From: Macrostomum lignano
Taxonomy: Eukaryota
Reading direction: 5' to 3'
Assembly: GCA_002269645.1 (NCBI GenBank)
Contig: NIVC01000344.1
Coordinates: forward strand, 248,001-312,000
DNA: 64,000 nucleotides
This document shows, piece after piece, positions 1 through 64,000 of this stretch; position 1 is the first letter of the stretch, and each line of letters opens with the position of its first letter. The notes beneath the pieces were generated by a model. The model had not been told where the DNA came from, did no database searches, and saw only the letters and a program-made list of their open reading frames with translations. The translations under genes were made by a program, and so were the position numbers.

Positions 1-499
1 AAAAATCACAAAAATGCATGACACAGCTCCAATATTTGTTTTTATGAACCTATTTTATCATCTCTGTTACAAATATTTGCTACACAGTCGGGTAAGAATG
101 ATAAAATAGACTCATAAAACCAAAGAGCCGAGCCGTGGCATTCTAATGTATTTCAAGCACAAGACACGCGAAAATATACGAAGAATAAAAAATTAACATA
201 GAATCCTAATTTCCTGAACGAAAAGCTTTAAAAATATCGATAGAGCAATAAAAAAGGCACAACATATCAAAAGATGAACACTGGATCTGCCTCCTATCAA
301 ACGCAATAACAATTTTTGTGCTGAAAAAATGAAAACTTCCTATCTCCGTAGTGTATTTTTTCGGGAAAAAGTGCCTTCAAAACTTTTCTAAGAAACGAGG
401 TTTCCCGTCCTTCTACTTAAGTCGTCCTTGACTCTCAGTTGAGTGGCAATTCGGCCCAACAGTTCGACCATAGACAAAATTGGTCAGCAATCCGCATGC

Positions 500-857
500 T
501 GTAACTAAAGCCCAGGGAGACAGGGAGTGTGGGCTCATCGCGACAAAGAACGTCATGATCTATACGCAGCACCAACTGTCAGGGGCTAACCGGCAATTTT
601 TGTGGATGGTTGAAGGGAACCCTCAACTGCCGGCTACTCTTCTCCGCCTAAACATGGGTTGAGAGAAGCAGGTATTCTGAGTGCTCAAACATTTCGACGG
701 GGGATCAGGGAAAATCTGTCATAGAATGTTGCTCAGCTGCGGCAGGCGATAGCAGACGTCGCCTGGCAAAGACTTCCGCAGAATTGCCTTCATCCTGGGG
801 ATGCCTCGGCGAGTGTCTGCCTTACTGGCTGCTCGTGGTGGATACAAGCATTATTAA
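500..857 (+). pseudogene. Tc1-family transposase relic (C-terminal part, broken)
   Basis: 801-857 reads MPRRVSALLAARGGYKHY*, the typical Tc1 C-terminus (SMPRR..AVI.A.GG.TKY). Upstream VWAHRDKER..APTVRG resembles Tc1 RVWR..PTVKHGG. Frames are disrupted. Confidence 0.7.
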
Positions 858-1228
858 AAATTAAAATTCCCACTTCACAGTATTCAATTTCCTGTTGTCA
901 TTCGTTTTCCTGAAACTGTCATTCTCAATCCTGTCAATTGAGCGATGTGCATTTTCTAGCAATTTGAAAATCATTATTCACATTTTTATGCAGAACAATA
1001 TATTACGTCAAGCATGGTGAGACTGTAGGGTCAGGGAAACGTACTATACTACGCTCGTATTACATTATCGAATTCCTATTTACAATAGCTCTTGACCATA
1101 AATGTGACTGCAAGCCTTTCTTCAGCAGCGCTGATGCAGAGAAAAGCAGTCGTTAGGCCTCTAAGACCCTAGCTGGCAATTCAATTAGAGGATTTTGTGG
1201 TGCCAAATAACGGTTGCTTTAAGGCAGC

Positions 1229-1633
1229 TAGGGGTCGGCAAACTCTGGCCCTCGGCCACGTGCGGCCCGCAGAGCCTCTCTATCCGACCCTCGGGTCCTT
1301 TGAAACTTCACAATAGCAATTCGACCCGCTCTATGTTTGTGTCTCTTCTCAGCGCTCTTTTCTAATCTCCACTTTACTCTCAATTTCTCTCTCCTCTCTC
1401 GTCTCCATCGTCTCTCCTCACGTCTCCTCTCAATTCTCCTCATCTCCTCATCTTTCTCCTCTCTCCCCTCTCCTCTTCTCGCCACTTCAAGCTCCTTTAT
1501 TCTCTCGACTCTCCTTTCTTTTATCTCCCCTTCTCTCAGCTCCTAATTCCCTCTCCTCCCCCCTCCTCCGGCCCGCAGCCATTCTTAAGATTCTCTATCT
1601 GGCCCTTCAGGTAAAAAAGTTTGCCGATCCATG
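1229..1633 (+). mobile_element. hAT-like non-autonomous element (MITE) with internal CT-rich tract
   Basis: Termini TAGGGGTCGGCAAAC ... GTTTGCCGATCCATG are imperfect TIRs of the CAGGGGTCGGCAAAC hAT type. A related copy lies at 12900-13600. No clean 8-bp TSD seen. Confidence 0.65.
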
Positions 1634-3185
1634 TTCTGAGGTGACGTTTAGCTAAGTGCGGAGGCTAAGTTTCGGCAGATGCTGCAGCACATCCTGATCT
1701 GCTTGCTGGAGATCATTTTGTTTAGTTGAACCTTGGGCTTTAGGAGCAATATTGTGTGCTTTCTGAGTTTCCTGATTTCTGTTGATATTAAAAGCTTCGT
1801 TATATAATATTATGTGTGCAACGTTACAGCATTAAAAGGCCTAACTAAATTAAACCAAACAATTCACTCTAAAAGCGTTAAATTGTTGCTCCAACCGTTA
1901 AATTAATCGTCACGTCATCTATGGCCAAATTTGGTAGCAGTCAGCTGCGAGCTGCAGCGGCTGTGAGGTTTCTGTAAACTGGCGTTAATTGTTTGCTCGC
2001 TGCGTAAAGGAGACCGTTAAATGCTACATTAAAAATATAATATTAATAAAACGTATCGACATGCAAACAATCCGAGAGATTTTAGGTGCACAAAATATGA
2101 AGTATTAAAACAAATAAGGCTAGCATACTTGAACGCCATGACGTGTTACTGACTTTGGTAGAAATTGCCTAAAGATTAAAAACAATATAAAAAAATTTAA
2201 CGAGTCATATTGATGGCTTTTTATGCAGAATGCAGGATGTAAACAAAATCAAACATGCTGTTGTTTTTCGATCATGAAAAAGCACTAAAGAGACGGTTTA
2301 AAGTACTTTCTGTCTGCTCCAGATTTTTAAACGATTTTGCTGTTTTACTTGTATTACACATTTATTACATTTATTGCACATTGTATTACACTTTTATTTC
2401 TAGGCCTACATTCTACTTTATGATTAATTCCTCGTCTTTGCGAATTTAATGCTTTGGTCTTTGTTTAATATTTATTGTCGTTTGTCGGTACAATAGCATA
2501 CAATACAGTCCAGATACTGAGATACAACTAATTCTACTACTAAATGGCTGGCATAATGGCACTAGTGCCGGCATAATTTCTTTGTATTCTGAAAATGAAA
2601 GCATCAATCCTATATTACAAAAGCGATCAGTATGATTTTTTAAAATCATTTTTGATCATTTTTTCTGGCTTTGAGACATTCATACTGCTTGTCCCTCATA
2701 TCATAAGGTCTCTAGCTGGGCAACTATGCATAACTTAGACTCTTAGACCTTTTCAAAAATAAGGAGGCATGGCAACCACTAGCCTATTCCCCTTTTTGAT
2801 AATGATAATGATCATCACTAATTCATAATGAGCATAATCATATTGATAAGCTTTCTTTCTACCCAGTGCCGAATCTTTTATTAAAGGCTTAATATAATAT
2901 AAATTCAATTGTTAACATATACCTCTGCCTCTAACTAACCATTTGGCATTATTTTAGTAGGCCCCTATCAATATTGCTAATTCATAATTATTAATATTAT
3001 TTATGGCAGTTGTTATTGTTATGGTGATTACCATATATACTATAAATAGTAAGATGGTTATTTTTATGGTCCAAACACTTAAAACAAATACCATCTAAAG
3101 GAAGAAATAAACTTTCAGTGCTAATACTAGGGTGGTTAAATTAAAAAAAAAAGAAATATATTTTAAATAAAATATATTGATATCG

Positions 3186-3479
3186 TACATGCGCAACCTC
3201 CAAAATTCCGTCGGCCATGCAACTTAGTTTTAACAAAAATGCGACGTAGTTTTTGGCCAAAAATATGACTTACATGTAAAAAAACCCAAACACAAAATTG
3301 ACGCAACTTTGGGTAAACAGCAGGAGTAGCTATGACTGTCTTATTAAGTCGAAATGCCTTGTCAGCTATTTAGTACAACTACTTTGGTATTTTTTCAGGT
3401 TGGCATTTTTGCGACTTCCTTGGTTGGCCACCAAATTGGTTGGCCAGATCGGCCGACTTGGCTGACTGTTGCGCATGTA
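3186..3479 (+). mobile_element. 294-bp MITE copy 1 (TA-flanked)
   Basis: Begins TA-CATGCGCAAC and ends GTTGCGCATG-TA (TIR plus TA). Alignable in reverse complement to 3710-4003. Confidence 0.75.
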
Positions 3480-3709
3480 TGATTGATATAATAATAACTT
3501 CTTATGGTTCTTATCACAGAACCATAGTAATTTTATAGTATTTATTATTGTAGACAATTGTTAATATTATGGTGACTATATAAATAACAAAATGGTTTAT
3601 TATTGTCAATGTATAACTTTCCATAAAACACTATCTGGGCCTAAGGTTTTGACTTAATGTAGCCATGTAAATAAAGCCAAGTGAAACTGCTTTTGTTATA
3701 ATCATTGCA

Positions 3710-4003
3710 TACATGCGCAACAGTCGGCCGAGTCGGCCGATCCGGCCGACCGATTTGGCGGCCAATCAAGGAAGTCGCAAAAATGCCCACCCAAAAAATA
3801 ACCTGAAGAGTAGTACTAAGTAGCTGACGAGGCATTTTAGCTTAATAAAACAGTCATAGTTACTCCTGCCGTTTACCCAAAGTTGCGTTAATTTTGCTTT
3901 CGGGTTTTTTTATATGTAAGTCGCATTTTTGGCCAAAAACTACGTCGCATTTTTGTTAAAACTAAGTCGCACGGCTGACCGAATTTTGGAGGTTGCACAT
4001 GTA
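3710..4003 (-). mobile_element. 294-bp MITE copy 2 (inverted relative to copy 1)
   Basis: TA-CATGCGCAAC ... GTTGCACATG-TA; reverse complement of 3186-3479 along its length with scattered mismatches. Confidence 0.75.
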
Positions 4004-4241
4004 TGAATCATTGTATGAAAGGTGTCCAAAAAGTAGTGATACTTTTAACCATAGCTCTCATTCTATAGCTTCCTGTGATTTAAAATATTATGAACTAATA
4101 GTGGCAAATCTCTTCTACAGAGTGTTTTTTGAATTTTTAATATTGATACCAGAGAACAAAAGTTATACCCATGAAAGTACCTGTACCATAGAGTTACACA
4201 AATTATAGGCTGAGCTTCACAAGATCCATGCCAAGTAAGCT

Positions 4242-4466
4242 TCAATAAATTGTTGATTTTGGCTTATCCAACTTGTTAGTCATCTCTCTAATGGTAATTT
4301 GGGAGTCCTTGTCAAGAAGATCCAGAATGGAGTCCGCCAGTACACCAGGTTGATGAACATATGGCCACCCTATCCAATGCTGATCTACCAAGTCAGTCCT
4401 TCCCTCGCTGAACTGCTCCATCCATCGATAAACTGTCATTTTGCTGACTGCAGAGAATCCATGCAC
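4242..4466 (-). pseudogene. mariner transposase fragment (N-terminal HTH region)
   Basis: VSKMTVYRWMEQFSEGRTDLVDQHWIGWP...ILDLLDKDSQITIREMTNKLDKPKSTIY matches the mariner pattern (TV.RW...F..G..L.D..RSGRP; IT.RE.A..L...STV). Confidence 0.75.
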
Positions 4467-4981
4467 AGAGCAAAGTACTATAAAGCATTTATTCTTTCTA
4501 ATTTTAGCATTTAATTTCTAGCTTATAATTTAAGTACCTAAAAGCAAAGTACAATACCAAAAAGCAGAGGTATAAAGTAGGTATAAAATAAGTTTTGTGA
4601 TGCAAAAATATCAGCTTAATTTCCAAAATTGCACATTAAAATTTGACATTTTGTGCAAAATAGCTTAATTTCTAGATAAAAAGCTAGGGATATTTTATAA
4701 TTTTAATTAGTTTATGATGTAATCTTGACTTACTGGTAGTATATATACTTTTTACTTCTATGGGTTGTCTAAGACGTTCTTTTGAAAAGAAGACTAAAAT
4801 ACTTAATAAAAAAAACCATGTTATATTCAATTGTTAGTTTGAAATTAAAGTTGTAAGTTTACTATACACAGCAATAGTTATTAAAATTTTATGCTAGTGA
4901 AGTGGCATTGCTCTTCTATTCCAACTGGACCACCTTATTTGTTGTGCCACAAGGCATACACACAGCAATAGGCTAACAAAT

Positions 4982-5095
4982 ATGTCTCACAAGGAGATAA
5001 TGTTCAAAGGTTGGCTGGTTAAATCGCCACCATTTCAACCTTCCAAAGGATCTAAGCCTCCTAGTATATTTCGAAGGCCAGAAAGACTGCAGCCT
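4982..5095 (+). CDS. Gab/dos: Gab/DOS docking protein, exon 1 (PH domain start)
   Basis: ATG at 4982, MSHKEIMFKGWLVKSPP...LQP, then GTAAGT donor at 5096 (phase 0). GWL.KSPP is the Gab/DOS PH signature. Confidence 0.88.
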
Positions 5096-5331
5096 GTAAG
5101 TTGACTTCTTTTTGTTTGGGGAGGAGGATTCTGCTTTACAAAGTTTGAATGGAATATTTTGAAATGCTTTTGTGAAAGTATGAGAAACTAAGCTTTACAA
5201 TAGCATGATGTCTACTAGAATTTTAAAGGGGGTTGATTTTGTATCACTAGAGTAGGTAGATAGCAGTGCACTGAATTACTAGAGTATCTACTAGAGTAGG
5301 TAGATCTAGAGTAAGGTGCACAGATGGAGGG

Positions 5332-6008
5332 ACCAGAGTGGTTAGCAGTGCACTGAGGGTTCAGTGTGGTTAGCAGTGCAATGAGAGATCAGAGTGGTTA
5401 GCAGTGCACTGAGGGATCAGAGGGGTTAGCGGTGCACTGAGGGATCAGAGGGGTTAGCAGTGCAATGAGGGATCAGAGGGGTTAGCAGTGCACTGAGGGA
5501 TCAGAGGGGTTAGCAGTGCAATGAGGGATCAGAGGGGTTAGCAGTGCACTGAGGGATCAGAGGGGTTAGCAGTGCAATGAGGGATCAGAGTGGTTAGCAG
5601 TGCACTGAGGGTTCAGTGTGGTTAGCAGTGCAATGAGAGATCAGAGGGGTTAGCAGTGCACTGAGGGATCAGAGGGGTTAGCGGTGCACTGAGGGATCAG
5701 AGGGGTTAGCAGTGCAATGAGGGATCAGAGGGGTTAGCGGTGCACTGAGGGATCAGAGGGGTTAGCGGTGCACTGAGGGATCAGAGGGGTTAGCAGTGCA
5801 ATGAGGGATCAGAGGGGTTAGCGGTGCACTGAGGGATCAGAGGGGTTAGCGGTGCACTGAGAGATCAGAGGGGTTAGCGGTGCACTGAGGGATCAGAGGG
5901 GTTAGCGGTGCACTGAGAGATCAGAGGGGTTTGCGGTGCACTGAGGGATCAGAGGGGTTTGCAGTGCACTGAGGGATCAGAGGGGTTTGCAGTGCACTGA
6001 GGGATCAG
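5332..6008. repeat. 28-bp minisatellite in Gab intron 1
   Basis: Unit GCAGTGCACTGAGGGATCAGAGGGGTTA. Confidence 0.95.
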
Positions 6009-6099
6009 TAGGGTTTGTAGTGCACTTGATGGAAGCCAGAAAGAAGCCAAAAGTTCCCAAGTCTAAAGCCTGTTCAAATCCCATTGTATTTCCACTTAG

Positions 6100-6632
6100 C
6101 GCTGGCGCCGGCGCTACTTTGTACTGTCGAAGGTGTACACCAGCCCTATTCGCTATCGCTTGGCCTATTTCGAAGACGACTTGCAGACCAAACTGAAAGG
6201 CGAAGTCAACCTGGATGACGCCAGCAACATCACTACGCATGTTATACCGCCTGCCTATCTATTAAACAAGCTGCCGCCAAAATTATTGCGCGCTCCGGCC
6301 GAGCAGACTCCATTCTTTCTGCTTGAAACTATTCACAGGCGGCATCAGCGCACCTATTATTTTATGCCGGAGAGTCAGACTCAGATGGAGCGCTGGGTTA
6401 ACTGTTTAAGCGAGGCCTGCAATCTGGGCGAAGACGAATTCTCGCTGGATATGGCTCCTCCGGCTGATTTTAGTGACACGGCCAATTCATCTTTTCCACC
6501 AATGCAGGGCAATGGATTCTTGACTGTGCAGCAAAATCCTCAGAGACAGCTTCTCATGATGCAGCAGCAGCAGTTGCATGCCCCTGCTCGTTTCCCCGTT
6601 CAGGGCGGCTTTTTTGATAGCGGCAGTCTCAG
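6100..6632 (+). CDS. Gab/dos: Gab/DOS docking protein, exon 2 (rest of PH domain)
   Basis: Acceptor ttccacttAG at 6098-6099; RWRRRYFVL...GEVNLD...RTYYFMPESQTQMERWVNCL; donor GTGAGC at 6633 (phase 2). Confidence 0.9.
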
Positions 6633-6642
6633 GTGAGCATTC

Positions 6643-9416
6643 GGCTCCCCTGTGCAACCAGCCCCTGATCCTCCCCTGTGCAGCTCCCCTGTGCAACCCG
6701 CTCCCCTGAGCTCCCCTGTGCAACCCGCTCCCCTGCTCCTCCTGTGCAACCCGCCCCTGATCCTTCAGCTTCTCTGTGCAACCCGCTCCCCTGATCCTTC
6801 AGCTCCCCTGTGCAACCAGCTCCCCTGTGCAACCCGCTCCCCTGATCCTTCAGCTCCCCTGTGCAACCAGCTCCCCTGTGCAACCCGCTCCCCTGATCCT
6901 TCAGCTCCCCTGTGCAAACCAGCTCCCCTGTGCAACCCAGCTCCCCTGATCCTTCAGCTCCCTGTGCAACCCGCCCCTGATCCTTCAGCTCCCCTGTGCA
7001 ACCCGCTCCCCTGATCCTTCAGCTCCCCTGTGCAACCAGCCCCTGATCCTTCAGCTCCCCTGTGTGCAACCCGCTCCCCTGATCCTTCAGCTCCCCTGTG
7101 CAACCCGCCCCTGATCCTTCAGCTCCCCTGTGCAACCCGCGCCCCTGATCCTTCAGCTCCCCTGTGCAACCGCCCCTGATCCTTCAGCTCCCCTGTGCAA
7201 CCCGCTCCCCTGATCCTTCAGCTCCCCTGTGCAACCAGCCCCTGATCCTTCAGCTCCCCTGTGCAACCCGCGCCCCTGATCCTTCAGCTCCTCTGTGCAA
7301 CCCGCGCCCCTGATCCTTCAGCTCCCTGTAACCCGGCTCCCCTGTGCAACCCGCTCCCCTGATCCTTCAGCTCCTCTGTGCAACCCGCGCCCCTGATCCT
7401 TCAGCTCCCCTGTGCAACCAGCTCCCCTGTGCAACCAGCCCCTGATCCTTCAGCTCCTCTGTGCAACCAGCCCCTGATCCTTCAGCTCCCCTGTGCAACC
7501 AGCTCCCCTGTGCAACCAGCCCCTGATCCTTCAGCTCCTCTGTGCAACCAGCCCCTGATCCTTCAGCTCCCCTGTGCAACCCGCTCCCCTGATCCTTCAG
7601 CTCCCCTGTGCAACCCGCTCCCCTGATCCTTCAGCTCCTCTGTGCAACCCGCGCACCTGATCCTTCAGCTCCCCTGTGCAACCAGCTCCCCTGATCCTTC
7701 AGCTCCCCTGTGCAACCAGCCCCTGATCCTTCAGCTCCCCTGTGCAACCCGCTCCCCTGATCCTTCAGCTCCCCTGTGCAACCCGCGCCACTGATCCTTC
7801 AGCTCCCCTGTGCAACTGCAACCCGCGCCCCTGATCCTTCAGCTCCCCTGTGCAACCCGCTCCCCTGATCCTTCGGCTCCCCTGTGCAACCCGCTCCCCT
7901 GATCCTTCAGCTCCCCTGTGCAACCAGCCCCTGATCCTTCAGCTCCCCTGTGCAACCCGCGCCCCTGATCCTTCAGCTCCTCTGTGCAACCAGCCCCTGA
8001 TCCTTCGGCTCCCCTGTGCAACCCGCTCCCCTGATCCTTCAGCTCCCCTGTGCAACCAGCCCCTGATCCTTCAGCTCCCCTGTGCAACCCGCTCCCCTGA
8101 TCCTTCAGCTCCTCTGTGCAACCCGCGCCACTGATCCTTCAGCTCCCCTGTGCAACTGCAACCCGCTCCCCTGATCCTTCGGCTCCCCTGTGCAACCCGC
8201 TCCCCTGATCCTTCGGCTCCCCTGTGCAACCCGCTCCCCTGATCCTTCAGCTCCTCTGTGCAACCCGCGCCCCTGATCCTTCAGCTCCTCTGTGCAACCA
8301 GCCCCTGATCCTTCAGCTCCCCTGTGCAACTGCAACCCGCGCCCCTGATCCTTCAGCTCCCCTGTGCAATCCGCTCCCCTGATCCTTCGGCTCCCCTGTG
8401 CAACCCGCTCCCCTGATCCTTCAGCTCCCCTGTGCAACCAGCCCCTGATCCTTCAGCTCCCCTGTGCAACCCGCGCCCCTGATCCTTCAGCTCCTCTGTG
8501 CAACCCGCGCCCCTGATCCTTCAGCTCCCCTGTGCAACCAGCCCCTGATCCTTCAGCTCCTCTGTGCAACCAGCCCCTGATCCTTCAGCTCCTCTGTGCA
8601 ACCCGCGCCCCTGATCCTTCAGCTCCCCTGTGCAACCAGCCCCTGATCCTTCAGCTCCCCTGTGCAACCCGCTCCCCTGATCCTTCAGCTCCTCTGTGCA
8701 ACCCGCTCCCCTGATCCTTCAGCTCCCCTGTGCAACCCGCTCCCCTGATCCTTCAGCTCCCCTGTGCAACCCGCTCCCCTGATCCTTCAGCTCCTCTGTG
8801 CAACCAGCTCCCCTGATCCTTCAGCTCCCCTGTGCAACCCGCTCCCCTGATCCTTCAGCTCCCCTGTGCAACTGCAACCCGCGCCCCTGATCCTTCAGCT
8901 CCCCTGTGCAATCCGCTCCCCTGATCCTTCGGCTCCCCTGTGCAACCCGCTCCCCTGATCCTTCAGCTCCCCTGTGCAACCAGCCCCTGATCCTTCAGCT
9001 CCCCTGTGCAACCCGCGCCCCTGATCCTTCAGCTCCTCTGTGCAACCCGCGCCCCTGATCCTTCAGCTCCCCTGTGCAACCAGCCCCTGATCCTTCAGCT
9101 CCTCTGTGCAACCAGCCCCTGATCCTTCAGCTCCCCTGTGCAACCCGCTCCCCTGATCCTTCAGCTCCCCTGTGCAACCCGCTCCCCTGATCCTTCAGCT
9201 CCCCTGTGCAACCCGCTCCCCTGATCCTTCAGCTCCTCTGTGCAACCCGCTCCCCTGATCCTTCAGCTCCCCTGTGCAACCCGCTCCCCTGATCCTTCAG
9301 CTCCCCTGTGCAACCCGCTCCCCTGATCCTTCAGCTCCTCTGTGCAACCAGCTCCCCTGATCCTTCAGCTCCCCTGTGCAACCCGCTCCCCTGATCCTTC
9401 AGCTCCCCTGTGCAAC
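6643..9416. repeat. about 33-34-bp minisatellite (2.8 kb) in Gab intron 2
   Basis: Unit CCCCTGATCCTTCAGCTCCCCTGTGCAACCCGCT with variants; starts about 10 nt after the donor. Confidence 0.95.
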
Positions 9417-9541
9417 TGAATAATGACTAAGAAAGATGACTAAGATGACTCCGACTAGCCAGTTTTTTGCACTGAGCCTGACTATCTTGTGTCAATCTCA
9501 ATGTTAAACCTTACTCTCGCTAACCCTGACTATACAAGCAG

Positions 9542-10520
9542 GCACTCGCCAGGTCGGCCTCAGTTGAACTCTCCCGGCTGGCAGCAGCCATCCAGCCCAG
9601 CCGCTCACCAAGACAACGAGTACCGGGTCCCGCCACCAGGAAACAGAAGCAATTACACAGAGGACGAGTACCGGGTCCCGCCACCAGGCAATAGAAGCAT
9701 TTACACAGAGGATGAGTACCGGGTCCCGCCACCAGTCAACAGAAGCAATTACACAGAGGACGAGTACCGGCTGCCACCGCCAGCTAGGAATCGGGACTCT
9801 GATGAAGACGATTACAGACTGCCTCCGCCTGTAGGAGGGAATCGCGAGTTATCCCAGGATGAAGATGACTATCGTCTGCCGCCAGCCTCCCAGCAGCAGC
9901 AGCAGGAGCAGGAGAATGCCACTGCGGACCCAGACGCCAGTCAGTACATCAATCTGTCTAGCACTAGCACTAGGGTTAGCGTCGATCGTATTCAGTTCTT
10001 TAACAACAACAACAACAATAATATTAATAACAATAGTAAGAGTGGCAATAACGATAGTTATCAAAGTAGTAGTAGCGGCGGAGCTGCTAGGGCGGTGCCG
10101 CAGCCTCAGCAGAGCCTGCAGCCGCCTCCGCCTGTGCCAACTCGAACCAGCGCTGGTGGCGACCCCAATAGCAGCGGCGGCGTCGACTATATGAACGTCA
10201 AGAAGCTGTCGCCCCTGTCGCGGGTCTACTCCCTCCGTCGGACTCAGTCGCCTTCGCCGAGTCGTGCGCCGCCGCCGCCGCCGGGCGAGGATGCAGTCGA
10301 CGAGCCGGAGCCGCTGCTGCTGCCGCGTCGCCGAAGCGAACGAGATGCGTCTGGCAGCCGAGTTAAACCCACGGCAGCTGACGCGGCCGCTCTGGCAGCC
10401 TCGGAGTCGTCTTCTCTAGTTGAATCCGACGATGACAGCAGCTCGGATGATAACAATGACGAAATTGATGGCGGCGCCGTTGACGATAGCGAGGTCACCG
10501 GGGCCACTGTTGGCTTGCCG
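9542..10520 (+). CDS. Gab/dos: Gab/DOS docking protein, exon 3 (disordered Tyr/Pro-rich region)
   Basis: Phase-2 acceptor gcAG at 9540-9541; six YRxP motifs, YINL, YMNV, PPPPVPTR; donor GTGAGT at 10521 (phase 0). The acceptor position is inferred from phase. Confidence 0.8.
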
Positions 10521-10689
10521 GTGAGTTATTCTCCATATGCTTAATCATATAGCCGGTGGTTTAATCAATAGGACAAAACTGCACCAGTTTGACAAGTTTA
10601 TGCCATAGACAACTGCACCAATTATCACCAGCTTAAAGCCATAGGAGTTTTCTATCCACTATGCCAAATTTCATTCTAAATTCATTTCT

Positions 10690-11205
10690 AAACCTAAAGC
10701 CATAGACAGCTAAAGTTCGGTCTAAACCTAAAGCCATAGACAGCTAAAGTTCGGTCTAAACCTAAAGCCATAGACAATAACAGTTCATTCTAAACCTTAG
10801 ACCATAGACAATAACAGTTCATTCTAAACCTTAGACCATAGACAATAACAGTTCATTCTAAACCTTAGACCATAGACAATAACAGTTCATTCTAAACCTT
10901 AGACCATAGACAATAACAGTTCATTCTAAACCTTAAGCCATAGACAATAACAGTTCATTCTAAACCTTAAGCCATAGACAATAACAGTTCATTCTAAACC
11001 TTAGACCATAGACAATAACAGTTCATTCTAAACCTTAAGCCATAGACAATAACAGTTCATTCTAAACCTTAGACCATAGACAATAACAGTTCATTCTAAA
11101 CCTTAAGCCATAGACAATAACAGTTCATTCTAAACCTTAAGCCATAGACAATAACAGTTCATTCTAAACCTTAAGCCATAGACAATAACAGTTCATTCTA
11201 AACCT
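10690..11205. repeat. 34-bp minisatellite in Gab intron 3
   Basis: Unit ACCATAGACAATAACAGTTCATTCTAAACCTTAG. Confidence 0.95.
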
Positions 11206-11734
11206 AAAAGCATCTAAACGCATCGCGCGTACGTAGCTGATACCTATTGTTAGGGGATTCTGGTAATTTTTTTGTTGTAGAGACTTGATTTTTTATGTAA
11301 AATGCCAGTAATTATTACTGATATATTGCTGTAACTAACTGTACATTCTTATATTAACTCTTGCCTCGATTGTCCTTCCAATTCTAATTTTCAGCCAAGA
11401 TCCTGATTTTAAATAGGATAGCTGAGTGAATCGTTTCTATTGCATTCAATAAATTTTTACCAAAAATCAAAGCGTAAGCAGAAAGATAAAAAGAAGCCTA
11501 AAAAGTTTTTTAAGACACCAGCCTGAGCTGTTGCTGTTTTTCTCTGTGTAAGTACTCTGTTTGTTCGCTTTATCACTATCTAAATTAGCAGGATTAAACA
11601 TTAATTATTTGCTAATTCTTTTTTTTAAATCGCTTTCTAATTAATACAAGTAGTTTTTGCGTTAATTTAATTCAAACGAAGTATTTATCAATACATTTAA
11701 GTTTTTTGATCGCTCAAATTTTGCAATCCTAAAT

Positions 11735-12412
11735 CTCGCCCAATAAACCCAAGCTTTCATATTCTTTAATCTCCCCCAGTAAACCCAAGCTTTCACAGTC
11801 CTTAATCTCCCCATTAAACCCAAGCTTTCACAGTCCTTAATCTCGCCCAATAAACCCAAGCTTTCATAGTCCTTAATCTCGCCCAATAAACCCAAGCTTT
11901 CACAGTCCTTAATCTCCCCATTAAACCCAAGCTTTCACAGTCCTTAATCTCGCCCAATAAACCCAAGCTTTCATAGTCCTTAATCTCGCCCAATAAACCC
12001 AAGCTTTCACAGTCCTTAATCTCGCCCAATAAACCCAAGCTTTCACAGTCCCTAATCTCCCCCAATAAACCCGAACTTTCACAGTCCTTAATCCCCCCAA
12101 TAAACCCAAGATTTCACAGTCCCTAATCTCCCCCAATAAACCCGAACTTTCACAGTCCTTAATCCCCCCAATAAACCCAAACTTTCACAGTCCCTAATCT
12201 CCCCAATAAACCCGAACTTTCACAGTCCTTAATCCCCCCAATAAACCCAAGATTTCACAGTCCCTAATCTCCCCCAATAAACCCGAACTTTCACAGTCCC
12301 TAATCTCCCCCAATAAACCCGAACTTTCACAGTCCCTAATCTCCCCCAATAAACCCGAACTTTCACAGTCCCTAATCTCCCCAATAAACCCAAACTTTCA
12401 CAGTCGTTAATT
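11735..12412. repeat. 36-bp minisatellite in Gab intron 3
   Basis: Unit AATAAACCCAAGCTTTCACAGTCCTTAATCTCGCCC. Confidence 0.95.
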
Positions 12413-12673
12413 TCAAATAAACCCTAATGTTGAGTCTGAGGTCCCTCATTATGCTAAGATTGCCAATTCCAATAATATTTTCATTAATTTGAAGTTTCAC
12501 CTATTTTTAAATTATTTGTTTTGCTGTGTATCTCCTAAAAAATCTGACTTCTACATTAATTCGCGTATTTTTCATCTCACTATTTGTTAGTTTTTAACTA
12601 TAGACTATCACTGCCTGGTTTTAAACAATACTTCATCTATATACTCCTAATCTATTGCGCAACCAACTTACAG

Positions 12674-12853
12674 CAGGTAATCGACTATGCTCAAATAGAC
12701 ATTAGCGGTCTGCACGTTGCGGCTCTCGACAGCGGCAGGTCAGACAAAGTCGCCGATCTCACCAATAAAATGAACGGCCAAGTTCAGTACCTTGAAGTTG
12801 ACGTGCGACGTACTGCCGCCTTAGCTGAGATGTCCGTTAAACCCACTTTGTAA
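12674..12853 (+). CDS. Gab/dos: Gab/DOS docking protein, exon 4 (SHP2-binding C-terminus)
   Basis: Tandem CAGCAG acceptor (12674 or 12677); VIDYAQID...VQYLEVDVRRTAAL resembles Gab1 VEYLDLD...VDYVVVDQQKTLAL; stop TAA at 12851-12853. Confidence 0.85.
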   Translation, partial: QVIDYAQIDISGLHVAALDSGRSDKVADLTNKMNGQVQYLEVDVRRTAALAEMSVKPTL

Positions 12854-12899
12854 CACTGCTTGATTTGCTATTAGGCGTGTTGTGTACAGTAGCTTTTAT

Positions 12900-13600
12900 C
12901 AGGGGTCAGCAAACTCCGGCCCGCGAAGCCTCTGTGTCCCGCATTGGGGTTCTTTGAAACTTCACCACAGCAATCTGCTCTGGATTTTGTCTCTCTCCTC
13001 TCTCCGCTCCTCTCCCCTCTTCTCTCCTCTCCTCTCTCCCCTCTTCTCTCCTCTCTCCCCTCTTCTCTCCCCTCTTATCTCCTCTCTCCCCTCTTCTCTC
13101 CTCTCTCCCCTCTTCTCTCCCCTCTTATCTCCTCTCCCCTCTCCCCTCTTCTCTCCCCTCTTCTCTCCTCTCTTCTCTCCTCTCCTCTCTCCCCTCTTCT
13201 CTCCTCTCTCCCCTCTTCTCTCCCCTCTTCTCTCTCCCCTCTTCTCTCCTCTCCTCTCTCCCGTCTTCTCTCCCCTCTTCTCTCCTCTCCTCTCTCCCCT
13301 CTTCTCTCCCCTCTTCTCTCCTCTCTCCCCTCTTCTCTCCTCTCCTCCCCTCTTCTCTCCTATCTCCCCTCTTCTCTCCTCTCCTCTCTCCCCTCTTCTC
13401 TCCTCTCCTCTCCTCTCTTCTCTCCTCCTCTCTCCTCTCCTCCCCTCTTCTCTCCTCTCTCCCCTCTGCTCTCCTCTCCTCTCCCCTCTTTTCTCTTTTC
13501 TCCTCTTTACTCTTCTCTCCTGTCTCGTCTGGCAAAAGCCGTGAGGCAGGCTGGCTCTTTAGCTGCCCGTCCCCGAGGTAAAACAGTTTGCCGTCCCCTA
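12900..13600 (+). mobile_element. hAT-like MITE with expanded internal CT-rich repeat, just 3' of the Gab stop
   Basis: CAGGGGTCAGCAAAC ... GTTTGCCGTCCCCTA termini; shares internal sequence (TTTGAAACTTCAC..AGCAAT) with 1229-1633. Confidence 0.65.
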
Positions 13601-13944
13601 GCCCGTAAGTGTTGATCTCTCTGTCTCTCTCAATCTCGAATTTGTTACGGCCAGGTCATTAAGCCTTGTTCAGCGTTGCCGCTTCCTGTGTTTGGAATGC
13701 TTGATGCTTTAATAATGATAAAAAGGCTGGTAAAGGTGCTTAGAGCGCTTTCAGTTTAGCTGGGGTTGGGCTATTCTTTCTGCGCAGCGTCCCCTCAAGT
13801 GTAGGCTTCTTATCAGATTTCATTCCGCTATGCGACTCCGCCGTGCAAGCATTTTTATCACACAAAAATTGCTTGTTGCTAAGGAACTGTTTGCTAATTG
13901 TTAACGTCCTGGCCATTGTGTCACTCCTGACGAAAGCCAGAGCT

Positions 13945-14250
13945 GCTCCTGACCAATTCAACCCAAAGCCACTCCTGACCAAACCCAAAGCCGATCCTGA
14001 CCAAACCCAAAGCCACTCCTGACCAAACCCAAAGCCACTCCTGACCAAACCCAAAGCCACTCCTGACCAAACCCAAAGCCACTCCTGACCAAACCCAAAG
14101 CCACTCCTGACCAAACCCAAAGCCACTCCTGACCAAACTCAAAGCCACTCCTGACCAAACTCAAAGCCACTCCTGACCAAACCCAAAGCCACTCCTGACC
14201 AAACCCAAAGCCACTCCTGACCAAACCCAAAGCCACTCCTGACCAAACCC
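13945..14250. repeat. 22-bp minisatellite
   Basis: Unit CCAAACCCAAAGCCACTCCTGA. Confidence 0.95.
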
Positions 14251-14299
14251 CAGCAGTCTTGGAAGAAATTTGAAGAAAGTGTTGGTACACTTGCAACTT

Positions 14300-15070
14300 G
14301 CAACTTTAGGGTGCTGTAAGTACCGCTCCACCTTACCTTTTTCTATACTAAATCTCATTAACGGGACGGCAAGAGGCTTAGCTCCATACATCCAAACTTT
14401 TCAAGTGCTGTAAAATATTATTATTTTTTCAAATTTTCTATTTAACTTTTCCACCTGTTGCGCAAGGCTGTTTCCCATGTTTACTTTTAGTGCATAAAGT
14501 ACTTGTAATTATGTCCGGTAACCAGGCCGATCTATGATATTTTATAATTCTCTATCATTCGCCGTCACTTTTAATTGCAATAATTCCTGTTTTGCCTGTT
14601 ATTTTATTTTGTTTTAAAATTGGCATTATTATTGTATAATTGGCATTCATTGTGTACATTCTGGTTCTTGTTAATGTCTTTGCCTGCTTGTTAAAATCCA
14701 TAGCTATATTTTAGCTCTTCCAATAATGTTTTTATATAGTTATAAATTGATCTCTCCCTGATCGCACCCTGTTAATAGCTGTTGCCTGCCTGAACTTGTA
14801 TGATTATAATAAATTTGCTATTTAGTTCTGTAATCACTGCGCCTATTCAAATCTGTTGGAGTACCCGATTCGATTAATGCGTTCGCCTAATTTCTATCTG
14901 GACAGTTAATAAAATAGATAGCCTTATGCTATAATTATATTATCTGAGCACTAACTACAGTAATATTGTACATGCCGTTCGTTGTGAGCAGACGATGTTT
15001 CTATTGCGGCTCTGTAAACTAATTGCTTTCTATTGTAATAAATCTTTGTCTTTGATTATTTTTGTTTCAT
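14300..15070 (-). pseudogene. possible decayed CR1/L2-like LINE fragment
   Basis: Minus-strand pieces LKSLDV / GAKPLAVPLMRFSIEKGKV resemble the pre-RT region (LK.CA..LA.PL..LF..SL..G.V); VYRAA resembles the APE VYRPP motif. Heavily broken. Confidence 0.3.
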
Positions 15071-15114
15071 TTTCTAACGGACCAGATCTACCGTCCATTT
15101 GTATGTGTGCTTGC

Positions 15115-15745
15115 TTACTGTTGGCTATGTACATGCTACTGTTGGCTATGTACATGCTACTGTTAGCTATGTACATGCTACTGTTAGCTATGTACATGCT
15201 ACTGTTGGCTATGTACATGCTACTTTTGGCTATGTACATGCTACTGTTGGCTATGTTCATGCTACTGTTGGCTATGTACATGCTACTGTTGGCTATGTAC
15301 ATGCTGCTGTTGGCTATGTACATGCTACTGTTGGCTATGTACATGCTACTTTTGGCTATGTACATGCTACTGTTGGCTATGTTCATGCTACTGTTGGCTA
15401 TGTACATGCTACTGTTGGCTATGTACATGCTACTGTTGGCTATGTACATGCTACTGTTGGCTATGTACATGCTGCTGTTAGCTATGTACATGCTACTGTT
15501 GGCTATGTACATGCTACTGTTAGCTATGTACATGCTACTGTTGGCTATGTACATGCTACTGTTAGCTATGTACATGCTACTGTTGGCTATGTACATGCTA
15601 CTGTTGGCTATGTACATGCTACTGTTGGCTATGTACATGCTACTGTTAGCTATGTACATGCTACTGTTGGCTATGTACATGCTACTGTTAGCTATGTACA
15701 TGCTACTGTTGGCTATGTACATGCTACTGTTGGTTATGTACATGT
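15115..15745. repeat. 21-bp minisatellite
   Basis: Unit CTACTGTTGGCTATGTACATG. Confidence 0.95.
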
Positions 15746-15879
15746 GACCATATGCTACGTACGACGTATGCAACATTAATAATTAACATTTCAAATATGC
15801 AATGAGAACATTTATGGTAGGAAATGCAGAGACGAGGGGATTACTGAAGGCTAAAAAAGACGTACCACCATCTGCTTCT

Positions 15880-16010
15880 GGTCACTGTACCACCGGAAAA
15901 CTCTGGCACGGGAAGGGGCTTGGTCTCCGAAAGCAGCAGGGTAAAGTTTCAATGCACTTTCGTGAACAATCATGATACAAAAGTCTCGGCTTGTCAATTC
16001 CATTGCAGTG
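15880..16010 (-). pseudogene. mariner transposase N-terminal fragment
   Basis: MELTSRDFCIMI...AFGDQAPSRARVFRWY matches mariner N-termini (MEL.RE.FR.MI...FGDEAPS..TV.RW). Confidence 0.65.
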
Positions 16011-16389
16011 AGTACAGTTTGGTACAGGGGTGTTGAACTCGAATAATGATTGTGAAATATTGACAAGAGCACAGAGGTTCGAGAAACGAGTCGCATTGTG
16101 TCCGCATCAATTTCATCAGAATAGTTCAGCCTCATGGCACACTGTTTACACCTGAAAACTGCAGTGGCGGTGGCTGCAGCTGACGCAATGTGATATATCT
16201 ATGAAAGTTGTGCCTATAATTAGTCCAGTTGCAATTACGTGTAGATTGCGGCCAAACATGTGTCTTACAAAGTTTGAAAGCAAGCGAGCGCGGTCTGAGA
16301 TAACAACAACCGTGTGCTTTCCTGAGGGGCGGGGGCTGTGCGCTTGTCCGAAGTTAAACTTGAATTCCTGTGCATGCAGCACTAGCTGG

Positions 16390-16556
16390 CAACTAACTGA
16401 TTATTCCATTTTGCAAGCCTTAACTTTATACCCGCTTTAACTGTGACTTTTGCTGCTAGATAAAATTCAGTTAAAAAATTTACATTACGTAAAACTTTAT
16501 TTTGCATTAATTGAATATTTCTGAGCCTTTGAGTGACAAATGAACCCCAGTTGAGA
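16390..16556 (-). pseudogene. possible LINE RT C-terminal relic
   Basis: LNWGSFVTQRLRNIQLMQNKVLRNV resembles the WG...L..LQ.LQNKALR.I motif of L2/CR1-group RT thumb regions. Confidence 0.35.
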
Positions 16557-17823
16557 ATAGCGGATAGAGGGGAAGAGAGGTGGGTGAGACAGATTGATGG
16601 GAAGAAAGGTGGATGATAGCAGATAGAGGGGAAGAGAGCTGGGTGAGACAGACTGATGGGAAGAAAGGTGGATGAGAGTAGATAGAGGGGAAGAGAGGTG
16701 AGTGAGAGCAGATAGAGGGGTAGATAGGTGAGTGAGAGCAGATAGAGGGGAAGAGAGGTGGGTGAGAGCAGATAGAGGGGAAGAGAGGTGAGTGAGAGCA
16801 GATAGAGGGGAAGAGAGGTGGGTGAGAGCAGATAGAGGGGTAGATAGGTGGCTGAGAGCAGATAGAGGGGAAGAGAGGTGGGTGAGAGCAGATAGAGGGG
16901 TAGATAGGTGAGTGAGAGCAGATAGAGGGGTAGATAGGTGGGTGAGAGCAGATAGAGGGGAAGAGAGGTGGGTGAGAGCAGATAGAGGGGAAGAGAGGTG
17001 GGTGAGAGCAGATAGAGGGGTAGATAGGTGGGTGAGAGCAGATAGAGGGGTAGATAGGTGAGTGAGAGCAGATAGAGGGGAAGAGAGGTGGGTGAGAGCA
17101 GATAGAGGGGAAGAGAGGTGAGTGAGAGCAGATAGAGGGGAAGAGAGGTGGGTGAGAGCAGATAGAGGGGTAGATAGGTGGGTGAGAGCAGATAGAGGGG
17201 TAGATAGGTGGGTGAGAGCAGATAGAGGGGAAGAGAGGTGGGTGAGAGCAGATAGAGGGGAAGAGAGGTGAGTGAGAGCAGATAGAGGGGAAGAGAGGTG
17301 AGTGAGAGCAGATAGAGGGGAAGAGAGGTGGGTGAGAGCAGATAGAGGGGTAGATAGGTGGCTGAGAGCAGATAGAGGGGAAGAGAGGTGGGTGAGAGCA
17401 GATAGAGGGGTAGATAGGTGAGTGAGAGCAGATAGAGGGGTAGATAGGTGGGTGAGAGCAGATAGAGGGGAAGAGAGGTGGGTGAGAGCAGATAGAGGGG
17501 AAGAGAGGTGGGTGAGAGCAGATAGAGGGGAAGAGAGGTGGGTGAGAGCAGATAGAGGGGTAGATAGGTGGGTGAGAGCAGATAGAGGGGTAGATAGGTG
17601 GGTGAGAGCAGATAGAGGGGTAGATAGGTGGGTGAGAGCAGATAGAGGGGTAGATAGGTGAGTGAGAGCAGATAGAGGGGTAGATAGGTGGGTGAGAGCA
17701 GATAGAGGGGAAGAGAGGTGGGTGAGAGCAGATAGAGGGGAAGAGAGGTGGGTGAGAGCAGATAGAGGGGAAGAGAGGTGGGTGAGAGCAGATAGAGGGG
17801 AAGAGAGGTGGGTGAGAGCAGAG
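16557..17823. repeat. 30-bp purine-rich minisatellite
   Basis: Unit GATAGAGGGGAAGAGAGGTGGGTGAGAGCA. Confidence 0.95.
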
Positions 17824-17963
17824 GGAGAAACTGCACCAGGGAATAAGCGAGTGCAGAAGTGATCAGAATTTCTAACAGTTCATCGGCAAAATGATATACA
17901 GTATATTTGCATCCCTATAAACAGTCGCCAAGTGATTCGAATAGCATATAGCCTATAGCTACT

Positions 17964-17977
17964 GTTACCATGGCAAC
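17964..17977. promoter_or_regulatory. X-box (RFX site) about 260 bp upstream of the CLCA ATG
   Basis: GTTACCATGGCAAC is a full match to GTTNCCATGGNAAC. Confidence 0.55.
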
Positions 17978-18235
17978 GCAAACAAACAGCCAAGCCAGTG
18001 GGACTCGGCGCATTCCTAACAGCGTGACGTTTGGCCCAGAATTTGTGGGCTATCTAAAAAAAACATTTTGCGCAGACAAAAATCGAAGTTTCGAGCTACG
18101 AGTATATCTATATTGTTCGCCCTAGTAGCTATCTTATCTATATAAGCCCTTCGGTTTAATAAAAACCCAGAAATTGCCGAAACTAAGAAAATAGATTTTG
18201 TTGCGATTAAACCGCAACCGGCAGGAAAAATTGGC

Positions 18236-18403
18236 ATGACCAATAATCGATTCTGGCTACTCCTAGCCCTGACTGTGGCCGGCAACTGCTGGCTCAGCAC
18301 GGCGAGGGACATTGTCCTTGACAACAATGGCCGCTACAACGATGTCCTAGTGTCCGTGTCCCAGAACATCCCAGAGGACTGGGAACTGGTACAGAGAATC
18401 AAG
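18236..18403 (+). CDS. CLCA: CLCA-family protein, exon 1 (signal peptide)
   Basis: MTNNRFWLLLALTVAGNCWLSTA...IVLDNNGRYNDVLVSV...; donor GTGAGT at 18404 (phase 0). Confidence 0.88.
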
Positions 18404-18464
18404 GTGAGTATCTGTGTGGGTAGATAGGGTTGCTCCTTTGGATGCCTCCAGATTAAAGCCACTG

Positions 18465-19350
18465 TACAGTCCACTCCCGTTCCATACTACAGTAGGTCAC
18501 TCCCATTCCATACTACTGTATGTCACTCCCGTTCCATACTACAGTAGGTCACTCCCGTTCCATACTACTGTATGTCACTCCCATTCCATACTACTGTATG
18601 TCACTCCCATTCCATACTACTGTAGGTCACCCCCCTCTATTCCATACTACAGTAGGTCACTCCCATTCCATACTACTGTATGTCACTCCCATTCCATACT
18701 ACTGTAGGTCACCCCCCTCTATTCCATACTACAGTAGGTCACTCCCATTCCATACTACAGTAGGTCACTCCCATTCCATACTACAGTAGGTCACTCCCAT
18801 TCCATACTTCAGTAGGTCACTCCCATTCCATACTACAACAGGTCACTCCCATTCCATACTACTGTATGTCACTCCCATTCCATACTACTGTATGTCACTC
18901 CCATTCCATACTACTGTATGTCACTCCCATTCCATACTACTGTAGGTCACCCCCCTCTATTCCATACTACAGTAGGTCACTCCCATTCCATACTACAGTA
19001 GGTCACTCCCATTCCATACTACAGTAGGTCACTCCCATTCCATACTTCAGTAGGTCACTCCCATTCCATACTACAGTAGGTGATCACTCCCATTCCATAC
19101 TACAGTTGGTCACTACCTCTATGCAATACTACAGTAGGTCACTCCCATTCCATACTACAGTAGGTCACTCCCATTCCATACTACAGTAGGTCACTCCCTC
19201 TATTTCATACTACAGTAGGTCACTCCCTCTATTTCATACTACAGTAGGTCACTCCCATTCCATACTACTGTAGGTCACCCCCTCTATTCCATACTACAGT
19301 AGGTCACTCCCTCTATTCCATACTACAGCAGATGTAGGTCACTCCTCATG
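18465..19350. repeat. 26-bp minisatellite in CLCA intron 1
   Basis: Unit ACTCCCATTCCATACTACAGTAGGTC. Confidence 0.95.
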
Positions 19351-19390
19351 CAACAGTTTCAACCGTAGCATCCCATATCCCTAACAACAG

Positions 19391-19670
19391 GACGGCTTCC
19401 AGCAGGCCTCCCAGCGCCTCGCTGTCGCCAGTAGAATTAACGGCTCCCGCTCCTTCGCCTTCGGTCATGTGTACATCCTGGTGCCGCGGTCCTGGAGCAA
19501 CCAGTCTGTCGACTCGAGCGCCACCTGGCACACGGAGGATGCGGCCCACTTCCGTGTCGATCAGAGGGGCAGCCAAATCCCCAACACCGTGCAGCCGGGC
19601 GACTGCGGGCAGCCGGGGCTGCACGTCAACCTGCACCGGGAGCACCTGCGGGACACCAGCGCTGAAGACT
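19391..19670 (+). CDS. CLCA: CLCA-family protein, exon 2
   Basis: Acceptor aacAG; DGFQQASQRL...VYILVPRSW...QPGDCGQPG; donor GTGAGG at 19671 (phase 1). Confidence 0.88.
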
Positions 19671-19854
19671 GTGAGGCTTGCGGCCAGATCTGAGCGGGTT
19701 TTCGATGGGATTGTAGAAGGTGTCAGTTGTGTCTAAGTGAAAGTGTCAGTTGTGTCTAAGTGAGGATGTCAGACTTCTCCTGAAGAGGGTGTGTGTCCAA
19801 TAATGTTTAAGATAATGTACCCATTTCTACAGATAATGTGTCTATAAATGCTGC

Positions 19855-20052
19855 TTTATGGCATAATGCATGGGATAATGTATGGGATAATGTATGGGAT
19901 AATGTCTGGGATAATGTATTAGATAATGCATGGGATAATGCATGTGATAATGTATAGGATAATGTATGGGACAATGTATATGGGATAATGTATGGGACAA
20001 TGTATATGGGATAATGTGTGGGATAATGTATATGGGATAATGTGTGGGATAA
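19855..20052. repeat. 12-bp minisatellite in CLCA intron 2
   Basis: Unit TGGGATAATGTA. Confidence 0.9.
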
Positions 20053-20080
20053 TATGTCGAAAATTCACCCCAACCGGCAG

Positions 20081-20383
20081 TGGGCAAGCAGCTGGTGCAC
20101 GAGTTCGCCCACCTCCGCTGGGGAGTGTTCAACGAGTACAACGGAGCCTTGGGACCGCACGCCTTCCTGCACCAGGGCCGCCTGAGCCCCGTCCGCTGTT
20201 CGGCCAGCATCACGGGAAAGTTCGGGCACAAGGACACCGGAAATCCGTGCAAAGTGGACCGCGTGACCCTGGAGCTGGAGCCCGACTGTCGCTTCATTTT
20301 GGACTCGGCTCAGACTGCTCAGGCATCGCTGATGTACACGACTTACTTGGCCTCCGTGAGGCAGTTCTGCCAGCCGCCTTCAG
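20081..20383 (+). CDS. CLCA: CLCA-family protein, exon 3 (HExxH metalloprotease motif, Cys-rich)
   Basis: GKQLVHEFAHLRWGVFNEY versus human CLCA1 HEWAHLRWGVFDEY; VRCS, ASLMY, FC; donor at 20384 (phase 1). Confidence 0.92.
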
Positions 20384-20425
20384 GTAGCTTTGCTCAAATT
20401 ATTATTTATTTGTTATCTACTCGTA

Positions 20426-20700
20426 GGTCGTAGCCTAGTGGTTAGAGCGTCAGACTTACGACTTGAAGGTCGGAGGTTCGATTCACGATCCCACTGAAGC
20501 AATTTCTGTCCTTGAGCAAGACACTTAACTCTGCATTGCTTCAGTTCACCCAGCTGTAAAATGGGTGCCAGCATTAGCTGGGGTAATTCAGGGTGTGTGG
20601 CGACCCCCCAGTCCTTGGACTGAACAGCCGTACGCAGCCTTCAGATGCGCCGCGCAATAGCTGCGGCTGAGCTGTCGGTTGCACATCCTTAAAAAAGGAT
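20426..20700 (+). mobile_element. tRNA-derived CORE-SINE in CLCA intron 3
   Basis: A box TAGCCTAGTGG (20431-20441), B box GGTTCGATTC (20475-20484), then CCTTGAGCAAGACACTTAAC...CTTCAGTTCACCCAGCTGTAAAATGGG closely resembling the MIR CORE (CCTTGGGCAAGTCACTTAAC...CTCAGTTTCCTCATCTGTAAAATGGG). Confidence 0.8.
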
Positions 20701-20802
20701 GATCCTGTGATCCTTGAAAGACCGGATTCGTGAATATAAATTTACTTATTCGCGTCACCACTGTTTAAACTGCTACCGAGACTTTTTATTTTTGACTCGC
20801 AG

Positions 20803-21014
20803 GCGACCCGGACTTCGATCACAACGTGGCGGCGCCGAATCCGCAGAACCGGCGCTGCTACGGCCGCAGCGTCCAGTCCGTGATGCTGGAGCACGCCGAC
20901 TACAAGAAGGCTATCGATGGCAGCGAGACTGACACCACCGTCAACTTCACTGTAGTGCAGCCGCGGGGCGCTCGAAGGCTGGTCATCGTGATGGACGTCT
21001 CCGGAAGCATGGGC
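20803..21014 (+). CDS. CLCA: CLCA-family protein, exon 4 (start of vWA, MIDAS DxSxS)
   Basis: HNVAAPNPQNRRC...LVIVMDVSGSMG; donor GTGAGT at 21015. Confidence 0.9.
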
Positions 21015-21018
21015 GTGA

Positions 21019-21111
21019 GTGTCTGTCTGCCTGCCTGCCTGTCTGTCTGTCTGCCTGACTGTCTGTCTGTCTGTCTGCCTGCCTGCCTGTCTGTCTGTCT
21101 GCCTGCCTGCC

Positions 21112-21164
<53 letters not shown>

Positions 21165-21199
21165 GCCTGCCTGCCTGTCTGTCTGTCTGCCTGCCTGCC

Positions 21200-21252
<53 letters not shown>

Positions 21253-21278
21253 GCCTGTCTGTCTGTGTGTCTGTCTGT

Positions 21279-21312
<34 letters not shown>

Positions 21313-21379
21313 CTGTTTGTCTGTCTGTCTGTCTGCCTGTCTGTCTGTCTGTCTGCCTGTCTGTCTGTCTGTCTGTCTA

Positions 21380-21476
<97 letters not shown>

Positions 21477-21477
21477 G
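21019..21477. repeat. (GTCT)n / (GCCT) microsatellite in CLCA intron 4
   Basis: Direct tetranucleotide run starting at the donor. Confidence 0.97.
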
Positions 21478-21512
21478 TATCTATTCATTATCTTATCTAT
21501 TATACTCATCAG

Positions 21513-21749
21513 ACCAACCAAGGCGCTCCCCTGGCCAAGATGAAGATCGCAGTCCGCACGCTGCTGCTGGGGCTACTGGAAGACGGGATCCAGTGCGCCA
21601 TGACCAGCTTCAGCACTTCGTCGACCCTCCTGCGCGACCTGGATCCGCTGGACAGCGCGGCTATCCGCAGAGATTACTGGAGAATCGTTGCCGGCCTGAC
21701 AGCCAGAGGCAGCACGGCAATTGGGGGCGCTCTGGCAGCCGCTATGGAG
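21513..21749 (+). CDS. CLCA: CLCA-family protein, exon 5 (vWA)
   Basis: TNQGAPLAKMK...RGSTAIGGALAAAME; phase 0 at both ends. Confidence 0.88.
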
Positions 21750-21944
21750 GTGAATGACGAGACGGAATTTGGATTCTGAGATGTGGGATTATTTGGGATT
21801 TAGAGTAAGCAGCTAGGATCTGTGGAGTATTTGTGAGCCAAAAAGAAAGATGGAGGTTTTATCGTGGTTTAATAGAAGGAAATATGTGTTTAGTGAACTG
21901 AGGCCTAAATTAAATTCAATGTGAGTTTCAACTTTTAAGATTAA

Positions 21945-22250
21945 TGTGAGTTTAGTAGTAGACTTTTACGACTAATGTGAGTTTAATAGTAGACTTTTAC
22001 GACTAATGTGAGTTTAATAGTAGACTTTTACGACTAATGTGAGTTTAATAGTAGACTTTTACGACTAATGTGAGTTTAATAGTAGACTTTTACGACTAAT
22101 GTGAGTTTAAGTAGTAGACTTTTACGACTAATGTGAGTTTAATAGTAGACTTTTACGACTAATGTGAGTTTAGTAGTAGACTTTTACGACTAATGTGAGT
22201 TTAGTAGTAGACTTTTACGACTAATGTGAGTTTAGTAGTAGTCTTTTAGG
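21945..22250. repeat. 31-bp minisatellite in CLCA intron 5
   Basis: Unit GACTTTTACGACTAATGTGAGTTTAATAGTA. Confidence 0.95.
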
Positions 22251-22435
22251 ATCTACTCGTATGTGAGTTAAGTAGCAGATTTTAGAATTTTAGAAGTTTA
22301 GTGCGGATAGGTAGGAGGTTTATGATGCAAAATTGGTCAGTTGCTATTTGAAAATTGAAGAGGTTTTCAAACATCCTTAAGCTTCCCTTGCTCGCATGCT
22401 GAAGATCAGAGATCCCATTTCTCCCCAATCAACAG

Positions 22436-22744
22436 CTGCTGGGAGCGGACATGAACCGGCCCAGCAAGGAGGACACAGGCTACATTTTGCTGCTGACTGA
22501 CGGCATCGAGAACCACACGCCCAGATACACCCTGGCACAGGCGACCGCCATCGCCGCTCGAACGTCAATCGTTGTGGACACGGTGGCGTTCGGCAGTCAG
22601 GCAGACAAGCGACTCGCCGAACTGTCGGCTGTGACTGGCGGCAAAGCCTACTTTGCCCGGTTCAACAGCCCAGCGAACGACCTGATGGAGGCCATGTCAG
22701 ACATGGTCAGGGACCGGGTGGACACCTCGCAGAAACCTATCGAT
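22436..22744 (+). CDS. CLCA: CLCA-family protein, exon 6 (vWA, TDG)
   Basis: ILLLTDGIEN...VDTVAFGSQADKRLAELSAVTGG; donor GTGAGT at 22745. Confidence 0.9.
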
Positions 22745-23395
22745 GTGAGTTTGGTGAACGCAGGATTAGCGAGTTGGTAAATGCGGATTAGTGAGTTGGT
22801 GAATGCGGATTAGTGAGTTGGTGAATGCGGATTAGTGAGTTAGTGAATGCAGGATTAGCGAGTTGGTGAATGCGGATTAGTGAGTTGGTGAATGCAAGAT
22901 TAGCGAGTGGTAAATGCAGATTAGTGAGTTGGTGAATGCAGGATAAGCGAGTGGTAAATGCGGATTAGTGAGTTGGTGAATGCAGGATTAGCGAGTGGTA
23001 AATGCGGATTAGTGAGTTGGTGAATGCGGATTAGTGAGTTGGTGAATGCAGGATAAGCGAGTTGGTAAATGCGGATTAGTGAGTTGGTGAGTGCGGATTA
23101 GTGAGTTGGTGAATGCAGGATTAGCGAGTGGTAATTGCGGATTAGCGAGTTGGTGAATTCGGATTAATGAGTTGGTGAACGCAGGATTAGCGAGTTGGTA
23201 AATGCGGATTAGTGAGTTGGTGAATGCGGATTAGTGAGTTGGTGAATGCAGATTAGTGAGTTGGTGAATGCGGTATTAGCGAGTTGGTGAATGCAGATTA
23301 ATGAGTTGGTGAATGCAGATTAGTGAGTTGGTGAATGCGGTATTAGCGAGTTGGTGAATGCGGATTTGCAAGTTGGTGAAGGCAGGAATAGTGAG
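22745..23395. repeat. 22-bp minisatellite in CLCA intron 6
   Basis: Unit GCGGATTAGTGAGTTGGTGAAT; begins at the donor itself. Confidence 0.93.
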
Positions 23396-23534
23396 CGTGA
23401 GATTATGAGATGGTGAAAGCCCCGGAATAGTCAACTGGTGACTGATTTAAACTTGTTGGAAGCATGGAAATGCCAAGACAAATTAAACGGCAATCCGATG
23501 CCCGTGCGTTTGTACCATAAACATTCACAAACAG

Positions 23535-23765
23535 GTGTTCTCAACGCCAGTGCCAGCCACCTTCACCGAGCACGTGGTCCTTGACGAGTCCATCAGCAAA
23601 GGTGCTCAGTTTACCCTGAGCTCACCGGCAGTCGCCGATATTAAGAACGCCGACCTGAGGGTTGTTTCGCCCAGCGGGGTTGAATACTCCAGCCTGAACG
23701 GCTCCAACTACCTCCGGGAGGAGACCGCCGGGGTCGTCAGCATCGGCACCGAGGGCAAAATCGAA
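23535..23765 (+). CDS. CLCA: CLCA-family protein, exon 7
   Basis: Acceptor aacAG; VVLDESISKGAQF...VVSPSG; donor GTGAGC at 23766. Confidence 0.85.
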
Positions 23766-23779
23766 GTGAGCCGTTCATT

Positions 23780-24210
23780 TCGACAACCCAATATTCCTTT
23801 CGGCAACCCAATACCCATTTCGGCAACCCAATACCCATTTCGGCAATCCAATACCCAGTTTGACAACTCAATACCCAGTTTGACAACCCAATACCCAGTT
23901 TGACAACTCAATACCCAGTTTGACAACCCAATACCCAGTTTGACAACTCAATACCCAGTTTGACAACCCAATACCCAGTTTGACAACCCAATACCCAGTT
24001 TGACAACCCAATACCCAGTTTGACAACCCAATACCCAGTTTGACAACCCAATACCCGATTCGGCAACCCAATACCCAGTTTGACAACCCAATACCCGATT
24101 CGGCAACCCAATACCCGATTCGGCAACCCAATACCCGATTCGGCAACCCAATACCCGATTCGGCAACCCAATACCCAGTTCGACAACCAAATACTTAATT
24201 CGGCAACCCA
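23780..24210. repeat. 20-bp minisatellite in CLCA intron 7
   Basis: Unit CAACCCAATACCCAGTTTGA. Confidence 0.95.
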
Positions 24211-24252
24211 TAGCTGCGAAACCGAAGAACTTCAAAAGCCGCTCTATTCCAG

Positions 24253-24538
24253 GCCGGCAGCTGGACCATTCATGGCGTCCGTAAGAGCCGCGACTTGCCC
24301 AAGCCGACCAACAACGGCCTGTCGCTGGTGGTCACCTCGCGGCCAACGGACGCGGCGCCTATCATCCTGGACGGTTTGGTCAGCCCAGCTAAGCTGGTGC
24401 TTCGGGCTGACACTCGGGTTTCGGTGTTCGCCACGCTCAGCCAGGGCTCCGAGCTGCTCTCTGGCGCCGAGATCTTGGCCAGCGTTGAGTCCGACACCGG
24501 GGTGGACGCCGAGTTCAAACTGCTTGACGACGGCTTTG
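24253..24538 (+). CDS. CLCA: CLCA-family protein, exon 8
   Basis: AGSWT...LVVTSRP...VFATLSQG...LLDDGF; donor at 24539 (phase 1). Confidence 0.88.
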
Positions 24539-24604
24539 GTGAGCAAACTTCCCTGGACTTCGGATTCTCCTGGACTGGGATTTCCGACTTATTGGAACTT
24601 TCGA

Positions 24605-25157
24605 TTGACTGGGATTCCCCTTGACTGAGATTCCCCTTGACTGGGATTCCCCTTGACTGGGATTCCATTTGACTGGGATTCCATTTGACTGTGATTCCCT
24701 TTGACTGGGATTTCATTTGACTGGAATTCCCCAACTGGGATTCCCTTCAACTGGGATTCCCATTGACTGTGATTCCCTTTGACTGGGATTTCCTTTGACT
24801 GTGATTTCCTTTGACTGGGATTTCCTTTGACTGGGATTTCCTTTGACTGGGATTCCCTTTGACTGGGATTCCCTTTGACTGTGATTCCCTTTGACTGGGA
24901 TTTCCTTTGACTGTGATTCCTCTTGACTGGGATTTCCTTTGACTGTGATTCCCCTTGACTGGGATTCCCTTTGACTGTGATTCCCTTTGACTGAGATTTC
25001 CTTTGACTGTGATTCCTTTTTGACTGTGATTCCCTTCAACTGGGATTTCCTTTGACTGGGATTCCCCTTGACTGGTATTCCCCTTGACTGGTATTCCCCT
25101 TGACTGGGATTCCCTTTGACTGTGATTCCCCTTGACTGGGATTTGCCTTGACTGGGA
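24605..25157. repeat. 15-16-bp minisatellite in CLCA intron 8
   Basis: Unit CCCTTTGACTGGGATT. Confidence 0.93.
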
Positions 25158-25241
25158 TTATCATTTCTACAACTTGGCGATAGAATGCAATAGAGAGCTT
25201 GAATTTCTGTTCATTTTTAATCATCAAATTTTCCCGCCCAG

Positions 25242-25520
25242 GAGCGGACGCAATCCGGGGTGACGGGGTGTACAGCGGCTTCGTTCCAACCCAGGTCAAC
25301 CAGGTCCGCGAGTACAATGTCCGCCTGACCGCCAGCAAGCCGGTGAGCCGGGTCTCCACGGCCGGCAAGTTTGAGGTGACCGGAGTGGACCAGGGCAGCC
25401 TGAGCCGGACACCTCCGGCCAGGATCGGCGACCTGCGCGCTCGCATCAGCCTCGGCAGCCGGGCTGCTCAGGTCGGCCTCGAGTTCACCGCGGTGGGAGC
25501 CCGGCGGATGGAGGGATCGG
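25242..25520 (+). CDS. CLCA: CLCA-family protein, exon 9
   Basis: GADAIRGDGVYSGF (CLCA GADA.K.DGVYSR)...PPARIGDLRA (FPP..ITDL.A); donor GTGAGT at 25521 (phase 1). Confidence 0.9.
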
Positions 25521-25544
25521 GTGAGTCATCGGGGGAGGGGTGTG

Positions 25545-26362
25545 CTTGGGGTTTCCAGGGTTGGAGCTTGGGGTTTCCAGGGTTGGAGCTTGGGGTTTCC
25601 AGGGTTGGAGCTTGGGGTTTCCAGGGTTGGAGCTTGGGGTTTCCAGAGTCGGGGCTTGGGGTTTCCAGGGTTGGAGCTTGGGGTTTCCAGGGTTGGAGCT
25701 TGGGGTTTCCAGGGTTGGAGCTTGGAGTTTCCAGGGTTGGAGCTTGGGGTTTCCAGGGTTGGAGCTTGGGGTTTCCAGAGTCGGGGCTTGGGGTTTCCAG
25801 GGTTGGAGCTTGGGGTTTCCAGGGTTGGAGCTTGGGTTTCCAGGGTTGGAGCTTGGGGTTTCCAGGGTTGGAGCTTGGGGTTTCCAGGGTTGGAGCTTGG
25901 GGTTTCCAGGGTTGGAGCTTGGGGTTTCCAGGGTTGGAGCTTGGGGTTTCCAGGGTTGGAGCTTGGGGTTTCCAGGGTTGGAGCTTGGGGTTTCCAGAGT
26001 CGGGGCTTGGGGTTTCCAGGGTTGGAGCTTGGGGTTTCCAGGGTTGGAGCTTGGGGTTTCCAGGGTTGGAGCTTGGAGTTTCCAGGGTTGGAGCTTGGGG
26101 TTTCCAGGGTTGGAGCTTGGGGTTTCCAGAGTCGGGGCTTGGGGTTTCCAGGGTTGGAGCTTGGGGTTTCCAGGGTTGGAGCTTGGGGTTTCCAGGGTTG
26201 GAGCTTGGGGTTTCCAGGGTTGGAGCTTGGGGTTTCCAGGGTTGGAGCTTGGGGTTTCCAGGGTTGGAGCTTGGGGTTTCCAGGGTTGGAGCTTAGGCTT
26301 TCTAGGGTTGGAGCTTGGGGTTTCCAGGGTTGGAGCTTGGGGTTTCCAGGGTTGGAGCTTAG
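25545..26362. repeat. 22-bp minisatellite in CLCA intron 9
   Basis: Unit GGGGTTTCCAGGGTTGGAGCTT. Confidence 0.96.
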
Positions 26363-26482
26363 GTTCCAAGTATAAAAAATACCTTTTTGCATCGCAAGCA
26401 AAAATCTGTTAAAAACTTAGGACTTAAAAAACTTTTCACTTTTTTCAATGCTAACTTCAAACCTTAACTTCATCCCACGCAG

Positions 26483-26907
26483 CCTCCCGCTACATCGTGT
26501 GGCTGTGCACCAAGCCGGAGCCCCTGGCCTCCTCCTCTCCCCCGGACAGCTCGAGTCCCGGATGCTCAAACCGCACACTGCTGAACTCTTCAATCGAGGC
26601 GGCCGGATCTCCAATCTCCGTGCCCGTCCCGCCCGAGGCCCTGTCCGGTCTGTCGGTTACCGTCTACCTGGCGGTGGCGGCGGAAAACTCGGACAAAATT
26701 CTCGGCCAGCTGTCCAATGTGGCCTCGGTGCAGACCAGCCTGCCGGACAATCTGGACGAAGTTGAACGAACTGACGAGACTGGCGATGGGCTGACTGTGT
26801 TGGCCATTGTCTTCATTGCCGTCGGAGTTGCGCTGGCGGTCGCCCTCATCGTCGGGGTCGGCATCTACTTGATCGTCAAGAAGAAGAACTCTGGAACCAC
26901 CGTCTAG
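26483..26907 (+). CDS. CLCA: CLCA-family protein, exon 10 (FnIII end, transmembrane helix, short tail)
   Basis: YLAVAAEN...LSNVA (CLCA S.ISNIA), hydrophobic LAIVFIAVGVALAVALIVGVGIYLIV then KKK and stop. Exon total 2730 nt = 909 aa. Confidence 0.88.
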
Positions 26908-27224
26908 GCCGGGAGGGACATTTTCTATTAATACTACTGATGCTACTGCTGTGAGTAGCATTTGAATATTATGCCTATTATTCTTTTCTACTGACACAAA
27001 AGTAGAACTGTTTCAGTGACGAATTCCACAATTGCTGCAAAATATAATTTATTTAATTGGCTTTTCACGATTAAAATTAATTTTCAATCATTTGAAATAA
27101 ATGAGGATAAACAATTTTTGTTTACTGTCAATTTCTTGCGTTACGACTCATTTCAGTAGTTCACTCACTGTGTATTAGTTTACTGTGTAAATTATCTGCA
27201 GTTCACTCGGTATAACTTAACTGC

Positions 27225-27850
27225 CGTTCACTCGGTGTACATGTAGCTTATCTGCAGTTCACTCGGTGTACATGTAGCTTATCTGCAGTTCACTCGGTGT
27301 AACCTAACTGAAGTTCACTCGGTGTAACCTAACTGAAGTTCACTCGGTGTAGCCTAACTGAAGTTCACTCGGTGTAGCCTAACTGAAGTTCACTCGGTGT
27401 AACCTAACTGAAGTTCACTCGGTGTAGCCTAACTGAAGTTCACTCGGTGTAACCTAACTGAAGTTCACTCGGTGTAGCCTAACTGAAGTTCACTCGGTGT
27501 AACCTAACTGAAGTTCACTCGGTGTAACCTAACTGAAGTTCACTCGGTGTAGCCTAACTGAAGTTCACTTGGTGTAGCCTAACTGAAGTTCACTCGGTGT
27601 AGCCTAACTGAAGTTCACTCGGTGTAGCCTAACTGAAGTTCACTTGGTGTAGCCTAACTGAAGTTCACTCGGTGTAGCCTAACTGAAGTTCACTCGGTGT
27701 AGCCTAACTGAAATTCACTCGGTGTAGCCTAACTGAAGTTCACTCGGTGTAACCTAACTGAAGTTCACTCGGTGTAGCCTAACTGAAGTTCACTCGGTGT
27801 AGCCTAACTGAAGTTCACTTGGTGTAGCCTAACTGCAGTTCACTCGGTGT
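27225..27850. repeat. 25-bp minisatellite between CLCA and Ptf1a 3' ends
   Basis: Unit GTTCACTCGGTGTAGCCTAACTGAA. Confidence 0.95.
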
Positions 27851-28276
27851 ATCTTGCATCAGTTACCAACTTTAGGGAGAAGTTTGAGCAGATTATATAA
27901 GGCTGAACCTGATTGCAACAAGCAGTATATTTCCACAGAGAAAAAAATTCATTAACAAAATTTCGCAGACATTTAAACGACAGAATCGATAACTTGAGGC
28001 CAGAAAGAGTAACAATGGGAAAAAACTAATTAACAAATTTCCCTATTTTGGGTCAACGCTTCCCTGACACCAATAATAAAAAATCTATTGATAAAAGTGT
28101 GGGTAAGTTCTTTAGTCAATGATTGTTTGACTACAAATTCACGGCAATGGAAAATTAGCAAATCAGCAGCAGATGTGAGTGCAATATTTATTGCTGAGTT
28201 TAAGCTGACAGAATCGCTTTCTTAAATAATGTAATTTGTAACACCTTTGTAATCAAATCTGTGTAATATTTCCCAA

Positions 28277-28537
28277 AGTAGAGAAGGCGTTAGAGAAGGT
28301 GTTACAGAAGTAGAGAAGGCGTTAGAGAAGGTGTTACAAAAGTAGAAAAGGGTTAGAGAGGGTGTTGCAGAAGTAGAGAAGGCGTTAGAGAGGGTGTTAC
28401 AGAAGTAGAAAAGGCGTTAGAGAGGGTGTTGCAGAAGTAGAAAAGGCGTTAGAGAGGGTGTTGCAGAAGTAGAGAAGGCGTTAGAGAGGGTGTTGCAGAA
28501 GTAGAAAAGGCGTTAGAGAGGGTGTTGCAGAAGTAGA
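28277..28537. repeat. 32-bp minisatellite at the Ptf1a 3' end
   Basis: Unit AGAAGTAGAGAAGGCGTTAGAGAGGGTGTTGC. Confidence 0.9.
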
Positions 28538-28552
28538 GTGGCACCCTGGCTC

Positions 28553-28976
28553 TCACAGCTGCCCATGGAATTCTGTCGCCGATGCTGCAGCAGCCGCCGC
28601 GGCCGCGTCTGCCGCAATCCGCTGCGACAGGTGCGACTCGAAGTGCATGGACTGGCTGGCCACCTCGCTGAGGCTGGGCTGGAAGGTCCGGAGTTCGCTC
28701 GCCAGACTGCTCGAGACCGACGCAGGCGTCTCCTGTTTAATGAGCAGCTTGGCTCCGGACCGGCCTTCGTCCTGCCCGACCTCCGGGATCCACAGCTTGG
28801 CGCACATGGTGCCGCCTCCGTGATGTTGCTGACCCGGGCCACCTCCGTTGCCATGGTAACCGTATCTGGCGTCCTCGAACCAGCCGAGGCTGTGCGCGTG
28901 AACGGGCCGAAGGGTCCTGGGCCGCCGCTGACTCCCGCCCCAGCAGGGACTCCACCGTAGTCGGCGTTGAAGTCTG
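28553..28976 (-). CDS. Ptf1a: Ptf1a/Fer1, exon 3 (RBPJ-binding C1 and C2 motifs; apparent 1-bp frameshift near 28904-28906)
   Basis: Acceptor ttatctcAG at 28978-28977. The phase-1 frame reads ADFNADYGGVP (cf. PTF1A SDPDYGLPP); a different frame reads VHAHSLGW...TMCAKLWIPE (cf. GHSLSW...IRTAKVWTPE) and ends TGA at 28555-28553. Confidence 0.8.
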
Positions 28977-29014
28977 CTGAGATAAAGTGTTTAGGTTTGT
29001 TATTATTATCATTA

Positions 29015-29017
29015 CTG

Positions 29018-29090
<73 letters not shown>

Positions 29091-29152
29091 GTATTACTAC
29101 TACTACTACTACGTATTACTACTACTACTACTACTACTTCTTCTACTTCTAT
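29015..29152. repeat. (CTA)n microsatellite near the Ptf1a intron 2 acceptor
   Basis: Direct trinucleotide run. Confidence 0.97.
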
Positions 29153-31011
29153 TCATAAATTTCAATCCACCAGTAGTCGCTTATTAATTTGTAGAGCCCT
29201 CAGAGCCTGCCACTGTTGCTCTCTTTCCAAAAAAGTTTTAATTAGCGAAATCTCATACCAAACAAAAAATACGGGTTCTTTTGTTTAAAATCTAAAAAAT
29301 TGAAAATCTAATTTTCAAAGTATTGCAAAAAGCTTCGCTGCCAGCAAAGTTGAGAAGGTTCGCCAGTGGTTGCTATCCTCATCCTTTGTTTTGTCGCCAA
29401 TCCAGTCCCCTGCGAATCATACAGTGGGCCGTGGATACCACGGGAGGCTCGGGGGGATCAATGAGCCCCACAAATGTTTTTTGTTTGCATGCCGGAGCTG
29501 AAGCAAAAATTTTTCTCTCTTTCAGTTTTTTGGCTTTGGTTAGTAACTCGAGTTCCCGGGGTCCCGGACTCGATCGGGGCTCGGGTTACCGGCGGTTTCT
29601 GAAAACACACACACACACACTCACACACACACACAAAGAGACTCATGCTCAAAAGCCCTCTTTTAGAAGCAAAGTAGAAAGAAGGCAGAAGACGGCAAGA
29701 GAGAAGCGAGCCCCCCCCCGTTAGAGCGAGCGCTCGCGAAAAACTTCGCAAGGTCACGAGTTGCGGGACTTGGAGGGCTCTCCATGAGCAGTCTGGAGCA
29801 CCGCGAAAGAGGAGAGAATGATAGAGGATCTGTGGGAAAGAGTTGGCTTGACGTTGAGAAAGTCAAGACTGTTTAAATACGCCAATATCTGCCTGTCTGT
29901 TCTGGCTGACTCCACAACTGTCTGCCCGCCTGTCTGTCTCTTTCTTTAGCGCCTTCCCCTCCTTCGCAATGCAGCAATTTTTGCGACAAAATTCAAAGAC
30001 ATGTTTCAGGTGCATAAAGGTTTGGGGGTTGGAGCGAGAGAGTTCACAGTCACTGATGCCTAGATAGAAATCCCATTGTGAATTAGTTCCGTTTTGATGT
30101 CATTCAAGCTGGCTGCAACAATGCAGAAATATTCTTTTCCATTTAGCTTAGCCAAGACTCTGCAACAGGCCCTCCTGATGAAAAGAATTCTGAGGCCAAA
30201 CGATGGGGCGTCGCAATAAGGAGGCTGGATTAACAAACTCCCCCCTCCCACGCCTATATCTGCGCCGCTTCATCAAGTTGTCACTCAAGGAGACGCGGAA
30301 TAAAAGAAGAAAATAGTTGAGTAGCTGTTTGAGAACCGATGGGGTGTTGGGGGTGGGGCGGGCGATTTCCCGCACAGCGGGGCGTCCCGCTATGAAAATC
30401 AGCCGAGCGAGTCCGGCGCGGCACTGGGAGGGAGAGTTCAGGTTCAGTCAAGCTCTTCTTGTTTTTGTCTTCAAAGCGTTCGAATGAAAAAAGATGCAAC
30501 AGGAAAGGAAGCAGAAAATTTCTGTATTTAAAATAAAAAGAAGAAATTCTGCCCCTGGAAGAATAGCTGCAGTTTGGGACGCTTCTCCTGTTGAAGATAA
30601 TGAGCATTGGATTTGCATCGCGGTGTAAAATACCGCAGCATTTAATGAAGAAATTACGAGATAAGCTAGATAGTGAAGAGCCACTAAGACTTATCTCTTT
30701 TAGAATATCTGGCTGGCCTCATCAACGCCTGTATTGTGGAATCTGCTTACAGCAGCATGGGAACTGGAGCAGCTGCGGCTTCTCCGCCATTTTGTAACCC
30801 TCCAGCTACAGATTCCCTCCCGCATCCCAGCTCCCAATACTTGTTTATCGAATCCTTCAAAAGAAATCCTCGTGGATTGAGACTGATATCAATTCTTCCA
30901 AGCTTCTCAAAGCCTCCAGAAATCTCCTTCTCAATATCTGAATGCTAACTTCTCACTTTTTTATAATTGCTGCTGTTGAACTTCTAGTCTTTCTAGTCGT
31001 CTGCTTTGTAA

Positions 31012-31888
31012 AAGTTCGAGTTGGTAAATTGTGAAAGTTTGAGTTGGTGAACTGTGAAAGTTCGAGTTGGTGAATTTTGAAAGTTCGAGTTGGTGAAGTG
31101 TGAAAGTTCGAGTTGGTGAAGTGTGAAAGTTCGAGTTGGTGAACTGTGAAAGTTCGAGTTGGTGAACTGTGAAAGTTAGAGTTGGTGAAGTGTGAAAATT
31201 CGAGTTGGTGAAGTGTGAAAGTTCGAGTGGGTGAAGTGTGAAAGTTCGAGTTGGTGAATTTTGAAAGTTCGAGTTGGTGAACTGTGAAAGTTCGAGTTGG
31301 TGAACTGTGAAAGTTCAAGTTAGTGAATTTTGAAAGTTCGAGTTGGTGAACCGGGAAAGTTCGAGTTGGTGAACCGTGAAAGTTCGAGTTGGTGAACTGA
31401 CTAGTTTGTAAAAGTTTGAGTTGGTGAACTGACTAGTTTGTAAAAGTTTGAGTTGGTGAATTGTGAAAGTTTGAGTTTGGTGAACTGTGAAAGTTTGAGT
31501 TGGTGAACTGTCTAGTTTGTGAAAGTTCGAGTTGGTGAACTGTGAAAGTTCGAGTTGGTGAACCGGGAAAGTTCGAGTTGGTGAACCGTGAAAGTTCGAG
31601 TTGGTGAACTGACTAGTTTGTAAAAGTTTGAGTTGGTGAACTGACTAGTTTGTAAAAGTTTGAGTTGGTGAATTGTGAAAGTTTGAGTTTGGTGAACTGT
31701 GAAAGTTTGAGTTGGTGAACTGTCTAGTTTGTGAAAGTTCGAGTTGGTGAACTGTGAAAGTTTGAGTTGGTGAATTGTGAAAGTTTGAGTTTGGTGAACT
31801 GTGAAAGTTTGAGTTGGTGAATTGTGAAAGTTTGAGTTTGGTGAGCTGTGAAAGTTTGAGTTGGTGAACTGTCTAGTTTGTGAAAGTT
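31012..31888. repeat. 23-bp minisatellite in Ptf1a intron 2
   Basis: Unit GTTGGTGAACTGTGAAAGTTCGA with variants. Confidence 0.93.
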
Positions 31889-32917
31889 CGAAGCATGAAC
31901 AACTGCAGTAGACAGAGGCTACACTTGATTTTCTTAGAAATGACCTGGAGGCCGGAAGGAACGTGTATTTGTCGTATTGCTAGGGCATTCAGTATGCTCT
32001 CGATCGAATTTGTCTATGGCCAAACCCCATTCAGCGCTATGCGTTGGCCAGTAGAGCATGCTAAAATAAATACACATTCCTCACTGGCCCCCAGAGCTGA
32101 TTTCCAAGAAAACCGAGAGTTAAGCGTCCTTCTAGTTCAGTTATCCATGGCTCCAACTTGATAAAATTCTATGTCTGTACATCGTGAAATTTCTAGTTTG
32201 TAGGTCTTCCAACGGAAAGAGAGAGAGAGAGAGAGAGAGAGAGTCAGTCAGCCCGCAGGTCAGGCACAGGGAAAGTTTGCTCTGTCTGCCCATAGGAGGG
32301 GGCGCAGCTCAGAAGAGGGAATTATGGAACTCCAACGCGCTGGCAGGGGGGGGGTGAAGGTGCGCCGAGCTTTGAAGGGGAGAATTTCGGTGAAAAACAG
32401 ACCGAATGCCCCAGCAGCTGTGCCTGTGTTTGCTCACGGAGGAGGGAGGGGACGCTGCCGGCCCCTCTAAATGAGGAGAAATTTCTAGGGAAAAATTCTT
32501 TAAATTTGGGGGGTTCTCTTTAGTCTGGGGTTGTGCTCTTTCTCCTCTCTAGCTGGGCTACTCAAACAGTGCTCCGCTTGAGCTCAGCAGCGCTGATGAT
32601 CACTTTGACAGGTCGGCTTGTTTGTCCACAGGATCTCCCATTCCCCCCTCCTCCCCTGTTCCTCCTTCCTCTTTCTCCCCTCCCCTTTGCCCTCTTTGGG
32701 CCGCAGAAATATGCGACTTAGTGGCGACTTCAGCACGCACCCCCAGAGAGTATCGGCAGATCCGTTCGACGCCTGCTGGAACACTTTCAAGAGTTCTTTT
32801 TTCAAATTCGCTGAGTCCCATGTTGAGTCACGAGCTGGTTTCTAGTTCCTTATTCCGTGCTGCTTTGATAGTGGAGAGATATTAAAGAAGATTGACTGGA
32901 TTTGAGCTAATAGTGTG

Positions 32918-33782
32918 CTGAGTGCAAGTGTACCAGAATCTGTGTTACTAGACTTGAGTACAAGTGTACCAGAATCTGTGTAACAGACTTGAGTACAAGT
33001 GTACCAGAATCTGTGTAACAGACTTGAGTGCAAGTGTACCAGAATCTGTGTACCAGACTTGAGTACAAGTGTACCAGAATCTGTGTAACAGACTTGAGTG
33101 CAAGTGTACCAGAATCTGTGTTACCAGACTTGAGTACAAGTGTACCAGAATCTGTGTTACCAGACTTGAGTGCAAGTGTACCAGAATCTGTGTACCAGAC
33201 TTGAGTGCAAGTGTACCAGAATCTGTGTACCAGACTTGAGTACAAGTGTACCAGAATCTGTGTACCAGACTTGAGTACAAGTGTACCAGAATCTGTGTTA
33301 CCAGACTTGAGTGCAAGTGTACCAGAATCTGTGTACCAGACTTGAGTACAAGTGTACCAGAATCTGTGTACCAGACTTGAGTACAAGTGTACCAGAATCT
33401 GTGTTACCAGACTTGAGTACAAGTGTACCAGAATCTGTGTACCAGACTTGAGTGCAAGTGTACCAGAATCTGTGTTACTAGACTTGAGTACAAGTGTACC
33501 AGAATCTGTGTTACTAGACTTGAGTACAAGTGTACCAGAATCTGTGTTACCAGACTTGAGTACAAGTGTACCAGAATCTGTGTACCAGACTTGAGTGCAA
33601 GTGTACCAGAATCTGTGTACCAGACTTGAGTGCAAGTGTACCAGAATCTGTGTTACTAGACTTGAGTACAAGTGTACCAGAATCTGTGTTACCAGACTTG
33701 AGTGCAAGTGTACCAGAATCTGTGTTACTAGACTTGAGTACAAGTGTACCAGAATCTGTGTACCAGACTTGAGTGCAAGTGT
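32918..33782. repeat. 35/37-bp minisatellite, left part (split by the retrotransposon)
   Basis: Unit GTGTACCAGACTTGAGTGCAAGTGTACCAGAATCT. Confidence 0.96.
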
Positions 33783-34034
33783 GCACGCGAAGGTGTATTC
33801 AGCACGCCAGTGAAGTATGAGACAGACCAGGCCTAAGGGCTACGGTCTGCGATGCTTCACGCCTGCCCCTATATTCAGCAGGTCAAGGCTGGAGAGGGAG
33901 GTCTGCACCCGCTATTTGCCACTGGCAGCCGCAGACCCCCCCCCCTCACGCTGTTTCACAAGTCGACCCAGGGTACTCGTCCCCGCGTGTGTTCAAGGCA
34001 GACCCTAGGGCTGCTGGACAGACTGGGCTCCGAC
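33783..34034 (+). ncRNA. HDV-like self-cleaving ribozyme at the retrotransposon 5' end
   Basis: P1 GCACGCG(33783-89)/CGCGUGU(33984-90) with G1-U wobble; P2 CCCA/UGGG; P3 GGG/CCC; L3 UACUCGU; P1.1 AC/GU; P4 33993-34018; J4/2 CAGAC with C34019; long structured J1/2. Confidence 0.8.
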
Positions 34035-34255
34035 GCTGGCGACCCATCCAGTGGCTTCGGCCGAATTTGGGTATGCGGGTCTGGCTTGCCAGCCTGCAGG
34101 CCGTGGTACTGCTTAACGTACCCCCTAATGCCTAAGGTGTTTGACCGTGCCGATGGGCTGGAAGGCCGGGGGGTTGTCCGGTCGCTAGCGGTCCTTTTCT
34201 TTTTCTTCTTTCCTCTTTCTTTTGTGACTCAGCTCACTCCTTCCCGCTTTCAGCT

Positions 34256-35446
34256 ATGGCGTCATCCGCCTCTTTAACCCCCGCTGAAGCCGGGGCCCCG
34301 GCAACTCCGGCCGGTGACTCTGGCACCAGCGCCGCCCCACCGGGGGCAGATGGGCTTGCCGCCGGCTCGGCTGGTGACATGCCCGCACGCGCAACCGGGC
34401 CCTCCGCTGAAGCCCGACGCACCCGCAACCAACGCCGCAACGAGCGGCGACGGCGACTACGGGGTACTGCGGGCCGGCCACCGGCGGAAGGGGAACCTAG
34501 GGAGGGCGAGGCTGCTGTTGGGCCGAAAGGAACCACAGCAACCCCTGCCCCCCAGGATACAACCCCCGCTGGTGAGCCACCCAGTATACCTGCTACAAGC
34601 GCGGCCGGGCCTTCGGGAACCGCCGCCACCAACTACGCCTCAAAGGTCAAGCTCCAACCGGCGGTCATCGTCTTCGGGGAAGAGCAGGACCTCACGGCCG
34701 ACGAGCTCGACAGTGCCTGGCGCACCATCGATGCTGCGCTCATCGACCAGCTCCTGGCGGGCCGCCCTGTGAGCGTGGTCAAGTCTGCCAAGACCGACGG
34801 CTGCATCTTCATCTGGTGCAGCTCGGAGGAGAGCAGCCGCAATCTACGCGAGCTTCTGCCAAAGCTGAACTGGCCCAAGAAGCTCGGCAAGCTCGTCTTC
34901 GCCAGCGAGGGCGAACGACAGAAGACCCAGCGCTTTCGCGTCTGGATCCCGGCCGGCAGTGCCATTAAGTCCGGAGATCAGCTTAGGCAAATATTGCTAA
35001 AGCTGCACCCCGACCTTAAGGTCAACGGGCTCCTACACCACGCCACTTCCCGCAAGGAGAAGGGGGCTACGGTGATCCTAGGGCTCTCTGATGACTGGGC
35101 TAAGCGCTTGCCGCCTAAGTCCACAATTCATATTGGTCTGACTCAGCTGACCATCCTCCGTTGCGAGGAGCGGAAAGCTGATGAAGCCAAGAATGCCAAA
35201 GCTTCCGAAACCGGAACTGGGGCCCAGGCTCCTCCGGCAAAGAAGCCGAGGCAAACGGCCGATCCTATGCCCGGTAAGGCAGTTCGCGCTGCTGAAACCG
35301 GAAATCGCAATCGCAGACCCGCCAGGAGCACCCGGAGGTCCGGCCTGATCCAGCGCGCGCTGGACCAGGCCAAGAACCTTCGTGCGCATCGTGAGCGGGC
35401 CCGCGCTTCTCGCGCTCACCCCAACAGCCAGAAGGCCAGACTCTAA
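34256..35446 (+). CDS. Retrotransposon ORF1 (gag-like nucleic-acid-binding protein), main part
   Basis: 396-aa ORF in the ORF1 position, basic and low-complexity ends, no CCHC knuckle seen. Confidence 0.8.
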   Translation: MASSASLTPAEAGAPATPAGDSGTSAAPPGADGLAAGSAGDMPARATGPSAEARRTRNQRRNERRRRLRGTAGRPPAEGEPREGEAAVGPKGTTATPAPQDTTPAGEPPSIPATSAAGPSGTAATNYASKVKLQPAVIVFGEEQDLTADELDSAWRTIDAALIDQLLAGRPVSVVKSAKTDGCIFIWCSSEESSRNLRELLPKLNWPKKLGKLVFASEGERQKTQRFRVWIPAGSAIKSGDQLRQILLKLHPDLKVNGLLHHATSRKEKGATVILGLSDDWAKRLPPKSTIHIGLTQLTILRCEERKADEAKNAKASETGTGAQAPPAKKPRQTADPMPGKAVRAAETGNRNRRPARSTRRSGLIQRALDQAKNLRAHRERARASRAHPNSQKARL

Positions 35447-35721
35447 GCGGGGAGGCTCCGACCGACTGGTTCGAGTCTGTGACTCACCAGGAGGCTGGCG
35501 CCACCCGCATCGACCTGACCGACGAGGCAGAGGGGACGGGCAGTGACAGCACCGAAGCACGCAGGAGAGGCGACGGTAACGTCCACGCTGGGCTCACGTC
35601 CGCGGAGGACTCCACAGCCACCCTAACTGCTGAGGACGCTGAAACTCCCATGGAGGTCTGCGGGTCACCCACCACTGAAAAGGAGGAGGATGACCTGCTC
35701 AACGATTCCCCAACTGCGTGA
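35395..35721 (+). CDS. Probable acidic C-terminal continuation of ORF1 after a -1 frameshift
   Basis: This frame is open from 35395 (…QQPEGQTLSGEAPTDWFESV…EDDLLNDSPTA*); its stop TGA is followed by TA-ATG of ORF2. Confidence 0.55.
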   Translation, partial: AGPRFSRSPQQPEGQTLSGEAPTDWFESVTHQEAGATRIDLTDEAEGTGSDSTEARRRGDGNVHAGLTSAEDSTATLTAEDAETPMEVCGSPTTEKEEDDLLNDSPTA

Positions 35722-35723
35722 TA

Positions 35724-36819
35724 ATGATCAGCAACCAGGGAATCCATTGCCTGCAGATTAATCTGCAGCACTGCGTCGCAGCCTCGGTCAACCTTATGCG
35801 TTACGCCGAGCTCGACAAGCCGGGGCTCATCCTCGTCCAGGAACCCTGGACTCTCAGAGGTAAGCCTCAAAACGCCCCTGCTGGCTACAATTGTTTTTAT
35901 ACTTACCCTCGCGAGGCCAACCAGCCTCCCAGAGCTTGCATCTTTGCGAGCAAAACGCTCAGTGCGTGGCTCAGATCGGACCTGTCCAACAGGGACATCT
36001 GCGTCATCCAATCCGAGGACCTTCTTCCTGGGAAGACCACCCTCATTGCCTCGGTTTACCTACCAGGCGATGCTGCGGTCGTCCCCAGAGCCCTCGCTAC
36101 GCTGGTAGAGCTCTGCTCTGCCAAAAACTACGAGCTCATGGTTGCCGGCGACATCAACGCCCACCACACTCACTGGGGCAGCACTGGCATTAATCAGAGA
36201 GGCGAAGACCTCCTAGCCTACGTTGCCTCTACGACCCTCGAGTTCTGCAACTCTGGGTCCACCCCTACCTTTGACAACGGACGGTGGTCGGAGGTGATCG
36301 ACGCTACGCTCGCAACGCCCAGACTCTACCAGAGTATTGGGGCGTGGCGGGTGCTTCCAGTGTCCTCACTATCGGATCACAAGTTCATCTCCTTCAACCT
36401 AATGGCCGCGCGTAGCGCAACTCGTGTTACGTGGAGACGGAACGCCAGAAATACGGATTGGGAAACCTTCGGGCTCGCCCTGAAGGAATTCCATCGGTCT
36501 CCTGGCCAACCATCCACGATCACGTCGTGCCGAGAGGCGGATGAGTGCGCGACTGTTTTGACAGAGACGCTAACCGCCGCCTTTGAGGCGTCCTGCCCTT
36601 TAAAAGCCTATAAAGGGAAAAAATCGGCGCCGTGGTGGAATCCCGAGCTCGGCAACCTCCGTCGCAGGGCTAAGAGACTCCACCGCAGAGCAACTAAAAC
36701 TAAGAGCCCTGCAGACCAAACCGCCTATCATGAAGCAATTCATGAGTTTAAAAGGCAGGTTAGGAATGCAAAGGCTCAAAAATGGCGACAATACTGTGAG
36801 GAGCTAGAGGGCTCACCCC
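35724..36819 (+). CDS. Retrotransposon ORF2, AP-endonuclease domain
   Basis: LQINLQH, LVQEPW, SVYLP, AGDINAHH, PTF, IDATL and SDH motifs all intact. Confidence 0.92.
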
Positions 36820-39426
36820 ACCTCCAGAGTTGTGAAAGCGCTCACGCTGGACAAAATGTCTAAGCTCTCCTCGGTCAAACGCACCGACGGTACGTCCACG
36901 GACAACCCAGGGGAAACGCTTGATGTAATGCTCACTGCGTTTTTCCCTAACGAGCCAGCTAACCAGACCACTCCGGATCACTCGGAGGGAGGTCACGCGC
37001 TGGCTGCATCTATCATCACGGAGGACCGCATTGTGAGAGCGGCAAATTCCTTCAAGCCTTTCAAAGCCCCAGGACCCGACGGCATTGTACCGGCCCTTCT
37101 AAGAGAGGCGGTTAAATGCCCAGGCTTCCTGCGCAAACTTTGCAGCCTTCTTCGGGCATGCATCACGCTTGGTTATGTCCCGCAGGCATGGACCGAGGCA
37201 AAGGTGATCTTTATCCCTAAGCCAGGCCGCCCGGACTACCATTCTATCAAATCCTTCAGACCGATCAGCTTGACCTCCTCCCTGGTCAAGCTGATGGAGA
37301 GACTGGTGCTTTGGCGCCTTCTCTCTGTTGAGCTGAAGAACAAACCTCTCAGCGAGAACCAGCACGCTTTTCGGGCGGGTCGCTCCACTGAAAGCGCGCT
37401 GCACGTCCTGGTCGATAAACTCGAGAAGGCCGTGCTTGGTAGTGGCTTTGCTCTGGGGATCTTCCTGGACATCATTGGCGCCTTCGATAACGTCCTCTTT
37501 GAGGCGTTCCGAAGAGCTCTTTGTGAGAGGCTAACGCACTCACATCTCACCAGATGGATCATGTACATGATCAGCCATCGCACGGCCACCGCCAGTCTGC
37601 TGGGCTACCAGAGGACGGTCCCCGTCTGCAAAGGTAGCCCGCAAGGTGGGGTGCTGTCTCCAGTTCTCTGGAATATGGTCATCGATGAGCTCCTCCGGGA
37701 TGTTCGGCCTGACCCCATTCTGAAAGTTGGATATGCGGACGATGTCACCGCGGTGGCATCTGGTCCGTCCCCTGATACCCTCAGGGACCTTCTTCAGAAC
37801 TTCATCTACGCTGCTGAGCAATGGGCGGACCGCTGTGGTTTAAGGCTCTCTGAGACTAAGACCGCAGCGATCATGTTCACCAGCAGGACCAAGTGGCAGA
37901 TTCGGCCGCTCACGCTTTACGGAAGGGAAATCCCCTTCTGCAAGCAGACTAAATGTCTGGGTATTACCCTGGACCACAGGCTGAACTGGTCTCCCCACGT
38001 TCAAACAAAAGCCAAAAAGGCCTTCGCAGTCCTCGCGCAATTGCGCAGGGCCGTCGGCACCACCTGGGGGCTCACCCCCAAGCGCCTCTGGTGGATCTAC
38101 ACTGCAATGGTTAGGCCCGCTATCTCGTATGGCGGCCTGATCTGGGCTAGCGCCCTGCAGATAAAGACCTGTCTAGAGGCTCTCAGGAGAGCGCAAGGGC
38201 GCGCTTGTCGCACGATCATGAGCGCCCCTCCGTCTGCTCCTTACGATGGCCTCAACGCCTTCCTCAACATTCCTCCGCTGGACATCTTTGTCCGCAGGGA
38301 AGCGGCTAAGACTGCCCGCCGTCTAGCTGACGCTGGCATTCGAATCCAGCCCCATAGGGCCATGGCTAAGCGCAAGCTTCTGCCCCACGCTGACCTCTGC
38401 CTCAAGGACTTGAGAGACAGCGGCGGGCTCCACGTCCTATCTGACGGCGAACCCCGCACTCTCAACCTCTTTCAGCGCTACAAGGTCACCATCCCCTCTA
38501 GGGATGCTGCCAATGACCACTGGAATTTCCAGGAGGTCCATTGCTACACGGACGGATCCATCAAAGACGGTCGCGCCGGCTTTGGGGTCTGCATCATCAT
38601 CAACGGCCGCGTAATTGCCACGCATGCCCAGCACACTGGTAGACTCTCCACAGTCTTCCAGAACGAAGTCCTTGCCATCAGCTCTTGCGCTGCAGAGCTA
38701 AACGCCAAGGTTACGAGAGGAAAGACTATTGTCATCCACTCCGACAGCCAAGCGGCCTTACAGGCCCTTTGCCACACCACAACGAACTCCCGGACAGTCG
38801 CCGACTGCGCCCGGCAGCTCAACCTCCTGGCCAGAAGCAATACTGTCAGGCTGAAGTGGATCCCAGGGCACGCAGGGTTTCCGGGGAACGAGCTGGCAGA
38901 CACCCTCGCCAAGAGGGGCGGCTCTGGCTCTTTTTTCGGCCCTGCCCCCCTGGTCCCTATGCCCTTGACAGTCATCAATCGTCAGATCGACGACTGGGCT
39001 GACTCCCTCCACAGGGACAGATGGGCGGGCACCCAAAACTGCCGGCAATCTCGTGCCGCGGTTCCTTGCCCGTCTCACAGGCTCAGAAACATCCTTCTGA
39101 ACCAGAATCGGAAGGATATTCGAGCCCTTGTCATGACCCTTACCGGCCATGGCTACCTCGCCAGGCACTGCTTCCTCCGAGGCGACCTCGAGAGCGAAAT
39201 TTGCCCCTTTTGCGAGTGCGACAATGAAGATGCTCAGCACTTTGTCTGTCACTGCCCTTTCTTTAACAGAGACCGGCTACGCTACCTCGGGCCGAACCCG
39301 TCCATTGACGAGGTTTGCCAGCCCGACAGCATCCCACGGCTCATCCAGTTCCTTCGGGCGACTAGACGAGCCAGTTTCTTCCCAACGGAAGATCACGCTG
39401 CAGGACGGACCGGCGGACCACCCTGA
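36820..39426 (+). CDS. Retrotransposon ORF2, RT + RNase H + CCHC zinc knuckle (after frameshift at about 36810-36820)
   Basis: KAPGPDGI, FRPISLTS, FLDIIGAFDNV, PQGGVLSP, YADD; RNase H YTDGS / NEVLAI / SDSQAAL / WIPGHAG.GNELAD; CPFC..EDAQHFVCHC. Confidence 0.95.
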   Translation, partial: TSRVVKALTLDKMSKLSSVKRTDGTSTDNPGETLDVMLTAFFPNEPANQTTPDHSEGGHALAASIITEDRIVRAANSFKPFKAPGPDGIVPALLREAVKCPGFLRKLCSLLRACITLGYVPQAWTEAKVIFIPKPGRPDYHSIKSFRPISLTSSLVKLMERLVLWRLLSVELKNKPLSENQHAFRAGRSTESALHVLVDKLEKAVLGSGFALGIFLDIIGAFDNVLFEAFRRALCERLTHSHLTRWIMYMISHRTATASLLGYQRTVPVCKGSPQGGVLSPVLWNMVIDELLRDVRPDPILKVGYADDVTAVASGPSPDTLRDLLQNFIYAAEQWADRCGLRLSETKTAAIMFTSRTKWQIRPLTLYGREIPFCKQTKCLGITLDHRLNWSPHVQTKAKKAFAVLAQLRRAVGTTWGLTPKRLWWIYTAMVRPAISYGGLIWASALQIKTCLEALRRAQGRACRTIMSAPPSAPYDGLNAFLNIPPLDIFVRREAAKTARRLADAGIRIQPHRAMAKRKLLPHADLCLKDLRDSGGLHVLSDGEPRTLNLFQRYKVTIPSRDAANDHWNFQEVHCYTDGSIKDGRAGFGVCIIINGRVIATHAQHTGRLSTVFQNEVLAISSCAAELNAKVTRGKTIVIHSDSQAALQALCHTTTNSRTVADCARQLNLLARSNTVRLKWIPGHAGFPGNELADTLAKRGGSGSFFGPAPLVPMPLTVINRQIDDWADSLHRDRWAGTQNCRQSRAAVPCPSHRLRNILLNQNRKDIRALVMTLTGHGYLARHCFLRGDLESEICPFCECDNEDAQHFVCHCPFFNRDRLRYLGPNPSIDEVCQPDSIPRLIQFLRATRRASFFPTEDHAAGRTGGPP

Positions 39427-39529
39427 CCGGCCCCACGCCTCTGCCTGTCTGCGGGCCTTCAGGGGCTAGCGGAATGGGCGACCCTCGCCTCCCCGCTGTG
39501 TCTACGGACCACCCTGCAGCTAAGTCAAA

Positions 39530-39705
39530 GAGTGCAAGTGTACCAGACTTGAGTGCAAGTGTACCAGAATCTGTGTACCAGACTTGAGTGCAAGTGTACC
39601 AGACTTGAGTGCAAGTGTACCAGAATCTGTGTACCAGACTTGAGTGCAAGTGTACCAGAATCTGTGTACCAGACTTGAGTACAAGTGTACCAGAATCTGT
39701 GTACA
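39530..39705. repeat. 35-bp minisatellite, right part
   Basis: Same unit as 32918-33782, resuming after the element. Confidence 0.95.
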
Positions 39706-40339
39706 GGTTTCAGGTGCCTGAAACCTGTACGCTTGTGCCTTAAATCAGCAATATTTACCCTCAGGTTATTACTTGCTGAAAAATGAATAATTACAAATGT
39801 ATTGCAATATTAATGATGGGCTTCCATCGGTGTTGAATTTTTTCTAAGCAACACGCGTGCAAGCATGCAGTGGCCGCTTGTCGAAGACCTCAAGGGTCGG
39901 CTGCCGCCCCCCCCCCCGGCACGCTTAACAACAATAATAATATTCTAATAGCGAGTTGATAGGGTTGCTCTGAGCCAAGAGGAAAATACGAGTTGTTTGG
40001 GGAAGAGGCGCGTGTTCTAGCACGTGTCAATCTTTACTCCCTCTCTCTCTAAGTCTTAAAGGAAGAGCAGCAAAGTCAGGTTTGACTCTATTAAGTCTTC
40101 GCTTTAGTGTGGACACGTGTCGCGTGTCGCACCCATCAATCTGTGGGCACAGGCTGCATCATCGCTCAGCTTCTGTCCACTGTGCCTCTCCTGTGTGAGT
40201 TTTTTTGCTCCATTGTGTTGTAATTTTGAGCTTTTTTCCTCGCTTAATAACTTATCAACTGATTTCTGGGCTTCTAGCTTGAGGATTATTATTTTTAGGG
40301 GTTGAGCTTGCCGGAAATCGAGCAAAGTGAGTCTTCACA

Positions 40340-40762
40340 TGAATCATGTGAAGAACGTGAAGCTTGTGAATAGTGTGAAGCTCGAGGAAATGTGAAGCTT
40401 GTGAAGAATGTAAAGCTTGGGGAAATATGAAACTTGAAGGAAATGAGAAGCTTGTGAAGAATGTGAAGCTTGTGAAGAATGTGAAGCTTGTGAATAATGT
40501 GAAGGTTTTTAATAATGTAAAGCTTGTGAATAATATGAAGCTTGGAATGAGAAGCTTGTGAATAGTGTGAAGCTTGTGAAGAATGTGAAGCTTGTAAAGA
40601 ATGAGAAGCTTGTGAAGAATGAGAAGCTTGTGAAGAACGTGAAGCTTGAGGAAATGTGAAGCTTGTGAAGAATGTGAAGCTTGGGGAAATGTGAAGCTTG
40701 TGAAGAATGTGAAGCTTGTGAAGAATGTGAAGCTTGGGGAAATGTGAAACTTGAAGGAAAAT
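40340..40762. repeat. 18-bp minisatellite
   Basis: Unit GTGAAGCTTGTGAAGAAT with variants. Confidence 0.9.
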
Positions 40763-41201
40763 TGAGCTTTAGTGTGAAAGACTTGGGGAGTTATATCGTC
40801 AATATTGTGGGGATCTGGGTAAAATTGGTGGGGAACTTAATAAAAGACTGGAAATTGCAGAAAGTGAAACTCTCCAGAGCTGTCCCAAAATTGGCAAACT
40901 CAATTCACGCGTGACTCTTACTAAATTTTTCTGTCCCCTCTGCCGTGACACGCTTGCATACAAAATCTTGGCGAGTTAGTTTTGAGCTCAAGGCAGGAGC
41001 CTCTTCAGCGAAGGGAGCGCAATGGGCAGTGCATCCCGTTTTAATTAATTTCACTTGTAGGCGCCCCGGGTTCGAGTGCCAAAAAACGCGACCCATCCAC
41101 GCTTCGATGGCTCTCGGTTTCTCCTCCCTTCAGCTCAAGTCCGATTCATCACTCGGCGCGGCCAATTAAATGCACCTTCGCCTTGAGTTGGGAACCCTCT
41201 G

Positions 41202-41965
<764 letters not shown>

Positions 41966-41971
41966 ACTCAC

Positions 41972-42169
41972 CAGCGCTGCAGTGGACGACAACTTTCCGT
42001 TGAACCTCTGGTGGCGGCTGCGGTGTACTGCTGACATTCTCTTTGGCACCCTGCTGATCTGTCTGGATGATCTCGCGCAGGAAATTGATGTAGCCGATGG
42101 CCAGCCTCAGGGTGTCCACTTTGGACAGGCGCTTCTCGTATGGCAAAGTCGGAATGTGAGCTCGGAGGC
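41972..42169 (-). CDS. Ptf1a: Ptf1a/Fer1, exon 2 (bHLH loop and helix 2)
   Basis: [31 protein letters not shown] is essentially identical to PTF1A; QRKVVVHC; acceptor cgcAG, donor GTGAGT (phase 1). Confidence 0.95.
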
Positions 42170-42277
42170 CTGCGGCAGACAGTGTGGGATCTTGGTGAAT
42201 AAGTACAATTTTAAGTCTCAAGCTCACTTCGGAGCTCCACCTAATTTCAAAAATAATTTTCGAACTGTTATTTATCC

Positions 42278-43612
42278 CCAATGCGTCTAGATCCTCATTT
42301 ATCCTCAATGTGTCTAGATCTAGATCCTCATTTATCCTCAATGTGTCTAGATCTAGATCCTCATTTATCCTCAATGTGTCTAGATCTAGATCCTCATTTA
42401 TCCTCAATGTGTCTAGATCTAGATCCTCATTTATCTCTCAATGTGTCTAGATCTAGATCCTCATTTATTCTCAATGTGTCTAGATCTAGATCCTCATTTA
42501 TCCCCAATGTGTCTAGATCTAGATCCTCATTTATCCCAAATGTGTCTAGATCTAGATCCTCATTTATCCCAAATGTGTCTAGAACTAGATTCTCATTTAT
42601 CCCCAATGTGTCTAGATCTAGATCCTCATTTATCCTCAATGTGTCTAGATCTAGATCCTCATTTATCTCTCAATGTGTCTAGATCTAGATCCTCATTTAT
42701 TCTCAATGTGTCTAGATCTAGATCCTCATTTATCCTCAATGTGTCTAGATCTAGATCCTCATTTATCTCTCAATGTGTCTAGATCTAGATCCTCATTTAT
42801 TCTCAATGTGTCTAGATCTAGATCCTCATTTATCCTCAATGTGTCTAGATCTAGATCCTCATTTATCTCTCAATGTGTCTAGATCTAGATCCTCATTTAT
42901 TCTCAATGTGTCTAGATCTAGATCCTCATTTATCCCCAATGTGTCTAGATCTAGATCCTCATTTATCCCCAATGTGTCTAGATCTAGATCCTCATTTATC
43001 CCAAATGTGTCTAGAACTAGATTCTCATTTATCCCCAATGTGTCTAGATCTAGATCCTCATTTATCCTCAATGTGTCTAGATCTAGATCCTCATTTATCT
43101 CTCAATGTGTCTAGATCTAGATCCTCATTTATTCTCAATGTGTCTAGATCTAGATCCTCATTTATCCCCAATGTGTCTAGATCTAGATCCTCATTTATCC
43201 CAAATGTGTCTAGATCTAGATCCTCATTTATCCCCAATGTGTCTAGATCTAGATCCTCATTTATCCCAAATGTGTCTAGAACTAGATTCTCATTTATCCC
43301 CAATGTGTCTAGATCTAGATCCTCATTTATCCTTATTGTGTCTAGATCTAGATCCTCATTTATCTCTCAATGTGTCTAGATCTAGATCCTCATTTATTCT
43401 CAATGTGTCTAGATCTAGATCCTCATTTATCCCAAATGTGTCTAGATCTAGATCCTCATTTATCCCCAATGTGTCTAGATCTAGATCCTCATTTATCCCC
43501 AATGTGTCTAGATCTAGATCCTCATTTATCCCCAATGTGTCTAGAACTAGATCCTCATTTATCCCCAATGTGTCTAGATCTAGATCCTCATTTATCCCTA
43601 AATGTGTTTAGA
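42278..43612. repeat. 33-34-bp minisatellite in Ptf1a intron 1 with internal palindrome TCTAGATCTAGA
   Basis: Unit ATGTGTCTAGATCTAGATCCTCATTTATCCCCA. Confidence 0.96.
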
Positions 43613-44177
43613 TCCCTAGCTCCTTATTTAAAGATCTATATCCTTCCAAAAAAGCATTAGACTTTCAAATTCTCCAATTCTTATTGCCTCGCAATAGCAG
43701 TCAATCAGGAAATGAACTTCGAATAAAATTTTAATAATTGCAGTCTAGTTCTTATAACTCATAAATAGCTAATTAATTAGAAAGCTTGTAAAACTGCCGA
43801 ATTGATGTTAACGATGGGGATACTGCATTGCTTGCCCAAGGAACAATGAGAGCTATAATGGACTTGAGTTTTAGCCAGGACTAAGTGGGTGAGAATCAGG
43901 GCCGATTCGAGTAGCTCTGTTGCCAGGGCGCCTCAATAGCAATAGAATTCGATGAAAACGAGGTCGAGTGGCCATCGCTAAAACTCAGCGTCAATAGCGC
44001 GCCACCGCGATTGTAACTTTTCCTGCTTTCAACCAATATTTGCTTCTAGTCTTCTTCTGTCGCTCCTCCATTGCCCCCAGCAACGGCGCGAGTTGGGGAA
44101 GAATTTGTCGAGAAATGCGGAGAAAGCTTTCTCTTGACTGTTTGCGAAATATTGTTGAAAGCGGCACCGAGGAAGGA

Positions 44178-44179
<2 letters not shown>

Positions 44180-44259
<80 letters not shown>
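44180..44259. repeat. (CA)n microsatellite
   Basis: Direct run. Confidence 0.98.
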
Positions 44260-44262
<3 letters not shown>

Positions 44263-44517
44263 TCACAGCTCGCTCAGTCTTTGTCATTCTCGGCGCAAAA
44301 ATTATTTGAAGGCAAACACGATGGCAAAGGAAATAAAGAGGACAGAATATCTTGGACTCCAGTAGCCATGGAAACCCGAATCGATTAATTTGCAAAAAAA
44401 GGACTCGCCTGCCAACTGGCCAACTGGGCACTGCAGGTCTTTGTCGAACAGTGTTTGCTCTGGAGAGTCTGGCCCTGCATCTCTGCATCTCTGCTGCTCA
44501 CTTGGCAGAGGGGTCGG

Positions 44518-44520
<3 letters not shown>

Positions 44521-44560
<40 letters not shown>
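44521..44560. repeat. (GA)n microsatellite
   Basis: Direct run. Confidence 0.97.
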
Positions 44561-44562
<2 letters not shown>

Positions 44563-44639
44563 AGCGGATGGGAGAGTGATGGAAAAGATGGGTAGAGGAG
44601 AGTGACAGACAGATGTAAAGATTGACATCTGAATGGATG

Positions 44640-45168
44640 GAGTGACAACCGGATTAAGAGAGTGACGGTTGAAGTAGGAGAGTGACAGGTGGATTAGGAG
44701 AGTGACGGTTGAAGTAGGAGAGTGACAGGTGGATTAGGAGAGTGACAGTCGGATAAGGAGAGTGACAGTCGGATAAGGAGAGTGACAGTCGGATAAGGAG
44801 AGTGACAGGTGGATTAGGAGAGTGACAGTCGGATAAGGAGAGTGACAGGTGGATTAGGAGAGTGACAGTCGGATAAGGAGAGTGACAGGTGGATTAGGAG
44901 AGTGACAGTCAGATAAGGAGAGTGACAGTCGGATAAGGAGAGTGACAGTCGGATAAGGAGAGTGACAGTCGAATAAGGAGAGTGACAGTCGGATAAGGAG
45001 AGTGACAGTCGGATAAGGAGTGTGACAGTTGGATTTGGAGAGGGACAACCGGATTAGGAGAGTGACAGTCGGATTAGAAGAGTGACAGGCGGATTAGGTG
45101 AGTAACAGGCGGATTAGGAGAATGACAGGCGGATTAGAGAGTGACAGGCGGATTAGGAGAGTGACAGA
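44640..45168. repeat. 20-bp minisatellite in Ptf1a intron 1
   Basis: Unit GAGAGTGACAGTCGGATAAG. Confidence 0.94.
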
Positions 45169-45769
45169 AAGGCGCATTTAGTGAGGTGACACTCAGCCAA
45201 AAGCAGAAGACAGAGTCCCCCATCCATCTTATTGGCTTGTGCAGCAGAAAAACCAGGCAATTCAAAAAACTGGGGAAAAAATTCAAGCTAAAGAGAGCGG
45301 CTTCGCGAATTTCGGTCAGACTGGCCCACCAATGCCTTCACCCGCCTATCAGTGCCAGGAATAATTCATGAGATCCCCCAGCCCCAGCCTCCCTCCCTTC
45401 TGCATCCTTGAATCAGCGGCCTTGTCCAAACAGCCAGCGGCCGAGCTGGCCCTCGATGGAGGGGGGGGGGGAGCTGCGACACTTCGCTTACCTGCTGCCC
45501 AACTCAATTAGCAATGCAGCTGCTGGAGAGGATAAGAGTGGAGTTGGGGAGTGACTGTGACTACCAGCTACTCAATGCTGCTGCCGCAATGTTGTGATTG
45601 CAAACAGCTCAGCTGGACTGCCTGCCCGCCCGTAGCGGCAGGGCAAGAGGGTGTTGAATTTGGGTGGAGAGTCTGCGAGATTGGCGATTGCTTCTGGCAG
45701 CTTTGAGCTGCTGGGGGATTTCAAATACAACTGGCTACCTAATGCTGCCGATAACTGACGACTGCGGCT

Positions 45770-46155
45770 CCGTCTTATCTCTTCCTCTCTCCGTCTCATC
45801 TCTCCCTCTCTCCGTCTCATCTCTTCCTCTCTCCGTCTCCTCTCTCCTCTCTCCGTCTCCTCTCTCCCTCTCTCCGTCTCCTCTCTTCCTCTCTCCGTCT
45901 CATCTCTCCCTCTCTCCGTCTCATCTCTTCCTCTCTCCGTCTCCTCTCTCCCTCTCTCCGTCTCCTCTCTCCCTCTCTCCGTCTCCTCTCTTCCTCTCTC
46001 CGTCTCCTCTCTTCCTCTCTCCGTCTCCTCTCTTCCTCTCTCCGTCTCCTCTCTTCCTCTCTCCGTCTCATCTCTTCCTCTCTCCGTCTCATCTCTTCCT
46101 CTCTCCGCCTCATCTCTTCCTCTCTCCATCTCTCTTACTCTCTCCGTCTCCTCTC
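45770..46155. repeat. 21-bp pyrimidine-rich minisatellite
   Basis: Unit CTCTCCGTCTCCTCTCTTCCT. Confidence 0.93.
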
Positions 46156-46774
46156 CCATATCCTTGGCTCTCTATACCCGTAAAACACAGCTAGTGCCCA
46201 CTGCCACCGGTGTGCGTTATCAATCTGAAAGTATCAAATTTGAAGCACTATTTTTTTCTAGCGCTTTCGCCTCTCCATCTTTGGTCCGAATTTTGTCGCG
46301 CTTGAAAGCTTTTTGTTCCTAGAAGGCAGCGAAGCCAGGTAGGGATATTTCATGGCTATAGATAATAATATTGGTCTGGCCCGAGCCAAAAGTGTACATT
46401 TTTGCTTTTGCTTGAGAACGCCACACTTCTACATAGAAGGCAAGAAAAAGCAAGAAAATGAATTATGGATTACAGCCGGCCCAAGCAAATCGAACTCGCG
46501 AACGAGAGGACGAGAGGGTTTTGCTTTTTGTTAAACACAATCGATACACCACAAGCAGAAGAGATTGGAGACAGCAGGAGCGCCCACCTCTTCGCTTGGA
46601 TTTTTGGGGTTCATCCGAGAGAGAGAGAGAGAGAGAGAAACATCGGAGATTTCTTCTGCAACACAGATTTTTTTCCTGGCGCAGTGTCCTCACTGTGTTT
46701 CACTGTGTCCCATCTTTTAGTTGAATTCAGTTGGCCATGTCCGATGAAGAATGCTTCCCTATTAATTCAGTGCT

Positions 46775-48045
46775 CATTTAGACTCACTCAGTACTCAAAT
46801 AGACTCACCCAGTGCTCATATAGACTCACTCAGTACTCAAATAGACTGACTCAGTGCTCATATAGACTGACTCAGTGCTCATAAAGACTCACTCAGTGCT
46901 CATATAGACTCACTCAGTACTCAAATAGACTAACTCAGTGCTCATATAGACTGACTCAGTGCTCATATAGACTCACTCAGTGCTCATATAGACTCACTCA
47001 GTACTAATATAGACTCACTCAGTGCTCGTATAGACTCACTCAGTACTCAAATAGACTCACTCAGTTCTCACATAGACTCACTCAATGCTCATATAGACTC
47101 ACTCAGTTCTCACATAGACTCACTCAGTGCTCATATAGACTCACTCAGTGCTCATATAGACTCACTCAGTTCTCACATAGACTCACTCAATGCTCATATA
47201 GACTCACTCAGTGCTCATATAGACTCACTCAGTGCTCACATAGACTCACTCAATGCTCATATAGACTCACTCAGTGCTCATATAGACTCACTCAGTGCTC
47301 ACATAGACTCACTCAATGCTCATATAGACTCACTCAGTGCTCACATAGACTCACTCAATGCTCATATAGACTCACTCAGTGCTCACATAGACTCACTCAA
47401 TGCTCATATAGACTCACTCAGTGCTCACATAGACTCACTCAATGCTCATATAGACTCACTCAGTGCTCATATAGACTCACTCAGTGCTCACATAGACTCA
47501 CTCAATGCTCATATAGACTCACTCAGTGCTCACATAGACTCACTCAATGCTCATATAGACTCACTCAGTGCTCATATTGACTGACTCAGTGCTCATATAG
47601 ACTCACTCAATGCTCATATTGACTCACTCAGTGCTCATATAGACTCACTCAGTGCTCACATAGACTCACTCAATGCTCATATAGACTCACTCAGTGCTCA
47701 TATTGACTGACTCAGTGCTCATATTGACTGACTCAGTGCTCATATAGACTCACTCAATGCTCATATTGACTCACTCAGTGCTCATATAGACTCACTCAGT
47801 GCTCACATAGACTCACTCAATGCTCATATAGACTCACTCAGTGCTCATATTGACTGACTCAGTGCTCATATAGACTCACTCAATGCTCATATTGACTCAC
47901 TCAGTGCTCATATAGACTCACTCAGTGCTCACATAGACTCACTCAATGCTCATATAGACTCACTCAATGCTCATATTGACTCACTCAGTGCTCATATAGA
48001 CTCACTCAGTGCTCACATAGACTCACTCAATGCTCATATAGATTC
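46775..48045. repeat. 21-bp minisatellite in Ptf1a intron 1
   Basis: Unit GACTCACTCAGTGCTCATATA. Confidence 0.96.
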
Positions 48046-48443
48046 ATTTAGCGCTTCCTGAGTTTCCTGAGTCTCAAATTCTTACCTACTTTTCTACTTC
48101 TTTGTCGCTCAACTTTCTCCTGCGGCGTAATCTGATTTCTTCTCTTTTCTTCCCCCCCCCTATAGCACTGTCTTATCTCCCCCTTCTCCCGCTTCTCTCC
48201 CACCATCTTCTCTCTCTCCCTCTTCTTCTCTTCCTCTTCTCTTCCCATTCTCTACTTCTTCTCTCTACCTCTTCTCTCTGCCTCTTCTCTCCCCCTTTTT
48301 GCTCTCTCTCCATCTTCACACTGCCTTTTCTCTCTCCCTCTTCTCTCTCTGTATCGACTCATCTGTATCTGATTCTCCCTGCCCTTTTCTCCCTCTCAAT
48401 GTTAACCCCTCAGCGGCTCAACTTCAGAGTGAGCTCAACTCAC

Positions 48444-48942
48444 CATCGAAGGCCTCGTTAATGCTCTGCATTCGCCGCCGCTCCCGCATGTTGGCCGCCT
48501 GCCTCTGGTGCGCCTGCTGGTGCGAATTCAGCTTCCGCTTCCGCTTCTTGGCGGCGGCAGAAGCTCCGGCACCGGCACCGCCGGCCGCCGAGGTGGACGC
48601 CATCGAGGAGGACGCCATGGACATTGAGGCATCGTCGAAGTCTTCATCAAAGCAGTCGTCTTCGTCATCCTCGCCGGCCGTGCCGACGCCGTCATTACCG
48701 CCGTTGCCGACTGTGGCAACCAGGGAGTCGTCGGTTGAAGCGTCCGACGAAGCCAGGAGCAGCTGGTGCTGCGTAGGGTGAACCGGCTGCAGCTGCTGCT
48801 GGTGCTGTAGGAGCTGGTGCTGCAGCTGGTGCTGAAGCTGGTGCTGAAGCTGGTGCTGCAGCTGGTGCTGGTGAAACATCTCAGCTTTATTGAGAATCCT
48901 GTTTCCTGCAGCCGAGAAAATTAGTTGCTTGGCAGCTGCCAT
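48444..48942 (-). CDS. Ptf1a: Ptf1a/Fer1, exon 1 (polyQH, acidic region, basic helix 1)
   Basis: HQRQAANMRERRRMQSINEAFDG then GTGAGT donor (phase 1). The start ATG is either 48942 or 48879. Confidence 0.9.
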
Positions 48943-49236
48943 GCGATCGCGTTTTATCCCGATTATGCACCGCCGGAATGCCAACCAGTCTGACCGGATT
49001 GGGCGAGTCCAAACTCTCAACGAAGCCGGCCCAGCCAATAGGAGAGGACCGTTCGTTTCTTGGTGAGAAAATGGCTATTAGTAGTATGCGACGCGTATGG
49101 TTTTTCAAGGGACTATCAAAACAAATTAAAACTTATTTATAGTTGATTGCTATACTCATCGAAATATCGGCTGATCACTTGGAGAGTGCTTCAGCTAGCA
49201 GTCGGTCTTTAATTGATCGCTCAGGCAAAGCGGAAC

Positions 49237-49255
49237 CAGTTGTCACTCTCCCACG
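49237..49255 (+). promoter_or_regulatory. Candidate PTF1-type composite site (E-box + 4 nt + TC-box) upstream of Ptf1a
   Basis: CAGTTG-TCAC-TCTCCCACG has the spacing of E-box-N4-TTTCCC PTF1 sites, but both halves are variants. Confidence 0.3.
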
Positions 49256-49367
49256 CTGGAGGAATCTTCCCGAGAGCTCAGCTATCTGAGCAGGCAATCG
49301 ATTACTGAGCCGTCTTTGCTTTCAGTCGGATCTGTTCGGAAAGCGTTCCGCTTCTGCGATCTATCAA

Positions 49368-49606
<239 letters not shown>

Positions 49607-50097
49607 ATTGATTTCTAACCTGATTGTCTCAAGTAATTCAGTAAAGGCGTAAGTTGCCCTATTTTTAGATACGAAAAATTGAGTTTGTAGGCAAATACTA
49701 GTCTTACTACTCTCCAATGGTAGCGCCATACGTTTGTAATGAATATAATTTTTTTAATGAATTATGGCTTGCAAACAGATTTTTCCACTAAATAATTGAG
49801 TAACGTAAGAAAATTAAGTGTGGGGAATTATTTTATTGTATTTTTTTCGTTAATTTTTTTGTTAACAGGACAAATGGCAATTTTGATAAATATTAACTCC
49901 AAACTGCTCTTCAATACCTCTATAATTTGTGCTGTAGGCTAATCTGTTCATCTACGGTATATTGAATGCGGCTGTCTGTTTGTCTTATCTATCTATCAGT
50001 AGTCTATCTATGGTTATATATATGCTCATCTATCTACTGATCAGTCTGCATGTCTATCTACGAACTACTGAAAAATTCTATTGATATATACGCTCAA

Positions 50098-50325
50098 AAA
50101 TATCTATCTACCCATGGATATTAATATCTGTGTACCCATGGATATAAATATCTATCTACCCATGGATATAAATATCTATCTGCCCATGGATATAAATATC
50201 TGTGTACCCATGGATATAGATATCTATCTACCCATGGATATAAATGTCTATCTACCCATGCATATAAATATCTATCTACCCATGGATATAAATATCTATC
50301 TACCCACAGATGTAAATATCTATCC
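50098..50325. repeat. 24-bp minisatellite
   Basis: Unit ATCTATCTACCCATGGATATAAAT. Confidence 0.9.
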
Positions 50326-51199
50326 ATCAACACCCGGTGGTCTACATATCGATCTAGCTATCAATCGGCTTTAATATCTACTAATTAAAAGTTTCTTTTC
50401 TCCATTATTAACTATCATTAACATTAATATCTACCTATACGTATCGATCTGTGTCTTCTTCTATCTTTTATCTACATATCCGTCTACCTATCTATATACC
50501 AGTCTGAAAAACAGATTAGTCAGCCCCATTAGCACAATCCACTCCAGGCATCCAGCATCCAAGCACAAAACCAGCTTCCCGAGGCAACGCTTCATCAATC
50601 CATGCCGCCTCCGCTCCATGCAAGCCCCCCCCCCCCTATACCAGTGGAGCGAGACCAGCCTTCGTCTCAATGGCATTCCGAAAGAGGAGCTATTGAAGCT
50701 GAAATGCAGCCTCATGCCTCATCATCCTCGATCCCCTGCCACGGGGATCACACGGATGGATCAGCAACAGCATTTTCCAAGTCGCCCCCACTGACAGGTT
50801 TTCGTTGAATTTTTAATTGATTAAAAAAACAACAGAGTGAAAGCTGCAGATATTGACAGCAGCAAGCGCCCACCTTGAAATCCACCTTGCTATCCCCTCA
50901 ATATTCCAGATTTTTCGCTGCCTTTCTCTCTTTGTTAATTTTTAAATTGCGCGTTAGTTCAAAATTGGGACTGCTAAAAAATTTAATCAAAGGGATTGCA
51001 TTGCTGGCAAAAGCTTTTGAGTCACATCTCACTGTCCCGTCTTTGTGCCCATTTATCTTCCGTTTCATTGATCTTCCTGATTGGGAGTGAGAGTGAGCTA
51101 GTGAGAAGCACTCGCGTGAACAGAAAAACAACAAATTATAACGTTGGAAAATTAAAACAAAATATATTTCGTCAGCTGAATTAGTTTGCTTTTCTAGCA

Positions 51200-51835
51200 A
51201 GACTTCTAGAAAATAGGACTGTGGGTGCATGACCAGAATTCTAGGAAATAGGACTGTGGGTGCATGACCAGAATTCTAGGAAATAGGACTGTGGGTGCAT
51301 GGCCAGAATTATAGAAAATAGGACTGTGGGTGCATGACCAGAATTCTAGGAAATAGGACTGCGGGTCCATGACCAGAACTCTAGGAAATAGGACTGCGGG
51401 TCCATGACCAGAATTCTAGGGAATAGGACTGCGTGTGTCAGCATTCTAGGAAAAATGACTGTGTGTGTCAGTATTCTAGGAAATATGACTGTGTGTGTCA
51501 TCATTCTAGGAAAAATGACTGTGTCTGTCAGTATTCTAGGAAATATGATTGTGCATAGTCCGATTCTAGGAAATATGACTGTGTCTGTCAGTATTCTAGG
51601 AAATAGGACTGTGTCTGTCAGTATTCTAGGAAATATGACTGTGTCTGTCAGTATTCTAGGAAATAGGACGGTGTCTGTCAGTATTCTAGGAAATATGACT
51701 GTGTCTGTCAGTATTCTAGGAAATAGGACGGTGTCTGTCAGTATTCTAGGAAAAATGACTGTGTCTGTCAGTATTCTAGGAAATAGGACTGTGTCTGTCA
51801 GTATTCTAGGAAATATCATTGTGCATAGTCCGATT
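51200..51835. repeat. Compound 35-bp then 30-bp minisatellite carrying TTCTAGGAA
   Basis: Units GACCAGAATTCTAGGAAATAGGACTGTGGGTGCAT and GTATTCTAGGAAATAGGACTGTGTCTGTCA. Confidence 0.94.
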
Positions 51836-52195
51836 CTATTAAATAGGCTGCTTTAGCAAAATTCTTAGAAATGCCAGAGTCGAACTTGTGTATCCGCCTG
51901 CTATAAGTTATATAAACTCACAGAGCTACGAGTTTATATACACGTAGTTTCAGGAAAAATTGTGAAATAAGTCTAGCTATATATCTTTCAGCATTTTCCC
52001 GAAAATGTGAAAAGCCTTCGACAAAAGCTCAAAGACCCCGACCATCACTAGATAGAATCCTTGAATTTCTATAGGAATTTCTGCCGAAACAGAATAAAAT
52101 TTTCTAAAGCAATACAGCGGGGACAAAGGCATTTGTTGACAGACAAAACACTGAGAAGTGAGCCGGCCGCCAATTACTCATAATCAATACAACCA

Positions 52196-54362
<2,167 letters not shown>

Positions 54363-55309
54363 ACTGGACTTTGACTCGCTGAAAATATACGGACATTGTA
54401 AGCCATTCTAGCCCTACTCACAGTCATTGTTTTTCACTTTTGCGCTGTACACCCAAACAAAGCCAACAACAGCTTATGCAAACCTTTTTTCTCTCTGCCT
54501 CTTCCTCCCTGGTTGCGCAGGTGATGGAGCTACCTATACTGGAAGCTCTTCCCCTCCTCTTCTCTCTCTCTACGGGTCGATACGCACTCTGAGCCATCAT
54601 TTCTTCTCAGTGTATTGTGTCAATCGATACCCAGTGTATTGGGAGTTCTGTAGCAGCTTATGCTAACCCAGAGAGCAGATGAGGCAAGAGAGACTGGGAG
54701 AGGGAGGAGAGAGACATTTGTATCTCCACGGTTGCCGGTGATGAAGCAACTTTGTTTCACCGACGTTAAACAAAGCAAATAATGAGCTGGATCAGTGCAT
54801 TTCTGCCCCTCTGATGAGCGGAAAGGCTTTACTTAGTTTGCAGTGTGGCCACTGGCCACTGCCCCGTATGCGCAGATGGTCTAATTATAATCTTCTAATT
54901 AGACCATTTCCTGGAAACTTACTTAGGGTTTAGCCTTCGTTGCAATCATCTAAGCTTTCATCTGGATTAGCACGACCAATGTGTACCCTGTCTCATCCTC
55001 TCTTCCTTCTCCCTGTATACTTACCTTGCATCTGTAAGTGTCCAAGGATCTTTATTTTACCTATACAACCGGAGTACTCGCAACATCTGCAGTCCTTTAT
55101 AATAATCCATTTTATGAGTATAATTTATATATATATTAACTCAATCAGGACAAATGGGGGACAGATGGGGAAAGGTAGAGTTAGAAATGAGAGAGAAAGG
55201 GATTAAAATGGATAGTAGGCAGTGAGTAGGGGGAGAGTAGGCGGAGAGTAGGCAGTAAGGGAGTAGAGGGGGGATAGAGAGTACAGATACAGTGAGACGG
55301 TTGTGGAGA

Positions 55310-56665
<1,356 letters not shown>

Positions 56666-57594
56666 AGCAGTGAGGAAAGGAGAGAATGAGGAGGCAGAGA
56701 GGCAGACAGATGGAGTCCCAGCAGCCCCGAGTCTTGTGCTGAGCCAGTTTGAAATCAATGAAATTCGAACTCCCGACTCAGAGCATTCAGGTCCAAGAGC
56801 TCAGAGGGAGGCGTTCAAAAATAAACCCAAACATCTAGCTTAAAATTCGACGACATTTCAAATTTAGTCATCTCAAACGTGCCGGGGATTAAAGCCTCAA
56901 CACCCATGTCTAGTCTCAACTGATTCACTCACTCACTGTGAATGCGATAATTAGCCATCATCTTGCTCACAATCACAATATATTGCAGTTTCTCAGTTTT
57001 CCATTTTTCGAGTTTCCGCCTTCTGGACAGCGCTTCTTTCTCAAGTTAAAGCTTTTTTACAACAACACACTTCTCTCAAATCCTCCCCGCCCATCTGCCG
57101 CGGATTCCCCAGTCCTTGTTTGCAGTTTCTCCAGCAAAGCAGAGCCGCCAACCTTCCCCCCCTCAGTTCCGTTCCGCGTGACCTCTTTGCTATTCTCTCA
57201 GCGTTTGCTTTTCTGCCTTTTCTCTCCATCCACCTCCTCTGCTGCTGCTGCTCCAGACAGACTTTCTCCCTTCAGCAAAAGCCACGGGCAGAGAGGGGGG
57301 CAAAGGGAGGGCGACATGAATGCGGTCACAAAATTTTCTGCTTTGAATTACAGAGCTGCTTCTGCTGCTGCTGCTACTGCGCACCAATTTGTGAGAACTT
57401 CTGGCTGAGGCCCGGGAGGGGGGGTGCGGTGGGACTCTGCAGGTGTTTTACCGGCTGCATCGCACTGGCGGAGGAAGCAGATTCAATGAAGCAGGCAATG
57501 GCTAATGGGACAGACAGGCAAATTCTAGACAGAGGCTGACAGGGCCACGGACGACATTTCTTGTCATTAGATCTTGACCTGATGTTTGCTGCCT

Positions 57595-57903
<309 letters not shown>

Positions 57904-60864
57904 TTTTTTCTGCTTGCTTTCTTTGCCTTTTCTTTTTTCGAACACCAAAGTCCCGAGTTCGAATTCAGTTTTCTAATTGACCTTGGAAGTTTCTAAGAAA
58001 AATGGATGACCCTACTAAAGCAAATCCAGGCAAAGTCATTGGAATGTTGCAGTCAATCGATAATCCGATAATCCGAACTCTGAAATGTCTGTACACTAAA
58101 CCAATTGCCTTCTAATCAGCAGAAGCAGAACATGAGTGCATGGGCGCAGTTAAAGAGCAGGTGGATTATTAGATTAAGCCATATGCAATTATTCTCTTGC
58201 TCTAAGCCATATTGTGGCAGTGTAGCTCTCCGTCTCTCTCTTTCTCACTACGAGTTGTGCGTTACTGCAGTTCTGAAATTGTATTGCAAGTGAGTCATGG
58301 TAACAAACCTTCACAATGAGGGTAGGATTGGGTGTAGAGAGGAGAGAGAGAGAGAGAGGGCACAGCTGCACGCCTTCATCTACCCTCTGAATCCCTCTGC
58401 TCAAACCCGAGCCTTTTCCAGAGCTGCTGCACTGCCCGCGCCTCACCTCCGACTCCTAATGCAGCTTGCAGCATCCCCAGCTGCATCGCGACTCAACCTC
58501 AAACCTCTTTGAATTATTAATCCTGCTGAGCCACTGGGACGCGCCCAGAGGCCGCTTCAGTTTTTCTTTCCGATTTTTTTCTGTTGGGAAGGGGGGAGGG
58601 GGTTTGGGGGACTGGGATTTGGGATGCGGGCTTCAGGCTTCATCCCCTGCCTTCCATCCCGTTGAGTTCAGCTAGCCAGCCTCATGCTCAAACCTTTCAC
58701 ACCTGTCCGTTTCCTATTGGCTCGCTGGGCCCCCACCTGAGATCCTGGCCTCTTCCCCTCATAGCTCTCTGTCAGTTTGGTCCCATGGCCCTGCGATGCC
58801 CCTGCAGGCCGCCCGTCTCGCATCTGCCTGCCCCATCCAAGGGGGATGCGAAGCATTGGAGAGGGCTGGAATGGTTTAGGGCCGAGGGGTAGGAAGTGAG
58901 GGACGAGAAAAGGATTTGGGGAGGAGGAAGTGGGGGAGACCGGCTGCTCAGGAGTGGGGGTGGGGCGGTTCTGTCGGAAGGGGATTAAGATGAGGCCGCG
59001 CCAGTCTTCCCAGCCTCTCCTCTCCGCTTCTCCCGCCTCGCTGCTCCCTGACTCTCTTCCCGACCGCCGCTTGCAGTTGCAATTCTTAGTCTTCGCTTCT
59101 CTGCTCGTTCCCCCTTCTTCTTCTCGCTCCTTCTGTGTGCGCGCGAGTTTGCCAAAAAAGAGTGGAGAGAGAGAGGATGGATATTTCTCCCTGCGAGAGC
59201 TGGACGAGGCTTGCTCGCTGTCCTCGGCGCGTTAACCAGCCTCCGGAGCTTCCCCATCCTCGCCTCCGTGCTCGCACAGGGTGTATACTAGCTAGAACTC
59301 CCCAGCGCACTCTGCTGTCCGCTACAACCCTGTCCAGCTCGCTTCTCCCTTTTGCCTTTCTATAGATCCCCTCCAGGAGAGTTTTATCTTCACAGTGAAC
59401 CGACCAACCTAGCGCGGCAGTTGCTGACTCCCTCCAGTCTCGGATGATTCCAGCCGGTAAGAGCACTTTCTATGAAGCAGACTCGGCAGCCGCAGAAATG
59501 CCGGCCTGGAAGACTAGTGATTTGTTGTCGCGAACTGCACTGTCGATGCGACTGGAGCCAATCAATTAGCAGGCCATTGACGGGCGAATTCCATAGAACC
59601 CAGGACCATCCCGTATTGCAGAGAGATTCCAAGCTTGCTTGACTGCAACAATGGATCATCTCCCTGACTTGATTGGGATGGTTAACTGAGAGGCTTATGG
59701 AATTGGCCATTGAATTTGTCTTAGTCTGCTATAAACATGACTCCGTGTTTGCATTTGATGCACCTGGCAACTGATCACAGCCTTCCACGCCGCGGGCCGT
59801 TGCGCATCACAGATTTTTTTGATTAAAATCGTTTCGTGTTTTCAAATACACAACAACTTATTTTAGTCTGTGTGATTAACAACAGCTTGTTTAATCCAAT
59901 CGCTTTGGTTTGTTTTCATTCTCTAATTTTCATGTTCAATTTCTCTCGAAATATGAATGAAGACTATAAAAATTGATTAAAACAAGCAAAATAAACCTAG
60001 GATGCTCTACTGAAAGTAACAAGCCAAGTTTCGTATAGAAAAATTATCGTATTTAATTTAATTTATTTAAAACCGGAAAGTATGGTAACTAATGAAACAA
60101 ATACACTTGGCCAGGTTATTTTCACTACATATCGGCCGGCAAAAATGTGTTGATTAATAACTGGTTAATTCGAGCATCGTACTCGGTGTCGATACTTTTC
60201 CAAGACAATATTCGACATAACTACTAGTGCAAATAAGTACTATAACGGAAATCAGACAATAGAAATTAAATATTGCAAAAAATGCTTACAAAAAATTTAA
60301 ATTTTAATAAAGAAATCAGAATATATAATTGCACACTGCCGAAGTACTAGCTGTAACGCACGCGACACGGTAGTCCCGCAGTCCGTTACGCCAAAGTGGA
60401 ACTTTGCTTCTATTTTTAATAATGGCGTCACAATTGAAATTTGAAAATAGTCGGCGCACACTACTACTGAATGTAGCAACGCGTGCAAAGTCCAGATTTC
60501 GATCTGTATAAATTCGAGAAGCACGTGATCCTTGTCAAGGCGAGAAAACAAAACAAATTTATTTATAACTTGCTGATAAAAATTAAGTGGCGGATAAGCT
60601 TTAGTTAACCTGCGCGAAGGTGCAATCGTGCGCATTAGAATTCGAATCTAAAGTGTGCTACGATTGGCATACGTTTTCAGCCATGCGTACCTATTCAGAC
60701 ATGAAGTCATTATTAGTCTGTGTTTGCGAAGAGTGATGAAGATGCAGCAAGCTGTGTCTAATTTTAGATCTGCGCTTTAAAAAATGTGCCGTCACGACTG
60801 CTGTGGACAATAACAAAGTTTTATATTTTTAACCCTCATTTATTTTGCGCTAGGCGCTAGGTTG

Positions 60865-61552
60865 TACGACACCGGGGAACATGAGACACCTGGGAATGAG
60901 ACACCTGCGGAATGAGACACCCGGGAATGAGACACCCGGGAATGAGACACCCGGGAATGAGACATCTGGGAATGAGACACCCGGGAATGAGAGACACAGG
61001 AAAATGAGACACCGGGGAGTGAGACACCAGGGAGTGAGACACCGGGAGTGAGACACCAGGGAGTGAGACACCAGGGAGTGAGACACCAGGGAGTGAGACA
61101 CCAGGGAGTGAGACACCAGGGAATGAGACACCAGGGAGTGAGACACCAGGGAGTGAGACACCAGGGAATGAGACACCAGGGAGTGAGACACCAGGGAGTA
61201 AGACACCAGGGAGTGAGACACAGGGGAGTAAGACACCAGGGAGTGAGACACCGAGGAGTAATACACAGGGGAGTAAGACACAGGGGAGTAAGACACCAGG
61301 GAGTAAGACACAGGGGAGTAAGACACCAAGGAGTGAGAAATAGGGGAATGAGAGAGACACCGGGGAGTAAGACACCGGGGAGTAAGACACCAGGGAGTGA
61401 GACAACAGGGGATGAGAGAGACACCGGGGAGTAAGACACAGTGGAGTAAGACGCCAGGGAGTGAGACACCCTGTGTAGTGAGAGAACCTGGGGAATAAGA
61501 CACCAGGGAATAAGACACGGGGGGATGAAACACCGGGGAATGAGAGACAGCA
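60865..61552. repeat. 15-bp minisatellite
   Basis: Unit GAGACACCAGGGAGT. Confidence 0.94.
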
Positions 61553-62079
61553 TGTAATGAGAAATGAGGTTTGATTATATTTTTAATTTTCTCAATGCAA
61601 GCAGCAGCAGCAGCCACAGCCAGTCACTGAATCATATCTGCGAACATTGCCTTTGTTTCAGAAATCTCTCTTTAGCAAAGAGGAACCAAAAGCGATATGA
61701 AATATGAATATTTGTCTTTGCTTTCCTTCCTTTCTGTCCAGGCCGCTTCTTGTGGGTGTGCAACTATGACTAACTACCTGACCTGGCGATACACGGGGTG
61801 AATCACCCCCGGTCTGTCGCATGCCCCCCCCCACCGCCAACCCCCTCTCAATCCTTACCCCCGAGATGCCTCGATAACATTTGAATCATCAACGACGAGT
61901 TTTACTTTTGGTAATTAAAACGTATTACACGTAAATGTTATACACTTCTGAGTGAATTCGGCTTCATATTTTAATTGATAGTAATTGATAGTAATTGATT
62001 TAATTTTTCTGCAGACTGCAGCTGATTGAACTTTAAGTAGCATATAGCGATGCTTTGTCAGTAAGAGCGCCATTCTACC

Positions 62080-62635
62080 GTTTTTTGGGCGCCATTCTAC
62101 TGTATTTGAGGGCGCCATTCTACCGTATTTTGGGGCGCCATTCTACTGTATTTGAGGGCGCCATTCTACTGTATTCAAGGGCGCTATTCTACTGTATTTG
62201 AGGGCGCCATTCTACTGCATTTGAGGACGCTATTCTACCGTATTTAAGGGCGCCATTCTACTGTATTCAAGGGCGCCATTCTACTGCATTTGAGGACGCT
62301 ATTCTACCGTATTTAAGGGCGCCATTCTACTGTATTTGAGGGCCCCATTCTACTGTATTCAAGGGCGCCATTCTACTGTATTTGAGGGCGCCATTTTACT
62401 GTATTTGAGGGCGCCATTCTACTGTATTTGAGGGCGCCATTCTACTGTATTTGAGGGCGCCATTCTACTCGTACTGTATTCAAGGGCGCCATTCTACCGT
62501 ATTTTGGGGCGCCATTCTACTTTTTTTGAGGGCCGTCACTCTACTCTTATTTGAGGGCACATTCTACTCATTTTGGGGGCGCCATTCTACTCATTTTGGG
62601 GGCGCTATTCTACTCATTTTGGGGGCGCCATTCTT
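62080..62635. repeat. 23-bp minisatellite
   Basis: Unit AGGGCGCCATTCTACTGTATTTG. Confidence 0.93.
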
Positions 62636-63613
62636 CTCTATTTCGGGGAAATTTCTCTTTTTAAAAACGTAGCTATACATATACATGTATCTTTCGGCCA
62701 AAGTGCTTTTTCGCAGTGACAATCATAATTTAAAAATGAATGCCATTTAAAAGCTTAATTAATAATTATTGAGAATATTGGAAGCTCGAGCATTAGTGAA
62801 TGCTGAGTAGCGAGCTCGGTTCGATAATGACTCACTGCAGACTCAAGGGGGGGAGAAAGCAGCGCGGATAAGAAAGAGGTTTGTCCGCGGAATGACAAAG
62901 TCATTCACTGACTCACAGCTTATCAAGATGATGGAGGCTGGACTGTAAAAGTTATTTTCGATATCTCCATGGGCTTAGTTCCCAATTTCGTACCAAGCCC
63001 CCCCCCCGAATCAGCATGTCAAATACTTCCTTATCATTTCACATTGAACCTGCATGATAATTGTCCTACTTTGTATAGTTATTGTATAAAACTCTTCGTC
63101 GCTGATAGTAGTGTAGCTAGCAAAATTTTGCGCTTGAATTAGTTTTCAAAAAATATTGGCCACAATGAAATAACGAAGAAAGAAATTAATTAAATTCTTA
63201 AGGATTAACTTGTTTATTCTTTACACTTAACAATTGAAGCAAATGCAATGTTCAGTCTGTGAGCAATACACAACGCACTACTACAATGTTAATAATGCTT
63301 AAATTGTTGATTTGAGACAGTTAAAAGTCTGCTCGGGACACATTAGAATTGGATTAATTTAATCTGTGAATTTTCTCAATCAGTAGTTACTTATATTAAA
63401 GGGCGAACGCGAGGTAGCCAGAATCCCGAATATAGAATGAATGGTTTGGTTTGCATAGTTCTCTGTCAGTAGTAAATATAACGAACGTTTTTTTACAGTT
63501 ACAAATTGCACAGAGGCTGATTATATTTACAATAAGCATTCTACTTCTTCAAGTACGGCCGGAGAATTCTCGTAGTTTGAGTTTATCGTTTGAGTTCAAT
63601 TTGATTTTGTGCC

Positions 63614-64000
63614 CTAGGATGAGCAGGTCAGGTAGGGCAGCGCTTGGGATTCGAGGAATGACGCTTGCAGAGAGCCAAGGAGCTGTTGCTGTTGCTGCTG
63701 CGACGACTCGGTCTCATCACTGTGCACCTTTGCTTGTTTTGGCAAGGAAGGTGCCGACACAGCGATAGCAGATTGCTGCTCCTGCTGTTGCTGCTGAAAC
63801 TCGATACTCGAGCTGGCCCGCTTCCCTAGACTCGAGCTGGAGTTATCGGTAGCTGATACCGGATGCTGATTGCTAACAGAAGTGGCATTAACAGTCTCCA
63901 ATCGTGCTTCAGTTAGTTGCCGGGCTCGCTGCTGCAGAATGCCGGTCCTGGCCTTGAAAATCACGTTGGCAATAAGCAGATTCCGGCGCAGATCGATGCC
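63614..64000 (-). CDS. IER/SERTA-like protein, 5'-truncated at the window edge
   Basis: The frame is open from 64000: GIDLRRNLLIANVIFKAR resembles the IER N-terminal helix (GIKLHKNLLVSYVLRNAR) and SERTA (LRRSVLIAN). PolyQ/Ser-rich middle; stop at 63616-63614. Confidence 0.55.
   Translation of the reverse strand, partial: GIDLRRNLLIANVIFKARTGILQQRARQLTEARLETVNATSVSNQHPVSATDNSSSSLGKRASSSIEFQQQQQEQQSAIAVSAPSLPKQAKVHSDETESSQQQQQQLLGSLQASFLESQALPYLTCSS

What the first reader, a model, noticed from the sequence alone, without database searches (positions are those of the whole stretch)
33783..34034. Complete HDV-like ribozyme whose cleavage site is the exact first base of the retrotransposon
Every element of the nested double pseudoknot can be paired by eye. 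P1 GCACGCG/CGCGUGU has the G1-U wobble; P2 CCCA/UGGG can extend via GUCG/CGAC; P3 is GGG/CCC; the 7-nt L3 is UACUCGU. P1.1 is a covariant AC/GU pair of base pairs (HDV has CC/GG). P4 is a hairpin and J4/2 reads C-A-G-A-C (candidate catalytic C34019). J1/2 is an about 175-nt insert made of clear hairpins (GTGAAGTAT/ATGCTTCAC, CAGACC/GGTCTG, CCTGC/GCAGG, GTCTGC/GCAGAC). G1 coincides with the TSD-defined 5' boundary, and the -1 base is U. HDV-like ribozymes are known at the 5' ends of R2 and several other LINE clades. They let an element be cut out of host read-through transcripts without its own promoter. This AC/GU P1.1 variant with a large J1/2 may be an undescribed family.
Basis: partly seen in the sequence, partly recalled or inferred. 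Interest (0 to 1): 0.85.

Follow-up and report, generated by a model that had tools for sequence, protein, structure and literature searches.

The report
HDV-like ribozyme heading a flatworm LINE
The first 252 bases of a retrotransposon in this flatworm (Macrostomum lignano) genome fold into a self-cutting RNA of the hepatitis-delta-virus type, an already well-known way for such elements to trim their own 5' end, so this is a good new example rather than a new kind of thing.

Summary
G33783 is the first base after the host minisatellite breaks off.

Two relatives from public assemblies (L002, full length; L001, cut at its 5' end) keep the same nested double-pseudoknot. They do so through compensatory changes in P1, P1.1, P2, the P2 extension and P4. 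P3, the U...CG of L3, an NCAA/NAAA J1/4 and one J4/2 cytosine (C34019) stay fixed. The L002 contig begins exactly at the predicted G1. A strict descriptor gives about 0.5 chance hits per 64 kb, so a hit at one fixed base has a chance of about 1e-5.

No Rfam model matches. Self-cleavage itself is untested. This copy carries two frame changes in its ORFs and an A.G mismatch in P4.

R2 ribozymes have J1/2 loops of 216-498 nt, structured J1/2 domains are known activators, and P1.1 is known with one or two pairs. HDV-like ribozymes are already described at the 5' ends of R2, R4, R6, SART, Baggins, RTE and L1Tc.

Verdict: a new member of a known kind, apparently first noted in Macrostomum and in this RNase H-bearing LINE lineage.

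The parts
33771..33782 (+). 5' copy of the 12-bp target repeat GAGTGCAAGTGT. It is the last bases of the host 35-bp minisatellite, and U33782 is the -1 base.
33783..33789 (+). P1 5' strand GCACGCG. G33783 is the predicted +1 base, with cleavage between 33782 and 33783. It is also the first base of the retrotransposon.
   Evidence: L002 has GCCUGC at contig bases 1-6, paired with GCAGGC.
33790..33961 (+). J1/2 peripheral domain, 172 nt, made of several hairpins. The first hairpin (33810-33860) is conserved in L002 with 3 compensatory changes. There is a C10 run at 33936-33945. A second GCACGC at 33802-33807 could form an alternative 6-bp P1.
33962..33970 (+). P2 extension GUCG, unpaired A33966, then P2 5' strand CCCA.
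   Evidence: It covaries: L001 has GCCG-A-CCCAAA and L002 has GCCG-C-CUCAGA.
33971..33983 (+). P3 GGG/CCC enclosing L3 UACUCGU. U at position 1 and CG at positions 5-6 are invariant in all three sequences.
33984..33990 (+). P1 3' strand CGCGUGU.
33991..33996 (+). G33991 and U33992 are the P1.1 3' strand, pairing with C33976 and A33975. UCAA 33993-33996 is J1/4.
   Evidence: P1.1 is CU/AG in L002 and C-G plus U.U in L001. J1/4 is GCAA in L002 and UAAA in L001.
33997..34015 (+). P4 hairpin of 8 pairs with an A34002.G34010 mismatch and a CUA loop.
   Evidence: L001 has a perfect 8-bp version. L002 has an unrelated 11-bp stem at the same place.
34016..34023 (+). J4/2 GGACAGAC. C34019 is the candidate catalytic cytosine.
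   Evidence: It aligns with C143 of L001 (GAA-C-GUG) and C228 of L002 (G-C-UGC).
34024..34034 (+). P2 3' strand UGGG, loop CUC, then P2 extension 3' strand CGAC.
34035..34255 (+). Rest of the 5' UTR. A conserved hairpin with a UUCG loop lies at 34042-34072. The block TCCGGTCGCTAGCGGTC at 34177-34193 is shared with L001.
34256..35446 (+). ORF1 (396 aa, no Pfam match). Its C-terminal part continues in another frame around 35506-35718.
35718..39426 (+). ORF2: AP-endonuclease, reverse transcriptase, RNase H and a C-terminal Cys/His motif. The frame changes at about 36811-36815.
39427..39529 (+). 3' UTR ending ...CCCTGCAGCTAAGTCAAA, with no poly(A). The L002 element has the identical end.
39530..39541 (+). 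3' copy of the 12-bp target repeat. The minisatellite resumes here.

Best explanation
Bases 33783-34034 encode an HDV-like self-cleaving ribozyme. It forms the 5' end of a 5.75-kb non-LTR retrotransposon (AP-endonuclease, reverse transcriptase, RNase H) of Macrostomum lignano.

Inferred mechanism: the element is transcribed as part of a longer RNA that starts upstream, here in a minisatellite. The nested double pseudoknot folds (P1, P1.1 and P4 stacked; P2 and P3 stacked). The structured 172-nt J1/2 domain holds P1 and P2 together. C34019 in J4/2, with Mg2+ bound near the L3 U.G pair, catalyses attack of the 2'-OH of U33782. This releases an element RNA that begins with 5'-OH G33783. Reverse transcription of that RNA to its end gives new insertions that start exactly at G1, as seen here.

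Shown: the pairings, their covariation, and the coincidence with the element boundary. Inferred: cleavage, the role of C34019, read-through transcription, and any role in translation.
For: 1. All helices are present at the stated coordinates.

2. Window versus L002 (ORF2 62% identical): 6 double compensatory changes and no broken pair. They are P1 positions 3 and 4; P2 position 2; P2 extension position 2; and both P1.1 pairs. There is also one G.U to G-C change. The only loss is the 7th P1 pair. P4 is replaced by a different 11-bp stem at the same place.

3. L001 (ORF2 79-88% identical) has P2 longer by two A-U pairs through matched insertions on both strands, a perfect P4, and a P1 3' strand changed at two positions.

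4. These are invariant in all three: P3 GGG/CCC, L3 U1/C5/G6, A-A in J1/4, and a J4/2 cytosine 3-4 nt before P2.

5. G1 is the first base after the satellite break. It is also base 1 of the L002 contig, whose 3' element end is identical to the window's.

6. The chance of a descriptor hit at one fixed base is about 1e-5.

7. The ribozyme fold is energetically competitive. In the window the constrained fold is -93.6 kcal/mol plus -8.8 for the P2 duplex, against a nested minimum of -99.4. In L002 the values are -122.3 plus -13.3, against -129.1.

8. The region is non-coding in the relatives.

9. The same arrangement is established for R2, R4, R6, SART, Baggins, RTE and L1Tc (PMC11620745, PMC3774820, PMC6765202).
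Against: - No Rfam family matches, even at E<=10.
- Only three sequences are available, and only two of them show the P1 5' strand.
- There is no biochemical or RNA-end evidence.
- In this copy P2 proper has only 4 pairs, J4/2 is one base longer than in the relatives, and P4 has an A.G mismatch.
- The element has two frame changes, so this particular copy may be decaying or may carry assembly indels.
- L001 and L002 have G1-C rather than the usual G1.U.
- The L002 contig start at G1 could be an assembly break at a repeat boundary rather than an RNA end.
- More distant relatives of the same LINE group (L012, L013, L015-L018) show no HDV fold with my descriptors.
Confidence: 0.85

Rival explanations
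1. The region is a conserved, structured 5' UTR with another job, such as an internal promoter, a translation element or a binding site for the element's proteins. It fits the HDV layout without cleaving.
For: The J1/2 hairpin and the UTR blocks downstream of the core are also conserved. There is no Rfam hit. L1Tc shows that one 5' segment can be both promoter and ribozyme (PMC3383444).
Against: Compensatory changes fall precisely in the long-range, pseudoknot-forming helices P1 and P1.1, and at the exact 5' terminal bases. A promoter or a simple hairpin element would not require these. The invariant L3 and J4/2 residues match the HDV core. A second function is compatible with the ribozyme rather than an alternative to it.
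Confidence: 0.07
2. The family had an active ribozyme, but this window copy is a dead relic whose ribozyme no longer cleaves efficiently.
For: There are two frame changes in ORF1 and ORF2. P4 has an A.G mismatch. P2 is reduced to 4 pairs, with two leftover bases lengthening J4/2. An alternative 6-bp P1 is possible from 33802, and a competing UGGGU lies at 34068-34072.
Against: All core positions and all 7 P1 pairs are intact. P4 and distal P2 tolerate variation in known HDV-like ribozymes. The frame changes may be long-read indel errors.
Confidence: 0.2
3. The match is a chance fit of a permissive motif in GC-rich sequence.
For: Loose HDV descriptors give many hits in any GC-rich UTR. The strict one still gives 2 unrelated hits in the window.
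Against: The expected rate at one fixed base is about 1e-5. The same fold recurs with covariation in two relatives.
Confidence: 0.02

Closest known systems
HDV-like ribozymes at the exact 5' end of non-LTR retrotransposons (R4, Dong, Baggins, L1Tc, R6, SART, RTE; Ruminski et al. 2011 as cited in PMC11620745; PMC3774820; PMC3185411)
   Same: The ribozyme occupies the first bases of the element. The cleavage site is the element's first nucleotide. It sits in the 5' UTR ahead of ORF1 in an element that carries an AP-endonuclease and a reverse transcriptase.
   Different: The host (the free-living flatworm Macrostomum) and the LINE lineage differ. This one bears RNase H, its ORF1 has no Pfam match, and it has no poly(A) tail. 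Neither host nor lineage was found in the HDV-ribozyme papers I searched. The exact LINE clade was not determined.
R2 ribozymes (Eickbush and Eickbush 2010; PMC3774820)
   Same: Double pseudoknot with a very large J1/2 (216-498 nt in silkmoths). P3/L3/P1.1 are highly conserved, and P1 covaries between species.
   Different: R2 is specific to the 28S rDNA, encodes a restriction-like endonuclease, and often cleaves upstream in the 28S sequence. This element carries an AP-endonuclease, sits in a minisatellite, and cleaves at its own first base.
Large HDV-like ribozymes with a structured J1/2 (P1.2) domain, e.g. drz-Agam-2 (PMC4908430)
   Same: The J1/2 is a closed, helical peripheral domain that joins the outer ends of P1 and P2. 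In L002 it is closed by a 9-bp helix 3-4 nt after P1 and 2 nt before P2.
   Different: Here J1/2 is a multi-hairpin domain of 158-172 nt with its own conserved hairpin. Its activating role is only inferred.
Genomic HDV and CPEB3 ribozymes
   Same: The core layout is the same. L3 has the form U-N-N-U/C-C-G-N. J1/4 is NCAA, as in HDV G40-C41-A42-A43 (from my own knowledge of the HDV sequence). The J4/2 cytosine lies 3-4 nt before P2. L001's P1.1 (C-G plus U.U) resembles the weak P1.1 of CPEB3 (own knowledge).
   Different: P1.1 is A-U plus C-G here rather than two G-C pairs. J1/2 is far larger. No Rfam model for these families scores the sequence.

Membership tests
HDV-like self-cleaving ribozyme | Strand order P1-J1/2-P2-P3-L3-P3'-P1'-P1.1-P4-J4/2-P2', a nested double pseudoknot | tested here: met
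   The coordinates were verified base by base. The same order is found in L001 (apart from the P1 5' strand, which lies off the contig end) and in L002.
HDV-like self-cleaving ribozyme | P1 of 6-7 pairs starting at a G that is the +1 base of the cleavage site | tested here: met
   The window has 7 pairs, starting with G.U. L002 has 6 pairs, starting with G-C, with 2 double compensatory changes.
HDV-like self-cleaving ribozyme | 3-bp P3 closed by a 7-8 nt L3 with conserved U (position 1) and C-G (positions 5-6) | tested here: met
   P3 is GGG/CCC. L3 is UACUCGU, UUCUCGU and UCUCCGU in the three sequences. PMC3774820 reports that changes at the conserved C and G of L3 go with loss of activity.
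HDV-like self-cleaving ribozyme | P1.1 of one or two pairs between L3 and J1/4 | tested here: met
   Window: A-U and C-G. L002: C-G and U-A, so both pairs changed on both sides. L001: C-G plus U.U.
HDV-like self-cleaving ribozyme | Conserved cytosine in J4/2 acting in catalysis | tested here: inconclusive
   A cytosine is conserved 3-4 nt before P2 (C34019, L001 C143, L002 C228). Its catalytic role cannot be tested with these tools.
HDV-like self-cleaving ribozyme | Site-specific self-scission giving a 2',3'-cyclic phosphate and a 5'-OH | not testable with these tools
   This needs transcription and cleavage assays or RNA-end mapping.
HDV-like self-cleaving ribozyme | Match to a curated Rfam HDV-type covariance model | tested here: not met
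   No match at gathering score or at E<=10 in the window or in L001, L002, L012 and L013. The 172-nt J1/2 insert and the pseudoknots, which covariance models cannot represent, plausibly explain this. The feature is not part of the family's definition.
5'-terminal LINE ribozyme (R4, Baggins, L1Tc type) | Cleavage site coincides with the first nucleotide of full-length copies | tested here: met
   The satellite breaks at 33782|33783. The L002 contig starts at the homologous G. Only two copies could be examined.
5'-terminal LINE ribozyme (R4, Baggins, L1Tc type) | Element encodes LINE machinery downstream of the ribozyme | tested here: met
   Pfam finds Exo_endo_phos_2, RVT_1 and RNase_H. The closest solved endonuclease is that of TRAS1.

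The most novel reading that the evidence does not exclude
The ribozyme marks a previously unrecognised ribozyme-bearing LINE lineage in Macrostomum flatworms. Its conserved multi-hairpin J1/2 domain (158-172 nt, with a covarying hairpin at 33810-33860) does more than pinch P1 and P2 together. It might, for example, bind the element's own proteins, recruit ribosomes to the uncapped 5'-OH RNA, or double as an internal promoter as in L1Tc.
Probability: 0.3. Interest if true: 0.5.

Novelty: new member of a known kind. Interest (0 to 1): 0.35.

Why it matters
It adds a free-living flatworm, which is also a transgenic model organism, to the hosts of ribozyme-terminated LINEs. It probably adds a further RNase H-bearing LINE lineage as well.

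Other flatworm non-LTR elements (Schistosoma) use twister variants instead (PMC8501958). The phylum therefore shows different ribozyme classes filling the same role.

It also gives a compact, comparatively supported sequence for testing how a large structured J1/2 domain affects folding. The exact-5'-end rule is useful for annotating full-length copies in a very repeat-rich genome.

It does not change the current understanding of how such elements work.

Tried and rejected
- Rfam, at gathering score and at E<=10, on the window and on four related loci: no ribozyme family matched, only weak chance miRNA-type hits.
- Core DNA pattern against metagenome contigs: 8 hits, all unrelated and bacterial-looking. 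The scan did not even recover L001, so that collection lacks the relevant contigs.
- Two DNA patterns against viral contigs: nothing.
- ORF1 as a single sequence and as a profile: only P0001 and the L002 ORF1 were found. An exact look-up of the window ORF1 found nothing on record.
- The P0004 contig (60% relative) has no DNA available. L003 has no 5' UTR. L014 is a 5'-truncated copy inside a Pao/BEL element.
- More distant LINE relatives L012, L013 and L015-L018: no convincing HDV fold with the strict descriptor. The relaxed one gives only hits at chance level.
- The first loose descriptor was too permissive to mean anything.
- The alternative P2 partner UGGGU at 34068-34072 was rejected because it does not covary in L002.
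- The 141-aa ORF at 33852-34277 was rejected as coding. The homologous UTRs have stop codons in all frames.
- The nested minimum-energy fold does not show P1, as expected for a pseudoknot.
- I did not build a covariance model. Three sequences, with no further sequence collection to search, would have added nothing.
- The LINE clade could not be assigned without reference elements. The only hint is that TRAS1 (R1 clade) has the closest solved endonuclease.

Full report
**What is there.** The window is Macrostomum lignano DNA. ORF2 of the element is 96-100% identical to UniRef proteins of that species.

A 35-bp minisatellite runs from 32919 to 33782 and resumes at 39530. Between the two parts lies a 5,747-bp non-LTR retrotransposon, 33783-39529. 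Its parts are:
- a 473-nt 5' UTR;
- ORF1, 34256-35446, with no Pfam match;
- ORF2, with AP-endonuclease, reverse transcriptase and RNase H domains;
- a 3' UTR ending ...CCCTGCAGCTAAGTCAAA, with no poly(A).

The array is interrupted exactly between U33782 and G33783. Twelve bases, GAGTGCAAGTGT, are repeated on both sides. In a tandem array this repeat could equally be a partial-unit deletion, but the breakpoint is unambiguous. Compared with its relatives, this copy has a frame change in ORF1 (about 35416-35506) and one in ORF2 (about 36811-36815). It is therefore either decaying or carries assembly indels.

**Check of the observation.** Every pairing in the finding is present at the stated coordinates:
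- P1 has 7 pairs, starting with G1.U.
- P2 is CCCA/UGGG, with the extension GUCG/CGAC.
- P3 is GGG/CCC.
- L3 is UACUCGU.
- P1.1 is A33975-U33992 and C33976-G33991.
- P4 is 33997-34015, with one A.G mismatch.
- J4/2 is GGA-C34019-AGAC.

A loose HDV descriptor is uninformative in this GC-rich sequence. A strict one required a G-initiated P1, a Watson-Crick P3, a 7-8 nt L3, at least one P1.1 pair, a P4 hairpin, a C-containing J4/2 and a perfect P2. It finds the candidate plus two unrelated hits on the + strand and none on the - strand. Dinucleotide shuffles give about 0.5 hit per 64 kb, or 0.175 per 5.7 kb at the element's own composition. A hit with G1 on one pre-specified base is therefore expected at about 1e-5.

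**Comparative evidence.** Two relatives could be recovered.

L002 is a 6,492-bp Logan contig whose ORF2 is 62% identical. It carries a full element with the same 3' end as the window. The contig begins exactly at the base homologous to G33783.

L001 is a 4,148-bp JGI metagenome contig. Its ORF1 is 74% identical and its ORF2 79-88% identical. The contig end cuts it inside J1/2.

A base-by-base table compares the three:

| Element | Window | L001 | L002 |
|---|---|---|---|
| P1 | GCACGCG/CGCGUGU | 3' strand only: CGCGAGC | GCCUGC/GCAGGC |
| P2 | CCCA/UGGG | CCCAAA/UUUGGG | CUCAGA/UCUGAG |
| P2 extension | GUCG/CGAC | GCCG/CGGC | GCCG/CGGC |
| P1.1 | AC/GU | C-G plus U.U | CU/AG |
| P4 | 8 bp, one A.G mismatch | perfect 8 bp | unrelated 11-bp stem, same position |
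| J4/2 | GGA-C-AGAC | GAA-C-GUG | G-C-UGC |

- In P1, two pairs changed on both sides between the window and L002, and G.U became G-C.
- In L001, the longer P2 comes from matched two-base insertions on both strands.
- In L002, both P1.1 pairs changed on both sides.
- These are invariant in all three: P3, U1/C5/G6 of L3, the two A's of J1/4 (UCAA, UAAA, GCAA), and one J4/2 cytosine 3-4 nt before P2.

Window versus L002 thus shows six double compensatory changes and no disrupted pair in the defining helices. The one difference is that P1 has 6 pairs in L002 instead of 7.

The first J1/2 hairpin (33810-33860) is also conserved, with three compensatory changes. In L002 the whole J1/2 is closed by a 9-bp helix next to P1 and P2.

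The ribozyme fold is energetically competitive with the best nested fold. In the window the constrained fold is -93.6 kcal/mol, plus -8.8 for the P2 duplex, against -99.4. In L002 the values are -122.3 plus -13.3, against -129.1. The 141-aa ORF that overlaps the region is not kept open in the relatives.

**What argues for caution.**
- No Rfam family matches, even at E<=10. The large insert and the pseudoknots plausibly explain this, but it remains a failed test.
- Only three sequences exist, and only two of them show the P1 5' strand.
- The contig start at G1 may be an assembly break at a repeat edge.
- The window copy has a shorter P2, a J4/2 one base longer, and a P4 mismatch.
- A second GCACGC at 33802 offers an alternative 6-bp P1.
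- Cleavage is entirely inferred.
- More distant members of the same LINE group (36-47% ORF2 identity; L012, L013, L015-L018) show no convincing HDV fold. The ribozyme may therefore be confined to this family, or may have diverged beyond my descriptor.

**Mechanism.** The best-supported reading is the established one for ribozyme-terminated LINEs.
1. The element is co-transcribed from upstream.
2. The double pseudoknot folds, helped by the structured J1/2 domain. This domain is known to accelerate large HDV-like ribozymes by bringing P1 and P2 together (PMC4908430).
3. C34019 and a bound Mg2+ promote scission 5' of G33783.
4. The released RNA, copied to its end during target-primed reverse transcription, gives insertions that start at G1.

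A role of the folded ribozyme in translation of ORF1, as proposed for R2 and L1Tc (PMC6765202), is possible but was not examined.

**Comparison with what is known.** HDV-like ribozymes are described in the 5' UTRs of R2, R4, R6, SART, Baggins, RTE and L1Tc (PMC11620745). Cleavage is at the element's own 5' end in R4, Dong, Baggins and L1Tc (PMC3774820). J1/2 loops of 216-498 nt occur in silkmoth R2 (PMC3774820). P1.1 is described as having one or two pairs (PMC4908430).

I found no paper linking HDV-like ribozymes to Macrostomum. Schistosome non-LTR elements are reported to carry twister variants instead (PMC8501958). The LINE clade could not be named. Its endonuclease is closest to TRAS1 among solved structures, and it carries RNase H.

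**Verdict.** This is a new member of a known kind, of moderate-to-low interest. My confidence that the family encodes a genuine HDV-like ribozyme is about 0.85. My confidence that this particular copy still cleaves efficiently is lower.

Noticed in passing
window 35416-35506 and 36811-36815: The element's ORF1 and ORF2 each change reading frame relative to the L001 and L002 proteins. The copy is either degenerate or carries long-read indel errors.
   Followed up: partly
window 33802-33807: A second GCACGC lies 19 nt inside the element. It could pair with the P1 3' strand as an alternative 6-bp P1. L002 lacks it.
   Followed up: partly
window 34042-34072 and 34177-34193: A conserved hairpin (ACCCA...GGC-UUCG-GCC...UGGGU) lies directly after the ribozyme. 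Its 3' arm can compete for the P2 5' strand. A 17-nt block, TCCGGTCGCTAGCGGTC, is identical in L001 381-397. The 5' UTR downstream of the ribozyme seems to have structure of its own.
   Followed up: no
window 1-64000: The window is a mosaic of dozens of unrelated minisatellite and microsatellite arrays. Examples are a 34-mer x77 at 6817-9416, (ATAG)n of about 2.2 kb at 52195-54360, and (GA)n at 55306-56664. Only short unique spacers separate them.
   Followed up: no
L012 95-135 and L013 103-145: A related LINE family (44% ORF2 identity, with (ATG)n/(GAT)n tails) has a conserved 7-bp hairpin, CUGCAUG/CAUGCAG, with one compensatory change. GG-CAAA-GCC follows it. This is reminiscent of P1.1/J1/4/P4, but no HDV fold could be built.
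   Followed up: partly
L015 199-392 and L016 119-310: In a more distant LINE family the first 8 bases of the element, GGGAUACA, have a perfect complement, UGUAUCCC, about 186 nt downstream. No proper P3/L3 precedes it. The meaning of this 5'-terminal long-range pairing is unexplained.
   Followed up: partly
L014 1089-10377: A 5'-truncated copy of a related LINE (RT and RNase H only) sits between the protease/RT and integrase genes of a Pao/BEL-type LTR element on a 537-kb contig.
   Followed up: no
window 39463-39529 and L002 5888-5966: The 3' UTRs share AGCGGAAUGGGCG and an identical terminal CCCUGCAGCUAAGUCAAA. These are candidate recognition sequences for the reverse transcriptase.
   Followed up: no
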